From Mobula hypostoma (lineage: Eukaryota): 64,000 nucleotides of DNA. Position 1 is the stretch's first letter; each line of letters begins with the position of its first letter. Of this stretch, positions 1-64,000 are shown one piece after another. Below the pieces are notes generated by a model. The model did no database searches. It was given only the letters and a program-made list of their open reading frames with translations, and had not been told where the DNA came from. A program made the position numbers and the translations under genes. The stretch spans positions 87,918,001-87,982,000 of the forward strand of contig NC_086108.1 in assembly GCF_963921235.1 (NCBI RefSeq), written 5' to 3'.

Positions 1-830
1 AGCCAATGGGACAAAGGTCGGCACGAACACCAGTTTGCCCTCTGGGGCAATGGCTCATGGTGTTCAGCATGGATACAGCTGTGGCATCACCCAGTACTTT
101 TCTTAATTCGATTTCACTAGATTCTGTGGGGTGGGGGTGGGGGGGAGATGTGGCATGCAAATTGTGGATGGATCTCCAATCAGGTGTTCTTGTTGAGAGG
201 TTATTCCTGGTACCAGTTACCAGATTAACCAAAATTAATCTGAGAGAGAGAAGCAGCTGGATTTGGTCACTTTTTAGATTGGATATTATGATCTCAAAGT
301 TAGGGACAATATTGACATATTAACAATTTGGGATTTAGTGCTATTTACAGGTAATAGGTGAGGACAGGAAAGGAAATACACTGATTTCCACACTTATAGA
401 TAATGACAATAAATGGGAGTCAGGGCTGGAGCTCACTTGGAAAATCTAGTGCAGAGATATATTAGCCACAGATCTGTACAATGAACACAGAGCAAAAGTG
501 TTACTGTTGGGCACAGACCAGATATTATTAGCAACTTTGAAAAATGGTTGCCTGTGGTTTGGGCAGAAAATAGTGAAATTAATTAGGAATGGAGATGGTG
601 GGAGAAGTGCTCCAAAGTCACAGGAGTACATACAGAGCCTGAAGCTTGGTGCAGCCAATGCTAAGTTTCTGTGGAGAAGGACCACATTACAGGCACCTTC
701 TCATACAGCACATGGAGAGGCAGAGTTAGTGCGGGGGTGATGGGGTGGGAGGGAGCCTCAAACAATGTATTACCCCAGGGGTCACAGGAGTGGCATCATG
801 CTAAGCTTATTTGGCTTTTTAAAATGTCTA
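1..830 (+). repeat. Old CR1 fragment
   Basis: Degenerate similarity to CR1 ORF2, from the endonuclease end to the RT start. Confidence 0.5.
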
Positions 831-846
831 CACTTCTGATTGTAAC

Positions 847-1083
847 TGTTACGTTTTGTAAGGCCAAAATATAAACCTAATTGCAAGGAAAAGATGGAGC
901 CAGGAACGAGCGTCTAACTTTGGTTTTTACTTTAAACAAGGTGTGCACGTATCATGTGGTGGCCTCAAAGTGAATGCAATTCACTTATTTTTACATAATC
1001 CTGTAATGAATTATTTACACAAAGAATGCTTACTCAAATTTAGAAGATTACTCAAATATTATTGAAATATTAAACACACAACA
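847..1083. mobile_element. Short solo LTR (237 bp)
   Basis: TGTT...AACA termini; 5-bp TSD GTAAC (842-846, 1084-1088). Confidence 0.75.
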
Positions 1084-4000
1084 GTAACTACCACGAACAT
1101 AGATCATTTTTTGCCCCGTTTCTTCCTTGGTATACTTTTCATTCTGAATAAAGTATATTTTTGAAATAAAATTGTACGATTGAAGGTGATGAAAGTGAAG
1201 GGTAAAACCCATCCACTTTGAGTGTGAGAGTCAGAACCCAACCTTCATTTAAATCGGAATGTTAATCAGCAAAGCTAACTCAAATATAACTTAAATGTGA
1301 AAGCAACTTAAACAGTATCCTGCTTTTAAAATTTTCCACATTCCTGCTCTAACATTTAATTGAAAGTCTCATGATGCACATCACAACCTTGTGATCTGTG
1401 ATGAAACAATGCCAAAGTCTGTACGGATCAGTGAAAGTGCTCCAAACATTTACATACACACTGGACTGCGGTGTCTTGCCACCACTACAATAGAAGTACA
1501 AAACGGACACAATGTCAGGTTGCCCTACAACTGCAGCGCTAACGTGAAGCACTTCAATTTAACATTGTTCCTCCGGTTCTACACTGTAGAATTGTGAACT
1601 AGCCCAGTAACATTAAATGTAAGAGCTTCTGCACCACGTTGTCTCAAAACATATTGTTCCAAAACTGAAACCATCCAATGACAGTCTGTACAACACCAAG
1701 TTTAGCATTAGTACAAAAGCAATTGCTTTGGTGTTAGCTGTGCCATTGCAGATGCAGCTGGGTAGCATACATCCTCCCCAATGGGGCAAGGGTTTTCAGC
1801 ATTTCACTTCCTAGGCACAGGTCAAACAGCATCCAAAATGTTTGGGTTGCTACTGGCATACTATGCCATATGCCAAAGAACAATGAGTCAAATCACATGT
1901 GTACATTATGAGCCAGATTCACATCTATTTATCACATGACTATAGAAACATACAGTGAAATATGCAACTTGTGAGAACAACCAACACACCCGAGGGTGGG
2001 CTGGGGGCAGCCCGCAAGTGTCGCTGCACATTCTGGCACCAACATAGCATTCCCACAATAGAACATACCAAGCAACAAAGCAGCAGCAAAACAAGCCCCT
2101 CTCCTCCCTGTTTCCCACCCACACTAATGCAGTCCTCTAACACCAGCAGGCTTGCGGAACCGCAGACATTGGACCCTTTGACTTCCCCAATGGACTCGCA
2201 GAGAGTCACAGACTTGGGGTTCCAGCCATCGGGCTTCGATCAACCTTTGCGCTTCGACGTGGACTTCCAACTGGCCGACTAGATCAAAGACAATGCTAAG
2301 TAACTATATCCCCTCATTCTAAACCCAATATGTTCCAAATGCATCACACTCACAGCAATGCATCTCTCATTGTTTGGTCCTTTTTATTACCCTCAGTAAC
2401 TTCAAAAGAACTAGATGCTTGTTATCATGGCCTGCGTATCTCCATTCATCACCAGGACAACTTGTGGATATAAACTTATCTGCAACGTCTCTCAAACCCA
2501 CTCAAACTCAACTATCAGCCACCTCTAGATGGTTTAACAAGTTCTTAACTGAATTGAGAAATGTCTATTTTCTCAGAGAGCACATGAAAGAACACGGCAT
2601 TTGTACTTAGTGCCCCTCCCTCATCCCTTTCCATTAACTTGGCAAATAGAAATTTCATGCTTCTAAAAAAAAACAACACACTCTGTATTCAAGTAGACTT
2701 GGCAAATTTTCCACAAAACTCTCACATAGCAAGTTTTTGATACAGTTCTCACATATGTTACCACAGGTTGATTTAGATTTTTTTAAAATTTTAAATTGTT
2801 GATAAATGGAACAAGTTATCAAATACTTGTCCAGTTGTGCCAATCTATTCAACTGATAAAGAAATCATCCAACATGAATCATAAAATTAAAAAAAAATGT
2901 CACTGAGAAGTGACTCATTCAAAGGAATGAGATTTTACAAGACTTAAAAGGAGTGGTATCTAATCTATTCTGCCTCCCTTTACATCACTCCCAATTTAAT
3001 AATGGTCCTTCCACTCCCTCTGTGCTGACTAATTCTAATACACCTTGATAAAGTGCTTTAGGTAACTGGAACAAAACAGGCAGGTCACACAACTGCCTGT
3101 CACCTACTTCTGTGGGTTTTTTAAAAATACTTTTAATGATTGATTTAACCAGTTAAATTAATCATTAAGAGTTTTAACCCCCCCCCCAACAGAATCGCAG
3201 ATTTTAAAATTGGAATACTACCTAAAAATCCATACTTGTCTAAACAAAAGTCACAAGTGTGCTGGGAAGAGAACAGCAAAATAGGTGAGATTAAGGTAAA
3301 TTTAGATTCGCCTGGCAAATGACAGCCAGGTAAAGATTCATCAGTACTTGCTTCCACCCTCAAAACACTTCTTACTCAAAACCCACCATACACATAGCTG
3401 GCACCTGCCTAGAAACCAAGGGTTCTCATGCTGCTGCATTAACTGGGCATAACTGGCAAGTGACAATGCCAGACCTTTAATGAACTACCCTCTACTAACA
3501 TCTAGACAATCAATTTCACCAGCGATGACTAAACTGTTGATAGCTGTAACATAAGAGGGAAGGGCTGGCTTTTCAGCTCTTCCATTAGTCATCCATAATG
3601 TGGACAATGTGGACAGCTCAATTAAATATGAACTTTACCTCAAGGGTGGCTAGTAGCCTCTGGTTAAAAAAAAAGTGGAAAATAAATAGGAAGGGAATAA
3701 ATCAGTAACCAAGATTCCCACAGCTGAAAAATAAGAAATAGTAACACACACAAAATGCTGAAGGAGTTCAGCAGGCAGCATTTATAGAAAGGAGTAAAGT
3801 GTCAATGCTCCAGGCCGATTTCCAGCACCTGCAGAATCACGTGTTGAGGAAGTCATCAGTGTTAAGCGAAGATAGGGTAAAACTCTGTCGTGGTTTCTTC
3901 CACCTCAAGAATATGCCACTGAGCCCCACCACCCTACTTCAGGCTGAAAGAATTGGACAGGTCCAGAACGTGACCCTTGTAGGTACAATAAAATAAGACA

Positions 4001-7000
4001 CTGAACCATACAGCATCTTCTGAAGGTCGCAGCTCAGAAGCGGAACTTCCTGTGCTATCTATGGGTAAAGTACAAGTGCCAATCGGAATTGTTATGGGGA
4101 AAGATTAGGTTTGAACTTTTCAAACTCTCTAATCAAGCCCCACTGCCCTGTCATTAATAGCTGTGGTGAAATGAGTTTCACAATACATCCTTCCTGTTAA
4201 AATCTGTTGGATTATTTGGTTAATCTTCAATTTTACAGCAGCAGAAATATGGGGATGAATACATTTATACAGTTTAAATTTTATCATGCACACTTTGAAA
4301 TAAATTATATTTATCCTGCTCATTTAAAACTGGAATGTGCAAGAAGTGAATTTAAAATGGCAACAATCTCCTTGGAAGAATTAAAGAATCTTACAGCCAT
4401 TCATTATTCTGAAAGAAATCAAGTGCATAGCATCTTCTTTTTAGAGTTAAAAAATAATTTAACTTTTCATAACTTTCCTTAATCTCTTTAAAGAACTACA
4501 CAAAAATACTTATTTAACTTTACTGCAGACAAATTGTTGGTGCATCTTATAAACATCATTTGATATCTGTGAGTAATCAAAATTGCTCACTTAATTTAAT
4601 AAGAAATAACACCATCTGAAAATTTGGAATTTATGCCAAGTGCAGGACACTGGATTAACTGTGTCCCTGAAAATAACCAATTTTGACAAGCCTTTGAACC
4701 AAAGCAACCATCATCATATTTACATTGAAAGCTAGTCCTTTATTCTACAAGCTCTTTATAATTATCAACAAACCTCATGAGAATTTAAAAAAATCTAAAC
4801 TGGTAATATCCAATGCATTATCAGTATATTATTACCACAAAAGCTAATAGTAATTGCTGTTTACAACAAGTTGATCATGGTTTTTTTAAATTTAAGTTCT
4901 TATTTTATTTGCCACCATGGTTTGTTAGGTAGTTTACAGATTCCACGAACAGAGAAGTTAAGAGTCAAACAGCTGCTCAACTGGTGCAATTTCAACAGCC
5001 AAAATGTTACAGTCAGAGCTTCTGCTATTTCTTCCTTAATATCCTAACATTTAAATCATGTGGTATTTTCACACATTTCAGTTCTTTTTCCAGTTACTTC
5101 ACTATTACCCAACCAGCTCTTCCATCACGTGTATATAACTGTGGTCGAGCAAACTCATGGCAAATTATTCATCTTTTCCTACAGCCACAAGATCTCCTTT
5201 TACACCCCTTATGAATCCCATTTCTAATGCCTCATAAAATAAAAAGTTACTTCCTTCAAGTCAACCAAAAGCCTTTCATAATTTTGCTGGCCTTTTTAAT
5301 CTGCTTTTTAAGCCATCAGTATCTTTCATTAACCCAAACTCGATTTGTAATGTGCTTCAATCTAATTGCAATATGATTAAAAAAGGCCTTATTATTTATC
5401 CCAAAGGTCTTTTCTGAGAATGTACACAGAACTGGCAGTGATGTTTGCTACTTAACTATTGCATGCAAAAGCACTTCATACAAGTACAAAGTAACACACA
5501 CAAAATGCTGGAGGAACCCAACAGGTCAGGCAGCATCTATGGAAAGGAATAAAGAGTCGTTTCAGGCAAGACCCTTTATCAGGGAATCTAGTATCTGCAG
5601 ACTCTCCTGTGTTTATCATACAAATCCTTTATCATCTCATAATACAAGTCCTTTATATTCTCATTCTGAACGATGATATCTCCAACAGTGTAGCACCCTT
5701 TGTACAATACAAAGGTGCCTGCTCACAAGAAAATCAATTTTAAAAATATTGTGTTACAACATCTAAGAAATTGGAGGAAATCAGGATTTCTGTATGTGGT
5801 AATGTGGTATTTACATAGAAAGATCACATCTGTGGTTGGAAGTTTAAAATTCTTCATCAGTACAACAGAAAGAAAAAGTGCCATCCAACATTAAATTCCT
5901 TACAAGTATTTAACATCTTCAGGTCTTTACAGGCATTGAGCAGTAATGTTTTACATTCATGCCAAATATTGCTCATAGCCTTGGAGTCATAATTCTTCCA
6001 CACGTGAACCTGTTAAGCAACTATTAAACTTTGAATGAAAGAGGAGGAATGAACAGAGAACACAAATAGACTAATCAGGAATAAGCAGATAGTAGTCAAA
6101 GAGAAGGGCATTCAGGCAATTGACAAAAAAAAACATCATTCACCTCGGGTCAAGCATTAAGCCTGAACTCTTTAAAGAAATGTTGCAAACCCCATATCTC
6201 GGATATGTACTAGCAAAAAAAGGAGGAAATCATTTAAAAATACAAAAATGAAATTAAGCTTGATCCATCCAGTTTACTTTTAACTGCCGATCACCAGACT
6301 GGCTTTACAACTTCTTGCTTTAAAACATACCCGACAAGGCTTCCAGACAGCACCAAAGAGGTGATGGATAATCAGCAGCCGGAGTCAGCATTACGCAGCT
6401 GGACACTGGCTCTACAATGAATATTCATCATACTGCAAGGTACTAATTCAACCAACAACGTTGCCCTTGCATTAATAATTCAGTATTTACTGAGATACAT
6501 CATGGATTAGACCCTTTGAGTCATGACGCCTAGCCTAATTATGGGAAATTTTTACAATGACCAATTAACCTATCAACTGGTACATCTTTGGTCAGTGGGT
6601 GGAAACCAGAGCACCCAGAGGAAACCCACACAGTCACGGGGAAAACATACAAACTCCTTACAGACAGCTCCTTAGATTAATAACACAGTTAAACGTGTTA
6701 ACATTGATATCACAAAGTTAACAGCAGATCATACTCTGTCGCAGAAAACCCCGAATTACGTTTAATGACAAATCTCAAACTTTGAACGTATGTATCCCAA
6801 ATGCAAGGAAACACAAGAGGCAGGCTGGGGAGAGTGCACAATGCCCTTTTTATGGTTTATCTCCCTATTGCAAGTTAACAAGCCTTCTTGTGCTACAATT
6901 TCACACCTGAACAACTGGTACTTCACACTATGTTATTAATCTAACTCTTCAGGAAAACATTGTACAGAAGATCCAAATTGGTCTGTTGCATCAATCCTAG

Positions 7001-8399
7001 TTCAAGAATTATTATCATTTTCCAACTCATGATCCAGAACTTTGAAGTTCAGAGCATTTCAACAGCATTCCCTCCCTCCCTGCCCCCAAACTCTCTCCCC
7101 CCCCCAAAAAAAATAGCATACACACAAACCAACTTTACCTCCGCCAACTACTCAGATAAAATAACCAAACCAGGACTAATCAGGTTCCTCACACTGAAGC
7201 CTCATTCTCCATTCAGTGCAGCTGCAATTACAATAAAGGCAGGGACATTTGTACACAAACATTCTATGACTTCAACTTTCTGGATCTATAGGGATGCAGC
7301 ACCAGCCAGGAACTTCCACCTTTCTGAGGTGCCATGTCCATGGGAAAAATGGCCTATATTTCCTGACTGAAATTCCACAGTTCTAAGCCACACTGCTCAA
7401 AGTTGCTAGTTAACTTACAGTTCAGATAATTAGTGCTAACCCAATTGTGACCTAAAATGAAGATTCTGTTTAAAGTTCTTAAATGACAAATTAATTAAAA
7501 AGATCTGCAAGTCACATGTTCTTCACATACTCCAGTATCCAATCACAGAGGAGAATCAGTCAGTACATCCAATGAGAGGCAACGATAGGGTAGATGGGCA
7601 GAGTCCTTTTCCAGGGGTGGCAAATGGCAATGTGAAGTATTAGAAGGCATAGCTTCAAGGTAAAGGGGAAAAATCTGAAGGAGATTTACATAGAAAGATT
7701 TATTTTGGAGAAAAAGGGTGATAGGTGCCAAAATATGCTGCCAATAGGAAATATGTAAACAAATACAATGGCAGTGTTTCAGAGGCATTCAGGATGGCAC
7801 GTGAACAGGCAAGGTTGGAGGGATTATAGATAGCGTGCAAACAGAAGGAGTAGAGTGATGTGACACCGTGGTAGGTAGAGACAGTGGGTCAAAGGACCCA
7901 ACCCTAAGTTATGCTGTTCCAAGACCAATTGGCCACCAAGAACATCGATTCAAATCCTAACTCGACAGGTTTTTAATTCGAGCAATATCAACAACATTTG
8001 CGTGCATCTTTTGTAAAAGCCAGACTATAAAGGATGCAACTCCCCGCCCCATCCCAAATGAGAAAAGATTAACGCCCCATTAAAGTTTAGTAATAGCCCT
8101 GAAGCTTGGTGCTGTGACATCCAAGGGGGGCACTTTGAAATGAATGACTTCAAAATTAGATTTTTCAAGCAGTAAAGCCGGAAATGCATTTTTTGGTGAA
8201 AAAAACTCGAAAGCTCCTTCAGCCATTATGGAAAAAATTTCTGACATCTAACTCATGCGTCCGGTCGAACCTTGTTTACAGAAGTAGAGGCAAAAAAAAA
8301 GCCTGTTCACAGAAAACGCAACTAAGTAAATTTTCAAGTTATTTTCACGGGGCTAAACTATGAGACAGGTTTATTCCGAGTTTCGCAGTCCTATTTAGC

Positions 8400-9190
8400 A
8401 TGAGTTACACACACGCACAAGTTTAGAAGTTGTGAACCCGCGCCCATCATGCTATGTGGTCCACCCGAGAGAGTGGAACCGAGTAGTAATTCACTCCCCA
8501 TTCTCGCCCCGCACGAAGGCTGAGACTCGGGGGGAAAGGAAGAGAGGGGAGGGAGGAGTACTTTCCCCCCTTTCGACCATTACTCACCCGAGACTCTGAG
8601 AGTTGTTGGAGTTTGTACAAAAAAGAAGACAGTCACAAAGTTAACTTCTCCTCGCCCAACCCGCGGATCAGCTGATGGAGCGACAGCCCCTAAACTCAAG
8701 GCAGATCAGCGCCGGTTGGATAGAGAGATGAGATCAGTGGTGAGGAGTGATGGCAATCTGAGCAGTCATTTGTTAAGGCGGAAGGTGGAGAAAATGTTGT
8801 CTGAAGGACCACCTCAAAACAACGGCGTAATTGGCAACTTGTGACTGAATTTGACTCGAGAAGTAGATTGGCAAAGAGGCGGAGAGCTCCCTTTCTCGTC
8901 AAAGGCAAACCTTAGTGCTGAGCAGAGTTCGGAACGGGGTTTAACCTTTTCCACTTTCCGGGATAGGCGATTGCGCGTTCAAACCCACATTTCCGTGAAC
9001 TTTGCGGCACTTCCGCGCTGACCCCGGTGCCGCTTGGTCTTTCATCGTGCGGCAAAGGTTCATTGTGTAGAAAAGTATCTAGGTGTCGGTAAGCGACGAA
9101 TATCCAAATGGGATAATTCAAGGTCACAGTCACTAACTTTATAATAAACATAACCTCCTTCAGAAACAATAGGGCGGCGATACAAATGTG
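8400..9190. promoter_or_regulatory. CpG-rich promoter with non-coding first exon of a minus-strand gene running out of the left edge
   Basis: High CpG density. Strong donor CGG|GTGAGT (minus) at 8588/8587; CCAAT (minus) at 8830-8834 and 8867-8871; GC boxes; three ETS-type TTCCG cores at about 8955-9015. No coding exon was recognised in 1-8500. Confidence 0.65.
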
Positions 9191-10509
9191 CATTCAATTC
9201 TGGTCGCCCCATTGTGGGAAGGATATGGAAGCTCAGGAGAGGGTGTAAGAGGTTTATCCCGATGCTGCCTGGTTACACACAAAATGCTGGAGGAACTCAG
9301 CAGGTCGGGCAGCATCTATAGATAAAATAAAAGAGTCGACGTTTCGGGCCGAGACCTTTCATCAGGGCAGTGTGTGCTATGAGAAGATGTTGGACAGACT
9401 TGCTCTGTAGTGGAGGGTGAAGTGTATACGATTTTCAGAGGCATCGACAGAGTAGGAGCTGGTATCTTTTTTCCCCCCAAGGTCGAAATGTTTAATATTA
9501 GAAGGCATATGAATTGAAGGTGAGAGGATGTAAGCTGTGGAGATGTAGGGAGCAAGTTATTTTTAAATGGTGGTGGATATCTGGAATGCATCGGCATTGG
9601 GGAGAGTCAGAGGCGGCAAATATCGGAGAAGCGTTTTAAGAAGTAGTTAGATGGGAACGTGAATATGCAGGGTAAGGAAGGATATGCGCAGGAAGAGGAA
9701 CGAGTTTAGTTAGGCTTTTACGTACTGGTCGAATAAGTTGTGGGCTGAAATACCTATCGTGCTGTACTCACTACTGTCCTACATTCTAGATGAAGGGAAA
9801 TCCATAGACTCAAGAGGTACAGTTGCTGAAAGAGATGGGCAAAGTGTCAGCATTGATTATGAAGGCATATAAAACAGCAATTAAAATAGGAAATTGTAAT
9901 TTTAACCACATGTCCCTAGTATGCATCCATTATATTACTCCGAGACAAGAAATATCAGACAGGCAATAAAAAAAAGCCACAGTGAAGGTAATAAATGGAA
10001 ACAAACAAGTCAAATGTTATTTCAATCATACCGTAACTCGGTAGACGTAACAACAAAAGGTGTTCAGTTATGAAGTGGCAAATAACAGGATGAGACCAAA
10101 AATATTCTTTATACTGTGATTGGTTCTTGTTTCCCGTTTGAAATATTCTCCTTCAGAAAACGTCATGCATCAAGTTTCCCTAGGACTTGGAAGGAAGCCA
10201 TTTTGCTTCAGTAATCTCATTCCCACTCTCTGTCTATGCAAACTACTCTCCGCAGATCCTCATCAACTTCCTCAAGAATATACCACTCTCTACATTCTAA
10301 GAGCAATTCATTGTGATCAAATAGTTTATGCTCAACCCAGATAATAAGTTACCCAACTTATCCAACTGTAACTTATCCAAAGGTCATGAGAAAAACATTC
10401 TAAAGAAGTGCAAAAACAGGAATTCTGCAGATGCTGGAAATGCTAGCAACACACATCAAAGTTGCTGGTGAACGCAGCAGGCCAAGCAGCATCTATAGGA
10501 AGAGGCACA

Positions 10510-10543
10510 GTCGACGTTTCAGGCCGAGACCCTTCGTCAGGAC
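10510..10543 (-). ncRNA. Minimal type I hammerhead ribozyme motif, intact core
   Basis: Reverse complement reads GUC-CUGACGA-AGG gucucgg CCU-GAAAC-GUC-GAC. Confidence 0.75.
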
Positions 10544-10974
10544 AATACAACTACAGCTGACTGAAGGGTCTCGGCTGGAACGTCGACTGCGCCTCTTCCT
10601 ACAGATGCTGCTTGGCCTGCTGCGTTCACCAGCAACTTTGATGTGTGTTGCTTAAAGAAATGCCTCACTTTGATGGTGATCAATACAATGTCGTGCATCT
10701 ATGAAAAGTCTATATTGAGAGAGGTTCCAAAATCAAAACTCAGGACATTTCACTTCTCCTCATGTCTCTCGGTTAACATTGTTCCATGTTAACCATGGCA
10801 GCCTTTCGCCCATTACTTTTTCTCCATCAATTACTTCCACTTTGTTTTGACACCACACAGTCCACTCTAATTTCCTTGCATCTTTCAGTATGACAAGCTT
10901 CCATCTTTAGATAATAAACAGTCCAATTCCAAGGAATTGCTACTGCACAAGTGAAGAAATCTCTTCTCATTTCC

Positions 10975-11700
10975 ATTTTGGCTGCATCACTGTCTAGTAT
11001 GGGAACTGTACCTCCCTAATCACAGGGAGTTTCTCCCTTTTGCCGCCTGCTATCGGGGACTCGGGAGTCGATCGACTCGGGGACTTTTGAAACCTTATTT
11101 ACTGTGCCCATGCTTTGTTCTTCATCAAATTATTGGTAATTGCTTTGCACTGCTGTAACTATATATTATAATTATGTGGTTCTGTCAGTGTTAGTCTTTG
11201 GTTTGTCCTGTTTTCTGTGATATCACTCCAGAGAAACATTATGTCATTTCTTAGTGCATGTATGCATTTCTAAATGACAATAAAAAGAGGACTGAATGTT
11301 CTCATAATCTAAAATCTAATCGCAGGACTTTGCACGTGTAGTTGTGAACTTCCTGTGATTCAGGACACTTACAAAGACAGGTGTGTAAAAAGGGCCTGAA
11401 GGATCATTGGGGACCCGAGCCATCCCAACCACAAACTGTTCCAGCTGCTACCATCCGGGAAACGGTACCGTAGCATAAAAGCCAAGACCAACAGGCTCCA
11501 GGACAGCTTCTTCCACCAGGCCATCAGACTGATGAATTCACGCTGGTTTGAGGGTACTCTATATTATGTTGACTGTTCTATTTATTATAATTTTATTATA
11601 AATTACTATGATTGCACATTTTGCATTTAAATAGAGACGTAACACAAAGGTTTTTATTCCTCGTGTATGTGAAGGATGTAAGAAATAAAGTTGATTGAAC
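10975..11700 (+). mobile_element. Rex1-type 3' fragment with a nested 289-bp retroposed insert (11027-11315)
   Basis: The insert is flanked by CTAATCACAGG / CTAATCGCAGG and ends in an (AATCT)n tail. Confidence 0.65.
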
Positions 11701-13839
11701 TCAATACACGTCCTTTATTTTCAGATCATGAATCCTGACCTTAGACTCCCTAGCCAAGCAACAATTCTCAGACACCTCCTTATACCTACCCCTCAAGGAG
11801 GACCCCACTCCACACCCTCAAAGATCTGTCTCTGAAACTATCACTGACCTCATCTAGTCTGGAGAACTCCCAACCACTGCCCTCAAATTTATAGTTTCCT
11901 TACCCCATACTGTTCACTTCTACCTCCTACGAAAGAGTCATACTGTTTGGGTAGGCATTGAGTCAGAGTGCCAAATCACTCAGTCGAATTCCAAGCTGCA
12001 CGCCACAGGCTCCAACAATCTCCAAAACTCAATCAAGACAAAAAGAAGAATCAGAAGGCATAGAAAAAGTGAAATAATTGAAGAGATAGGCTATCAGACT
12101 TTGACAAATTTCTATTAGATATGTGTTGGAGAGCATATTGACTGGCTGCATCATAGTCTGTTATTGAATCACCAATGCCTTTGAATGGAAAATCCTGCAG
12201 AAGTTACTGGATATGGCCCAGTCCATCACAGGTAAAGCCCTCCCCACCATTGAGCATATCTACATGGAGCGTGTTCAGAGAAAAGCTTCATAGTCAAAAA
12301 CTTTGATGTTCAGCAACTGTTGTCAGGTAGGAAACACTATGGTTAGGTTCTGTAAAGCAAACTCCAACAAACAGTGAGATCTTCACACTTATGAAGCCAT
12401 CTTCCCTCTCACTATATCACCTTCCAGCCTGTATGCCTTCCCCTCCCCCAACCTTCTTATTTTGGCTTTTTACCCATTCCTTTCCAGTCCTGATGAAGGG
12501 TCTAGTGCTGAAACATCAATGATCTATTCCTTTTCATAGATACTGACTCAGGGAGCAATACAGCACTCCATCTGTATGGAACGAATGCTGGCTGGATTGT
12601 TGTGCTGGACACTCTGCAGTATGACCTGGACCAACAAACCTCAGACTAAGCGGGAGAATCATACGCTCAGGATCCCACAGCACAGAAACAGCCCCTTCAG
12701 TCACGATCAACCACCAGGTTATATGACCCCCTACACTGATTCCATTTTATTCTATTTATTGTACATTCCCGTCAATGAACCTCAGATTCTGCCTCCAATT
12801 TACAAAGGGCAGTTAACTACATCGGCACACTGCAAACTCCACACAGACAGCCCTGAAGGTCAGGATGGAACATGGGATCCTGGAGCTCTACAAGCTGGGC
12901 CTAATTGTGAACACTGTTGTAGATCCTTGTAAGCATGTAAGCATGTATCTGCTAATACGATTATAACAATTAGTGAATATTAAGCTCATTGTGTTTGCGC
13001 TGCCTTATTGGGAAAACTACCCTCAGTTCCCCCCCTTTCTTTATAGGTCTGCAATTCTGTTTTCTTTTGACAGCATTCATTGACATCTTCCTATTGGGTT
13101 CCAGATGCTCCCATTTTTTTTCAAAGTTCATTTTTCATAGTTAATACCATTACCTCTGAATTTCTTCTGTCCACATTTGCTGCTTGACCTGGTGAATAGA
13201 TTGAGCAAGGGGAGTTATTCTTCAGCCTTTATCTCTCATAGACACATAGGCTACTATTAATGCCTCCACATCTTGTCTCCCAACTCATGCACCACTTGCT
13301 ATTCAGTTTCTGCCCGTCTCCACCCCACCTCAGACACTCCCTCTATTCTCTTCACCTCTCCCATTTAAAAAATGTTTGTCCTTTAACTTTTCCTGGCTTT
13401 GATGTACGATAATCAGTCTGAAATGTGAATGTTCCTCTTTTCACGTGCTGCTTGACCAGTCTTTCCCACATTGATCCAGAATCTTCACTTGACAAATCAT
13501 ATTTATTATTTGAAAGTCTTCAAATCAACAATCACAAAATAATAACTTACAGTATATTTCAGATCATGACTACTTCCTGCTGTGTTTTTACTCATTCTAA
13601 AATCGATATCTTATCATTCTTGAACAATTCACTGACTGGAACATTTTACTTACCTTATCTAAACTATTCATGATCCTGTACATTTAAAGGTCTAAGACCA
13701 AACTTTGAGCGTAATCTTACAGCTAAAATTATGCATGCCTGTTGCTCTGTGGTACCTGTGATGTGGTTACTATGATCAGATTATTTAGCCAGCTGTAAAA
13801 AAAACTGCTATTTATGTGCATTAACAGAACCTCTATTTC

Positions 13840-15410
13840 AGACGTGTACAGAATCAAAATCAGGTTTAATATCACTTGATTTATGAAATTTATTTTTTGC
13901 AGCAGCAGTACATTGTAATACATAAGAATAACTATGAATTACAATATGAAGTATACATATATAAAAAAATTAAATTAAAATTGCAAAACAAGAGGGGAAA
14001 ATACATAAGAAATGTTCATTGTCCTTTCAGAAATCTGGTAGTGGGTGGGGGAAAGTAGCTATTCCTGAAATGTTGAGTTCAGGCTCCTCCTCGATGCTGG
14101 CATGAGAAGAGGGCGTGCCCTGGTTGATTGGGGTCCTTAAGGATTGATGCTGCCTTTTTGAGGCATTGCCTTTTGAAGGTGTCCGGGATGCTGGGGACGC
14201 TGGTGCCCATGATGAAGCTGACAGTTTACAAGTTTCCACAGCTTTTTCTGATCCCGTCCAGTGGCAGGTGGTGATGAAACCAGTTATAATGCTCTCCATA
14301 GCATATCTATAGAAATTTGCAAGTGTTTTTGGTGACATATCAATTCTCCTTTAAATCCTCATGAAATATAGCTGCTGTCGTGCCTTCTTTGTAATTGCAT
14401 CAATATTTTGGGTCCAGGATAGATTCTCAGGAACTTGAAATTGCTTACCTATTCCACTTCTGATCCCTCGATGAGGTCTGGTGTGTGTGTTCCCTCGACT
14501 TCCCCTCCCTGATGTCCAGAATCAATTCCTTGGTCTTACTGACGCTGAGTGCAAGGTTGTGCCAACAATAGTAGTGTTGTCGGCAAGGTAATAGGTAGTG
14601 CTTGAGCTGTGCCTATCCACGCAATCATGGGTGTAGAGAGAGTAGAGCAGTGAGCTAAGCACACATCCTTGAGGTGCACCAGTGTTGATTGTCAGTGAGA
14701 TGTTATTTCCATTCCGCAGACTGTGGTCTACCAGTGAGGAAGGCCTGGATCCAGCTTCAGAAGGAGGTACAGAGGCCTAGGTTTTGGAGTTTGTTGTTTA
14801 GAACTAAGGGTATGATTGTGTTGAATGCTAGGCTGTTGTCAGCCTGATGTAGGTAACGCTATTGTCCAGGTGGTCCAGGGTCAAGTGGAGAGCCAGTGAG
14901 GTTGCATCCGCTGTTGACATACTGTGGCAATAGGCAAGTGGGATCAGGTCCTTACTTAGGCAGTTGATTCTTGCTATGACCAACCTCTCAAAACACTTCA
15001 TCACAGTAGACATAAGTGCCACTGGGTGATATTACTGGGGCAGCACAGCCTGCTCTTCTTGGACACTGGTATGATTGTTGCCCTTTTGAAGTAGGTGGGA
15101 ACCACCAACCGCAGTAGTGCGAGGTTGAAGGTATCTTTGAACACTCCTGCCAGTTGGTTGGCACAGGTTTTCAGAACCTCACCAGTTACACTATCAGGGC
15201 CCGGCACCTTGCAAAGGTTCACCCTGTTGAAAGATGTTGAGGTTATCCTCTGATTCAGAGATCACAGGGTCACCATATGCTGCAGAGATTCAAACAGGTG
15301 TAGTTTTATTTTCCCATTCAAAGCATGCATAGAAGGCAGGAGCTCATCCTGGAGTACAGCATCACAGCCATTCATAGTGTTAGATTTCACTTTGTAGGAA
15401 CTAAAGGCCT
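13840..15410 (-). mobile_element. Decayed Rex1/Babar LINE fragment
   Basis: KVPGPDSVTGEVLKTCANQLAGVF, MKCFERLV and KTLANFYRYAMESIITG are Rex1-type RT motifs. Confidence 0.82.
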
Positions 15411-16999
15411 CGGATTAGTTATTGAAAAGTGAGTACAAGGAAGTTAAAATTAAACCAAACATACTGGAAGTACTCAGGTTTGTGGGGGGGGGGGGGGAAG
15501 GTCCAGCATTAAGAGTAGGTAGGGCAATGACCTTTTATAGAATGTCATCAACATGGCCAATTGTAATTATTACTTCAAATAGTCTTCAAAGCATTTTCCA
15601 CTAAAATAATGTTTACTTTATTAGATCCCAGTGGCACTGCTGTTAGTGCAACTCTTTACAGCACCAGATATAATACTGGGATTCAATTATCTGTAAGTAG
15701 TTTTCCTCTGGGTGCTTTGGTTTCCTCCCACATTCCAAAGATGTACAGTAAGCCATGGGCATGTTATTTTATAGTGGCAGAAGCAATAGCAACTCTTGTG
15801 GGCTACTCAGCACAATCTGCAATGATTTGATTTGACATAAACAACACATTTCACTAATGACAATGTTAACATTTAAAACATTATAGCATAAATATGGACT
15901 TTCCCAAAGACATAACAAAAAGATTACTGATCAGGTAGTAAAAGGGAGTGTTGAAAGCAACCTTGATGGGGATTTTTTTTAAATAATTAAACTTCTAGGA
16001 CAAAATATTGGGTGTTCAGCAATTTACTAGGAGCAACATCTGGGTCTCTTGGATAATAAGGATGGACAAAATGGACAAGTGAGTAGGAAATGGAATAGTT
16101 GGTTGATGGTAAATGAGTTCCTTGCACAAGGAATGTATGCAGTATTTACTTTGTAATCAAGTCCTCACCAGCCCCCCATTTCAATTAACCCTTCAACATT
16201 TGAATTATCATTTTTCTTCCATCTTATTTCTTACTCAGGTGCAATGTCTCATTTGTCTTTAAAAGGGAACCCACTTATTGTGTAATCAAATAGCCAACTA
16301 CTACCACACCCCAACAATGGATTGAAAGCAATATTGATCTTCATACATTCCCAAAGATTGGCTCACTTAGTTTAAAACCAACCCTATTACAAAGTACATC
16401 TTGCCTTTCTAAATTAATAATGAAATATGACTCAAATAATTAAGCACCTAATCATTGCTTAAGATACTGTTCTGGTATCACAGGTGATACTGTGACAGCA
16501 AGGACACACAAGGCTGCAGGCTGTGTATATTGACCACTTGGTATTAAACTGAAACGTCAGTTTATTATTCTGTATGCCTCCCAACATTGTAGGATTTCAG
16601 CCCATGTGCTGATATGGTAATAGACTTGTTGAAATTAGTGCAACGAACTATTTGTTGAGCCTAAATTTGGAGATAATTATTAGCCAAAATTCCTTTAGTT
16701 GAAGATCAAGCAATGAATTCATGACATATTACAGTCACTATTTTACTTTTGAACTTTAACAAGCAACTTACAAAATACATAATGTCCCTTCTTCCTGCCC
16801 TTCATCTATACTTAGGTGAAAGTGACATGTTGCAATGTTGTACTCAGTTTATAATGAAAGGATCAAATCAGGTTTAAGAGTTAGAGGCAAGCACTGCAGT
16901 TGTGATACTAAAATGCTCAATTATCTCCTGCCAATGCTCACAAAAAGGAAGAGAGAATAATTTGCTTAATTGAAGTATTCAGTTTTAATAGATTAAAAC

Positions 17000-17713
17000 T
17001 TTATTCAATACAGATTTCAGAGACCATAGTATGTTTTAAAATGTAATGGTTGATTGTCAACAGCAATGACATTAACAATCAGACTTTGTATCCTCTATTG
17101 CACTTCAGCTTCCAATTAACCTTACTATTTCTTAGAATAAAAGGTGTGGAGTGGAAATCAAAGATATAGACAATCAGCAATTATAAAGTAATGCATATTG
17201 CACCCATTTGTACCGAGAACAAATAGCAAATAGATGCGTATTTGTTCAAGTGATTGAGCTTTGCCCCAATACTAAATACTCGTTTAAATAATATAGGTCT
17301 AGACTAGCTCGTGAATATTGCAAATGATCATTCTGCTCTGGTAACAAGTGCAATCCGAGCATTACTCTAACCAGTAAAATGTCACTAGATGGCACTATAC
17401 ACACCTACACTGCAAGCACCTTGAATACACCATTCAATTTTATTGAAATATTAAACACAATATACAATTTACTTAAAAGATTAAATGTCTAACAGCACAA
17501 ATAAAACAGCAATTTAAAAACATATGTACAAGAAATAACAATACTTGTGGAAATTAAAAAGTCAGTATCATTCAAAAATTTCCAAATTGGAGCACAAAAG
17601 GGATAATACACTAGCTTCCCCCCATTGCAAAAATTAGTTGTGCATTTATTCAATGTTACATTAAAAGTGAAGCCTCATGTCCCATTTGTGGCACATGCCT
17701 TCATCATAGTGTT
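17000..17713 (-). terminator. CDC20: CDC20 3' UTR with tandem AATAAA signals
   Basis: AATAAA on the minus strand at 17645-17650, 17439-17444 and 17000-17005; AU-rich, repeat-free sequence. The real 3' end is not determined. Confidence 0.65.
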
Positions 17714-17886
17714 CTAGCGAATTCCATGGTGAAGCACACTGGACTGACTGGCCACTGCCATTTTCTTCTTCTTTGCTGGGTCTACAGCAAAACACTTCCA
17801 GATGCGGATAGTCTCATCTGCAGCCACAGAGCACACTGTAGTTCCATCTGGACTTAAAGTCAGATTCAGCACACGAGCCTGATGTC
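17714..17886 (-). CDS. CDC20: CDC20 last coding exon (IR tail, stop TAG)
   Basis: GHQARVLNLTLSPDGTTVCSVAADETIRIWKCF...HHGIR*; the C-terminal Ile-Arg is the APC/C-activator tail. All ten exons total 1551 nt in frame. Confidence 0.97.
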
Positions 17887-18605
17887 CTGTGTTAGAAACA
17901 GGATATCTTTTATTCAACATAACTATTTTGTAATATCTTAATTCAAATACAAACAGGAGCAGTATCATTATACACAAGACCCGTACCGAAAAAAAAATCC
18001 TATTTCAATTGTGCTCAGACCATCACACATCTTGTTACAGGGTGAGTCTTACCCAACCAATAATTAGGTGCTTAATTATTTGAGCCATACTTCAGGAGTA
18101 GTTTAGAAAGGCAAGAAATACTTTGTCTCTCTTACCTCAGGTTTTATAGCATTATAACATGTTTAATCTATAGTGATAATGGAACTAAAGTTTAAAGTTG
18201 ATGTATTGTAAACACCTGCTGCTTTCATTATATAACATTTCCACAAGACTATTAGTTTCAATAACCCTCGAGTAGTTACACAAAGCTGTTCAGATTAGTT
18301 TCTATCAGTTCTCAACAACAGCAATTAAGCTTACCTCACTTCACACAACTCTTTGCTTTCAGAAACCTATCTAATTCACTTCTGCCACGATGTGAATTCT
18401 GCCACAATCTGCCCCTCAGCAGTGCATTCCACAACCAAACCCAGTTGTGAGCAGAGCTTCCCTCAGTTTTTAAATGAATGTTTTTGACAATATAAATTTA
18501 AATTGTTCTAATAGGACACAAGAAAAATGCCTTCCAAAAGCAAATTTGATCAGATATGTTTAAAATATCTTATACAACTTTACTTCACATATTTTAAGTA
18601 CATAC

Positions 18606-18723
18606 CTTTCAGCTCAGCAACTTTGGTCAAGTTTGGATATTTCCAGATTACCAACTGATTCTGTGAAAATCCATGTCCTGACACCATTTCTTTGTATTCT
18701 GTTGACCAGACTATTGAACAGAC
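18606..18723 (-). CDS. CDC20: CDC20 coding exon 9 (WD40)
   Basis: Manual translation VCSIVWSTEYKEMVSGHGFSQNQLVIWKYPNLTKVAELK(G); 118 nt; caccag| and G|GTATG. Confidence 0.96.
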
Positions 18724-19385
18724 CTGGTGAGGTGGAAAATACATAACAGAAATTTAAATCCAAAACTTGCAAAAGAGAAATGACAGAAATATCAAGTGTG
18801 CAACATAACCCAGATTGTGTTAGATTAACTAATATATCTCAAGTCACTTAGGCTGGTAATGTCCTTCAACATTCACTGCATGGTTATCAGTAATTATTTT
18901 AACTTTATAAAAACTATGGGATGACCTCACTTAAAATTACACTTCTTTGCCATTTAATTTAATCCATGCATTGTCACCCGCAAACTTTGACAGGTACACC
19001 ACTATTCACTCTTATTCAGCAGATCCTTGAAATTTTAGCACAGCTTGAAAGATCTTCACATTACATCCCAGAGAAGTATTCTTAACTCTAATTTCACAAC
19101 AAATCTCCAATTTATTCTTCAACCTGCAGAAGAATTAACCCCAACACCTTGCACAATTCCTGCTTGCCCAGATAATGGGCAAACAGCACAAATTATTTTA
19201 GGAACTGTGAGAAACAAACTCAGTAACATAGATTGCAAATTGAGAGTCATGAGCCAAATCAATGTCATTCCTACACCGTATCCTCCCAGAATGGAACAAG
19301 ATCCAGCTTTCTTGTTTGATAACCAGTAACACAGGCTTGTTTCATTGCTATTAACATTCACTAGTATGAATCATATAGAACCAAC

Positions 19386-19511
19386 CTGAGAACGAGTATC
19401 CACAGCATTCAAACACGACCCAGAATTAACATTCCAAACACGGATAAATCGGTCACTGGTGCCACCACCACTTGCAAGAATATTTGCTTGCCAAGGGCAC
19501 CAGGCAACTGC
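19386..19511 (-). CDS. CDC20: CDC20 coding exon 8 (WD40)
   Basis: [42 protein letters not shown]; 126 nt; ctgcag| and CAG|GTTGGT. Confidence 0.97.
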
Positions 19512-20289
19512 CTGCAGAAAAAGAATGACAAATTGTACACTATTAGGCTGCACAAGTGGAAAATCTCACAAAGGCAGCAGCTCTGGAAAAAAAGATGTTG
19601 CTTTAACTGCACTATTCAAGAGCAGAAAAAGCCACCCAACCTCACTGAAAAGCTACCACAGACTAGATTGGAATGTATTAAGACAAAGAGAGCTTGGACA
19701 AAATTGGATCATATTTCTCTGGAGTGAGGCTGGGAGCTGCAACCCAAGAAATAAAAGGTTAGATGGTCTTTTCCCTCCATCCTTCCAATTGTTATAGGTA
19801 TCGAAAGACAAGAGGGCATAGGTGAGGGTGGAAGTTTAGGGAGATTTACCAGGCAAGCTTAAAAACCAAATATGTAGAATGTGATAAGTGCAGTACATGC
19901 TGCAGAGGGAAGTGACAGAGCAGATAAGACCGCAATAAATATTCCCAGCCTGGTGTCCACAGACCCCTTGCTAAATGGTTTGGTCCACAGCAGTAAGTTT
20001 GGACCCCCAAGAATAGAGGAATCTGACCTTAGTTTATGGTCAGCAGACATGGTGGGCTGACATTTTCCCATGCAGTGTGTTCTTTTTAAAAATCGTCTGT
20101 AAGAAATTCTTTTATTTAAAGCACTATTCATCCAGGGGACTTCCGGTAGCGCTCATGGAGTGAAGTCGCGTTCTTGACTCGCTCCATTACCTCTGAGTTT
20201 TTTTCTCTATGATCAGCTATACTTTAATTAACCATTAAGGTATCAACTCTTACAATACTTTGAATTAAATTGAACTCTCCGATAACTGG

Positions 20290-21189
20290 ATGCGTCTTAG
20301 ATCTGCTATGTCTAAGAACGGGAAAAACGGCAAGGATGGTAAACCTCTGGTTAAACCGAAAGGTATGGATTTTCCTCCGACTGAATCACCGGTGACTTTG
20401 AAAGCTATATCGGAGTTAATTCAGAGGGAAATTTCAACCTCTGTTACGGAGATGATTCGTACGGAAATCGCTGTCTCTGTTAAGGACCTGATTCATACGG
20501 AAATCTCAATTAATCTCCAGAAAATTGCCGATTCAACTGATAAGATGCAAACATCTATTGCGGAACATCAGTCGGCTATAACTGATCTTCAAAAATCCGC
20601 GCAACAAAGTGAGCTTAAGATGGGGAAAATCGAAGAAACAATTAATGTAATGAAGAAGAAACTTGACTTTCTGACTTTTAAAAACTCTGACTTAGAATCT
20701 AGAATGCGACGGCAGAATTTACGAATGATTGGGGTGCATGAAGCTGTTGAATCTAACAACCCCATGAAGTATTTTTCTCAACTTTTAAAAGATGCATTCC
20801 CTACTGTATTTCCTGACCAACCACCGCTACTGGATCGTGTTCACAGAGTCCCATCATACTCGTCTAGGTCAGATAGACCTAGACATGTTATCTTACGTTT
20901 TCATTACTTTCAAGACAAGGAGAGACTGTTTCGATTCGCTCGATCTAAAGGTTTCATTGATTTTTCGGATCTTAAGTTCCGATTCGTGGAAGATTTCAGT
21001 AAACCAATCTGGGACCAACGGGTTCGCTACAGATCTGTGATGTCGGAATTCTATAAGATCGATTTAAGACCAGCGCTGCTGTACCCTGCACGTCTAAGGA
21101 TACGCATGTCAGATGGAGTCCTTCGTTTTTTTGATTCTCCATCGGATGCCCAGAGTTATCTGGATCAATTTTCACCTTCAACATCTTAA
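20290..21189 (+). CDS. L1 ORF1p (coiled coil + RRM + CTD), uninterrupted
   Basis: DLESRMRRQNLRMIGV, LDRVHRV, RPRHVILRFH and LLYPARLRI are typical L1 ORF1 (transposase_22) motifs. Confidence 0.92.
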   Translation: MRLRSAMSKNGKNGKDGKPLVKPKGMDFPPTESPVTLKAISELIQREISTSVTEMIRTEIAVSVKDLIHTEISINLQKIADSTDKMQTSIAEHQSAITDLQKSAQQSELKMGKIEETINVMKKKLDFLTFKNSDLESRMRRQNLRMIGVHEAVESNNPMKYFSQLLKDAFPTVFPDQPPLLDRVHRVPSYSSRSDRPRHVILRFHYFQDKERLFRFARSKGFIDFSDLKFRFVEDFSKPIWDQRVRYRSVMSEFYKIDLRPALLYPARLRIRMSDGVLRFFDSPSDAQSYLDQFSPSTS

Positions 21190-21907
21190 TTGTTATTTTT
21201 TTTAACTATCTCCGTTGATCGGAGGCTGTGAATTGGTTGGTTTTAACTTTTTCGTGCCCTATTTGGGCAGAAAAGTTTATTTTTGATTTCTTAATATGGT
21301 TGCTGAACTTTCTTTTTAACTGCGTCATTTCTTTCTTTTCCCAGGGGATTCTGGGTGGTTACTTCCTTATTGTCATTTTACGTATTTCCTGTGTGCCCTT
21401 AAATTTTGTAGTTTTTTTAAATTTTATTTTGTTTTGCTTTTTATAACTAGTTTATGGTAATAATCTTATTTTTTCTTGTTGTTGTTTTGTTTATTCATGG
21501 GTTTGGGGTGTATTGTGGTTTTTTTTAATATATATTTTCTGGCTTTTGTTCTGTTGTGTGTGTATTTTAATTGAGTTACCTTTTTTTCTACTTTTTTACT
21601 GTTTTACAATTAGCTGATCTTTTTCATATTTATACCTTTTTTTTAGGGAGCGTATACCGGAAGTCATGGGGGTAGTTTTAGCGCTTGCTTCTTTCGGGCG
21701 GGTCTGCTTTAGATTTTGCCTTGGGGTCTTGGGGTGGGGGGTGGTGGGAGGGGCTTCACGTTTTAGTTTTTTTCTCTTTGGGCTATATACATTATTGAAG
21801 TACTGGTTGCGTCCTTTTTCCCGGTATCTTTTGTATGTTCTGTTTCCTCTCCGGGTTCGTGGGTCGACCCTATCGTCAATCCTCGCTGTGGGTTGACTTT
21901 AGGATTT

Positions 21908-24900
21908 ATGGAGTCTATTATTAATTTTGTCTCCTGGAATACTAACGGTCTTAATCATCCTATTAAAAGGAAAAAAGTTTTTAAAGTGTTCCGGAGACTT
22001 AAAGCACAAATTTTATTTTTACAAGAGACCCATGTACGGAGGGGGGACAGACTACGTTTTTTCAAATTCTGGAAGGAACAACAATTTCATTCGAACTCCA
22101 ATGCTAAGAGTCGAGGCGTCTCTATTTTTATAGATTCCTCAGTTACTTTTATACAACAGGATATTTTTTCTGATCCGAATGGTAGATTTTTATTGGTTAG
22201 TGGTTTACTATTTAATAAAAAAGTAGTTTTGGTTAATGTTTATGCTCCTAATATGGACTGTCCGGAATTTTATAAATCATTATTTAATCAGTTTCCGAAT
22301 TTGAACGAGTTTTCATTGATCTGGGGCGGAGATCTTAATACCCGTTTGTCTCCAGCTTTGGACCGTTCGGCTCCTTTACGGACTTTACCTAATAAATCTG
22401 CAACTTTGATTAACTCTTTCCTTTCTGATTCTGGGTCGACGGACATTTGGCGTTTTCTGCATCCTCAGGAAAAAGATTTTTCTTTCTTTTCACATGTTCA
22501 TCATTCCTATTCAAGAATTGATTATTTTTTTATTGATTCTCGTCTTATTTCTTCAGTGATTAAATGTGATTATGATTCTATAACCATTTCGGATCATGCT
22601 CCACTTAAGCTTTCTATTAAAATTATGGCCAATATACAAAATAATAGACAATGGCGTTTTAATTCGCTGTTGCTTCAGGACTCGGACTTTGTTAACTTTA
22701 TGAATGAACAGATTGAGCTTTTTTTTTTACAATTAACCATACAGAGGATATTTCGGTTAACACTCTTTGGGACACTTTTAAAGCCTATATTCGTGGTCAG
22801 ATTATCTCGTATTCTGCTGCTTTGAGGAAGAAGCAGAAGCAGGAGGAGATGGTAATTGTGGACAAGATTAAAGAAATTGATAAGAAATATGTTATGGCTC
22901 CTTCTGAGGAGTTATACAAACAAAGAACTGAACTTCAAATGGAACACAGTTTACTACTCTCGTCCTCGATTGTAAACCAATTAAAGAAAACAAGAAGTGA
23001 ATTTTATGTTCAGTGACAAAATTGGCAAGCTGCTGGCTAATCAATTGAAATCTAATTATGTTAAATCTCAAATCAATCAGATTTATAACCAAAATGATCG
23101 ATTGATACTGGATCATGTGGGGATTAATCAAACCTTTTGTGATTTTTATTCTTCTTTATATCAATCAGAGTCTCCTCGAGATTCTAAACATATGAATGAT
23201 TTTTTAGATAATTTAGACTTCCCTCAGATTTCACAGGATATGTCTTCTATATTAGATACTTCCATTACTATGGATGAGATTAAGAATGTTATTCTTTCTA
23301 TGAATTTGGGGAAAGCTCCTGGCCCGGATGGGTTTACCGTTGAATTTTATAAATGTTTTGCTTCTTTATTGATCCCTTGGCTCTGTAGGGTTTTTGAGGC
23401 TTCTCTGAAACTTGGTAAACTTCCTGAATCTTTTAATAGAGCATCAATTTCTTTAATATTAAAGAAGGATAAAGACCCTGCTCAATGTGCATCTTATAGA
23501 CCAATATCTCTATTAAATGTTGATTCTAAAGTTTTTTCTAAGTTATTAGCAAATAGACTAGAAAAAGTACTTCCTTCTATTATTTTGGAAGACCAAATGG
23601 GTTTTATTAAAGGTCGTTACTCTTTTTATAATATTCGTACATTGTTAAATATCGTTTATACTCCCTCACAAAATGTTCCTGAGTGTGTTATTTCTTTAGA
23701 CGCCAAGAAAGCTTTTGATAGAGTAGAATGGCCTTATTTATTTAAGGTGCTTGAAATGTTTAACTTTAGCTTGAAATTTATATCCTGGATTAAACTGTTA
23801 TATCATTCCCCTGTAGCCTCGGTCCGTACTAACTCTTTAAACTCACCTTTTTTTCCTCTTTTTCGAGGTACTCGACAAGGCTGTCCTCTTAGTCCCCTAT
23901 TATTTGATATTGCATTAGAACCTCTTGCAATTGCCATTCGAGAATCATCAAATATTACTGGGATAACTCGGGGATTAAAGTCCCATAAATTATCACTCTG
24001 TGCTGATGATTTACTTTTATATATTTCTAATCCTGAGAAATCCATTCCTGCTGTTTTAGAGTTATTAGCACAATTTGGCTTTTTTTCAGGTTATAAATTA
24101 AATCTTAGTAAGAGTGAACTCTTTCCGATTAATAAACATCTTCCCTTATATTATAAATTTCCATTTAAATTGATTGATAACTATTTTTCTTATCTTGGGA
24201 TTAAAATTACTTGTAAATATAAAGATTTATTTAAGATTAACTTTCTACCATTAATAGACCATATTACTCAACTTTCATCTAAATGGTTTCCTTTATATTT
24301 AACTTTGATTGGTCGTATTAATGCAGTTAAGATTTTTTTTTGCCAAAATTTTTATATGTGTTTCAGGCATTACCAATTTTTGTTCCAAAATCTTTCTTTG
24401 ATAAAGTTGACTCTAAAATTTCTTCATTTATTTGGCAGAATAAAAATCCGAGACTGGGTAAAATACATTTACAGAAAGCTAAGAGAGATGGAGGTTTAGC
24501 ATTACCTAACTTTAGATTCTATTATTGGGCAATTAATATTCGACATATGAAATTTTGGTTACTTGACCAGGATATACTATCTATTCCTAAATGGGTAGCA
24601 TTGGAACTACAATCTGTTCAGGGTTATACACTTGGCTCTATTTTAGGTTCCTCTCTCCCTTTTGATTCGAAACGCCTTAAGCAGGTGTCTAACCCGATAA
24701 TTAAATATGCTTTGCGTATTTGGTTTCAATTCAGAAAATTTTTTGATCTTAATCAATTCGGGTTAGCGATTCCTATTTTAGGTAACATATTTTTTCCTCC
24801 CTCTTTTACGGATCGCGCTTTTCAAACTTGGAAGACTAAGGGTATTTTACGGTTTTTGGATTTATTTTTAGATGGTTCCCTTATGTCTTTTGAACAACTA

Positions 24901-25683
24901 TCTAATAAATATAATTTATCAAGAATACATTTTTTTAGATATTTGCAAGTTAGAAATTTCCTAAGTACTATACTTTCTTCCTTTCCAATGCTTCCTCCTA
25001 CATATATTTTAGATTCGATAATTAACCTTAATCCATGTCAGAAAGGTGCATCGGCTATGATTTATAATATTATTATGAAACTTAGGAAAGCTCCATTTGA
25101 TAAGATTAGGGTAGATTGGGAACAGGAATTGGGGCTTACCATTTCTGTGGATGATTGGGGGCAGATTTTACAATTAGTTAATACTTCCTCTATTTGCGCT
25201 AAACATTCCCTAATTCAATTTAAAGTTGTTCATAGAGCACATATGTCCAAAGATAAGTTAGCGCGTTTTTACTTGTATATTAATCCTTTTTGTGATAGAT
25301 GTTCGGGGCAGATAGCCTCTTTAACTCATATGTTTTGGTCTTGCCCTACTTTGGAAACTTTTTGGAGAGACATTTTTAATATTATTTCTAAGGTATTAAA
25401 TATAGATATCTCTCCTCACCCTATTACTGCTATCTTTGGACTACCTAAAATTTCTAGTAATCTTTCCCCTTCAGCCCGTAGAATGATTGCATTTCTTACT
25501 TTAATGGCGAAAAGATGTATTTTACAACATTGGAAAGAGCTTAATGCTCCAACTACCTTTTTTTGGTTCTCCCAGACGATATTATGTTTGAATCTGGAGA
25601 AAATTAGAAGTAACCTTTATGATTCTTCATTTAAATTTGAACAGATTTGGGGATCTTTTATTCGATATTTTCACTTAATGTAA
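21908..25683 (+). pseudogene. L1 ORF2 (APE endonuclease + RT + CCHC), three frameshifts
   Basis: SWNTNGLN, LQETH, GGDLN, SRIDYF and SDH (endonuclease); KAPGPDG, YRPISLLNVD, GTRQGCPLSP and CADD in place of YADD (RT); CDRC...HMFWSC. Split over four ORFs, with breaks near 22730, 23010 and 24340. Confidence 0.93.
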
Positions 25684-26748
25684 TATATACCCTTCTTGTT
25701 TTTTTTCACTGTTTTTAATGGAGGTCGGGATTGAGGATGTGATTTTAAGTTTAACTCTGTTTGGTTTCAAGTTAGCCCATTGCTTTGCTTTGCTTTTAGT
25801 TAGTTGCATGGTGGGTTTTTTTGGGTTTTTTTTTTTCTTTTTATCTATTGATATATATAAAATTTAGTATACTATTATGTTATCTTGGTTTCTTATGTTT
25901 AAATTACATTGTTTGTAGTTTTTTTTTGGTATTGATACCTTCTGTAATTTTATTATATTTTAACATTGTATTAATGTTTATATGGCTTACCTTTTGGTAT
26001 ACTTATTCAATAAAAAGATTTAAAAAGAAAGAAAGCAGCACTATTCATCCAGCAAATCTCACTTTTCATTTGGTTTGTTGAGACTCCAGCAAGTATGTGA
26101 AGCTCCTCAGACTAGGGCAGCCAATTTATGGTTCTATTGGTAGGTTAAAAAAAAACCTAGCAAAGTGCAGAGTTTAGATTTTTTGTACCAAAATTCAAAC
26201 CAAGCCAATATTTGCAATCAACTTTAATATAAAATAAAGGGAGCAATGCAAGACATCTGTTTTTTTTTTAAAAATACTGAGATATGGAATTTGCTCTCAA
26301 TTACTTTTCTAGCTCAGGATTAAGTTAGAAAAAGCAGCAGTAAAAAAAACTGCCATTAAAAGGAATATTCAATGTTTGAAAGGATACAGCAAAGCAACAA
26401 GAAATAAATAGCAAAAAAAAAAAATCACCCTGGAAATATGACATTCACTTGTCCGGTGTCAAAATTAAAACCACATTGCATAAAAGCAGAATTAAGCCAC
26501 TTGGCTCATTGACCTATCCAAGCTGCAGGATGAACTTGAAAAATGAAGGCCTAGTTGTAGAAGTGACATTTGGAGTTAGGTTCTCTTATAATTATGGACT
26601 ATTGTTAAAGCTAGACAAAGAATTGAAAAGAAACTCTGGCAACAAGAGGGATCAGGGAGCAGAAATACTGTTAACCTTTTGAAACACAGGGTTGAACTCT
26701 AACCACTACTACAATCTAGGTAGAACACTGATCAGCAGACAGCTTTCT

Positions 26749-28044
26749 CAGACATCCCACCTCTCCCGGAAGATCCGGGAGTCTCCCGCATATCGATAGT
26801 GGCTCCCTGACGTCCGGAAATTATGTACAATATCCCGGAAATAGATTTTTTTGAGAGGGAGAGCGAGCATCCTGATTGGTCTCTCTTTGTGCTAAGAGGG
26901 GCCCCCAACCACCGGGCTGTGAGGAAACAATATGATATGGTGATATGAAACGATATGAGTCATTTGCACCTTTCCTCATTCCCTGTCACGCACTGTTGAA
27001 CTTGAACGCACGCGAGGTCACTACGCGCGCATCGTCCATGTCAGCGTGGGAAAAAGATCAACTCCTCGAGCTTGCAAATGATGGCGGGCTGAAAAGTATG
27101 TTTGACATAACATCTCTGCCGGCATTCTGGATCAAAGTCAAGGCTGAATATCCTGAGACAGCCACGAAAGCACTGAAAACGTTGCTTCCATTTCCAACAT
27201 CATATCGCTGCGAAGCAGAGTTTTCTGCAATGAATACAACGAAAACTAAATTGCGGAATAGACTGGAACCCCCTTCAAGTATCGCTGTCTCCATTCACCC
27301 CTCGATGGCACCGTCTTGTTGCAGGAAAACAAGCCCAGGGCTCCCACTGATTCAGTGATATTGGTGTGTTGCAGTGATTTTATATGTTTATACGGAGAAA
27401 ATATGTGCTGTGTGTTTAATATCCAAACGTTACTTAAAATGTTATGATGCTATTGACTTATCACCTATATTTCGGTCGTGATTAACCCCCCCCCCCCCCC
27501 ACCACCACCCCGGTCCACGAGAATATTGTCAATATTAAACCGGTCTGTGGTGCAAAAAATGTTGGGGACCCCTGCTAAGTAGACCTATCAGTTTTCTCTG
27601 TGGGCGGGCTTTACAGTCGACCTCAAAAATAATGACAGTGTTGCTCGTTTGCAACAGTGACTTTTCTATTGCCCATGGTGGGTTAAAATGCAAAAGACAT
27701 GTTGAGGTGAGTTTAACAGGTGTCATTACAGCATAGCTAACGTTATTTAAACTAGCTGGCTAGGTGCTAAGGAGCTACGCTATTGATGTCCTACGTGATG
27801 AGGCCAAACTCCCTGTAGACTTGCTTAAAGTTGTAATAGAATAAACATGATAATATAAGTACATATTTTAATGTCACATTTGCTGCATATACCCAACTTG
27901 GTTTACAGATTAGACAAAATTAGTAAACAAAGTATTACATACACCCTTGGAGGTCGGGGGGGGGGAGGAGAATATGGTGTTGCGGGGGGGGGGGGGCGGG
28001 GGTGCTACCTCCCTGAAATGAGCTTTTGCAGGGTGGGATGTCTG
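26749..28044. mobile_element. Non-autonomous DNA transposon, 13-bp TIR, 6-bp TSD (hAT-like), carrying a nested insertion
   Basis: CAGACATCCCACC ... GGTGGGATGTCTG perfect TIR; CTTTCT at 26743-26748 and 28045-28050. Confidence 0.85.
26896..27574 (+). mobile_element. Charlie/Buster-type hAT deletion derivative nested in the previous element
   Basis: TIR (G)AGGGGCCCCCAAC ... GTTGGGGACCCCTG; GCTAAG duplicated at the flanks; dimerisation domain FWIKVKAEYP...LLPFPTSYRCEAEFS..TKTKLRNRL. Confidence 0.88.
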
Positions 28045-28217
28045 CTTTCTGTATATTCAGATTCCAAATTTCAGTTCTGTTTATCAATGCTAGCAATTCA
28101 GATACTGGCCAATAATTCTGTTGCTAAATTTGTGTTACACCAAATTATGTCACTATTCAATTCTGCAAAGCAAATTGCAAATTTAGACAGGGCCCTTATC
28201 TGAAAATAGTTACTTAC

Positions 28218-28449
28218 CTTAACAGCACCCTGATGCTGTGTGAACGTATGTAATGGTTGGCATGCTGCATCATTCCCAGTAATGCTTGGCCAGATATTCA
28301 GAATGTTGTCATTGCCACCACTAGCAAGACACCTGCCATCAGGTGACCACTTCAAGCCGCAGACTTCTTGTGTATGTCCTGTCAAGGTAGCTACATGGTG
28401 TTGTGCGATGCGGACATCATGATGGTGGATTTCACCTATTCTGGAGCCA
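28218..28449 (-). CDS. CDC20: CDC20 coding exon 7 (WD40)
   Basis: SGSRIGEIHHHDVRIAQHHVATLTGHTQEVCGLKWSPDGRCLASGGNDN...HQGAVK; 232 nt; AAG|GTAAGT. Confidence 0.97.
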
Positions 28450-28583
28450 CTAAATTTAAGGGAAAATAGAGAGGTTAGGCCTTTCTTTTGCCTTAGCATT
28501 TCCAGAAGAGTTTGATGAATGCTTATTTCACTATGCTTGAGGAAGAACATTCAAACAGCATCTTAATGAGCATGATTTATTAC

Positions 28584-28678
28584 CTGGACAAGATGTAACT
28601 GTTCCAACTGAGTGACCCAACTCGTACCGTGTGACTCACCATATTCCTCAGACGTTTCTGGCGTTCCACATCCCAAAC
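28584..28678 (-). CDS. CDC20: CDC20 coding exon 6 (WD40)
   Basis: VWDVERQKRLRNMVSHTVRVGSLSWNSYILS; 95 nt; acceptor ttttgag|, donor AG|GTAATA. Confidence 0.95.
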
Positions 28679-29460
28679 CTCAAAACAAATATTTACCGTA
28701 AAAGTCCAAACATGTCCAAGCAAGATACATTTTCTGTAAAAGGCCAGAGTTTTAGGAGAGCAAAACATTTTGTAATTCCTTCGCTGGCCATAGAGCAATT
28801 GTCTTATTAATGAACAAACAATAAATTAGTTTCCACAAACACAGCCAGTTATTTTCTTTTGTTTGATGAAACAAAGTAAATCATGATCTATTAATGCCTA
28901 CCTTTACAAATCAAAAAAAGGGTACTTCACTGGGGTCAATTCCAGGGAGCAAGGATGACTTAAAGCCACTCTGGTTTTGTAGATAGAAGGCAAATGATGA
29001 TGCCAGTGTGTACTCAAGATGCTCTATAACTTCCCTGGTGAGCCTTTTCTCATCTATGATGAATCAGGAATTATAAGAAGCCTGTGGGTTTGTTGTTGTT
29101 TTTTTTTAAAAAAAAAAGAACCACACTCCTCACCCAAGGCAGCATTGAGGCCATCCCTTGAACTTTTCCTATGTTCCTTAGATTGCGTATTTTGTAGGAG
29201 ACTGCATGCCAATGAAGTGGTTTGACCAAATGCAACTTGGGCCACAACACTGGACAGTGGCTCACTTATCCTTCCAGTGAATTAAGGATTTTTCCCCAAG
29301 GCCTCAAGCTGTTCGCTGTAGGGAATTGAGTCCGTGCATATAGGATAGAATATCATGGCCATTTGATTATGATTAAACTTGCTGCTCATACTTTGTAGAT
29401 GACCAGGAAGTACCAGCTGTCTACAAAGTTGAAATCAGAAGCCCCGCACTCTGCTCTTAC

Positions 29461-29657
29461 CTGTACTTCACCATTTCTAGTCCCAACTGCTAAATAATTG
29501 CCTTCTTTTATCCAGGACACAGAGGCGATGTAATCTTCCTGACCCTCAAGCTGTACAAGAGGCAGGATATCACCAGACTCAGCATGCCAGAGATACACAT
29601 TATTTGCAAGTCCCACAGCCAAGTAGTTCAAGGAACTCCAATCAATCAAATTTAGAT
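29461..29657 (-). CDS. CDC20: CDC20 coding exon 5 (WD40)
   Basis: YLNLIDWSSLNYLAVGLANNVYLW...SVSWIKEGNYLAVGTRNGEVQ; 197 nt; CAG|GTAAGA. Confidence 0.97.
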
Positions 29658-29804
29658 CTGAAGTATGGGAACAAAAGAAAACAGATGGAGTAAGCTACTT
29701 AGAAGTGACCAAATGATTACATTTGTTGTTCTCAGCTGTAGGTGTAATCATTATATCAGCCATTTCCAAAGTTTTAAGCTAAAAGTACAAGTGTCACAAC
29801 TTAC

Positions 29805-29933
29805 AATAATCATTTCTGATCTCTGGAGCATCCAGAATTCTTTCTGGCATAGAGGGGATGTATCGGGTGGGCTTCTTTGTGGAACTTGGTGTTGTTGACT
29901 GACTGTACAGAACTTTCAGGTTGTTCTGGTAAC
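29805..29933 (-). CDS. CDC20: CDC20 coding exon 4
   Basis: Manual translation YQNNLKVLYSQSTTPSSTKKPTRYIPSMPERILDAPEIRNDY; 129 nt; cctag| and T|GTAAGT. Confidence 0.96.
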
Positions 29934-30086
29934 CTAGGAAAGAAATGAGAGAGCATGATTCCACAGGCTACCTTCAGGATGGGATTCCAACTGACAAAAC
30001 CAGAGCGGAAGCAAGAATTAACCACCACCAAAATAGAAAAATCAATATTCAATTAACCTTGCTTTAAAGAGTGCAAGTTAAAATAC

Positions 30087-30183
30087 CTTCAGGTGCACAA
30101 AGAGGTTTCCCACTCAGTCGTAGAATTTTAGCCTGCTCAACATCATAACCATTCAAGTTTAAGGACCAGGATTTCTGCTGTTC
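30087..30183 (-). CDS. CDC20: CDC20 coding exon 3 (KILR / Mad2-binding motif)
   Basis: Manual translation EQQKSWSLNLNGYDVEQAKILRLSGKPLCAPE(G); 97 nt; canonical splice sites. Not in the ORF track. Confidence 0.96.
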
Positions 30184-30269
30184 CTGAAGAGAAATATTGC
30201 AACTTATGATGAGAGCAAACATTCAATTTAGCACAAAGCATTTTTGTTGACTTATCACAAATGAGAACT

Positions 30270-30890
30270 GCCCCCCCCATAGAAAAGGGCTGGAGAAGGG
30301 GTAAATCTGATAAGAGAGGACAGACCACCAAGGAAGAAAGAAAAGGGGATGAGCACCAGAGGGAGGTGATGACAGATAAGGAGATAAGGTGAGAGGGAAA
30401 TGAGGAATTGGGAGTCTACCCAGACAGAATAGATATTGTTCCTCTAACCTGAGTGTATCCTCATTGCAACAGTGGAGGAGGCCATGGGTTGACATTTCGG
30501 AACGGGAACAGGAATTGGAATTAAAATGGATGGCCACTGGGAGAACCCACTTTTTTTGGCAGATGGAGTGTAGGTGCTCAGCAAAGCCGTCTTCCAATCT
30601 ATGTCAGGCTGGAGGAGCAACCCCACCTTCACTATTCCCCTCATCTCTTATCTGCCCATCACCTCCTCGGAAGGTCCTCTCCTTTCTCTTCTGTCCCAAC
30701 CTCCCCCACCACACCTACCCCAGTTTCACACATCACCCAACATGTTTCTTCCTCCCCTCTGCCCAACTTCTCACCCTGAGTTTTTTCTTCTCCAGTCCTG
30801 ATGAAGGGTCTTGGACTGAAAGGTCAACTGTATGCTTTTCCATAGATGCTGCCTAGGCCTGCTGAGTTCCTCTAGCATTTTATGTTTGTT
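30270..30890. mobile_element. Penelope-like 3' fragments, inverted arrangement, in a CDC20 intron
   Basis: FAEHLHS...PVAIHFNS...LRLEEQ on minus, followed by a plus-strand terminus with a degenerate hammerhead (CTGATGAAGGG...GAAA). Confidence 0.75.
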
Positions 30891-31349
30891 GACTTGCATT
30901 CACTCACCTAGCTCTTTCAGGCACCCAATTTTGTTAAATGCTTTTGCCAAAAACATTCACATTTTCCCCCAACAGTTAGTTAGCAAACTGCTAACATTCT
31001 ATTCATCACTTACAGCTCTTATACATTTGAATACGCCTTTTATAAAATATACCACTAAGATACTTAAATACACAATTTACCAGATACTCACTTCAAACGA
31101 AAATGTGCACTTCCCCATGTTTTGGGATGTCAATTTACTTAGAGGAAATAAAGACTCTAAGATGAAAATGCCTGTAACTCTTCACCCCATGCAAAAACAA
31201 GGCATTAGTTTCCAAATTCTAAACAAGGACGCCATTGTATAATCAGGGGTAAAATCTACAATGGCCCACTGAATCCAAGAACAGATTTGACAGTTATACA
31301 TACTATACAAATAAGCACATTTATTCATCAGTGAATTTTTGATACTTAC

Positions 31350-31516
31350 CTTCTTGGTTGGAGATTCATTTTCTTGTTCATTCTCTTTGTTAATCAAGAA
31401 ATGTGCTACATCCATTTGTACTGCATTGCGGGTTGGAATATAACGATCAGCGCCTGCTTTTGATGGTGTCCCCTGCACTCGGGAACATTTAGAAGATCTA
31501 GGGGTTTTTGTCCTGC
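31350..31516 (-). CDS. CDC20: CDC20 coding exon 2 (C-box DRYIPTR, KEN box)
   Basis: GRTKTPRSSK...GADRYIPTRNAVQMDVAHFLINKENE...SPTKK; acceptor ttcag|, donor AAG|GTAAGT; 167 nt. Confidence 0.97.
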
Positions 31517-31682
31517 CTGAAGGCAAAACAAAAATAATTAAAATTCCTTCTCTGTGTCATGTGCCCAAAAAGTTTTGTTCTTCCAAGAAGAGGAATTTTG
31601 GCAAATCCATATGAAAGTAATGCCAACTCTAATCTAGAAGGAGCACACATTAGGATTGTTATAGTGGTACACCGTTTCATGG

Positions 31683-31903
31683 TGTTGTGCATTTAATATT
31701 TCAGTAATATTTGAATAATATTGGAAATATTCTATTTGATAAAGAATTCTTTGTAGTTTAATTCATTAAGGTTATCAACATACATCACACTAGCACGTGA
31801 TACTTGTGCACCTCACTAAAGTAAATATGAAGTTAGACTCTTATTTCAGTCTCCCAAGTCTTCCTTTTGAATTAGTTTGATGTTTAAAGTAAAAAAAAAA
31901 ACA
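31683..31903. mobile_element. Second, diverged copy of the 847-1083 LTR in opposite orientation (CDC20 intron)
   Basis: Starts TGTTGTGCATTTAATATTTCAGTAATATTTGA, matching the reverse complement of 1050-1083; similarity continues along its length. Confidence 0.7.
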
Positions 31904-32578
31904 AGCAGCATCCAATTTTAGATTAGATTAAGGCTCTACAGTAGCAAGCAGTTTGCTGGAGGCTATCATAGCTCAGGATGTCAGAATTCAATTCCAGCAC
32001 CATCTGTAAGTAGTCTCTGTACATCCTCCCTGTGGAATGCATGGGTACCCACCCCAAGTAATCCGGTTTCCTCCCACAGCCAAAAGGCATACCAGGTAGG
32101 TTAAGGGGTCATTGTACATTGTCCCATGATTAGGTTAATCAAGAGTTCTCAGGCCTGGAAGGGCTTACTCTGCATGATCACTAAATAAAATAAAATCCAA
32201 CACCATAGTGACTGGCCTAGTGTGGCTTCTGCACATTAAATTAATTAGCAAGTTTAAAGTGAACAAACATTGGGCATAGCTTCAAACTTTGGGTGCATGT
32301 TAGTAAAACAACTTAGAAAAAGTGTTCAGATGTTCCCATTATCAATGTTGTACATTTAATTGAGAGAAATACAGTCAGGAGGTGGGTGGGCCAAGTATGG
32401 AGAAAGAACAAATGGAAATAATGCCCATGACTTACACATCAACACCAAAATAAAAAAGGGCTACCCTTATCACCAACATTTCAAAGCATTAGTATAGAAA
32501 ATGAAGAAAACCTCTCCAAAATTACGAACATTACCCGACAAGAATCACCTAAAACCAGAGACAATGTGAACTGAATAC

Positions 32579-32795
32579 CTGGTGTCTTACTGGGTGTCAG
32601 TTTAGATGTGTTCAGTGACCGGTTTGTAGCTTTCATTGGGGATAAGCCACTAACGTTGGCTGAAGTAGACAAAGAGCCAGTCGCACCATTGCTTTCCTTA
32701 GCCTTGCGCTGCCACCTGGCCAGGGGCCCATTTGTTATGGGAGCATCCAATTTCAGAATATTATTAATGTCACTCTCAAAAACAAACTGAGCCAT
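32579..32795 (-). CDS. CDC20: CDC20 coding exon 1 (ATG at 32795; acceptor at 32806)
   Basis: Translates MAQFVFESDINNILKLDAPITNGPLARWQRKAKE...SPMKATNRS...TPSKTP, the vertebrate CDC20 N-terminus. Acceptor cttgcag| and donor G|GTATTC; 217 nt, phase 1. Confidence 0.97.
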
Positions 32796-32965
32796 TCTGC
32801 TCACACCTGCAAGGGAAATATTTGTTAACAGACACCAGGAGATAATTCACTAACTAAGCAGTTTATTCATACAACTTGCATTTCATGTCCACTCTTTATC
32901 TTAAAGTCAGTTTAGTGAACACATTTAGAAGATGCTAGCAAGGAGAGAAACTGAAGTCAAGACTT

Positions 32966-34520
32966 AGTAACACACATAAAAGTTGCTGGTGAACGCAGCA
33001 GGCCAGGCAGCATCTCTAGGAAGAGGTGCAGTCGACGTTTCAGGCCAAGACCCTTTGTCAGGACTAACTGAAGGAAGAGTGAGTAAGGGATTTGAAAGTT
33101 GGAGGGGGAGGGGGAGATCCAAAATGATAGGAGAAGACAGGAGGGGGAGGGATAGAGCCGAGAGCTGGACAGGTGATTGGCAAAAGGGATACGAGAGGAT
33201 CATGGGACAGGAGGTCCGGGAAGAAAGGCAAGTGTGGGGGGGTGGGACCCAGAGGATGGACAAGGGGTAGATTCAGAAGGAGAAAAAGGAGAGTGAGAGA
33301 AAGAATGTGTGTATAAAAATAAGTAAGATGGGGTACGAGGGGGAGGTGGGGCATTAGCGGAAGTTTGAGAAGTCAATGTTCATGCCATCAGGTTGGAGCC
33401 TACCCAGACGGAATACAAGGTGTTGTTCCTCCAACCTGAGTGTGGCTTCATCTTTACAGTAGAGGCGGCCATGGACAGACATGTCAGAATGGGAATGGGA
33501 TGTGGAATTAAAATGTGTGGCCACTGGGAGATCCTGCTTTCTCTGGCGGACAGAGCGTAGGTGTTCAGCAAAGCGTCTCCCAGTCTGCATTGGGTCTCGC
33601 CAATATATAAAAGGCCACATCGGGAGCACCGGACGCAGTATATCAGCCCAGTTGACTCACAGGTGAAGTGTTGCCTCACCTGGAAGAACTGTTTGGGGCC
33701 CTGAATGGTGGTAAGGGAGGAAGTGTAAGGGCATGTGTAGCACTTGTTCCGCTTACACGGATAAGTGCCAGGAAGGAGATCAGTGGGGAGGGATGGGGGG
33801 GGGGAAAACGAATGGACAAGGGAGTCACGTAGGGAGCAATCCCTGCGGAATATATTGGCGAGACCCGACGCAGACTGGGAGACCGCTTTGCTGAACACCT
33901 ACACTCTGTCCGCCAGAGAAAACAGGATCTCCCAGTGGCCACACATTTTAATTCCACATCCCATTCCCATTCTGACATGTCAATCCACGGCCTCCTCTAT
34001 TGTAAAGATGAAGCCACACTCAGGTTGGAGGAACAACACCTTATATTCCATCTGGGTAGCCTCCAACCTGATGGCATGAACATCAACTTCTCTAACTTCT
34101 GCTAATGCCCCACCTCCCCCTCGTACCCCATCTGTTACTTATTTTTATACACACATTCTTTCTCTCACTCTCCTTTTCCTCCCTCTGAATATACCCCTTG
34201 CCCATCCTCTGGGTCCCCCCCCCCCGTCTTTCTTCCCGGACCTCCTGTCCCATGATCCTCTCGTATCCCTTTTGCCTATCACCTGTCCAGCTCTTGGCTC
34301 CATCCCTCCCCCTCCTGTCTTCTCCTATCATTTTGTATCTCCCCCTCCCCCTCCAACTTTCAAATCCCTTACTCACTCTTCCCTCAGTTAGTCCTGACGA
34401 AGGGTCTCGGCCTGAAACGTCGACTGCACCTCTTCCTAGGGATGCTGCCTGGCCTGCTGCGTTCACCAGCAACTTTTACGTGTGTTGCTTGAATTTCCAG
34501 CATCTGCAGAATTCCTGTTG
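32966..34520. mobile_element. Two Penelope-like element 3' portions in inverted orientation (GIY-YIG remnant + terminal repeat)
   Basis: QVRQHFTCESTGLIYCVRCSRCGLLYIGET...RFAEHLRS is a GIY-YIG endonuclease. 32968-33609 and 33850-34487 are near reverse complements. Confidence 0.92.
34390..34425 (+). ncRNA. Minimal type I hammerhead ribozyme motif in a Penelope terminus, intact core
   Basis: AGUC-CUGACGA-AGG gucucgg CCU-GAAAC-GUC-GACU: stem I, conserved core, stem II, GAAA and GUC cleavage triplet. Confidence 0.8.
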
Positions 34521-35529
34521 TCAAGGCTTAGTAAATTTTTTTTTTTTTAAAAAAAACCTTGTCCAAAATGTTTACAAACCTAACATTTCTTGTATCTGAC
34601 TGCAGCTGGAAATTATAAATGTCAGGCTCATTTACTTTGACTTCAATGATATGATTGTGGGCTTAATGAAATTTGATCAATAACAATGCAATCTCTTCTT
34701 GTAGACTGCAGATTGCAGTAACAGAATCTACCAAGTTTTTAATTGGGGAGAAGTACATGAAACCTAGAGAGTTCAGCAACAGAACAGTGATGTAGTAGAG
34801 CACATCGTCATTACGAAGGAGGTGTGAGTGGTCTTGAAGTGCACAAGTGGTTGAATCCCCGGAGCCTGTCGAGGTGCATTGCTACAAGCAGCAAGGAGGA
34901 AGACAGAGTCCTGACAAAATTTTACATCTTCAGCGTGAGTGAGGTACCAGATCAGAGGATGGCCAATGAACAACCTGCAGGAGGAACACTGGACAGCAGC
35001 ATTTGTGGAAGGAAATGTCAACATTTCAGGTTGAAACCCGCAACATTAGTGCGAATTAATTGATTTTGGGAAGTTAAACCAGGCCAGGGTATACACAGAT
35101 AATAGCAAGGCCCTGGAAGGGCTATTGAACAGCAACAGCTTAGGGTACAAATGTATAGTTCCTGAAAGCAGCAATGCAGACAGACAGGAGCGAAGATGGC
35201 AAATGGTATGCTTGCCTTTATCTGTGGAGGCCTTCAGCTGGGTGGGACATCATGCTGTGGTTATACAAACACTGGGGCAGCTCTGGTCATCATAATACAG
35301 GATGATGTTCAACCGCAAAGGATAGAAAAGTTACCTGGGCTGGAGGACGTGACAGGTTCAGATTGTTCTCTCTGGAGAGAAGGCTGATTTTGAGATTGAT
35401 TAAATAAGAGTGCTTAAGCTGAGTAGATAGCACATCCTCCTCCCCCAACTCAGATGAACTTGAACTAGAGGACATGTTTAATTGAGTGGGGAAAGATTTC
35501 ATGGGGAAAGCTCAGAGAATGGTGGGTTT

Positions 35530-37135
35530 TCAGCTGGAGGAACTCAGCAGGCCAGGCAGCATCTATGGAAAGAGTACAGTCAACGTTTCGGGCTAACTCT
35601 CCAGCAGGACTGGAGAAAAAAAAGATAAGGAGTAGAGTTAAGGTGGGAGAGGAGAGGGAGAAACAAGGTAATAGGTGAAACTGGGAGGGGTGAAATAAAG
35701 AGCTGGGAAGTTGATTGGTGAAAGATACAGGGCTGGAGAAGGGTAGAGTCCGATAGGGGAGGAAAGAAGGCCATGGAAGAAAGAAAAGGGGGAAGGAGCA
35801 CCAGAGGAAGGTGATGGGAAGGCAAGAAGATCAGGTGAGAGAGAGAAAAGGGGATGGGGAATGGTGAAGGCAGTGGTGGCATTCCTGGAAATTTGACAAA
35901 TCAATGTTCATGCCATCAGGTTGGAGGCTACCCAGATGGAAGTCATGGATAAACATAGCGGAATGGGAATGGGAAGTGGAATTAAAATGGGTGGCTACTG
36001 GGAGATCCAGCTTTTTCTAGTCGACAGAGTGTAGGTGTGCGGCGAAGTAGTCTCCCAATCTATGTTGGTTCTCACGGATATAGAGGAGGCCATACTGGGA
36101 GCACTGGACACAGTATACAAGCCCAACAACCCACAGGTGAAGTGTCGCCTCACCTGGAGGGAAGGAGGTATAGGGACAGGTATAGCACTTGCTCCCATTT
36201 GCAAGGGTAAGTGCCAGGAGGGAGATCAGTGGGAGGGACAAACAGACAAGGGAATCACGTAGGGAGTGATCCCTGCAGAAACAGAAATTTGGGGGAGGGG
36301 GCGACGTGCTTGATGGTGGGATCCTGTTGGAGATGGTGATAGTTCTGGAGAATTATGTGCTGGATGCAGAGGCTGGTGGGGTGGTAGGTGAGGACAAGAG
36401 GAACCCTCCTCCTGGTAGTGGCAGGAGGATGAGGTGAGGGCACACATGCATGAAATTGAAGAGATGCAGTTGAGGACAGCATTGATGGTGGAGGAAGTGA
36501 AGCCCCTTTCTTTGGAGGAGGAGGAGGATATCTCCTTCATTCTGGAGTGAAAAGCCTTATCCTGAGAGCAGATGCAGCAGAGACAGAGGAGTTGAGAGAA
36601 GTGGGTGGCATGTTTACAAGTAACAGGGTGGGAGGAGGTATAGTCCAGGTAGCTGAGTGAGTTACTGGGTTTATAATCGACATCAGTAGATAAGCCGTGT
36701 CCAGAGATCGAGAAAGGGGAGGGAAGCATCTGAAGCTGACCAGGTAAGTTTGAGGGCAGGGTGGAAATTGGAGGCAAAGTTGGAAGCAGCACCAATGAGT
36801 CATCGATGTAGCATAGGAAAAGTTGGGGACAGACACTGCTGTAGGCTTGGAATATAGACTGTTCCACATAGCCGACAAAAAGGTAAACATAGCTGGGACC
36901 CATGTGAATGTCCATAACTGCACCTTGTTTGAAGGAAGTGGGAGGAGCCAAAGGAGAAATTATTACTAATGAGGACAAGCTGACTAGACAGAGGAGTGAT
37001 GGTGGAGGGGAACTGGTTGGGTCTGGTGTCCAGAAAGAAACTGAACTTTGAGACCTTCCTGGTGGGGGAATGGAAGCATATAGGAACCAGACATCCATAG
37101 TAAGAATATGATGGGGGCCGGAGAACTTAAAATCA
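35530..37135 (-). mobile_element. Decayed Penelope-like element (RT + GIY-YIG remnants)
   Basis: HMGPSYVYLFVGYVEQ...FLCYIDD (Penelope RT), YLDYTSSHP, VYCVQCSQYGLLYI; Penelope-type terminus at the left end. Confidence 0.85.
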
Positions 37136-37271
37136 TTGAAATGGTGGGTATATAGTTTGGAGGTGTAGCGGCAGATACATGGATCGGTAAGGTTTAAAGG
37201 GATATGGGACATATGCAGGCAAATGGGATTCATGTAGAAAGGCATTTTAGTTGGCATTCCCCTTATCCCTT

Positions 37272-37545
37272 TCATAGAACCATAGAACACTACAGCACAG
37301 AAAGCAGGCCATTCGACCCTTCTAGTCTGTGCCAAAACTTTATTCCGCCAGTCCCATTGACCTGCACCCAGTCCATAACCCTCCAGACCTCTCCCATCCA
37401 TGTATCTATCCAATTTATTCTTAAAACTTAAGAATGAGCCCGCATTTACCACGTCAGATGGCAGCTCGTTCCACACTCCCACCACTCTCTGAGTGAAGAA
37501 GTTCCCCCTAAACCATATAACAATTACAGCACGGAAACAGGCCAT
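37272..37545 (-). repeat. Young 5'-truncated CR1 3' end
   Basis: FFTQRVVGVWNELP..VVNAGS..KNKLDRYMD is nearly identical to the end of the CR1 at 52533-52780, with the same tail. Confidence 0.88.
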
Positions 37546-38182
37546 CTCCTACTGGGCAGAAGTCAGAAAGGAAACACACCACTAGGATCAAGCATAGGAT
37601 TTATCCCACATTTACAAGGGCCTCAGACAGGTCGGTTCAGTCGACCCTGCCATGGCCCTTGCACTTTTTGTCCACCAGCACTTTCTGTATAACTGCTATA
37701 CTACGCTCTGCATGGCTTTTTTTTTGTACCACTCTACTTACAGATGCTTGGATGTAAAACATAACTTTTCACTATATCTCAGCACATGTCAAAAATAATG
37801 CAATTATATTTATACCCATCAAAGCAGAATAGTTATGCAAAAGTCAAAACCATTTCTGTATTCACCCCCAAAACTGTCAGAAGGGTATAATATTGGATGA
37901 ATATCTCCGCTATTTGTTTATCCACCTGCCTGCCCTGTTAATACTCCCACCACCGCACTGGATGCCAGAGGCGGCTTGCAGGCGAACCCCCAACACTGGA
38001 CTGTATCCACCGTTAAATGGGGCCATTCCAACTCGCCCTTCAGCTTCGAGATGCCTGACCCGACCCCCACCCCACGCCTCACCACAGCCTTCAACCTGAT
38101 GTGGACAGGGACCTTGCCCGTTATCTCACCAGCTCAGTCAGACGCGTCCCGAATCTCCGGCGTATGAAATGGCCACCGGTAC

Positions 38183-38370
38183 CTCGCCAATGGATTTAAA
38201 TTCCAGTCGCTAACCGGCGCCCGAACGGCTCTCCCCCATTGGGCCAGTTGAATGAAAACAGGCACCCCATTGGAAGAGGGCAAGCGTGCCTCCTGATTTG
38301 ATGACAACTGAACCACGTTCGCATGCGTTCTAGGGGAGTGCTGCCAAATTGAAGCGGCGGATGCCATATT
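38183..38370 (-). promoter_or_regulatory. CDC20: Probable CDC20 promoter and short non-coding exon 1
   Basis: CpG-rich unique sequence. CCAAT boxes (minus) at 38238-38242 and 38269-38273, 31 bp apart; CHR-type TTTAAA at 38195-38200; candidate donor GAG|GTACCG at 38183/38182. Coding exon 1 starts with an acceptor, so an upstream exon is required. Confidence 0.65.
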
Positions 38371-39329
38371 TGGTCAAGGCAAAATAAGACCGTAAACTTT
38401 AATGCTAGCTGCCTTGCGAAGGTAAATAATAATTGTAGAGAGAGTAAATGTCAGGAATGCAAAAAGAGCGGATGAATGGAATGAATAGGGTTAAAAAAAA
38501 CTAAAATGCTGGATATACTCAGGCAATATCTGTGGTAAAGGAACAGTTAAAGTTTTATGTTAAACAGCAGAATAGACTGATCCCTTGAATTTTCAGTTTC
38601 TTTGTTTAAAGTGAAAATTTTGGGTTATAAAGATAGAGCTGGAAAGCATCACAGGTTAAGAAATGGCAGTTAATTTAAAAAAAAATAGAAATATTCAGTA
38701 GACCAGGAGCATCTTTGGAAAAAATGAACTGGATTCAAAAGGAAAGTGTTTGAAAAATCCGTAAAGAGGGCTATGGGCAGGACCCCTGGGCTGGAGGCCC
38801 TGATGGGCCCCTGCCGACACTGTAAAATGCTGCTGTACCAAGCAAAAAAAGGCAAGAACAAGAGCAAAGGTCGTACCAGTCAAAATATCAAAGCTGTGGA
38901 CCAAGGCATTGGTTTAGTACAATATGTAGGCTATAAACTTACAGGCCTTAAGAGGGAGGACAGAAAGTAATGCAGATTCTTAGTTTGAAGGACAGCATCT
39001 AAAGCACTCAAAAATTAACCTAGGCTTAGTTGGCTTAGTAAAGTTATGAGGGAGACGAAGTATGATGTACCCAATCTTAAATCTTTATTTAGCTATTGCT
39101 GCACATACCATTGGCCTTGTTTCTCAAACAATGCCAAAGCATTTTTATCTAGGTATTTTTCTCAACCGTGTGTTCTGAGAAAGTAAAATGGAAATGAGAG
39201 ACAAAAAGGCCAAGAGGAATGGCACTATGGCAAACTAGGAAACTTGACAATACTCCAACAATCTTTTTGAAAAGTGATATCTAGCACATATTAACCTATT
39301 GCTGTGCTGCGTGACTTGCAGAGTAAAGA

Positions 39330-39661
39330 TCACTTATTTGTAGACACACGCTGACTCGAACTGTTTTTGCAGTTCTGTATCCTTCCGCTGTCAGACACTA
39401 GTGTAACGTAGGTCAGTATCGTTTTCCTGTGGTGTTCACTATTTTCATGCTCTCCTATGCATGCAGCGGCATGTTTCCAGTCGCTAAAGCCAGTTTCGAA
39501 TATGGACTGACAGTTACCATCACTGAAGATGCGGCATGCAAAACAAAACACACAGCCGGTGGAAGGGGAATATAAGATCCATTTCCTTGATATGTACTCA
39601 CCATTTACGAGCTTGTGTTTGAAGTGAAATTTGGAGAAAAAAGTCTCTGCTGTTTGTATAC
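39330..39661 (-). mobile_element. hAT transposase fragment (TTF-type zinc finger, ZMYM1-like)
   Basis: RKWILYSPSTGCVFCFACRIF...GFSDWKHAAACIGEHENSEHH. Confidence 0.85.
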
Positions 39662-41031
39662 TCATTCTGAAGGGGTCGTGGAGTCAGGAATGAAATCACC
39701 TGGCACTCGTAACGGCTGCCCATATACCAACTCAGCCACAGACGACTGCACGTCCTCTTTTGTAGCAGTTCTGAGCACCAGCAGGACCCACAGGAGATGA
39801 TAATGCCAACGCTCGTAGGTCAGGGAAGCCCTTAGAGCAGACTGTAAGGAGCATAGGCTATTGGACTGCAAGTGATACACCGTGATGTGATGTAGCCTAA
39901 CGTCAAAGTCCTGGGCCACCGCAGCCCAGAGGTTTGATATCAAATGGGGACTGCTGCCAGAGGAAATATCAGATAGTACGCCAAACTGAACATCCCAGGT
40001 GCTGATGAACGCTCGAGCCATGTTTGTGGCCGTCACAGATGCTGGAGAGACGACCTTTGTCCACCTGCTGGTTGGATCCACCATGGTAAGGAGGTGTGTG
40101 AAACTGCGGGGGGGGGGGAGACGTGGAAAGGACCAACAAGGACCACATTGACATGGTCAAACCATCGCTCAGGGACCTCGAAAGGTGCCAATGGTGCCTG
40201 AACATATGGTTAATTTTTGTCCGCTGGCACTCCACACAAGCTAGAGTCCAATCACGTACATCCTTTCTGAGGTCACGCCAGACAAACTTTAGTGCAAGCG
40301 GTGTCTGTGAAGTCTTCCGGCCCAGATGCGAGAGACCATGTATAGAGTCGAAAACACTCTGTCTTCAGTTTGTGGGCATGATGGGGTAAGGGCGACTGGT
40401 TGAGACATCGCACAGGAGAGAAATGTCGGAAAAACAGCAGGGCTGTGACTGCTGTTCAGTAAGCTTAGATTTTCTGAGTTACTAACTTGGTTGGCTGCCA
40501 TGCCGGCACAGTCAATCTCTATGTTTACGGCCTCTATGGCTGGCCGTAAGAGGCCATCAGCTACAGCATTATTTTTCCCCTTGATATGTCATATGTCCAT
40601 TGTGAACTCCGATATGCAGGCCAGGTGGTGTTGCTGCCTTGCAGGGTCTGATGTTTCGGCCATTGCGTGCGCGAGGAGTTTGTGGTCAACAAATGCTGTG
40701 AAATGGCAACCCTCTAGAAGACAACGTAAATGGCAGGCAGCCAGCGAGAGACCGAGAAGCTTACGGTCAAATGTGCTGTGCTTGCTTTCAGGGTGACGGA
40801 GCTGCTGACTGAAGAAGGCGAGCAGCTATCACATGTCTCCGATCAGCTGTTCATGCACGGCTCCCACAGCATAGTCTGAGGCATCAGTTGCCATGGCTAT
40901 AGGTGCATTGGGGGCAGGGGTGCACCAGCAGGGTCATGTTAGAAAGAGTTCATTTGGTATCATCAAATGCCCAGGTCATGTCCGCTGACCAGTCACGCAC
41001 TTGATTAGGGGTATTGCCTTTAAGCACCCTA

Positions 41032-41566
41032 TACGGTTGCAAGAAAAAGTTTGTGAACCCTTTGCAATTACCTGGTTTTCTGCATTGATTATTCATAAAG
41101 TGTCAAATCTTCATCTAAGTCACAATAATAGACAAATACAATCTGCCAAAATGAATAACACACAAACAATTGACCTACTTCTCGTCAATACTGAATACAC
41201 CATTTAAACAATCATAGTCTAGGTTCAAAAAAGTAAGTGAACGTCTGGGTTAATGCCTTCTACAAAAGCTATTTGGAGTCAATGAGATGAGATTGGAGGT
41301 GTGGGTTGTAGAGGTGCCCTCCCCTATAAAAAAGACACACAAAGTCAGGTTACTGACAGAGCCTGTGCTTCTCAAGAAAGATCTCTTTATATGCACTATC
41401 CCTAGATCAAAACAATTTTCAGAGGATCTTAGAAGAAGAATTGTTGAAATGCATGAAGCTGGAAAAGGCTACCAAAACGTTTCTGAACACCTGAGTGTTC
41501 ATCAGTCCACAGTCAGAGAAATTGTCTACAAATGGAGGAAACTCAGTACTGTTGCTACTCTCCCTT
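41032..41566 (+). mobile_element. Tc1/mariner 5' fragment inserted in the Gypsy pol region
   Basis: TA followed by the TIR-like CGGTTGCAAGAAAAAGTTTGTGAACCC; HTH fragment PRSKQFSEDLRRRIVEMHEAGKGY..HQSTVREIVYKWRK. Confidence 0.88.
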
Positions 41567-43217
41567 TGGAAAAAAATTAACTTTCTGGCTAAACATGCTG
41601 CAAAGTCTTGGATGTGTGGGTCTAGGTAACAATCAGGGGTGGTGGCCCTGTTAATGTTTCAGTAATCGCCACATGGGCGGCAACCACCATCGGACATAGG
41701 GACCATATGGAGGGTGAAGTCCAGGGGCTATTCGACTGGCGTACAGTTCCAAGTCTTCCCATGTTGGTGTATTTGGCTTTCGCAGTTGCCAGCTTTTCTG
41801 AGTCCAGTCTACATGTGCGGGCACGGCCAGTTTGACAATGTGGTGCTTGACTCCATGTTTTGTGACTGTTATGGAGAATGTGAACTTGATGATGTCTGGG
41901 AATTCGCCCAGCAGTTATGTAAACTCACGTGCAGTGGTGCGTGTACTTAACAGAGTCATTGTGGAGAACTTACGGGGGGAGCAGAGTAACGACACAAAAT
42001 GTTTGACATCCACAAGCCGGCAGTTCTTAAGATAGACTAACAGTCCTTGGGCACAGAGGAAATCTGTATCGAGCGGAGGTCTTGCCACTTTAGCCGGGAC
42101 GAAGTCCCATGTGTAACATCGCCCACTGAAGCAGAGTGTCACCCATTGTGACCTGAAGGTCTGGATCCTGCTTCCACTGGCGACCTCAGCGAGGTTTCGT
42201 TGCTCTGTGCCTTCTCATCGATCGGCGTTGCTGGCAGCACGCTCACTTGAGCACCCGTGTCACACTCGAAGCGTTGCCCTGAAAGGGTGTCCGTAATGAA
42301 CAGCAGATGACCCTGGCGGCTGGAACCCACGCTGTTCACAGACCTCTGATGTTCCGATGTGCTGGCACTGTTGAAGCTGCAAGGCAGTCAACACTTCCTA
42401 GCGTTTCTACCAAAGTGAGAGCGGTAAAAGCACAGGCCCGGTGTTGTCTGTTTCGCAGCTGCAGGCATCCTTAAGTTGAGGGTCTTGCTGAACGGGTTAA
42501 TTGAGGTAGAGAAAGGAGGAAGAATGATGCACTACTGCCAAGCTGAGGGTAGACTATCAGCCATTTTAGCAAGCTCGCTATAGTCCTTCACAGGTGCATT
42601 AGCGAGGGCTGTGCGAACTTGATCAGGCATTTTCTGCATGAAGTTCTTTAAAAATAAAACAAGGATGGTGATTTCCCTGGAGAGACAGCATGTGGTCAAT
42701 TAGCTCCGAAGCCTCACCATTGTCGAGACCAGGTAAGGAGAGCAATTGTTTGGTGCGCTCAGACCAAAAGGGTGTAAAAAGTGAGTTTTCAGCATCGGTA
42801 TTTATTGTGTTCAGGCGGCCACTCACCACTCTCACAGCCATGGAGTTGCTGAGTGACGCCTCCAGTTAGTAAAATTTGGAGTTATCGGAGATTTCTCGCA
42901 GAGCAAACTGGGCCTCAGTTTGCATGAACCAAGCGACGGCATTTTGCTCCCAAAACTCCAGCAGTTTCAAAGCGATTGTGTTGGCCAACATGCTCAATAA
43001 CTCCGGAATCGTCTTAGAATATCGGGGTCAGCAATGTAGGTTTTCACAAATAAAACAAAGTGAGGCATTTTATGTTTAATGAAACCCATAACAATTTTAT
43101 TGTACTGCAAAACCTAAACACAAAAGCGTGCTAATAACTAGGTTATCATGTCAGACTAGCCTATTGAAAGGAAACACCAACTCAATATCGGTGGTTGTGA
43201 ATTATGTACATTTCTCC

Positions 43218-43787
43218 TGGGGTGTATGGGGTGTCAGGGAGGGGTAGCACCTCTGGTGGGGGAACATGTCGCGTCCTTTTCAGGTGGTTTGTCCACCTTT
43301 GGTCCCCATCTGGCACTCAGCTCTCACCTGTGGCTCCCCGTAGCTGTTTGCACGTAACAGCGGCCACACCCCGAGCAATGGCTTCGACAAGCCAGCTAAA
43401 CCAGGTGAGGGTAGCCGATGGGTCTCAAAGCCTCGGTGAGATAGAGAATTGTCTATCCCAGCATGTGAAGACAGACTCCAGCGGATTGGGCGGACGAGAC
43501 CAATGGAAGCTTCAACGGTCAAGAAGGCGGTCTCTGCAAGCGTCATGGAACATGTAGAGCAGGACAAGACACAGAAGACGTCCTGGTCATCCACTGCACC
43601 TAGTCCCATCTCCAGCCATCTCAACTCTTGTCTTTCCACTGGTTCCAGATGGGAATTGGGAAGAGAGAGTGAGGCTGACGCTGTGCAACTCTCCCTCACT
43701 TAAATCTAAATCAAGCGCTAGTCTTGACACCATCATCCTCCACATTGGTGTTGAGGTCTTTATCAACGATGATGGATGAACAACAAT
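43218..43787 (+). mobile_element. Short non-autonomous RTE-type retroposon inserted in the Gypsy LTR
   Basis: TSD ATTTCTCC at 43210-43217 and 43788-43795; (CAA)n-like tail; no RT ORF. The RTE assignment is inferred from the tail and the 5' ribozyme. Confidence 0.75.
43228..43411 (+). ncRNA. HDV-like self-cleaving ribozyme (predicted fold)
   Basis: P1 GGGGUGU/ACACCCC, P2 CUCACCUG/CAGGUGAG, P3 GGC/GCC, L3 starting UCCCCGU, P4 UGGCUU/AAGCCA and J4/2 GCUAA, all in HDV double-pseudoknot order. Confidence 0.75.
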
Positions 43788-43813
43788 ATTTCTCCCAATT
43801 ATGTTAGTCTACA

Positions 43814-44730
43814 ATGGATCAGCGTACAGAAGGGAGATTGAAAATCAGGCTGAGTGGTGCCACAACAACAACCTCTCCCTCAATGGCAGCAAGGCTAAGG
43901 AGCTGATTATTGACCTGGAGGTGGCCCATGAGCCAGTCCTCGTCGGAGGATCAGAGGAGGAGAGGGTCAGCAACTTTAAATTGCTCGGAGTAAGAGGACC
44001 TGTCCTGGACCCCGCAATTATGAAGAAAGCACAGCAGTGTCTCTACCTCCTTAGGTGTTTATGAAGGCTCAGCATGATATCTGAAACCTTCACAAACTTC
44101 TGTAGATGTATGGTGGAGAATTTATTGACTGGCTATATCACAACCTAGTATAGAAACACCAATGCCCTTGAACAGAAAATCCACAAAAAAGAAGCAGTTA
44201 CAGCCCAGTCTATATTGGGTAAAGCCCTTCCCATCCACACGAAGCATTGAGCACATCCACACGAAGCATTGTTACAGGTAAGCATCATCCATCATCAGGG
44301 TCCTCCACCAACCAGGATGTGCTTTCTTCTCGCTGTTGCCATCAGGAGGAAGCGACAGAAGCCTCAAACTCACACCACTAGGTTCAGGAACAGTTATTAT
44401 CCCTCAAACATCGGGCTCTTGAACCAAAGGGAATAACTTCACTGAACTGTTCCCACAACCTATGGACTCACTTTTCCGGACTGTTCATCTCATGCTCTTG
44501 ATATTTATTCCTTATTTATTTATTATTATTTTTTTCTTTTTGTATTTGCGCAGTTTGTTGTCTCTTGCATACTGGTTGAACACCCAGTTGGTGCGGTCTT
44601 TCATTGATTCTATTATGGTTATTATTCAATTATGGATTTATTGCGTATACGTGCAAGAAAATGAATCTCAGGTTTGTAAATGGTGACATATATGTACTTT
44701 GATAATGAATTAACTTTGAATTTGAACCTT
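43814..44730 (+). mobile_element. Rex1/Babar 3' fragment
   Basis: AYRREIENQAEWCHNNNLSLN.SKAKELIID...KKAQQCLYLLR; 3' UTR ending in (TTTGAA)n. Confidence 0.8.
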
Positions 44731-44916
44731 GAAGTTGGACTGAAGTGAGAAGGCCCAGGCCAGAGAGCGAGGAACAAGCGGATGTTTGGCCAATTTAAGT
44801 GCAGGGCCAGATTGAAAAGGTCAGGATGTCGGGGCCAGAGGTGAGGGACAGGCCGGTTTTCAGATCACTCCTCTGCGAGGTTTACTCATGTCTGCACTGA
44901 ACCGAGGCTGTGGCCT

Positions 44917-45455
44917 TGTAATATGAAGGGTTAGTTTACTTGCTGTTCAAAAGCTGCTTCCGCCATGCCGGTCATTGATTGGCCCATTCGGGGGATGCAG
45001 CACCTCTTTCCCATTGGCTGCCTTGTGCGCCACGGCACCGGTGTCCGGTTCTGGGCGCCTCAGTGGTATAAGTAGCACGTGCGAGAGACTCACGGGCTTT
45101 TCCTTTCTCTCCAGGACTCCTCTTCACACTGAGGGCGCGACCAGTGCTGAAGAGCCACTGGGAAAGTGTGCTGTAAATGTAGTAGGGTCCACACACACTT
45201 AGCTAAGTATCTGTTTATTGAATGTTTCGTTTTGTAGTTGTGTAACTTGAGGAGACCTAAGGAAGTTAGAGGTGTTACTGAATAATCAGTGTCACAGTTT
45301 TCATAACCTAGGGTGGCTTAGATGTGTTCTTGTCTGACTTAGAAGTTTGGTCAAATGTTTTACTGTTTGTCGGTAAATAAATGGCTAACGTGCTTATTCG
45401 TAATCAGTGTCTTCTGTTTCACTTATCAATCCCTTGAACCTGCTTTCCCGTAACA
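44917..45455 (+). mobile_element. Solo LTR (539 bp)
   Basis: TGTAA...TAACA termini; 5-bp TSD GGCCT (44912-44916, 45456-45460); internal CCAAT, TATAAG and AATAAA. Confidence 0.88.
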
Positions 45456-45639
45456 GGCCTGCAACTAACGGGCTCCTCATCCTGCTGCAGCAATAAACTG
45501 GCTTCGTGGCTCTGGACTCACTTTTGTGAACTTTAGTTCTGACTGTTGTTTGTTTACTTTTTACTGTTTGCATGATTTGTTCTCATTTTCACACATTGGT
45601 TGTTTGAAGGCCTTTTTGAAAAATGGGTTCTGCTGTTTT

Positions 45640-48350
45640 TAGAACATTGAACACTACAGCACAGGAATAGGCCCTTCAGCCTGCAATGTTATACTGAACC
45701 TGCTAAAAAGTAAATCAAAAAAACCCCAAAAACTAATTCTTCCTACCTACACAATGTCCATATCCCTCCATTTTCCTCTTATTCATGTGCCTATCTAAAT
45801 GTCTGTTAAAAGCTACTGATGTATTTGTCTGCACCACCACACCAGGCAGTGCATTCCGGGTGTTAATGACTCTCTGAGTAATAAACTTAACCCTCACATC
45901 CTCTTTGAATCTGCCCCTCTCACCAAAGCATGCCCTCTGGTATTAGACATTTCCACCCTGGGAATAAGATACACTCTGTCCACTCTGTCTGTGCTTCTTA
46001 TAATCTTATAAACCTCTATCAGATCTCCCCTCGGCCCTGGCTGCTCCAGAGAAAACACTGTCTTGGCCTTAACAGTGTACTGTCTCCTTGCATTTTCTCT
46101 ACCAGGGTGCAACATCTCACATTTATCTGGGTTAGACTTCATCTGCCATTTCTCAGCCCATATTTGCAGATGATCTATATAGTGCTTTATTCTTTGTCAG
46201 TTGTCTACACTATCCACAACTCCACCAATCTTGGTATCTTCATAAACTTACTAACCCACCCATCTAAATTTTCATCCAGGTCATTTATATAACTCACAAA
46301 CAGCAGAGGTTCCAGCACAGATCCTTGCAGAACATCGCCTAATTACAGACCTCTGATTTGAATAAGCACCTTCGACCACAATCAGTTCTGAGCCCAAAAC
46401 AGCCAATTCGCCGTGGACCACATGCATCCTAATCTTCTGGATTAGCCTCCTGTGAGGGACTTTATCAAAAGCCCTACTGAAATCCTTGTAGACAACATCC
46501 ACTACATCCTCATCAATCTCTCTCATCACTTTGTCAAGTACTCAAATCAAGTTGGTAAGACATGACTTGTCCTGCACAGAGCCATGCTGACTCTCCTTAA
46601 TTAGGCCATGGGTTTCCAAATGATCATATACCCTATCCCTAAGAATTTTCTCCAGTAATTTCCCTACAACTGATGTGAGACTAACCGGTCCATAGTTTCC
46701 AGGATTTTCCCTTGCTCCCTTCCTACATAAAGGTACAAAATTAGCCATTTAACAGTCCTCTGGGTTTTTATGACTGCCTGTAAGAAGACAAACTTCAAGG
46801 TTGTATGTAGTATACATGCTTCGATAATAAATGTAATTGGAACTTTGAAGTAACACAGGATTGGAACAGGTAGAATCCTTGTGGGTAGAGTTAAAAAAAC
46901 GGCAAGGGTAAAAAGATCTAGGTGGGAGTTATATATCTGAACAGTAGTCAGGACGTAGGATACAAATTACAATGGGAGATACAAAAGGCATATGTTATTG
47001 TTATGCACCAGCATCAATGGATATGAAACTGAGTCAGGTTTTTATAAATAAACAATGAAATTTATTAACCTCTACTTAGAAACATCAAAAAATAAATGAA
47101 CGACCAACTTAAATGGAAGTTAATGGTGTTATGCGTCTATAGTTATCAAACAGTCGAACTTAAAGACAATTCTTAACAGATCTTACTTAAGCTCAGTCTT
47201 AAGGTGATAGTTTAATGTCCATATGATTTATACAGTCATTAGGGAAAGACTTCCCCAAAACAACGATTCCTTCGAAGTAATGACGAATCTGCTGATCACA
47301 GCCGAGAGATGCCTTGTCTGAAGAAATCACGAAGAAATAAAGTGTCCTAAATGAACTGACCTTTTGGCTGGAGGGTGGTCACTGCACAAACCTTCCCGAG
47401 CTTGCAGGGGTTTAACTCAAATGTGCATGTCACAATTCCCGAATGAAAATTCAGAAAGGTCAATCATTCCCAAGACGCTGAACGACGTTAACTTTACCCA
47501 ATTCTTTGGGTTCGGATAACACTGTTAATGTCTTCATTCTCCGATACTGGACTGTAAGGGGAAAATAAACGTGCAGCAAACAAAACCGGTGGCGTCTCCA
47601 AAACATCCGACCGGCAACAACAATATTGCACCAAAAATAAAAATGAGAACTGTGTCACAGTGGTGGGCTTTTCTTTTATACCATGCCATCACGTGACATC
47701 AGATCACCCCATTATCACAAGACCATTACGTTATTCCAATAGCATGAGACCATTACATCATGCTCACGAAACAGGTAACATTATGATGGTCATTGGGGAT
47801 TTCAATATGCAGGCAGTTTGGGAAAATCAGGTTGGTGCTGGATCCCAAGAGAAGGAATTTGTAGAATGCCTATGAGATGGCTTTTTAGAGCAGCTTGTGG
47901 TTGAGCCCATTAGGGGAAAGGTAATTCTGGATTGGGTGTTGTGTAATTTACCAGATTTGATTAGGGAGCTTAAGGTAAAGGAACCCTCAGGAGACAGTGA
48001 TTGTAATATACTAGAATTCACTCTGCAGTTTGAGAAGCTAAAATCAGACATAAATATAGGAAAAGCGTAAAGGAAATTACTGAGGCATGAGAGAGGAGCT
48101 GGGCAAAGTTGACACCAGCAGGGATGACTGCAGAGCAGCAATGGCTGGAGTTTCTGGAATGAGGAAGATGCCAGCAGTATGCCAAAAAATTAAGAGTGTC
48201 AGGTAACAGAAGTGAGTGTAGTAGATATTACTAAGGGGAAATTGCTTGGGAAGCTGAAAGATCTGAAGGTAGATAACTCAGCTGGATCCGATTGACTACA
48301 CCCCAGGGTTCTGAAAAAGATAACTGAAAAGATAATGGAGGCATTATAAA
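45640..48350. repeat. Cluster of old CR1 fragments (minus 45640-46760; plus about 46860-48350)
   Basis: ORF remnants NPGNYGPVSLTSVVGKLLE, DFSRAFDKVPH and VIGDFN, homologous to the CR1 ORF2 at 52611-55538. Confidence 0.8.
46999..47780 (-). mobile_element. Solo LTR (782 bp) inserted in a CR1 remnant
   Basis: TGTTA...TAACA termini; 4-bp TSD TTAT; minus-strand TATAAAA near 47675 and AATAAA near 47061; the CR1 endonuclease sequence resumes after it. Confidence 0.85.
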
Positions 48351-50382
48351 CACAAAAAGAAATCCAGAGCAAGACACAGAAAATAATGGAAGAACTCAGC
48401 ATGTCAGGCAGCATCTATGTAAATTAATAAACAGTCAATGTTTCAGGCCAGGACCGTTCTTCAGGACTGGAAAGGAAGTGGGAAGAAGCCCGAATAAAAA
48501 GGTGGGGGAAGGAAGGAGGACTAGCTGGAAGGTGATAGATGAGTGAGTCTAGCTGATTAAATGGTCCACTGCCGGAGGGCAGCAGGGATCACAGGGAAAG
48601 CAGTGAGAGAGGGTCTCACTGAACTCCTGTCGAGGAGAAGATTTAAACTTCTTCAGGGTAGACATTCCTCAAAGAGATTTCACAGTGAAGTAGCAAATCA
48701 TAAACACAAGCCATTCTGCAGATGCTGGAAATCCAGAGCATCACACACAAGATGCTGGAGGAACTCAGCAGGTCAGGCAGCGTCTATGGAGTTAATACAT
48801 GTGGATTGTTCTGTGTCTGTACCTGCTGGAGTTTAGAAGAAAAAAAGGAGTATCTCATCAAACGCATTGAAACACTTTCAAGGATTCTTCATCTCATGTT
48901 ATCGATAGTTATTATTATCATTATTATTATTATTTCTTTCGTTTTGTATTTGCAGTTTGTTGTCTTTTGTATACAGGTTGAATGCCCAAGTTGGTGAGGT
49001 CTTTCATTAATTCTATTATGGTTATTATTCTGTTATAGATTTATTGCCTGCAAGAAAATGAATCTCAGAGTTCTATATGGTGGCATATAGTACTTTGATA
49101 ATAAATTTACTTTTTGAACTTTGAACTTTAAATGCCTAGACAGAGTGGATGTGGAGAGTACGTTCCTGATATTGGAGAATCTAGGACCAGAGGATACTGC
49201 TCAGAACACAAGGATGTCCCTTTAGAAGTTCAAATTCCAGTTTAATTATTGTTCAACCTACATGAATACAGCCAAATGAAACAGCATTCCTCTGGGGCAA
49301 GTTGTATAACATACACAGCACAAAGCACACACAGCAGCATTCAAGATAGCAAGCAAACATACATTCAAGCAAAAAAAAAGTCCGAGTCCCACAAATGGAT
49401 GGTGCAGTTCCTGGCAGTCCGCAGACAAATGCATGCACGCAATCCAGCTTGTCATTCTGCTGATTGAACGCGGGAGGTCAGCACGACAGGAGAGGCTAAC
49501 TCCCAGCCAAGCATGGATGCTGCGCTACACTACCTCTGGCATCTCCTCTCACGGACCGCAGCAGCAGGTAATCCGGCAGCTTGAGGCCTAGTCCTTGCCT
49601 CAACTGAGGTCACAAAGCTCTCCCGCCATATGTTGTGTCAACAAATAAGGGAAATGGGCCTGCGGAATCTTACATTATCAATATCCAACACGGGGTACTG
49701 TGATCGCAAGAGAAACAACTAAGACAATCACCCACTGTTACACTGCCCGGTGCCTTTGCACAGCACCTCTCACGGATTCGATGCCTTCCCGTAGCAGGCA
49801 GCAACACAGTCTGCACCGAGTCCAGCTCTTCTGCCAATGAGCAGCTGGCTGCTGGGGTAGACCTTCAGTACCCGGTTCTCAAAGTCCAGCGTTGTCTTGC
49901 AACCATAAAAAAGACAAAAACAGTTTTGGTTGGCCTCGTGAGGAGATCAAGTTATTGGGTATATTTAAATGAGATTGATAGGTTCTTGATTAGTAAGGGC
50001 ATCAAATGTTACGGGAAGAAGGAAGGAGTATGGGGTTGAAAGGAAAAATAAATCAGCCAGAATGGAATGGAGGAGGAGACTCAATAGGTCGTTTGGCCTA
50101 ATTCTGCTTCTGTGTCCCGTGGTCACCTGCCCAGTAGATTTCCCTTTTAGTCTCTCTTCAGCCCCATGTTTCCGACTATAACCCTGTTCACATGCCGATG
50201 GAATATGTGTGCATTTCAGTTTGCACTTAATATTTTCTAATGCTACTTCAACGTCTATCTTGTTTCCTTTTTTTACATACCCTTCAGAACAGTCTGTGGA
50301 GAGAACTATGAAGAATGGCCTGGATTGGGATTGACCTAGATCACCCTTGTGTTACCTCGCATGATGCGCTTGTGGTCAAACT

Positions 50383-50460
50383 GGGCACCACGGTAGTGTA
50401 GCGGTTAGTGCAACACTCTTACAGCTCGGAGCATTCCAGAGTTCAGAGTTCAATTCTGCA
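50383..50460 (+). repeat. tRNA-derived SINE head (related degenerate SINEs near 6510-6670, 12720-12900, 15630-15860, 31940-32195, 63100-63310)
   Basis: GGCACCACGGTAGTGTAGCGGTTAG (A box) ... GAGTTCAATTC (B box); no complete cloverleaf. Confidence 0.65.
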
Positions 50461-52610
50461 AGGTGTCTTCCCCAGATCTCACCAAAGCTCTACGTAACGA
50501 AAACACAACCACCTTAGTTTCGCACCTAATTCATTCAGCAATAAATTATAACAGTTAGATAACTTTTCTAAGGGAATATTAATTAAACAACTGAAAGGAA
50601 AGCATCAGAGGCAAAACATGACATTGTCTCAGTCTCACTATGACATCACAGAATCATTTCAACTGGCTCAACATTTGGTAAATTTGCAGCAGGCATGGAG
50701 GAGAAGGCCTGTAATTAAGAGATGAAGGACTTACCTAATGTTTCAATCTGCTGAAATTATTGCTGTCTCACCTTACCGTAAATCTTAAAAATGAGTAACA
50801 TTCACATTCTGCGTATTTTTTTTTCATTTGCTAGTTAAAAATTCACAGTGAATGATGGCCATGGCCCATTCTGTTCGCGGATACCCACCTGGAGAAAAGT
50901 TCATCACTGACATGTCTTGTCTTTTCCTACATGTGGTCAAACTATTTGTTACTGTAGCCTATATCCTGGGAAGGGAAAAATAATGCCTTCTTCAAATGAT
51001 GCTTAGGTGACATCAAAGATGCCTTCTGCCTGCATTTGGTCCGTGGTCCTCCATTTTTTGTTTATTCATAACTACTACCATTGGGCAGGAGGTACAGGAG
51101 CCTCAGGTCCCAAACCGCGAGCTTCAGGAACAATTACTATTGTACAACCATTGGTCCTCCTGAAATGGCATGGACCCCATCTCTGAACTGAGTCCACAAC
51201 CTACAATCTCACTTTCAAGGACTCTATAAATAATGTTCGCTGTATTATATATTTACTTGTTTAATTGTAAAATTGGTCTTTTTTTGCATTTTGGTTGTTA
51301 GTCTTTGTTTATACATAGCTCCTCATAAATTTTATTGTATTTCTTTATTTTTCTGTAAATGCTGCAGGAAAATGAATTTCAAGGTAGTGCGTGGTGACAT
51401 GTACCCACTTCGATAATAGGTTTACTTTGACTTTGATTTCTAAGGGCCTCATAAACACCTCAATTGTCTCTGCCTTGTCACCACACCTGGCAGTGCATTC
51501 CTGGTGCCCACCAATCTCTGAGTTAAAAAAAACTGCCCCCATACATTTCCTTTGAACTTTCACCCTCTCACCTTAAATATGTGCCCTCTGGTTTTAGACA
51601 TTTCAATCCCGGCTGTCTGTCTATGCCTCTCATAATTTTATAAACTTCTACCAAATCTCCCTTCGGCCTCTACAGCTCCAGAGAAAACAATCCAAGTTTG
51701 TCCAGTCTCGAAAAGCACAGGCAGCATTCTGGTAATCCTCTTCTGCACCCTCTGCAAAACCTCCACATCCTTCCTACATGGGGGCCACCACAATTGGAAG
51801 CAACCATTCAGATTTGGCCTAACCAGAGTTTTATAAAGCTGCAACATAACTTTCTGACTCTTGAACTCAGTGCCTTAACTAATAAGAATAACATGCCATA
51901 TGCCTTCAATTTATATGGACATGAGTGCATAATCTACTTCATTAATTCTGCAGAACGCTCTGCTGGGTAACATCTTCATTTATACCTTCACACCCTTTAA
52001 ATTCAAAAGGAACACCTTCAGCAGATGTTTCACACATCCTCCATTAGAACCAAGCTAACTGAGCTCTAGTTAACTCCAAAACAGCCAAGATTTGATCAGA
52101 CATAGAATTGTAACAGATATCGGATGGATAATGTAGCTTTTCACATTTTCCTTCAGAGGTTTCTGTAAACAATGTACATCTTTATCCAATAATTCAAGAA
52201 TCTGAAGTGTTCTATGCAGCAACACACAGAAAAAATGCTGGTGAACGCAGCAGGCCAGGCAGCATCTATAGGAAGAAGTACGCTGCCTGGCCTGCTGCGT
52301 TCACCAGCATTTTTTGTGTGTTTTGCTTGAATTTCGAGCATCTGCAGATTTCCTCATGTTTGTGTTCTGTGCAGTATTTTTTTTTGCAGGTGCACGATCT
52401 TTAGCTTTCAATAGGCAGCTAATGGTTAGCATTCCTTTATGTTTATTTAAATTAAATACACTTTATACTAATATGTAAATATGCAACATAGTCGTGTGAT
52501 GTATGCAACATGCGTTATGTAGTGGAAGAGTTAGAACCATAGAACCATAGAAACTACAGCACAGAAACAGGCCTTTTGGCCCTTTTTGGCTGTGCCGAAC
52601 CATTTTCTGC

Positions 52611-55538
52611 CTAGTCCCACTGACCTGCACATGGACCATATCCCTCCATACACCTCTCATCCATGTATCTGTCCAATTTATTCTTAAGTGTTAAAAAAGA
52701 ACCCGCATTTACCACCTCATCTGGCAGCTCATTCCATACTCCCACCACTCTCTGTGTGAAGAAGCCCCCACTAATGTTCCCTTTAAACTTTTCCCCCCTC
52801 ACCCTTAACCCATGTCCTCTGGTTTCTTTCTCCCCTTGCTTCAGTGGAAAAAGCCTGCTTGCATTCACTCTATCTATACCCATCATAATTTTATATACCT
52901 CTATCAAATCTCCCCTCATTCTTCTATGCTCCAGGGAATAAAGTCCTAACCTATTCAACCTTTCTCTGTAACTGAGTTTCTCAAGTCCTGGCAACATCCT
53001 TGTAAACGTTCTCTGCACTCTTTCAACCTTATTTATATCCTTCCTGTAATTTGGTGACCAAAACTGAACACAATACTCCAGATTCGGCCTCACCAATGCC
53101 TTATACAACCTCATCATAACATTCCAGCTCTTATACTCAATACTTTGATTAATAAAGGCCAATGTACCAAAAGCTCTCTTTATGACCCTATCTACCTGTG
53201 ACGCCACTTTTAGGGAATTTTGTATCTGTATTCCCAGATCCCTCTGTTCCACTGTACTCCTCAGTACCTTACCATTTACCCTGTATGTTCTACCTTGGTT
53301 TGTCCCACCAACGTGCAATACCTCACACTTGTCTGTATTAAGCTCCATCTGCCATTTTTCAGCCCATTTTCCCAGCTGGTCCAAGTCCCTCTGCAGGCTC
53401 TGAAAACCTTCCTCACTGTCTACTACACCTCCAATCTTTGTATCATCAGCAAACTTGCTGATCCAATTTACCACATTATCATTCAGATCATTGATATAGA
53501 TGACAAATAACAATGGACCCAGCACTGATCCCTGTGGCACACCACCAGTCACAGGCCTCCACTCGGAGAAGCAATTCTCTACTACCACTCTTTGGCTTCT
53601 TCCATTGAGCCAATGCCTAATCCAATTTACCACCTCTCCATGTATACCTAGCGACTGAATTTTCCTAACTAACCTCCCATGCGGGACCTTGTCAAAGGCC
53701 TTACTGAAGTCCATGTAGACAATATCCACTGCCTTCCCTTCATCCACTTTCCTGGTAACCTCCTCGAAAAACTCCAATAGATTGGTCAAACATGACCTAC
53801 CACGCACAAAGCCATATTGACTCTCCCTAATAAGTCCCTGTCTATCCAAATGCTTGTAGATTCTGTCTCTTAGTACTCCCTCCAATAACTTACCTACTAC
53901 CAACGTTAAATTTACTGGCCTATAATTTCCTGGATTACTTTTCGATCCTTTTTTAAACAACGGAACAACATGAGCCACTCTCCAATCCTCCGGCACCTCA
54001 CCCGTAGACAGCGACATTTTAAATATTTCTGCCAGGGCCCCCACAATTTCAACACTAGTCTCCTTCAAGGTCCAAGGGAACACCCTGTCAGGTCCCGGGG
54101 ATTTATCCACTTTAATTTTCCTCAAGACAGCAAGCACCTCCTCCCTTTCAATCTGTACAGTTTCCATGATCTCACTACTTGATTCCCTTAATTCCATAGA
54201 CTTTATGCCAGTTTCCTTAGTAAATACAGACACAAAAAACCTATTTAAGATCTCCCCCATTTCCTTTGGCTCCACACATAGCCGACCACTCTGATCTTCA
54301 AGAGGACCAATTTTATCCCTTACAATCCTTTTGCTCTTAATATACCTGTAAAAGCTCTTTGGATTATCCTTCACTTTGACTGCCAAGGCAACCTCATGTC
54401 TTCTTTTAGCCCTCCTGATTTCTTTCTTAGGTATTTTCTTGCACTTCTTATACTCCTCAAGCACCTGATTTACTCTCTGTTTCCTATACATTTCATACAA
54501 CTCCCTCTTCTTCTTTATCAGAGTTGCAATATCCCTTGAGAACCAAGGTTCCTTATTCCTATTCACTTTGCCTTTAATCCTGACAGGAACATACAAACTC
54601 TGCACTCTCAAAATTTCTCCTTTGAAGGCTTCCCACCTACTGATCACATCTTTACCAGAGAACAACCTGTCCCAATCCACACTTTTTAGATCCTTTCTCA
54701 TTTCTTCAGATTTGGCCTTCTTCCAGTTCAGAACCTCAATCCTAGGACCAGATCTATCCTTGTCCATGATCAAATTGAAACTAGTGGTGTTATGATCACT
54801 GGAACCAAAGTGCTCCCCTACACAGACTTCTGTCACTTGTCCTAACTCGTTTCCTAACAGGAGATCCAATATTGCATTCCCTCTAGTTGCTCCCTCTATA
54901 TATTGATTTAGAAAACTTTCCTGAACACCTTTTACAAACTCTAAACCATCTAGACCCCTAACAGTATGGGAGTCCCAATCAATATATGGAAAATTAAAAT
55001 TCCCTACCACCACAACTTTATGTTTCCTGCAGTTGCCTGCTATCTCTCTGCATATTTGCTCTTCCAAGTCTTGTTGGCTATTTGGTGGTCTGTAATACAA
55101 TCCCACTAATGTGACCATACCTTTCCTGTTTCTCAGCTCCACCCATAAGGACTCAGTAGACAAGCCCTCTAATCTGTCCTGCCTGAGCACTGCTGTAATA
55201 TTTTCCCTAACAAGCAATGCTACACCCCCACCTTTCATTCCACTGTGTCGATCACATCTGAAACATCGGAACCCTGGAATATTAAGCTGCCAGTCCTGCC
55301 CCTCCTGTAGCCAAGTTTCACTGATTGCTATAACGTCATAATTCCACGTGTCAATCCACGCCCTCAACTCATCTGCCTTCCCCGCAATACTCCTAGCATT
55401 GAAATATATACACCTCAGAAGATTTTTACCACCACTCACAACCTTTCTATCAGCGGATTTGCTTAAACTTTCAACATCATTTATTTTCACCCCAGCCACA
55501 CTGTCAGCTCTGGCACTCTGGTTCCCATCCCCCTGCAA
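52611..55538 (-). CDS. CR1 ORF2 (APE endonuclease + reverse transcriptase), open frame without upstream AUG
   Basis: CIYFNARSI, ISETWL, SSDHN, KSPGPD, DFSKAFDKVPH, GVPQGSVLGP, FADDTK. The GDFN motif reads GNFN. Confidence 0.95.
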   Translation of the reverse strand: MQGDGNQSARADSVAGVKINDVESLSKSADRKVVSGGKNLLRCIYFNARSIAGKADELRAWIDTWNYDVIAISETWLQEGQDWQLNIPGFRCFRCDRHSGMKGGGVALLVRENITAVLRQDRLEGLSTESLWVELRNRKGMVTLVGLYYRPPNSQQDLEEQICREIAGNCRKHKVVVVGNFNFPYIDWDSHTVRGLDGLEFVKGVQESFLNQYIEGATRGNAILDLLLGNELGQVTEVCVGEHFGSSDHNTTSFNLIMDKDRSGPRIEVLNWKKAKSEEMRKDLKSVDWDRLFSGKDVISRWEAFKGEILRVQSLYVPVRIKGKVNRNKEPWFSRDIATLIKKKRELYEMYRKQRVNQVLEEYKKCKKIPKKEIRRAKRRHEVALAVKVKDNPKSFYRYIKSKRIVRDKIGPLEDQSGRLCVEPKEMGEILNRFFVSVFTKETGIKSMELRESSSEIMETVQIEREEVLAVLRKIKVDKSPGPDRVFPWTLKETSVEIVGALAEIFKMSLSTGEVPEDWRVAHVVPLFKKGSKSNPGNYRPVNLTLVVGKLLEGVLRDRIYKHLDRQGLIRESQYGFVRGRSCLTNLLEFFEEVTRKVDEGKAVDIVYMDFSKAFDKVPHGRLVRKIQSLGIHGEVVNWIRHWLNGRSQRVVVENCFSEWRPVTGGVPQGSVLGPLLFVIYINDLNDNVVNWISKFADDTKIGGVVDSEEGFQSLQRDLDQLGKWAEKWQMELNTDKCEVLHVGGTNQGRTYRVNGKVLRSTVEQRDLGIQIQNSLKVASQVDRVIKRAFGTLAFINQSIEYKSWNVMMRLYKALVRPNLEYCVQFWSPNYRKDINKVERVQRTFTRMLPGLEKLSYRERLNRLGLYSLEHRRMRGDLIEVYKIMMGIDRVNASRLFPLKQGEKETRGHGLRVRGEKFKGNISGGFFTQRVVGVWNELPDEVVNAGSFLTLKNKLDRYMDERCMEGYGPCAGQWD

Positions 55539-55540
55539 AT

Positions 55541-56475
55541 CTAGTTTAAAGCCTCCCCAATAGCACTAACAAACCTCCCTGAAAGGATATTGGTCCCCCT
55601 GTAGTTCAAGTGTAACCCGTCTCTCTTGTACAGGTCCCACCTGCCCCAGAAGAGGTCCCAATGATCCAGAAATCTGAAACCCTGCCCCCTACACCAGTTC
55701 CTCAGCCAGTTGTTCATCCTCCAGAGCATCTTATTCCTACCCTCACTGGCACGTGGCACAGGTAGCAATCCTGAGATTACCACCCTCGAGGTCCTGCTTT
55801 TCAACTTCCTACCAAGCTCTCTATACTCACTCTCCAGGACCTTCTCACTCTTCCTTGTTATGTCATTGGTACCGATGTGCACCACGACATCTGGCTGATC
55901 ACCCTCCCACTTCAGAATGTCATGCAATCGATCAGAGACATCCTTGACCCTGGCACCCGGGAGGCAACAAACCATCCTGGATTCTCTGTTTCGACCACAG
56001 ACCTCCTATCTGTACCTCTAACTATCGAGTCCCCTATCACTACTGCTCTCTTCTTTTTCCACCCTCCCTTCTGCACTGCAGAGCCAGACTCAGTGCCAGA
56101 GATCCGGCTACTGCAGCTTGTCCCAGGTAAGTCATCCCCCCCAACAGTATCCAATGCGGTATACTTGTTGTTGAGGGGAATGGCCACAGGGGAACCCTGC
56201 TCTATCTGCCCTTTCCTCTTCCCTCGCCTGACAGTGACCCAATTTCCTGTCCTCTGCTCCTTTGGCGTAACTACCTCCCTGTAGTTACTATCTATAATCT
56301 CCTCATTCTCCCGAATGATCCGGAGGTCATCCAGCTCCTGCTCCAGTTCCCTAACGCGGTTTATTAGGAGCTGCAGCTGGATGCACTTCTTGCAGCTGTC
56401 GTTGTCAGGGACACCGGAGGGCTCCCTGACTTCGCACATCCTGCAAGAGGAGCATTCCAACATCCTGCCTGGCAT
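55541..56475 (-). pseudogene. CR1 ORF1 (zf/lz + SGNH esterase) with one frameshift near 56000
   Basis: CSSCRMC...CKKC plus coiled coil; GDSIVRG, LPGA, HIGTND and DGLHLN esterase blocks split over two frames. Confidence 0.9.
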
Positions 56476-58891
56476 TCTCTCTACTCTAAACTATCTGAAC
56501 AAAAAAAAACTTACCGGAACCTACCCTGACCTCTGCCTGTTCTTGCCGAAGCCTGTTGAGCCAAAGCCGTCCCACTCTGACTCGGTCCACTCCGACGATG
56601 GCCGCTACAACGATGGCCGCTGTACATGGTGGTCTGCTTTTAAACCTTGGCACGCTACGTCACGCGCCTGCGCAGTGCAGACCCTTCTCCCCGAGCAGTG
56701 TTTAAAAGAAAGTTGTATAAACGAGGAAGAAGTGTTCTTGAATTTTCACGTTTATTTGCACCCCTTGTTCGACCCACGATTAGGATAAAGAGTCGATGAA
56801 TCTGCATGGACAAGGATAGACATCACGGGAACCAAAAAGATAAACTTTGTGTGTGGCAGACGAAAAATGAAATATTTTATGTTAAGCAACAAACAAACTG
56901 CTCGAAGAACTGTGGGAGGAAAGGAATTGTCGATGTGTGGAGTGCGTCAAGATGGAGAAGATTGTTTGGAATGCATTCCTCCAGCAGATTGTTTGTTGCT
57001 CCAGATTCCAGCATCTGCGGCCTCCTGTGTCTCTTTTGTGACAATCGGACAATATTGGTGAGTTTTGAAACTGGTGAACCTAATATGGTTTTACTAAATG
57101 GTGGCTCAGACCCAAAGGATCCTAAAAGCTTATTCCAATCTATTTATTTTATTTTGTGTATTTGAGATTAATGAATTATATTCCTGAAGGTTCAAGAACA
57201 GTTAGTTCCCTTTAACTACTCAGTTTTTGAACTTACCTGCATGACTCTAATCATTACCCCAGTATAGCAACATTATGACCACTTTGCACTACAATGAGAT
57301 TTGTATTTTTTGTTCTAATTGTGTTGTTTCTTGTAAAAATTGTGTATAATTTATGTTTCATTTTTCTTGTGAATGCTGCTTATTTGAGCTAAATGCTTGT
57401 GATGCAACTAAGTTTTTCATGCACTAATGCATATAATAGTAAATTTGACTTTGACTTTATATTGAACTAGACGGACTTGATGAGGGGCTGAACACTTTCT
57501 TAAAGTAGATTCTAGGTATTTTTTCAACTGCTGACGACAATCTCATTGGTCTGGCTTTTCCTACTTACTCTCCCTTTTTAAGAATTGGGTTAAGTTTGTT
57601 ACCTTCTGTGAGAACAATGGGAATCTATGGGAATCTATGAAGTGCAGAATCAAATATTGCTGTGGTGATTGTACATTCTAGTATCAATTGTTTGGCGACA
57701 ATAAAGTATAAAGTATATAAGCATAAGACCATAAGATATAGGAGCAGATTTAGGCTATTTGGCCAATTGAATCTGCCATTTTATCATGGCTGATTCCATT
57801 TTCCCTCTCAGCCCCGTGCCTTCTCCCCATAATCTATTCATGCCCTGACTAATCAAGAATCTCTCTGCCTTAAATATACATAAAGACTTGGCCTCCACAG
57901 CCACCTGTGGCAATGAATTCCACAAATTCACTACTCTCTGGCTGAAGAAATTTCTCCTCATCTCTGTTCTAAAAGGATGCCCCTCTATTCTAAGGCTGTG
58001 TCTTCTGGTGTTAGAAACTAAGCAAGATGGTAATCAATGTATCCAATATCTTTTTGGGCACTGTATTTCCAAAAGGTTTTCTGTGCTCTTCTTCCATGAT
58101 GACAAATAGAAAATAGATTCTTGCAGGTTTAGAGTTGTGCGGCATAGAAATAGGCCCTTGAATTAAACAAATTAATTAAACCTGAATTGAACAAAAATAT
58201 TTGTTTAATTTCTCTCGTTATTTCTTTCTTCCTGTCTCACTTTGTCTGCGGCCTTCATTAATCTTTGCCTCTCCATGGAGATGAATTTAAATTAAAAATG
58301 GTAAAAACAAATGGTACAGTAATTCTGTTCTCATGGGATGCAGACTTACAAACCCTGTGTTTATTTAAAAAAGTCTTCAACTTGTTTTTGTCCAGGTTTC
58401 CAACTAATTAAATGAAAATCAAACAAATTGATGCAATATTTCCTGATGATCTGATAGAGGTGTTTAATTCAAAGTCAAAGTACATTTATTATTAAAGTGC
58501 AAGTATGTCACCATATACAACCCTGACATTCATTTCCATGGGAAAATGATGGGAATTTAAGACAATTTTGCACTATTACTACATGTTACATCAGAAGTTC
58601 TGTTTTCTGTGTGTGCACAGAGGGAAGGACTACTTGTATCTGGTCTGTCCTTTTTCAGGATAATCAAAGCTTGTTTTACCCAATGGCAAACTGAGAGAAT
58701 AATTCTTTAATCAACAATGAAAGAAGACCTTAATTAAATCTTTCTGCAGAACTGATAAGCAGAAATAAGCTTATAAAAGAAGAAACAGACCACAGCATTT
58801 AGTAGAAGTAACCTATTAGGCAATGCAGGTTTTAGCCACTGATACGTCTGTTACACTGCCTTGGTGCTACTGTATAGCTGTCTGCATAAGT

Positions 58892-59506
58892 TTATTCTTT
58901 GAGTAGAGAGCACTGCTGGGAGAAAATATTTGGCTCCAAATCAGAAAGAAGGAGATACGTATGATTTGAAATGTCTGTTGCACTCATTGATCGATAATCA
59001 AATGGCACTGGGAAATGCAAGTGAGCAAAGAGGTGGAGCACCTCGTCATAACTGACCAATGGCGTTGGGTGATGTTGTTTTAGGCCGCCAACATTAACTG
59101 GCTGCAATGAGGTGAGCTGTTTATTCCCACTGATGTCACTTTGGATATGTCCTTTGTGAGCCTTTGTGTCAGGGGCAGGAAGCCACCTTTGTGACTGGGA
59201 GTCATGCACCAAATTACTTTTGTCCTTCTTGCGAAAATTTGTATCTTCCTGAGGAAGAGATGATGAGTCTTGCAGATCCAAAAAAATATAGTTCTGCATC
59301 CCGTTGTTGGATCCCTTGGTTTCATCACCTGTTTCTTCTTCCTGCAGCTTGCTGGTGGAGGATTCATTGGAGGGATGCTTCTGACAAATAGCCTCTTGCT
59401 TTTCTACACACTTCTTGCCATCATTTCCAATTCCTTCAGAAATGATTTCCAGAATTGAAGGGAGGGGCTCATTGTCAACAGGTTTGTCATAGGTGGGCTG
59501 CAAAGG
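58892..59506 (-). CDS. MPL: Thrombopoietin receptor (MPL), last coding exon (cytoplasmic tail)
   Basis: EPLPSILEII resembles MPL Box2 (EPSLLEIL), FDYRSM resembles MDYRRL, and DISNHTYLLLS resembles IANHSYLPLS. Acceptor ttttctgttgccag|, phase 0; 204 codons plus stop. MPL lies upstream of CDC20 on the same strand in other vertebrates. Confidence 0.85.
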   Translation of the reverse strand, partial: PLQPTYDKPVDNEPLPSILEIISEGIGNDGKKCVEKQEAICQKHPSNESSTSKLQEEETGDETKGSNNGMQNYIFLDLQDSSSLPQEDTNFRKKDKSNLVHDSQSQRWLPAPDTKAHKGHIQSDISGNKQLTSLQPVNVGGLKQHHPTPLVSYDEVLHLFAHLHFPVPFDYRSMSATDISNHTYLLLSDLEPNIFSQQCSLLKE

Positions 59507-59789
59507 CTGGCAACAGAAAAAGATCACAGTTTTTCATCAGTCTTATTTGCTTTTACATTTTCCACACATTTGTTGCTCTGATTAGTGGATCTTGCCAAAA
59601 TAAATATTTGTGGAATATTTGCTCATTGGGTTAATTAAAAAACATTATCCTGCCCTTGTCTGAATTAAATTCCATCTACCATTGCTCTGCCCAACTCTCC
59701 AGCTAATCAATCTTCAACTATATCTCTATACAACCTTATCGATTATCTACAATTCCAACCATTTTTGTGTTGTCAATAAACGTACTAAT

Positions 59790-60288
59790 AATCTGCTGCT
59801 GTAGCCATCCACTTAAAAGTTTAACATTTAGAGATGCTCTTCTGCACACCACTGTTGTAGCACACGGTTATTTGAGTTACTGTGGCCTTCCTGTCAGCTT
59901 GAACCAATCTGACCATTATCCTCTGACCTCTCTCGTTAACGAAGTGTTTTCTCCCACAGTACTGCCGCTCACTGGATGTTTATTTTGTTTTTTGCACCAT
60001 TCTCTGTAAATTCTAGGGACTGTTGTTCATGAAAATCCCAGGAATTCAGCAGTTTCTGAGATACTCAAACCACCCTGTCAGGACCCAGCAATCATTGCAC
60101 TGTCAATGACACTTCAGTCACATTTCTTCCCCATTCTGATGTTTGGTTTGTATGTCAAATGAACCTCTTGACCATGTCTGCATGCTTTTACTTAATGCAC
60201 TGCTGCCCTATAATTGACTGATTAGATATTTGCATTAATGAATAGGTGTACAGTACAGGTATACCTAATAGAGTGGCCTCTGAGTGTA
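59790..60288 (-). mobile_element. Non-autonomous Tc1-like fragment
   Basis: Ends CCTAATAGAGTGGCCTCTGAGTGTA, a Tc1-type TIR plus TA. Confidence 0.6.
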
Positions 60289-62045
60289 TATTAAAAAGAA
60301 AGTCCCAGCACTGATCCCTGTAGAATGACACTAGTTACAGATTTCCATTCAGAAAATACTCCTGACCCTTACTTTCTGTCTCTTATCCAGTTCACCAGCA
60401 TATTTTGGATGTTCTGTGTCTCATCCTTCCTGAGCAGCCTTGTTAAAAGCCTTATCAAAGTCCACATGGAAAACATTTACTGCCCTGCCTTCATCATTCT
60501 GCTTGGATACATCTTCAGAAAACTCTGTTGGATTTATACAGTACTTGCTTACATTTGCAGAAATGCAATTTGGTTTGAACAGTCAGTCTGAACACATCAC
60601 TCTTCAGCATCTTGTGACATTTTGCACATATTGGTGAACAAAGTACAGCAGAATTTATGAATTTGGATAAGGTAGCGATTTTGTTTAGGCTTTAAAAGAC
60701 ATTTGGAGAGGTATGTGGATCACATGAATCCCCTTAGCCAGGAGCGCAAACCGTTTTGAGAGTGTGTGCCCAAATTGATGATAATTTTCTAAAAACTTCT
60801 CTCGCAAGCCATAACAATTTTGAGCAGAGATTATCATTGGTTACTGAATTAGTAACAATAATTATGGACTTTTTAAAGGGAGAAGGCTGAGTCCTGTTGC
60901 TTATTGATGTGTACTCATAGTTTTAATAAATGTATAATTAAGACAGATTGAATGAATCAAACATTTTAGAAAGTCTATTAAAATTATTAATGCTAATCTT
61001 TTAAAAAGACAGTAGGAAAAAAAAGCATCACTTCTAAATAGTAGTGCTATTGTAATTGTTTATTGTCCAAATACTGATGTGTACAACAAGTCTGTGAGGA
61101 TTTCAAAGTGTATCATCTGATGTCAGGTGTCCTTGCAACTGTCTCACTGGCACCAAGCCTATGTGACACGATTCATGTGAAAATATCTCACTGCTCCCTG
61201 GTTGTAAAATTCATTCACTGCTTCATTTGGCAGTACAGATAATCATTATGGGTAGGTTTAAAGAATCGAGGGGCAGAACTGCATGCCACTTGCCAGCTTG
61301 AGTATGTATGCCATAGGCTTGCCACCTCTACCGTAGGCTTTGAAGGTGATGACCCGAGCACTGGAAGATGGGATAAATATGGTCAATGTGAAAATGGTGG
61401 GCTGAAGGGCCTGTTGCCAAGATGTATGTTGTTATGATCTACATAGGCCTTAATTTCCCAGTCTTTCAAAAAAATTGTATCCACATTATATGCTTCTTGC
61501 GTGCTGGCTCCAAAACTCACTGGAGCAGAGGATTCCAGAGATGCAATACCTTCTGTGAGAAGAGGATTACTTGTCAGGAATCCCGGTATTCATCCTTTTA
61601 AACACATCTTCTATAAACCCATTTACAGAAATAAAAGTGTTTTCTTTACCATTGTATTTTCTATTTCCTCCATGATATCTATCACTTTCTTTGTCATAGG
61701 TTATTCCTTAGGATTGAGGATGAATTACTTCCATTTTGGTTTAATGTATTCTGAGGAATCTGAACTTTTTTTTTGAGTGACACTATTTTATTGCTATCTT
61801 ATATGTGCTACATGCACCCTGTGCTGTGTATGAATGTTGGTATTGTGGTTTGCATCTTGGCCTCGGAGTAACGCTGTTTTGTTTGGTTGTATTCATGGGT
61901 TATCATGTATGAGTGAATGACAATTAAACTTGAGCTTGAACATGAAGATCAAGACCTCAGATCTGGCAACAAACTCATGATCATTGGATCCCTGCCCTCC
62001 CACAGATCCTGAGATCTGCTGTAACTACACCAAGTACATCATGGT

Positions 62046-62569
62046 CAGTCAGTGAAGTCAGTGGGTGCTATCCCAAATCCGGGGTTGGCGGCTATACACC
62101 TCCATCTTCTTCAATCTTGCGACAGCACCGAGTGCAGCCTCTCCTCCAGTTTGTTCTCGTTGGCTGCCTTGGCACTGCCCACCGCCGCCCCCGCCGAACT
62201 CGAGCCCGAGGCCGTGTCGGCCTCCAGCCGCGGCCGCTTCTTCGAGCTCGGCCCTTCCTTAGGCGGAGGCCTTGGGCAGGTGAAGGCACACGGTGCAGCA
62301 CCCAAGTTCATCATGTCTCTTCTAACTAGGTGCATAGCATACGATTCATAGATACGTGGTGAGGCTTTAATCTCTTCCACGGAAGATGGCCGTTGGCTCA
62401 CAAGGAGCACATCCGCCCTTTGTCAGGTCTTGTTTTTTAGTCCTGCTTGGGTGTCCTCACACCCTCCTCACCAGACTAAGTCCAGTGGGGGAACCGGCCA
62501 AGTCACTGACCACTCGACCACAGCCCCTGGCCAAGCGCCGGACGCCCACCTCCTGCCAAATCTCTCTGA
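62046..62569 (-). mobile_element. Non-autonomous RTE-derived retroposon with a captured GC-rich gene fragment
   Basis: TSD ACATCATGGT (62036-62045) and ACGTCATGGT (62570-62579); (ACTG)n-like tail; RTE-like C-terminal remnant QD*RRWR. It interrupts an older plus-strand RTE remnant. Confidence 0.7.
62123..62275 (-). pseudogene. Fragment resembling the CYHR1/ZFTRAF1 N-terminal coding sequence
   Basis: PSSKKRPRLEA...(A/G/S-rich)...NKLEERLHSVL resembles recalled vertebrate CYHR1 PPKKRLR...GKLEERLYSVLC. It is truncated before the RING cysteines. Confidence 0.6.
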
Positions 62570-63399
62570 ACGTCATGGTACAGGATGGATATCAACAATA
62601 CTGTGTCTTCAAATTTCAGAATCATTGATGCTCTTCTCACACTCAGTCAGTTACATTGCACATGACATATTATTCATGTATTTGACACCATTCTCCTGAA
62701 ATTGACACTTTGTTCTGGGATTGTCAGGCAGACTAAGGAAAATATTCAATGATGTGATCAAATTTCCCTGGAAAATCTGGGAATCTTTGGCCCACAGTTG
62801 CTCAAAATGGATGGAGATGGAGCACTTGAGATGGTAATGAAAGTCTCGAGGCCAAGCATTGGGAGTGGACAGAAGTCCTGCGTAAACTACAGGAGGGGTG
62901 CACTGTCAAATTAACCACTCATTGTAAAGGCGAACATCAAAAACAAAATTCATTATTGCCTTCAGTATGTGTGATCATCCATTGACTGATTAAGGAAACA
63001 TTCAACATTTGTCGGAGATCACTTGTCTTTTACAAACGTTCACTGACTGATTTCTGTTTATTTTGGTGCAGGGATGCGCTGCTGTGTATGGATTCGTGTG
63101 CTGTGGTTTCCTCCCACATTCCAAGTACTGTACATATGAGTTAGGGTTAGTAAGTTGTGGGCATGCTATGTTGGTGCCAGAAGCAAGGTGACACCTGTGG
63201 ACTGCTCCCTGTATTCCTGGACCGTGTTGGTCAATGACACAAACAACACCATTTACTGTATGTTTCAATGTACTGTACACATGACAAATAAATCGAATCT
63301 CTTTAATCTTTAAATTTTCCCCATATTATAGAAATTTGCCCATGGTTGATGGTAAACTGTCTATAGTTATAACATTATTTCTTTCTCCTTTCTTGCACT

Positions 63400-63720
63400 A
63401 ATCTCTGCTTGTTATGCTGCTGGCGTTTAGGATAGCAACGAAGGTCCTCCATCTCTGTTATACTGTCACACACAGATAGAGGATTCCTTATTGTTGTTTC
63501 CATTACAGCTTTTTTTGCCCAGTCAGGGTTGTTAGCCCTGAGCTGAGCCCCCAGACCTGGAGGATCAGGGGACCACTCTTAGTCCGGCCCCTACCCTCTA
63601 ACCTGTTTGGCATAGGTGACCCTACCAAGAGTCAAAGCACAAGGCCCTGACTCCAGCCAACATAGCTGTCCAGATCATTGAAGCATATAAGCTTCCAAAC
63701 CCTATGACAAGGTCTTGGAG
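63400..63720 (-). mobile_element. Short RTE (Expander/Rex3-like 5' UTR) derived element
   Basis: Minus strand reads ACCTTGTCATAGGG...TCAATGATC...AGCTATGTTG...GGTAGGGTCACC..GCCAAACAGGT, resembling RTE 5' UTRs. Confidence 0.55.
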
Positions 63721-64000
63721 GTTTCTTGCACTAATGTTATGTTTAATTTGCTTATTTTGTATAAGTTATGTTAATATAAGTTTATTTCGGTTTATGTTTG
63801 ACATGTACTATGCTGATGTTGCAAAAAGACCATTTTCATGGCATTTATATCCTGGGCCTGTATGCCCATGGCAATAAACTTGAACTTGAACAGGTTGGTT
63901 ATGTTGATAATCTTCCAGTCTTCCGTGTTTTCTTTCTTATGAATGTTGAAACAATTATATTCAGAACCTGTGCTATTTCATTCGCTATTCTAGTGTGTCT

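Follow-up and report, generated by a model that had tools for sequence, protein, structure and literature searches.

A bipartite RTE-type retroelement of Mobula hypostoma with a predicted HDV-like ribozyme and a putative helix between the ends of its parent LINE

L3 of HDV-like ribozymes is usually short, at 7–8 nt, and one member of the family, drz-Agam-2-1, is said to have been linked to RTE elements by Ruminski et al. in 2011. A link between HDV-like ribozymes and RTE elements is echoed in PMC5786205. HDV-like ribozymes are described as having a P1 of 6–7 bp with the cleavage site at its first base, and drz-Agam-2-1 as being activated by a P1.2 “pinch” made up of short linkers, P1.2 and an extended P2 (PMC4908430). 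The U and G of L3 are reported to form a reverse wobble (PMC3774820). Bipartite internal-deletion derivatives have been described for RTE, Ingi, Vingi and R2 elements (PMC5786205). The same source calls the reason for such derivatives unknown, and a search of its text for pairing, stem or hairpin had no hits.

Ribozyme-headed non-autonomous LINE derivatives are thus already known, and the type of element discussed here is not new. It lies in a 64,000-nt stretch of the Mobula hypostoma genome (the window), where a first-pass annotation made from the letters alone had proposed that the DNA holds a non-autonomous retroposon and that its 5' end falls at P1 of an HDV-like fold. Both parts of that proposal agree with the present analysis. 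The best overall explanation of the locus, and probably the correct one, is a bipartite, ribozyme-headed parasite of an RTE-type LINE. Two features of it have a wider bearing: a hairpin inserted in L3 of the ribozyme fold and a putative helix that would join the two ends of the parent RNA.

Element boundaries and parent LINE

The element occupies 43219–43787 on the forward strand, as do all features below unless noted, and is one old, decayed member of a family with thousands of matches in the genome. A first-look family search with the 570-nt query gave 4775 candidates; 40 of them were scored and 30 retrieved. Divergence of the window copy from the consensus of 30 is 3.5% at non-CpG and 26% at CpG positions. 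An 8-bp target-site duplication (TSD) at 43210–43217 matches 43788–43795 exactly, and an (AAC)n microsatellite tail, delimited by copy alignment and tail comparison, ends the element at 43779–43787. Such a tail and TSDs are also found in bipartite non-autonomous LINEs. Exact TSDs of 7–13 bp are present in 23 of 55 distinct full-length copies and abut G1 directly in 14 of the 23, so that the true first base of the element is G43219. The first-pass annotation was right about the duplication but began the element 1 nt before the first P1 strand. The T at 43218 is additional and lies outside the TSD in the window copy; a T stands at position −1 in 22 of 37 full-length copies and frequently closes the duplication, as it does in 8 of the 14 TSDs that abut G1. 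It may be a non-templated base on the cDNA, or it may reflect priming on a target T or microhomology. Non-templated additions have been described for R2 (PMC3774820).

Whether copies start at the P1 G, a question raised by the first-pass annotation, is answered by a census of 59 copies in two sets chosen by 3' sequence only (29 and 30 loci). Thirty-seven begin no more than 3 nt from G43219, the G1 of the first P1 strand, and four slightly further in; none begins at the second GGGGUGU, and the remaining 18 are truncated further. The element was also said to have no ORF. This holds in substance, but the consensus does contain an ATG frame of 110 codons. It was rejected as a real protein because 9.4% of 1000 shuffles reach the same length, and it is broken in the window copy. 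With its longest consensus frame at shuffle level, the element family has no protein-coding capacity. A tRNA-derived SINE identity was likewise rejected: there is no tRNA head and no B box, and the head is the LINE's own 5' UTR.

The element family was also seen in contigs of several organisms (four runs, assembled contigs). In the window, the downstream flank at 43796–44470 (forward strand) is presumably a decayed piece from the RT C-terminus of another LINE, and the upstream flank at 42600–43050 (reverse strand) is presumably a broken gag-like fragment. A nested inverted repeat of 1.5 kb, with arms 90–95% complementary, lies at 32966–34489.

The element is a bipartite internal-deletion derivative in which the first ~522 nt of the parent are joined to its last ~50 nt. 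At one locus found by motif search (L155), the whole 5' part of the element is followed by an endonuclease frame. The parent family has 447 candidates in the same genome, and its consensus, built from 18 copies reaching the 5' end, equals the element at 517 of 522 bases, in agreement with the RTE relationship that the first-pass annotation had suggested. At the other end, the element tail ends 13 of 20 extended parent loci, at 80–91% over 36–51 nt (one of the 13 at a larger distance). The parent, ~4.1 kb in total, has a single ORF with an APE endonuclease followed by an RT and then a short 3' UTR, and one copy retains a 1109-aa frame with RVT_1 and Exo_endo_phos. Its loci resemble the element in that the 5' end tracks P1 G1. 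The parent 5' UTR that remains downstream of the ribozyme fold, at 43412–43721, is 99% identical to the parent consensus and 71–78% to a second RTE family over element positions 233–506. The deletion junction forms a loop at 43733–43745, at the parent's CAT repeat.

Four of 30 copies carry a tRNA-like SINE in this loop. In these copies (L154, L167, L168 and L170), the insert of ~150 nt sits exactly in the junction loop, at element position ~518–521, with both flanking arms kept. Three of the four share downstream letters, and they are probably one composite subfamily that combines a ribozyme head with an internal Pol III-type unit.

The parent is designated RTE-type from its architecture, the tree holding no named RTE reference. 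Its nearest named protein relatives are from ray and shark (82% over 47% of the query; 77%), and the protein matches a DUF6451-bearing LINE at 28% over 1013 aa versus 23% over 453 aa for a CR1-like one. Homologues carry the name “Craniofacial development protein 2”, a label that is presumably RTE-derived. No protein relative was found in viral contigs.

Two other candidates for the parent were rejected. In 30 + 18 loci of DUF6451-type RTE families, neither similarity nor a ribozyme was found; one such locus (L090) held by chance the tail that leads to a sister RTE family. This young sister family (698 candidates) resembles the element at 71–78% over part of the UTR only and has a different, GC-rich 5' end. 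It shares the 3' hairpin with the element, and its visible 5' sequence contains no HDV-like fold, so a ribozyme is not needed by every relative.

Several further observations concern the 5' ends of these LINEs. In the sister family (L131, L143, L147 and L139 versus L132, L134 and L148), the 5' end is very GC-rich and is inverted in L147. The family occurs in two forms, with and without a ~330-nt pre-ORF leader, and the ends of the deletion are not GT-AG. A leader ~300 nt upstream of the ORF (L235–L314) is conserved at ~62–79% in DNA among loci whose proteins are 34–64% identical to the parent, and the short element stops just before this conserved pre-ORF leader. RTE copies at L125:1940–2350 and L139 have 5' inversions, with a UTR piece opposite to the 3' piece.

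Architecture and covariation of the HDV-like fold

The 5' region of the element contains a nested double pseudoknot, P1-P2-P3-P1.1-P4, in HDV order. The 5' strand of P1 (43219–43225), a helix of 7 bp whose first base is the element's 5' end, pairs with 43366–43372, which directly follows the 3' strand of P3 (43363–43365); cleavage is predicted just 5' of G43219. P1.2, between 43229–43238 and 43309–43318, contains the second GGGGUGU in its 5' strand and closes a structured J1/2 domain at 43239–43308. Its pairing probability within J1/2 is 0.97–1.0, its 3' strand was placed by folding and helix comparison across lineages, and the J1/2 folding z is about −3.0 for the consensus and −2.3 for the window copy. 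P2 has 10 bp, between 43321–43330 and 43402–43411, and the 5' strand of P3 (43332–43334) is invariant in 30 of 30 copies. L3 (43335–43362) has 28 nt and consists of a UCCNNGUA core, an inserted hairpin at 43343–43361 and one G. The P1.1 partner and J1.1/4 follow at 43373–43378, then P4 at 43379–43394 and J4/2 at 43395–43401. The candidate catalytic residue, C43396, is C in 30 of 30 copies, in all 6 compared lineage rows and in L240.

The helix strings and the 8-bp TSD listed in the first-pass annotation, including GAGCAA, P4, GCTAA and C43396, were all found where it had placed them. Its P1–P4 helices are real and in HDV order, but it misassigned P1 (43228–43234 rather than 43219–43225), and P2 extends to 10 bp. 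Among the searches it proposed, a descriptor of HDV topology that tolerates an L3 of as many as 45 nt gave the element site, in both P1 registers, as the only match in the 64-kb window; with the same descriptor, none of 3000 dinucleotide shuffles of the 570-nt element was positive, and 11 of 30 copies in an unbiased set passed. An Rfam scan of 42000–45000 was negative, with no HDV-type family at E≤10.

The first-pass annotation also noticed the extra hairpin in L3, which recurs in families B, C1 and C2 and at loci L235 and L259; it is absent from L240. L3 measures 26–28 nt in the hairpin lineages versus 7 nt in L241/L253, L273 and L240. It is too long for a plain HDV-like member, and the fold is therefore classed as a variant working like the family. 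The insertion presumably lies where HDV extrudes a base. The two bases of the reverse wobble are kept, U43335 in 30 of 30 copies and G43340 in 29 of 30. The minimum-energy fold contains a competing extended P3 that excludes P1, and a reading in which the first GCU after the L3 core serves as P3' was rejected because it leaves no P1.

The window copy itself has decayed at one sensitive point. The consensus forms both pairs of P1.1, the window copy one of the two; A43374 is a private change there, with GA in place of the GG of 28 of 30 copies. The first-pass suspicion that this substitution weakens the copy thus appears sound, and the resulting C-A mismatch probably makes the window copy a poor cutter.

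The tandem arrangement of GGGGUGU had suggested, in the first-pass annotation, that both strands act as P1 and offer two cleavage registers. Each strand is perfectly complementary to P1' in families B and C2, the second strand is where one of 30 parent loci begins, and tandem P1 duplications have been described for R2 (PMC3774820). Two registers are nonetheless very improbable, given that the second strand is held in P1.2, where 43229–43238 pairs with 43309–43318 over 10 bp to close J1/2; a nested fold with P1 on the first strand is ~12 kcal/mol more stable than one with P1 on the second. Moreover, the second strand has drifted from P1' in relatives while the first covaries, as in L235, where the second mismatches P1' at 3 of 7 positions whereas the first pairs at 7 of 7, and 0 of 59 short copies begin at the second strand. 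By analogy, the second strand would be a P1 duplication later co-opted into P1.2, which fits the model drawn for R2 (PMC3774820). One copy (L007:1490–1520) has a third GGGGTGTA strand ahead of the usual two.

Comparison with relatives lends support to most of the helices. The relatives come from a scan of metagenome contigs, which gave 80 loci, and from a pattern search of the element's own genome, which gave 325 matches representing at least 2 more families, with 30 fetched. P1 has compensatory changes in L235 (U-A at pair 2) and L259 (A-U at pair 1). In L259, P1.2 keeps 10 of 10 pairs with several double changes; in L235 only its outer and inner parts are formed, with an extra base. P2 shows one compensatory double change in L259 and another in L240, and P4 shows three in C2 and three in L259 relative to the element family. 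The J4/2 C, the P1.1 pairs, P3 and the L3 U/G pair are kept across lineages. The covariation check proposed by the first-pass annotation is therefore positive for P1, P2 and P4, as well as P1.2, with P3 invariant, but not for the L3 hairpin, which has wobble changes only. This hairpin can form in B, C1, C2, L235 and L259 (5 of 5 intact lineages), with loops of 5–7 nt, although the search pattern for C1 and C2 fixed part of its stem and conservation there is partly by construction. Among the compared lineages it has no double compensatory change, the differences being U-A to U·G shifts and variable loops. In the window copy, CpG decay on both strands has produced “compensated” U-A pairs in P4 (43379/43394) and in the L3 hairpin (43356); such changes mimic covariation and therefore are not to be counted.

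The L3 hairpin appears to be an optional add-on, because L240 has the same P2 and J4/2 build with a plain 7-nt L3 and no hairpin. A canonical short-L3 ribozyme passes the descriptor in L241/L253 and L273 (3 of 70 loci), and a looser search finds the canonical motif in the 5' UTRs of further RTE relatives (L237, L263, L291, L294 and L306). L266 looks degenerate. An endonuclease tree (33 rows) has a supported clade (98/95) in which canonical carriers occur; some hairpin carriers belong to it and others do not, which suggests exchange of 5' modules or repeated loss among RTE relatives. Several canonical carriers have near-identical ribozymes though their proteins lie apart on the tree, a hint of 5'-module swapping. 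In prokaryotic and viral contigs, 0 of 129 pattern-hit loci pass the descriptor, and these hits are accordingly regarded as chance.

Two further families in the same genome have related heads. Family C2 (L318–L342), of ~530 nt, has the same ribozyme type with a J4/2 of GCCAA, a shorter L3 hairpin and a different 3' third and tail, and seems to be a chimera involving another RTE lineage. The autonomous donor of its 5' part is apparently L322, and L329 and L331 are separate bipartite derivatives. Family C1 (a subset of L315–L344) is an older short family, ~73% pairwise, that shares the L3 hairpin and differs in its 3' half.

These comparisons bear on whether the fold still acts. It could be vestigial or structural only, with catalysis disabled by the L3 hairpin and the 5' end set by an internal promoter starting at G43219, as Pr77 does in L1Tc. 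L3 is indeed three to four times the usual length, and the sister RTE family does without a detectable ribozyme. The first 77 nt of L1Tc are reported to be promoter as well as ribozyme (PMC3383444, PMC4035085), a precedent for one stretch being both (PMC3383444). A vestigial fold is nevertheless unlikely in light of the invariance of the catalytic C, the L3 U/G, the P1.1 GG and P3 across lineages whose endonucleases are 46–63% identical, together with the covariation of the helices. In addition, the 5' end tracks P1 G1 not only in the element family and the parent but also in copies of family C2. The reading preferred here is that the 5' 190 nt probably fold as an HDV-like double pseudoknot in read-through RNA, are cut before G43219 and so set the 5' end.

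Probable pairing between the ends of the LINE

At its junction, the element folds into a hairpin of 11 bp that stacks on the 3'-terminal hairpin (43757–43779), a structure common to the parent and its relatives. The 5' arm (43722–43732) comes from the parent 5' UTR and was identified by a test of Watson-Crick runs and by helix comparison; the 3' arm (43746–43756) comes from the parent's last ~50 nt and was identified by the parent tail match and helix comparison. In the parent, 3555 nt separate the two arms. The letters at these positions differ in the sister family, yet 10 of 11 columns still pair, with five double changes relative to the parent consensus. Both arms are also kept in the short C2 copy L331 and in the SINE-in-loop subfamily (4 of 30 copies); another short C2 copy, L329, has at most a shorter local stem. 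The C2 comparison covers the short copies L331 and L329 and not the candidate parent L322.

A broader test used 27 elements: 40 metagenome loci with a C-terminus, minus 9 without a UTR anchor and 6 near-duplicates, plus two families of the element's own genome. When wide windows were searched, the longest Watson-Crick run was at least 8 for 14 of 27 own pairs, compared with 42 of 702 crossed ones. With both ends auto-anchored, which omits the 13 of 27 elements lacking anchors and uses windows drawn after the pattern was seen, runs of at least 7 were seen for 13 of 14 own pairs and for 10 of 182 crossed ones. Nine shifted windows gave such runs in 0–2 of 14 each, and 12 of 14 own pairs share one register. 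Duplex energy was dropped as a test: over wide windows in the 27 elements it is not specific, the own partner being best in 2 of 27 rows and shifted windows scoring equally. Scanning the whole UTR in the parent by itself gave no significant result (30 of 200 shuffles). In LINEs of a more distant RTE type (L091 and L061), a 10-nt 5'-UTR segment complementary to the 3' end was noticed by eye; in a UTR scan it did not stand out, 55 of 200 shuffles being equally good.

Taken together, the paired runs and double changes make it very likely that an end-to-end helix of 8–12 bp exists in the full-length LINE RNA. What it would do is less certain. It may serve RT recognition, a role for which the case is close to balanced. 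It is also conceivable, if somewhat doubtful, that the helix is real but acts in translation or stability of an uncapped, non-polyadenylated RNA through 5'-3' communication, and that bipartite elements keep it as a hotspot for template-jump deletion. The RNA left by a ribozyme cut would be uncapped, and the 5' arm lies just upstream of the conserved ~330-nt leader before the ORF, as such a role might favor. However, non-coding derivatives keep both arms (the element family, L331 of C2 and the SINE-in-loop subfamily), and the 3' arm is stacked directly onto the terminal hairpin, a type of structure that LINE proteins are said to recognize (PMC5786205, PMC6007223).

Proposed life cycle and comparison with known systems

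The preferred model starts with read-through transcription across a copy of the element. The 5' 190 nt of the transcript would fold into the HDV-like double pseudoknot, with P1 on the first GGGGUGU, P1.2 set off by linkers of 3 and 2 nt, an extended P2, and an L3 whose 3' side bears a hairpin. Predicted self-cleavage before G43219 would release the element from host transcripts and define the 5' end of new insertions. The parent endonuclease/reverse transcriptase would then use target-primed reverse transcription, starting at the (AAC)n tail, to copy the RNA, with TSDs of 7–13 bp as the result. In full-length LINE RNA, the 8–12-bp helix would link the 5'-UTR segment with the sequence immediately ahead of the 3'-terminal hairpin. 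If the LINE enzyme recognizes this helix together with the terminal hairpin, a mobile deletion derivative must therefore keep both arms. The helix would also bring together exactly the two points that are joined in the element, which could have been born by a template jump across the base of the helix.

A joint reading extends this model, tentatively and as something possible rather than probable. The RTE lineage would recognize its RNA via a helix between the 5' UTR and the 3' end, 3.5 kb apart, and would for that reason give rise, almost alone among LINEs, to two-ended parasites and bipartite SINE tails. Many such elements would in addition be headed by active HDV-like ribozymes of a class with an L3 helix, which would move between RTE lineages as a module; descriptors built for a short L3 would miss these ribozymes.

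If true, a natural L3 helix beside the HDV active site would widen the structural rules of the family, suggest that animal genomes hold overlooked ribozymes and give aptamers a new graft site. The end-to-end helix would provide a testable answer to why only a few LINE clades make bipartite derivatives, a question left open in PMC5786205. It would also bear on RTE-based gene-writing templates, in which the payload is placed between cognate 5' and 3' UTRs (PMC13708176). A literature search found no L3 helix in HDV-like ribozymes and no RTE end-to-end pairing, with subscription papers, figures, supplements and Repbase reports outside its scope, and either may have been described before.

The ribozyme most similar to that of the element is drz-Agam-2-1, as described in PMC4908430. 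Both have the double-pseudoknot order, a J1/2 closed by P1.2 with short linkers and an extended P2, and both stand at the 5' end of an RTE-type element. Unlike drz-Agam-2-1, the element has a hairpin of 17–19 nt in L3, a P1.2 that begins with a repeat of the P1 strand and two extra bases between J4/2 and P2, and its cleavage is predicted.

In overall build, the element resembles the bipartite, ORF-less LINEs Bov-A, RTESINE, RTE-N2_Lch, RIME and NARTc, which are described as consisting of the 5' and 3' ends of a LINE with the interior deleted and as having a microsatellite tail and TSDs (PMC5786205). It differs in that its junction is a helix whose arms come from the two ends of the parent and covary across relatives. 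The R2 SIDEs (PMC6765202) and the trypanosomatid NARTc/SIDER elements (PMC4035085, PMC3414825) are likewise reported as short non-autonomous elements that keep the parent's 5' HDV-like ribozyme, whereas the element described here has a parent of RTE type (APE) and an expanded L3, and its insertions are dispersed in a large vertebrate genome. Finally, tRNA-headed SINEs are similarly short, non-coding, LINE-mobilized and flanked by TSDs, but the element carries neither a tRNA head nor a B box and has the 5' UTR of a LINE in their place.

Follow-up and report, generated by a model that had tools for sequence, protein, structure and literature searches.

An insert in the last intron of an MPL-like gene of Mobula hypostoma is one 5'-truncated copy of a 578-nt non-autonomous retroposon family in which a piece of the first exon of the host gene ZFTRAF1 (CYHR1), its two parts in swapped order, lies between sequences derived from an RTE-type LINE. 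That such a family exists, and that it captured host sequence, we regard as close to certain.

The insert lies on the minus strand of the window, by which we mean the whole 64,000-nucleotide stretch of DNA that was analysed. A sequence-only reading had described it as 524 bp long, flanked by a 10-bp direct repeat with one mismatch (62036-62045 and 62570-62579), ending in an (ACTG)n tail, containing the frame MMNLG...KKRPRLEA...KLEERLHSVL-SQD*RRWR and situated in an intron near the last exon of MPL, and we confirmed each of these points. The insert is in sense orientation to the gene. Two WSxWS exons upstream of it gave best matches to thrombopoietin receptor chains (E 9.7e-12 and 8.9e-9), a Box1-like exon is found at about 64,977, just past the window end, and a frame at 58892-59533 looks, by its motif, like the last exon. 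Elsewhere on the minus strand of the window, a LINE that is close to full length occupies positions 52611-56490; its endonuclease-RT frame is open over 984 aa, ORF1-like pieces lie upstream, and it looks CR1-like. A second short element at about 63390-63720 appears by eye to consist of another RTE-type 5' part plus a 3' end; the single frame of this element that was translated contained nothing recognisable.

Size, parts and LINE partner of the family

A search of the genome with the insert returned 2,082 candidates, and all 40 that were scored matched along almost the entire length, at an identity of at least 90%. The internal junction between the two host blocks (the ring closure, as discussed below) was covered by a motif with 238 exact matches, compared with none for a control. 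Because this motif was intact in only 10 of 30 and 3 of 19 copies picked by other criteria, we estimate the family at about 700-1,500 copies, with 238 as the minimum. We fetched 54 copies among the 100 internal-junction matches listed, and found that all 54 span the internal junction and 53 span each of the outer joints. Their 3' ends are common and their 5' starts variable, and target-site duplications of at least 7 bp flank 30 of the 54, against 0.6 in shuffled pairs, as is characteristic of a unit moved by target-primed reverse transcription. Together with the 40 near-complete matches and the 238 junction matches, these duplications bear out the earlier suggestion that the chimera could spread a host exon fragment, as the family has spread as a unit. 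The ring closure was also bridged, by at least 31 nt on both sides, in contigs of organism A (X1 record 5, X4 record 21) and organism B (X2 record 12); these belong to a set of contigs from four runs guessed to be RNA. Copies L129 and L130 have in common a 6-nt deletion at the closure plus other changes, and may represent a small sub-lineage or a segmental duplication.

In the window copy, the 3' end of the element consists of the last 76 nt of the LINE (62046-62121, minus strand), which comprise the (ACTG)n tail (about 62046-62062) and the end of the ORF and are 88-99% identical to the 3' ends of plain RTE copies; the first bases of the target-site duplication on this side (62036-62045) overlap the tail. 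Going towards the 5' end, these are followed, all on the minus strand, by 138 nt of ZFTRAF1 exon 1 (block B, 62122-62259), by a further 40 nt of the same exon (block A, 62260-62299), and by RTE 5' UTR with the start codon (62300-62493; ATG at 62314), which was delimited against loci L074 and L076 and the majority of 30 RTE 5' loci and carries family-specific 7-nt and 10-nt deletions. The remainder, defined by comparison with the RTE 5' UTR and the family, is the 3' arm of a head hairpin (62494-62548) and the hairpin loop (62549-62566) with an 8-nt stump of the inverted 5' arm, the two together covering 62549-62574. The window copy is without the first 47 of the 578 nt of the family and therefore cannot form the long hairpin. 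Bases 62570-62574 of the duplication at the 5' side (62570-62579) also align to the family head and may instead be element sequence, so the true duplication at this copy could be 5-7 bp plus microhomology.

The ends of the element derive from a 3.4-kb RTE-type LINE of the same genome, which we reached through a contig end. Thirty loci with the LINE 3' region had the last 76 nt in common with the family and did not contain the host piece. Six LINE loci were extended, and two of them (L074 and L076) are full length, at 3.4 kb, with the same 5' UTR and start codon as the family. The LINE ORF contains an RVT_1 domain (E 1.3e-25). Judged by its endonuclease and C-terminal motifs, the LINE may belong to the RTE clade, as either RTE or RTE-X. 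At the 3' end the family majority and the RTE majority differ at 1 of 72 positions, and both outer joints between the host piece and the RTE parts are blunt.

Among 30 loci sampled by their 3' end, 19 were chimeras, 11 were plain RTE (four of which were also in the earlier set) and none was an empty bipartite form; an exact-pattern search of the genome for the empty bipartite join likewise gave no matches. Of the 30 RTE loci sampled with their 5' UTR, 8 (L095, L097, L098, L099, L101, L103, L113 and L116) carry an inverted segment. Such frequent inversion by the partner LINE may explain the fold-back head of the family, which is described below.

Another contig end left the element identically in two organisms and led to one unique host locus. 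The first exon at this locus matches ZFTRAF1/CYHR1 homologues, best those of sawfish and skates (best E 1.4e-39), and the sawfish protein maps to a single four-exon ZFTRAF1 gene with a first intron of about 91 kb; a motif search for exon 2 in the first 60 kb downstream of the host exon had found nothing, and the exon was later placed about 91 kb away. The other 98 of 102 scored matches to ZFTRAF1 cover only the captured part, with no second full copy of the gene among them. The earlier assignment of the middle segment to CYHR1 is thus supported, and the family majority is identical to ZFTRAF1 exon 1 at 175 of 178 positions. The identity of the segment stands and its borders do not: it had been placed at 62123-62305, and it occupies 62122-62299, 178 nt, as two blocks in swapped order.

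In the family majority, host positions 1661-1700 (39 of 40 identical) are followed by positions 1523-1660 (136 of 138) of the reversed locus L031, so that the downstream 40 nt (block A; G000:C5:228091006-228091045) come first in the element and the upstream 138 nt (block B; G000:C5:228091046-228091183) come second. In the window copy, block B is identical to the host at 131 of 138 positions. Together the two blocks are an exact rotation of a 178-nt piece; at the opening point no base is missing and none is duplicated. The piece is wholly exonic and in sense orientation to the RTE.

It has to be considered that the segment is an ordinary part of an autonomous RTE and resembles CYHR1 by chance. 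The 49-52 aa peptide of the element, searched directly against proteins, gave no match, as this reading would predict (none of 68 candidates in the first search, no hits in a second, no real Pfam match), but the segment matches an exon of a single-copy gene at 175 of 178 nt and is absent from all RTE copies examined, including 30 RTE 5' loci and 11 plain RTE 3' loci. This reading is refuted by these observations, and we give it practically no credence.

Origin of the rotated host piece

The sequence-only reading had attributed the element to template switching between RTE RNA and a host mRNA. A chimera of RTE and host sequence is what we find, but a simple switch onto a linear mRNA is disfavoured, because it would give a colinear piece, whereas this one is exactly rotated. 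An exact rotation of unit length is the trace expected of a circle that was opened once or copied for one lap. We therefore consider a circular intermediate, opened once, to be the best explanation, with a probability somewhat above even. In this scheme the RTE reverse transcriptase would have jumped onto a small circle of ZFTRAF1 exon 1, likely RNA, that measured 178-180 nt and had its closure close to the exon-1 donor; after one lap the enzyme would have returned to the RTE RNA.

We favour RNA over DNA for the circle because the piece is exonic, in sense orientation and closes by the donor, and because the RTE interior was replaced with no empty parent left. The details that fit an RNA circle are the closure 4 nt from the donor, the possibility of rewriting it at AG(G), the blunt outer joints, and the absence of an empty parent in the 30 sampled 3' ends. 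Against any circle, neither an intermediate nor an empty parent is present among the copies examined, the closure has no microhomology, the event is single, and hops on a linear template can also abut exactly. An RNA circle is accordingly a reading that we would put below even probability, if well ahead of a negligible one.

The ring closes where block A ends, 4 nt short of the exon-1 splice donor, and the upstream block begins with AG. As written, the closure has no microhomology, but it can also be read as a 180-nt ring joined through a shared AG(G), with 2 nt lost afterwards. The would-be acceptor is poor, having a G at -3, no pyrimidine tract and a better AG 24 nt upstream, which makes ordinary back-splicing doubtful as the source of the closure. 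Rescuing a donor/acceptor closure would require the 2-nt loss, with an intermediate that keeps those 2 nt in no copy listed, and a GAG acceptor. No copy keeps the last bases of the exon at the closure among the 100 matches listed, all of which have a 7-nt gap there; two longer gaps at the closure are local duplications.

Alternatively, there may have been no circle, and the RTE reverse transcriptase may have made three jumps on linear ZFTRAF1 RNA, whether mRNA, pre-mRNA or a free exon-1 intermediate. It would have copied block B, hopped downstream, copied block A back to its own RNA-DNA hybrid or to a break at the point of entry, and returned to the RTE RNA. Such a course would produce exact abutment without a circle, and the weakness of the acceptor and the narrow miss of the donor are in keeping with it. 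For LINEs, double template jumps have been described (PMC2104539), as have LINE-mRNA chimeras with first exons that precede long introns (10.1101/2025.02.02.635956), and intron 1 of ZFTRAF1 is of this kind. It requires one jump more than a circle opened once, from an internal position to an internal position, and the chimeras just cited are colinear, not rotated. We hold this course to be possible but rather doubtful.

A DNA microcircle from a CpG-island first exon could also have been cut once and end-joined into a broken RTE copy without its interior, which would then have become the master. The first exon of ZFTRAF1 is 71% GC, AG(G) is common to both ends of the piece, and its size is about 180 bp, which is the size of a mononucleosome. 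Exons, 5' UTRs and CpG islands are the preferred sources of microDNAs, although the usual size given for them is 200-400 bp (PMC8040306). A microcircle would leave unexplained why the piece closes within 4 nt of a splice donor and why it is in sense orientation, both weak objections, and it would require a coincident 3-kb deletion with blunt joints. We regard this DNA form of the circle as improbable.

The head hairpin and its A-to-G changes

We compared the head of the family, as the majority of 51 copies, with the majority of 30 RTE 5' loci. The head lacks 98 nt of the RTE 5' UTR, and at its 5' end this shortened form is repeated in inverted orientation. The head is wholly RTE-derived, and thus differs from the small-RNA-derived head of a tRNA- or 5S-headed SINE. 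Since both arms carry the 98-nt deletion, the fold-back inverted duplication of the 5' end would have taken place after it, during the same insertion as the capture or a later one. The full-length copy L012 is predicted to fold at -93.3 kcal/mol (z -6.6). No Rfam match came near the gathering score in three full-length copies, and there was none in the RTE 5' end; no ribozyme is shown by these searches.

On the RNA strand, adenosines of the RTE have become G at 10 of 13 positions in the 3' arm, 3 of 5 in the 5' arm and 2 of 5 in the loop. Outside the hairpin this change is found at 0 of 56 adenosines in the rest of the 5' part and 0 of 28 in the host piece, and the difference between the arms (13 of 18) and the outside (0 of 84) is highly significant (Fisher 9e-13). 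The hairpin has four other substitutions. No A-to-G change is mirrored in the opposite arm, and 13 G-U pairs result. Each arm therefore keeps the ancestral state of the other, which makes the changes strand-specific and later than the duplication. In the independent set of 54 copies, G is the fixed state.

Clustered A-to-G changes on the transcribed strand that are confined to a stem and unmirrored are what defines ADAR hyper-editing, and we conclude that the changes very probably reflect editing followed by reverse transcription and fixation in a founder, the enzyme itself being inferred from this pattern. A point against ADAR is that several of the edited sites are preceded by G, a 5' neighbour that the enzyme disfavours. 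No unedited head was seen among the copies examined. We also considered a less-edited subfamily, as one non-CpG site has A in 5 of 77 aligned copies (the window copy included), and rejected it, these being too few to set against back-mutation.

Deletions within the hairpin were observed in L010, L016, L162, L183, L186, L187 and L202, as would be expected if the stem is sometimes skipped or excised. Directly before the arm, 16 of 29 copies that reach the 5' end (for example L012, L155, L185 and L205) have TT, which is not templated by the RTE and may mark the transcription start of the master from a flanking promoter.

After the capture, then, ADAR would have edited the RNA stem, reverse transcription would have fixed the edits in one master of all sampled copies, and the RTE would have amplified the family in trans by recognising the common 3' end. 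The whole course, in which a sub-exonic ZFTRAF1 circRNA was copied for one lap, the lineage was hyper-edited by ADAR and a fitter master, with an A-depleted, G-U-rich hairpin head fixed by host RNA editing, outgrew its autonomous partner by about 2:1, is one that we put forward tentatively.

Age, reading frame and relation to known elements

The retained CpGs had been read as a sign of recent origin, which the family does not support. Its copies differ from the majority by 6.1%, or 3.3% outside CpG, and have lost 38% of their CpGs (940 of 2,472). RTE copies show 3.2% divergence outside CpG, and the near-equality of the two values suggests that the family is as old as its partner LINE. The window copy itself is 8.3% from the majority and has lost 17 of 48 CpGs overall. 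Its host block has lost only 3 of 20, while the corresponding figure for 54 other copies is 349 of 1026, so that the retention is a quirk of the host block in this copy and a misleading sign of recent age.

The host sequence had also been described as captured in frame. This applies to block B (62122-62259), which is in the host frame (EGPSSKKR...SVL), and not to block A (62260-62299), which is host sequence read in another frame. The motif MMNLG, taken for an in-frame joint, is the RTE start codon after the 10-nt deletion. The chimeric ORF (62111-62314, minus strand) is 67 aa long in the window copy, where CpG decay has produced a stop at codon 68, and 86 aa long in the family majority, where it is open from the RTE start to the RTE stop. 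Of 51 distinct copies, 34 were scorable, and 21 of these had at least 80 open codons, two of them through frameshifts. The two frames would both match by chance in 1 of 9 cases, and the open majority ORF is therefore no evidence of selection.

That the family was favoured or used for a function, as an 86-aa nuclear peptide or as antisense or small RNAs regulating ZFTRAF1, would be in keeping with an ORF that 19 of the 34 scorable copies retain and with the coverage of the element by contigs of runs guessed to be RNA. Set against it, in addition to the odds of matching frames and the stop in the window copy, the copies decay at CpGs as neutral DNA does, and the changes among them are mostly amino-acid-changing, as judged by eye and uncounted. 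We consider this very unlikely; nothing supports a function of the family or the host piece, and the host piece is most likely a passenger. The suggested interaction of its transcripts with the parent mRNA finds no support here; since the window copy is sense to MPL, its sequence within MPL pre-mRNA would have the orientation of ZFTRAF1 mRNA.

Bov-A, RTESINE1/2, MAR4_MD and WALLSI3 are bipartite, ORF-less non-autonomous RTE LINEs (Kojima 2018, PMC5786205), and the family resembles them in joining a 5' UTR part to the extreme 3' end with a microsatellite tail, in having no small-RNA head and in its mobilisation in trans. Its 5' UTR comes from a partner in the same genome, and the 3' end and tail are common to both. 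Unlike these elements, it has a host exon piece between the halves, no empty form of it was found, and an edited fold-back hairpin replaces the native 5' end. The family thus works like a bipartite RTE element yet is tripartite.

Pseudogenes derived from circRNAs also contain non-colinear host exon sequence that was reverse-transcribed into the genome, and they can be multi-copy, with 33 for circRFWD2 (Dong et al. 2016, PMC4897178). Those pseudogenes have exon-exon back-splice junctions, whereas here the order is non-colinear without a junction between a donor and an upstream acceptor, the ring lies within one first exon and closes 4 nt short of its donor, and the piece is exactly one unit long and rides in a LINE-derived element with hundreds of copies. 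Template-jump chimeras are similar in that cellular RNA is fused to LINE RNA and that first exons and long first introns recur (PMC2104539; 10.1101/2025.02.02.635956), but they are for the most part one-off insertions in which colinear host RNA lies at the 5' end, and here the host piece is internal, rotated and part of an amplified family. Pack-TIRs and LTR-mediated retrocopies likewise place host gene fragments inside a transposable element, although the vehicles in the accounts cited are DNA transposons or LTR elements (PMC8277862, PMC5131818) and the family is non-LTR.

A literature search on CYHR1/ZFTRAF1 with transposable elements, on genome-fixed edited retroelements and on rotated reinsertions, judged by titles and the starts of abstracts, returned nothing that describes such a family or master. 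Bipartite RTE elements, circRNA retrocopies and LINE template jumps are each known, and that search turned up no amplifying family in which they are combined.

In practice, a conserved coding piece present about a thousand times will confound ZFTRAF1 annotation and read mapping in this group. The exact one-lap rotation is a testable signature of how a non-LTR reverse transcriptase behaves on circular or nicked templates. In the head hairpin, the unedited opposite arm serves as an internal control and makes this an unusually clean record of germline-inherited A-to-I editing, one that lets us ask whether editing can create a successful master element, beyond restricting such elements. If the reading that combines a circRNA with editing is true, the family would be a germline fossil, in many hundreds of copies, of circle capture and editing-driven retroposon evolution.
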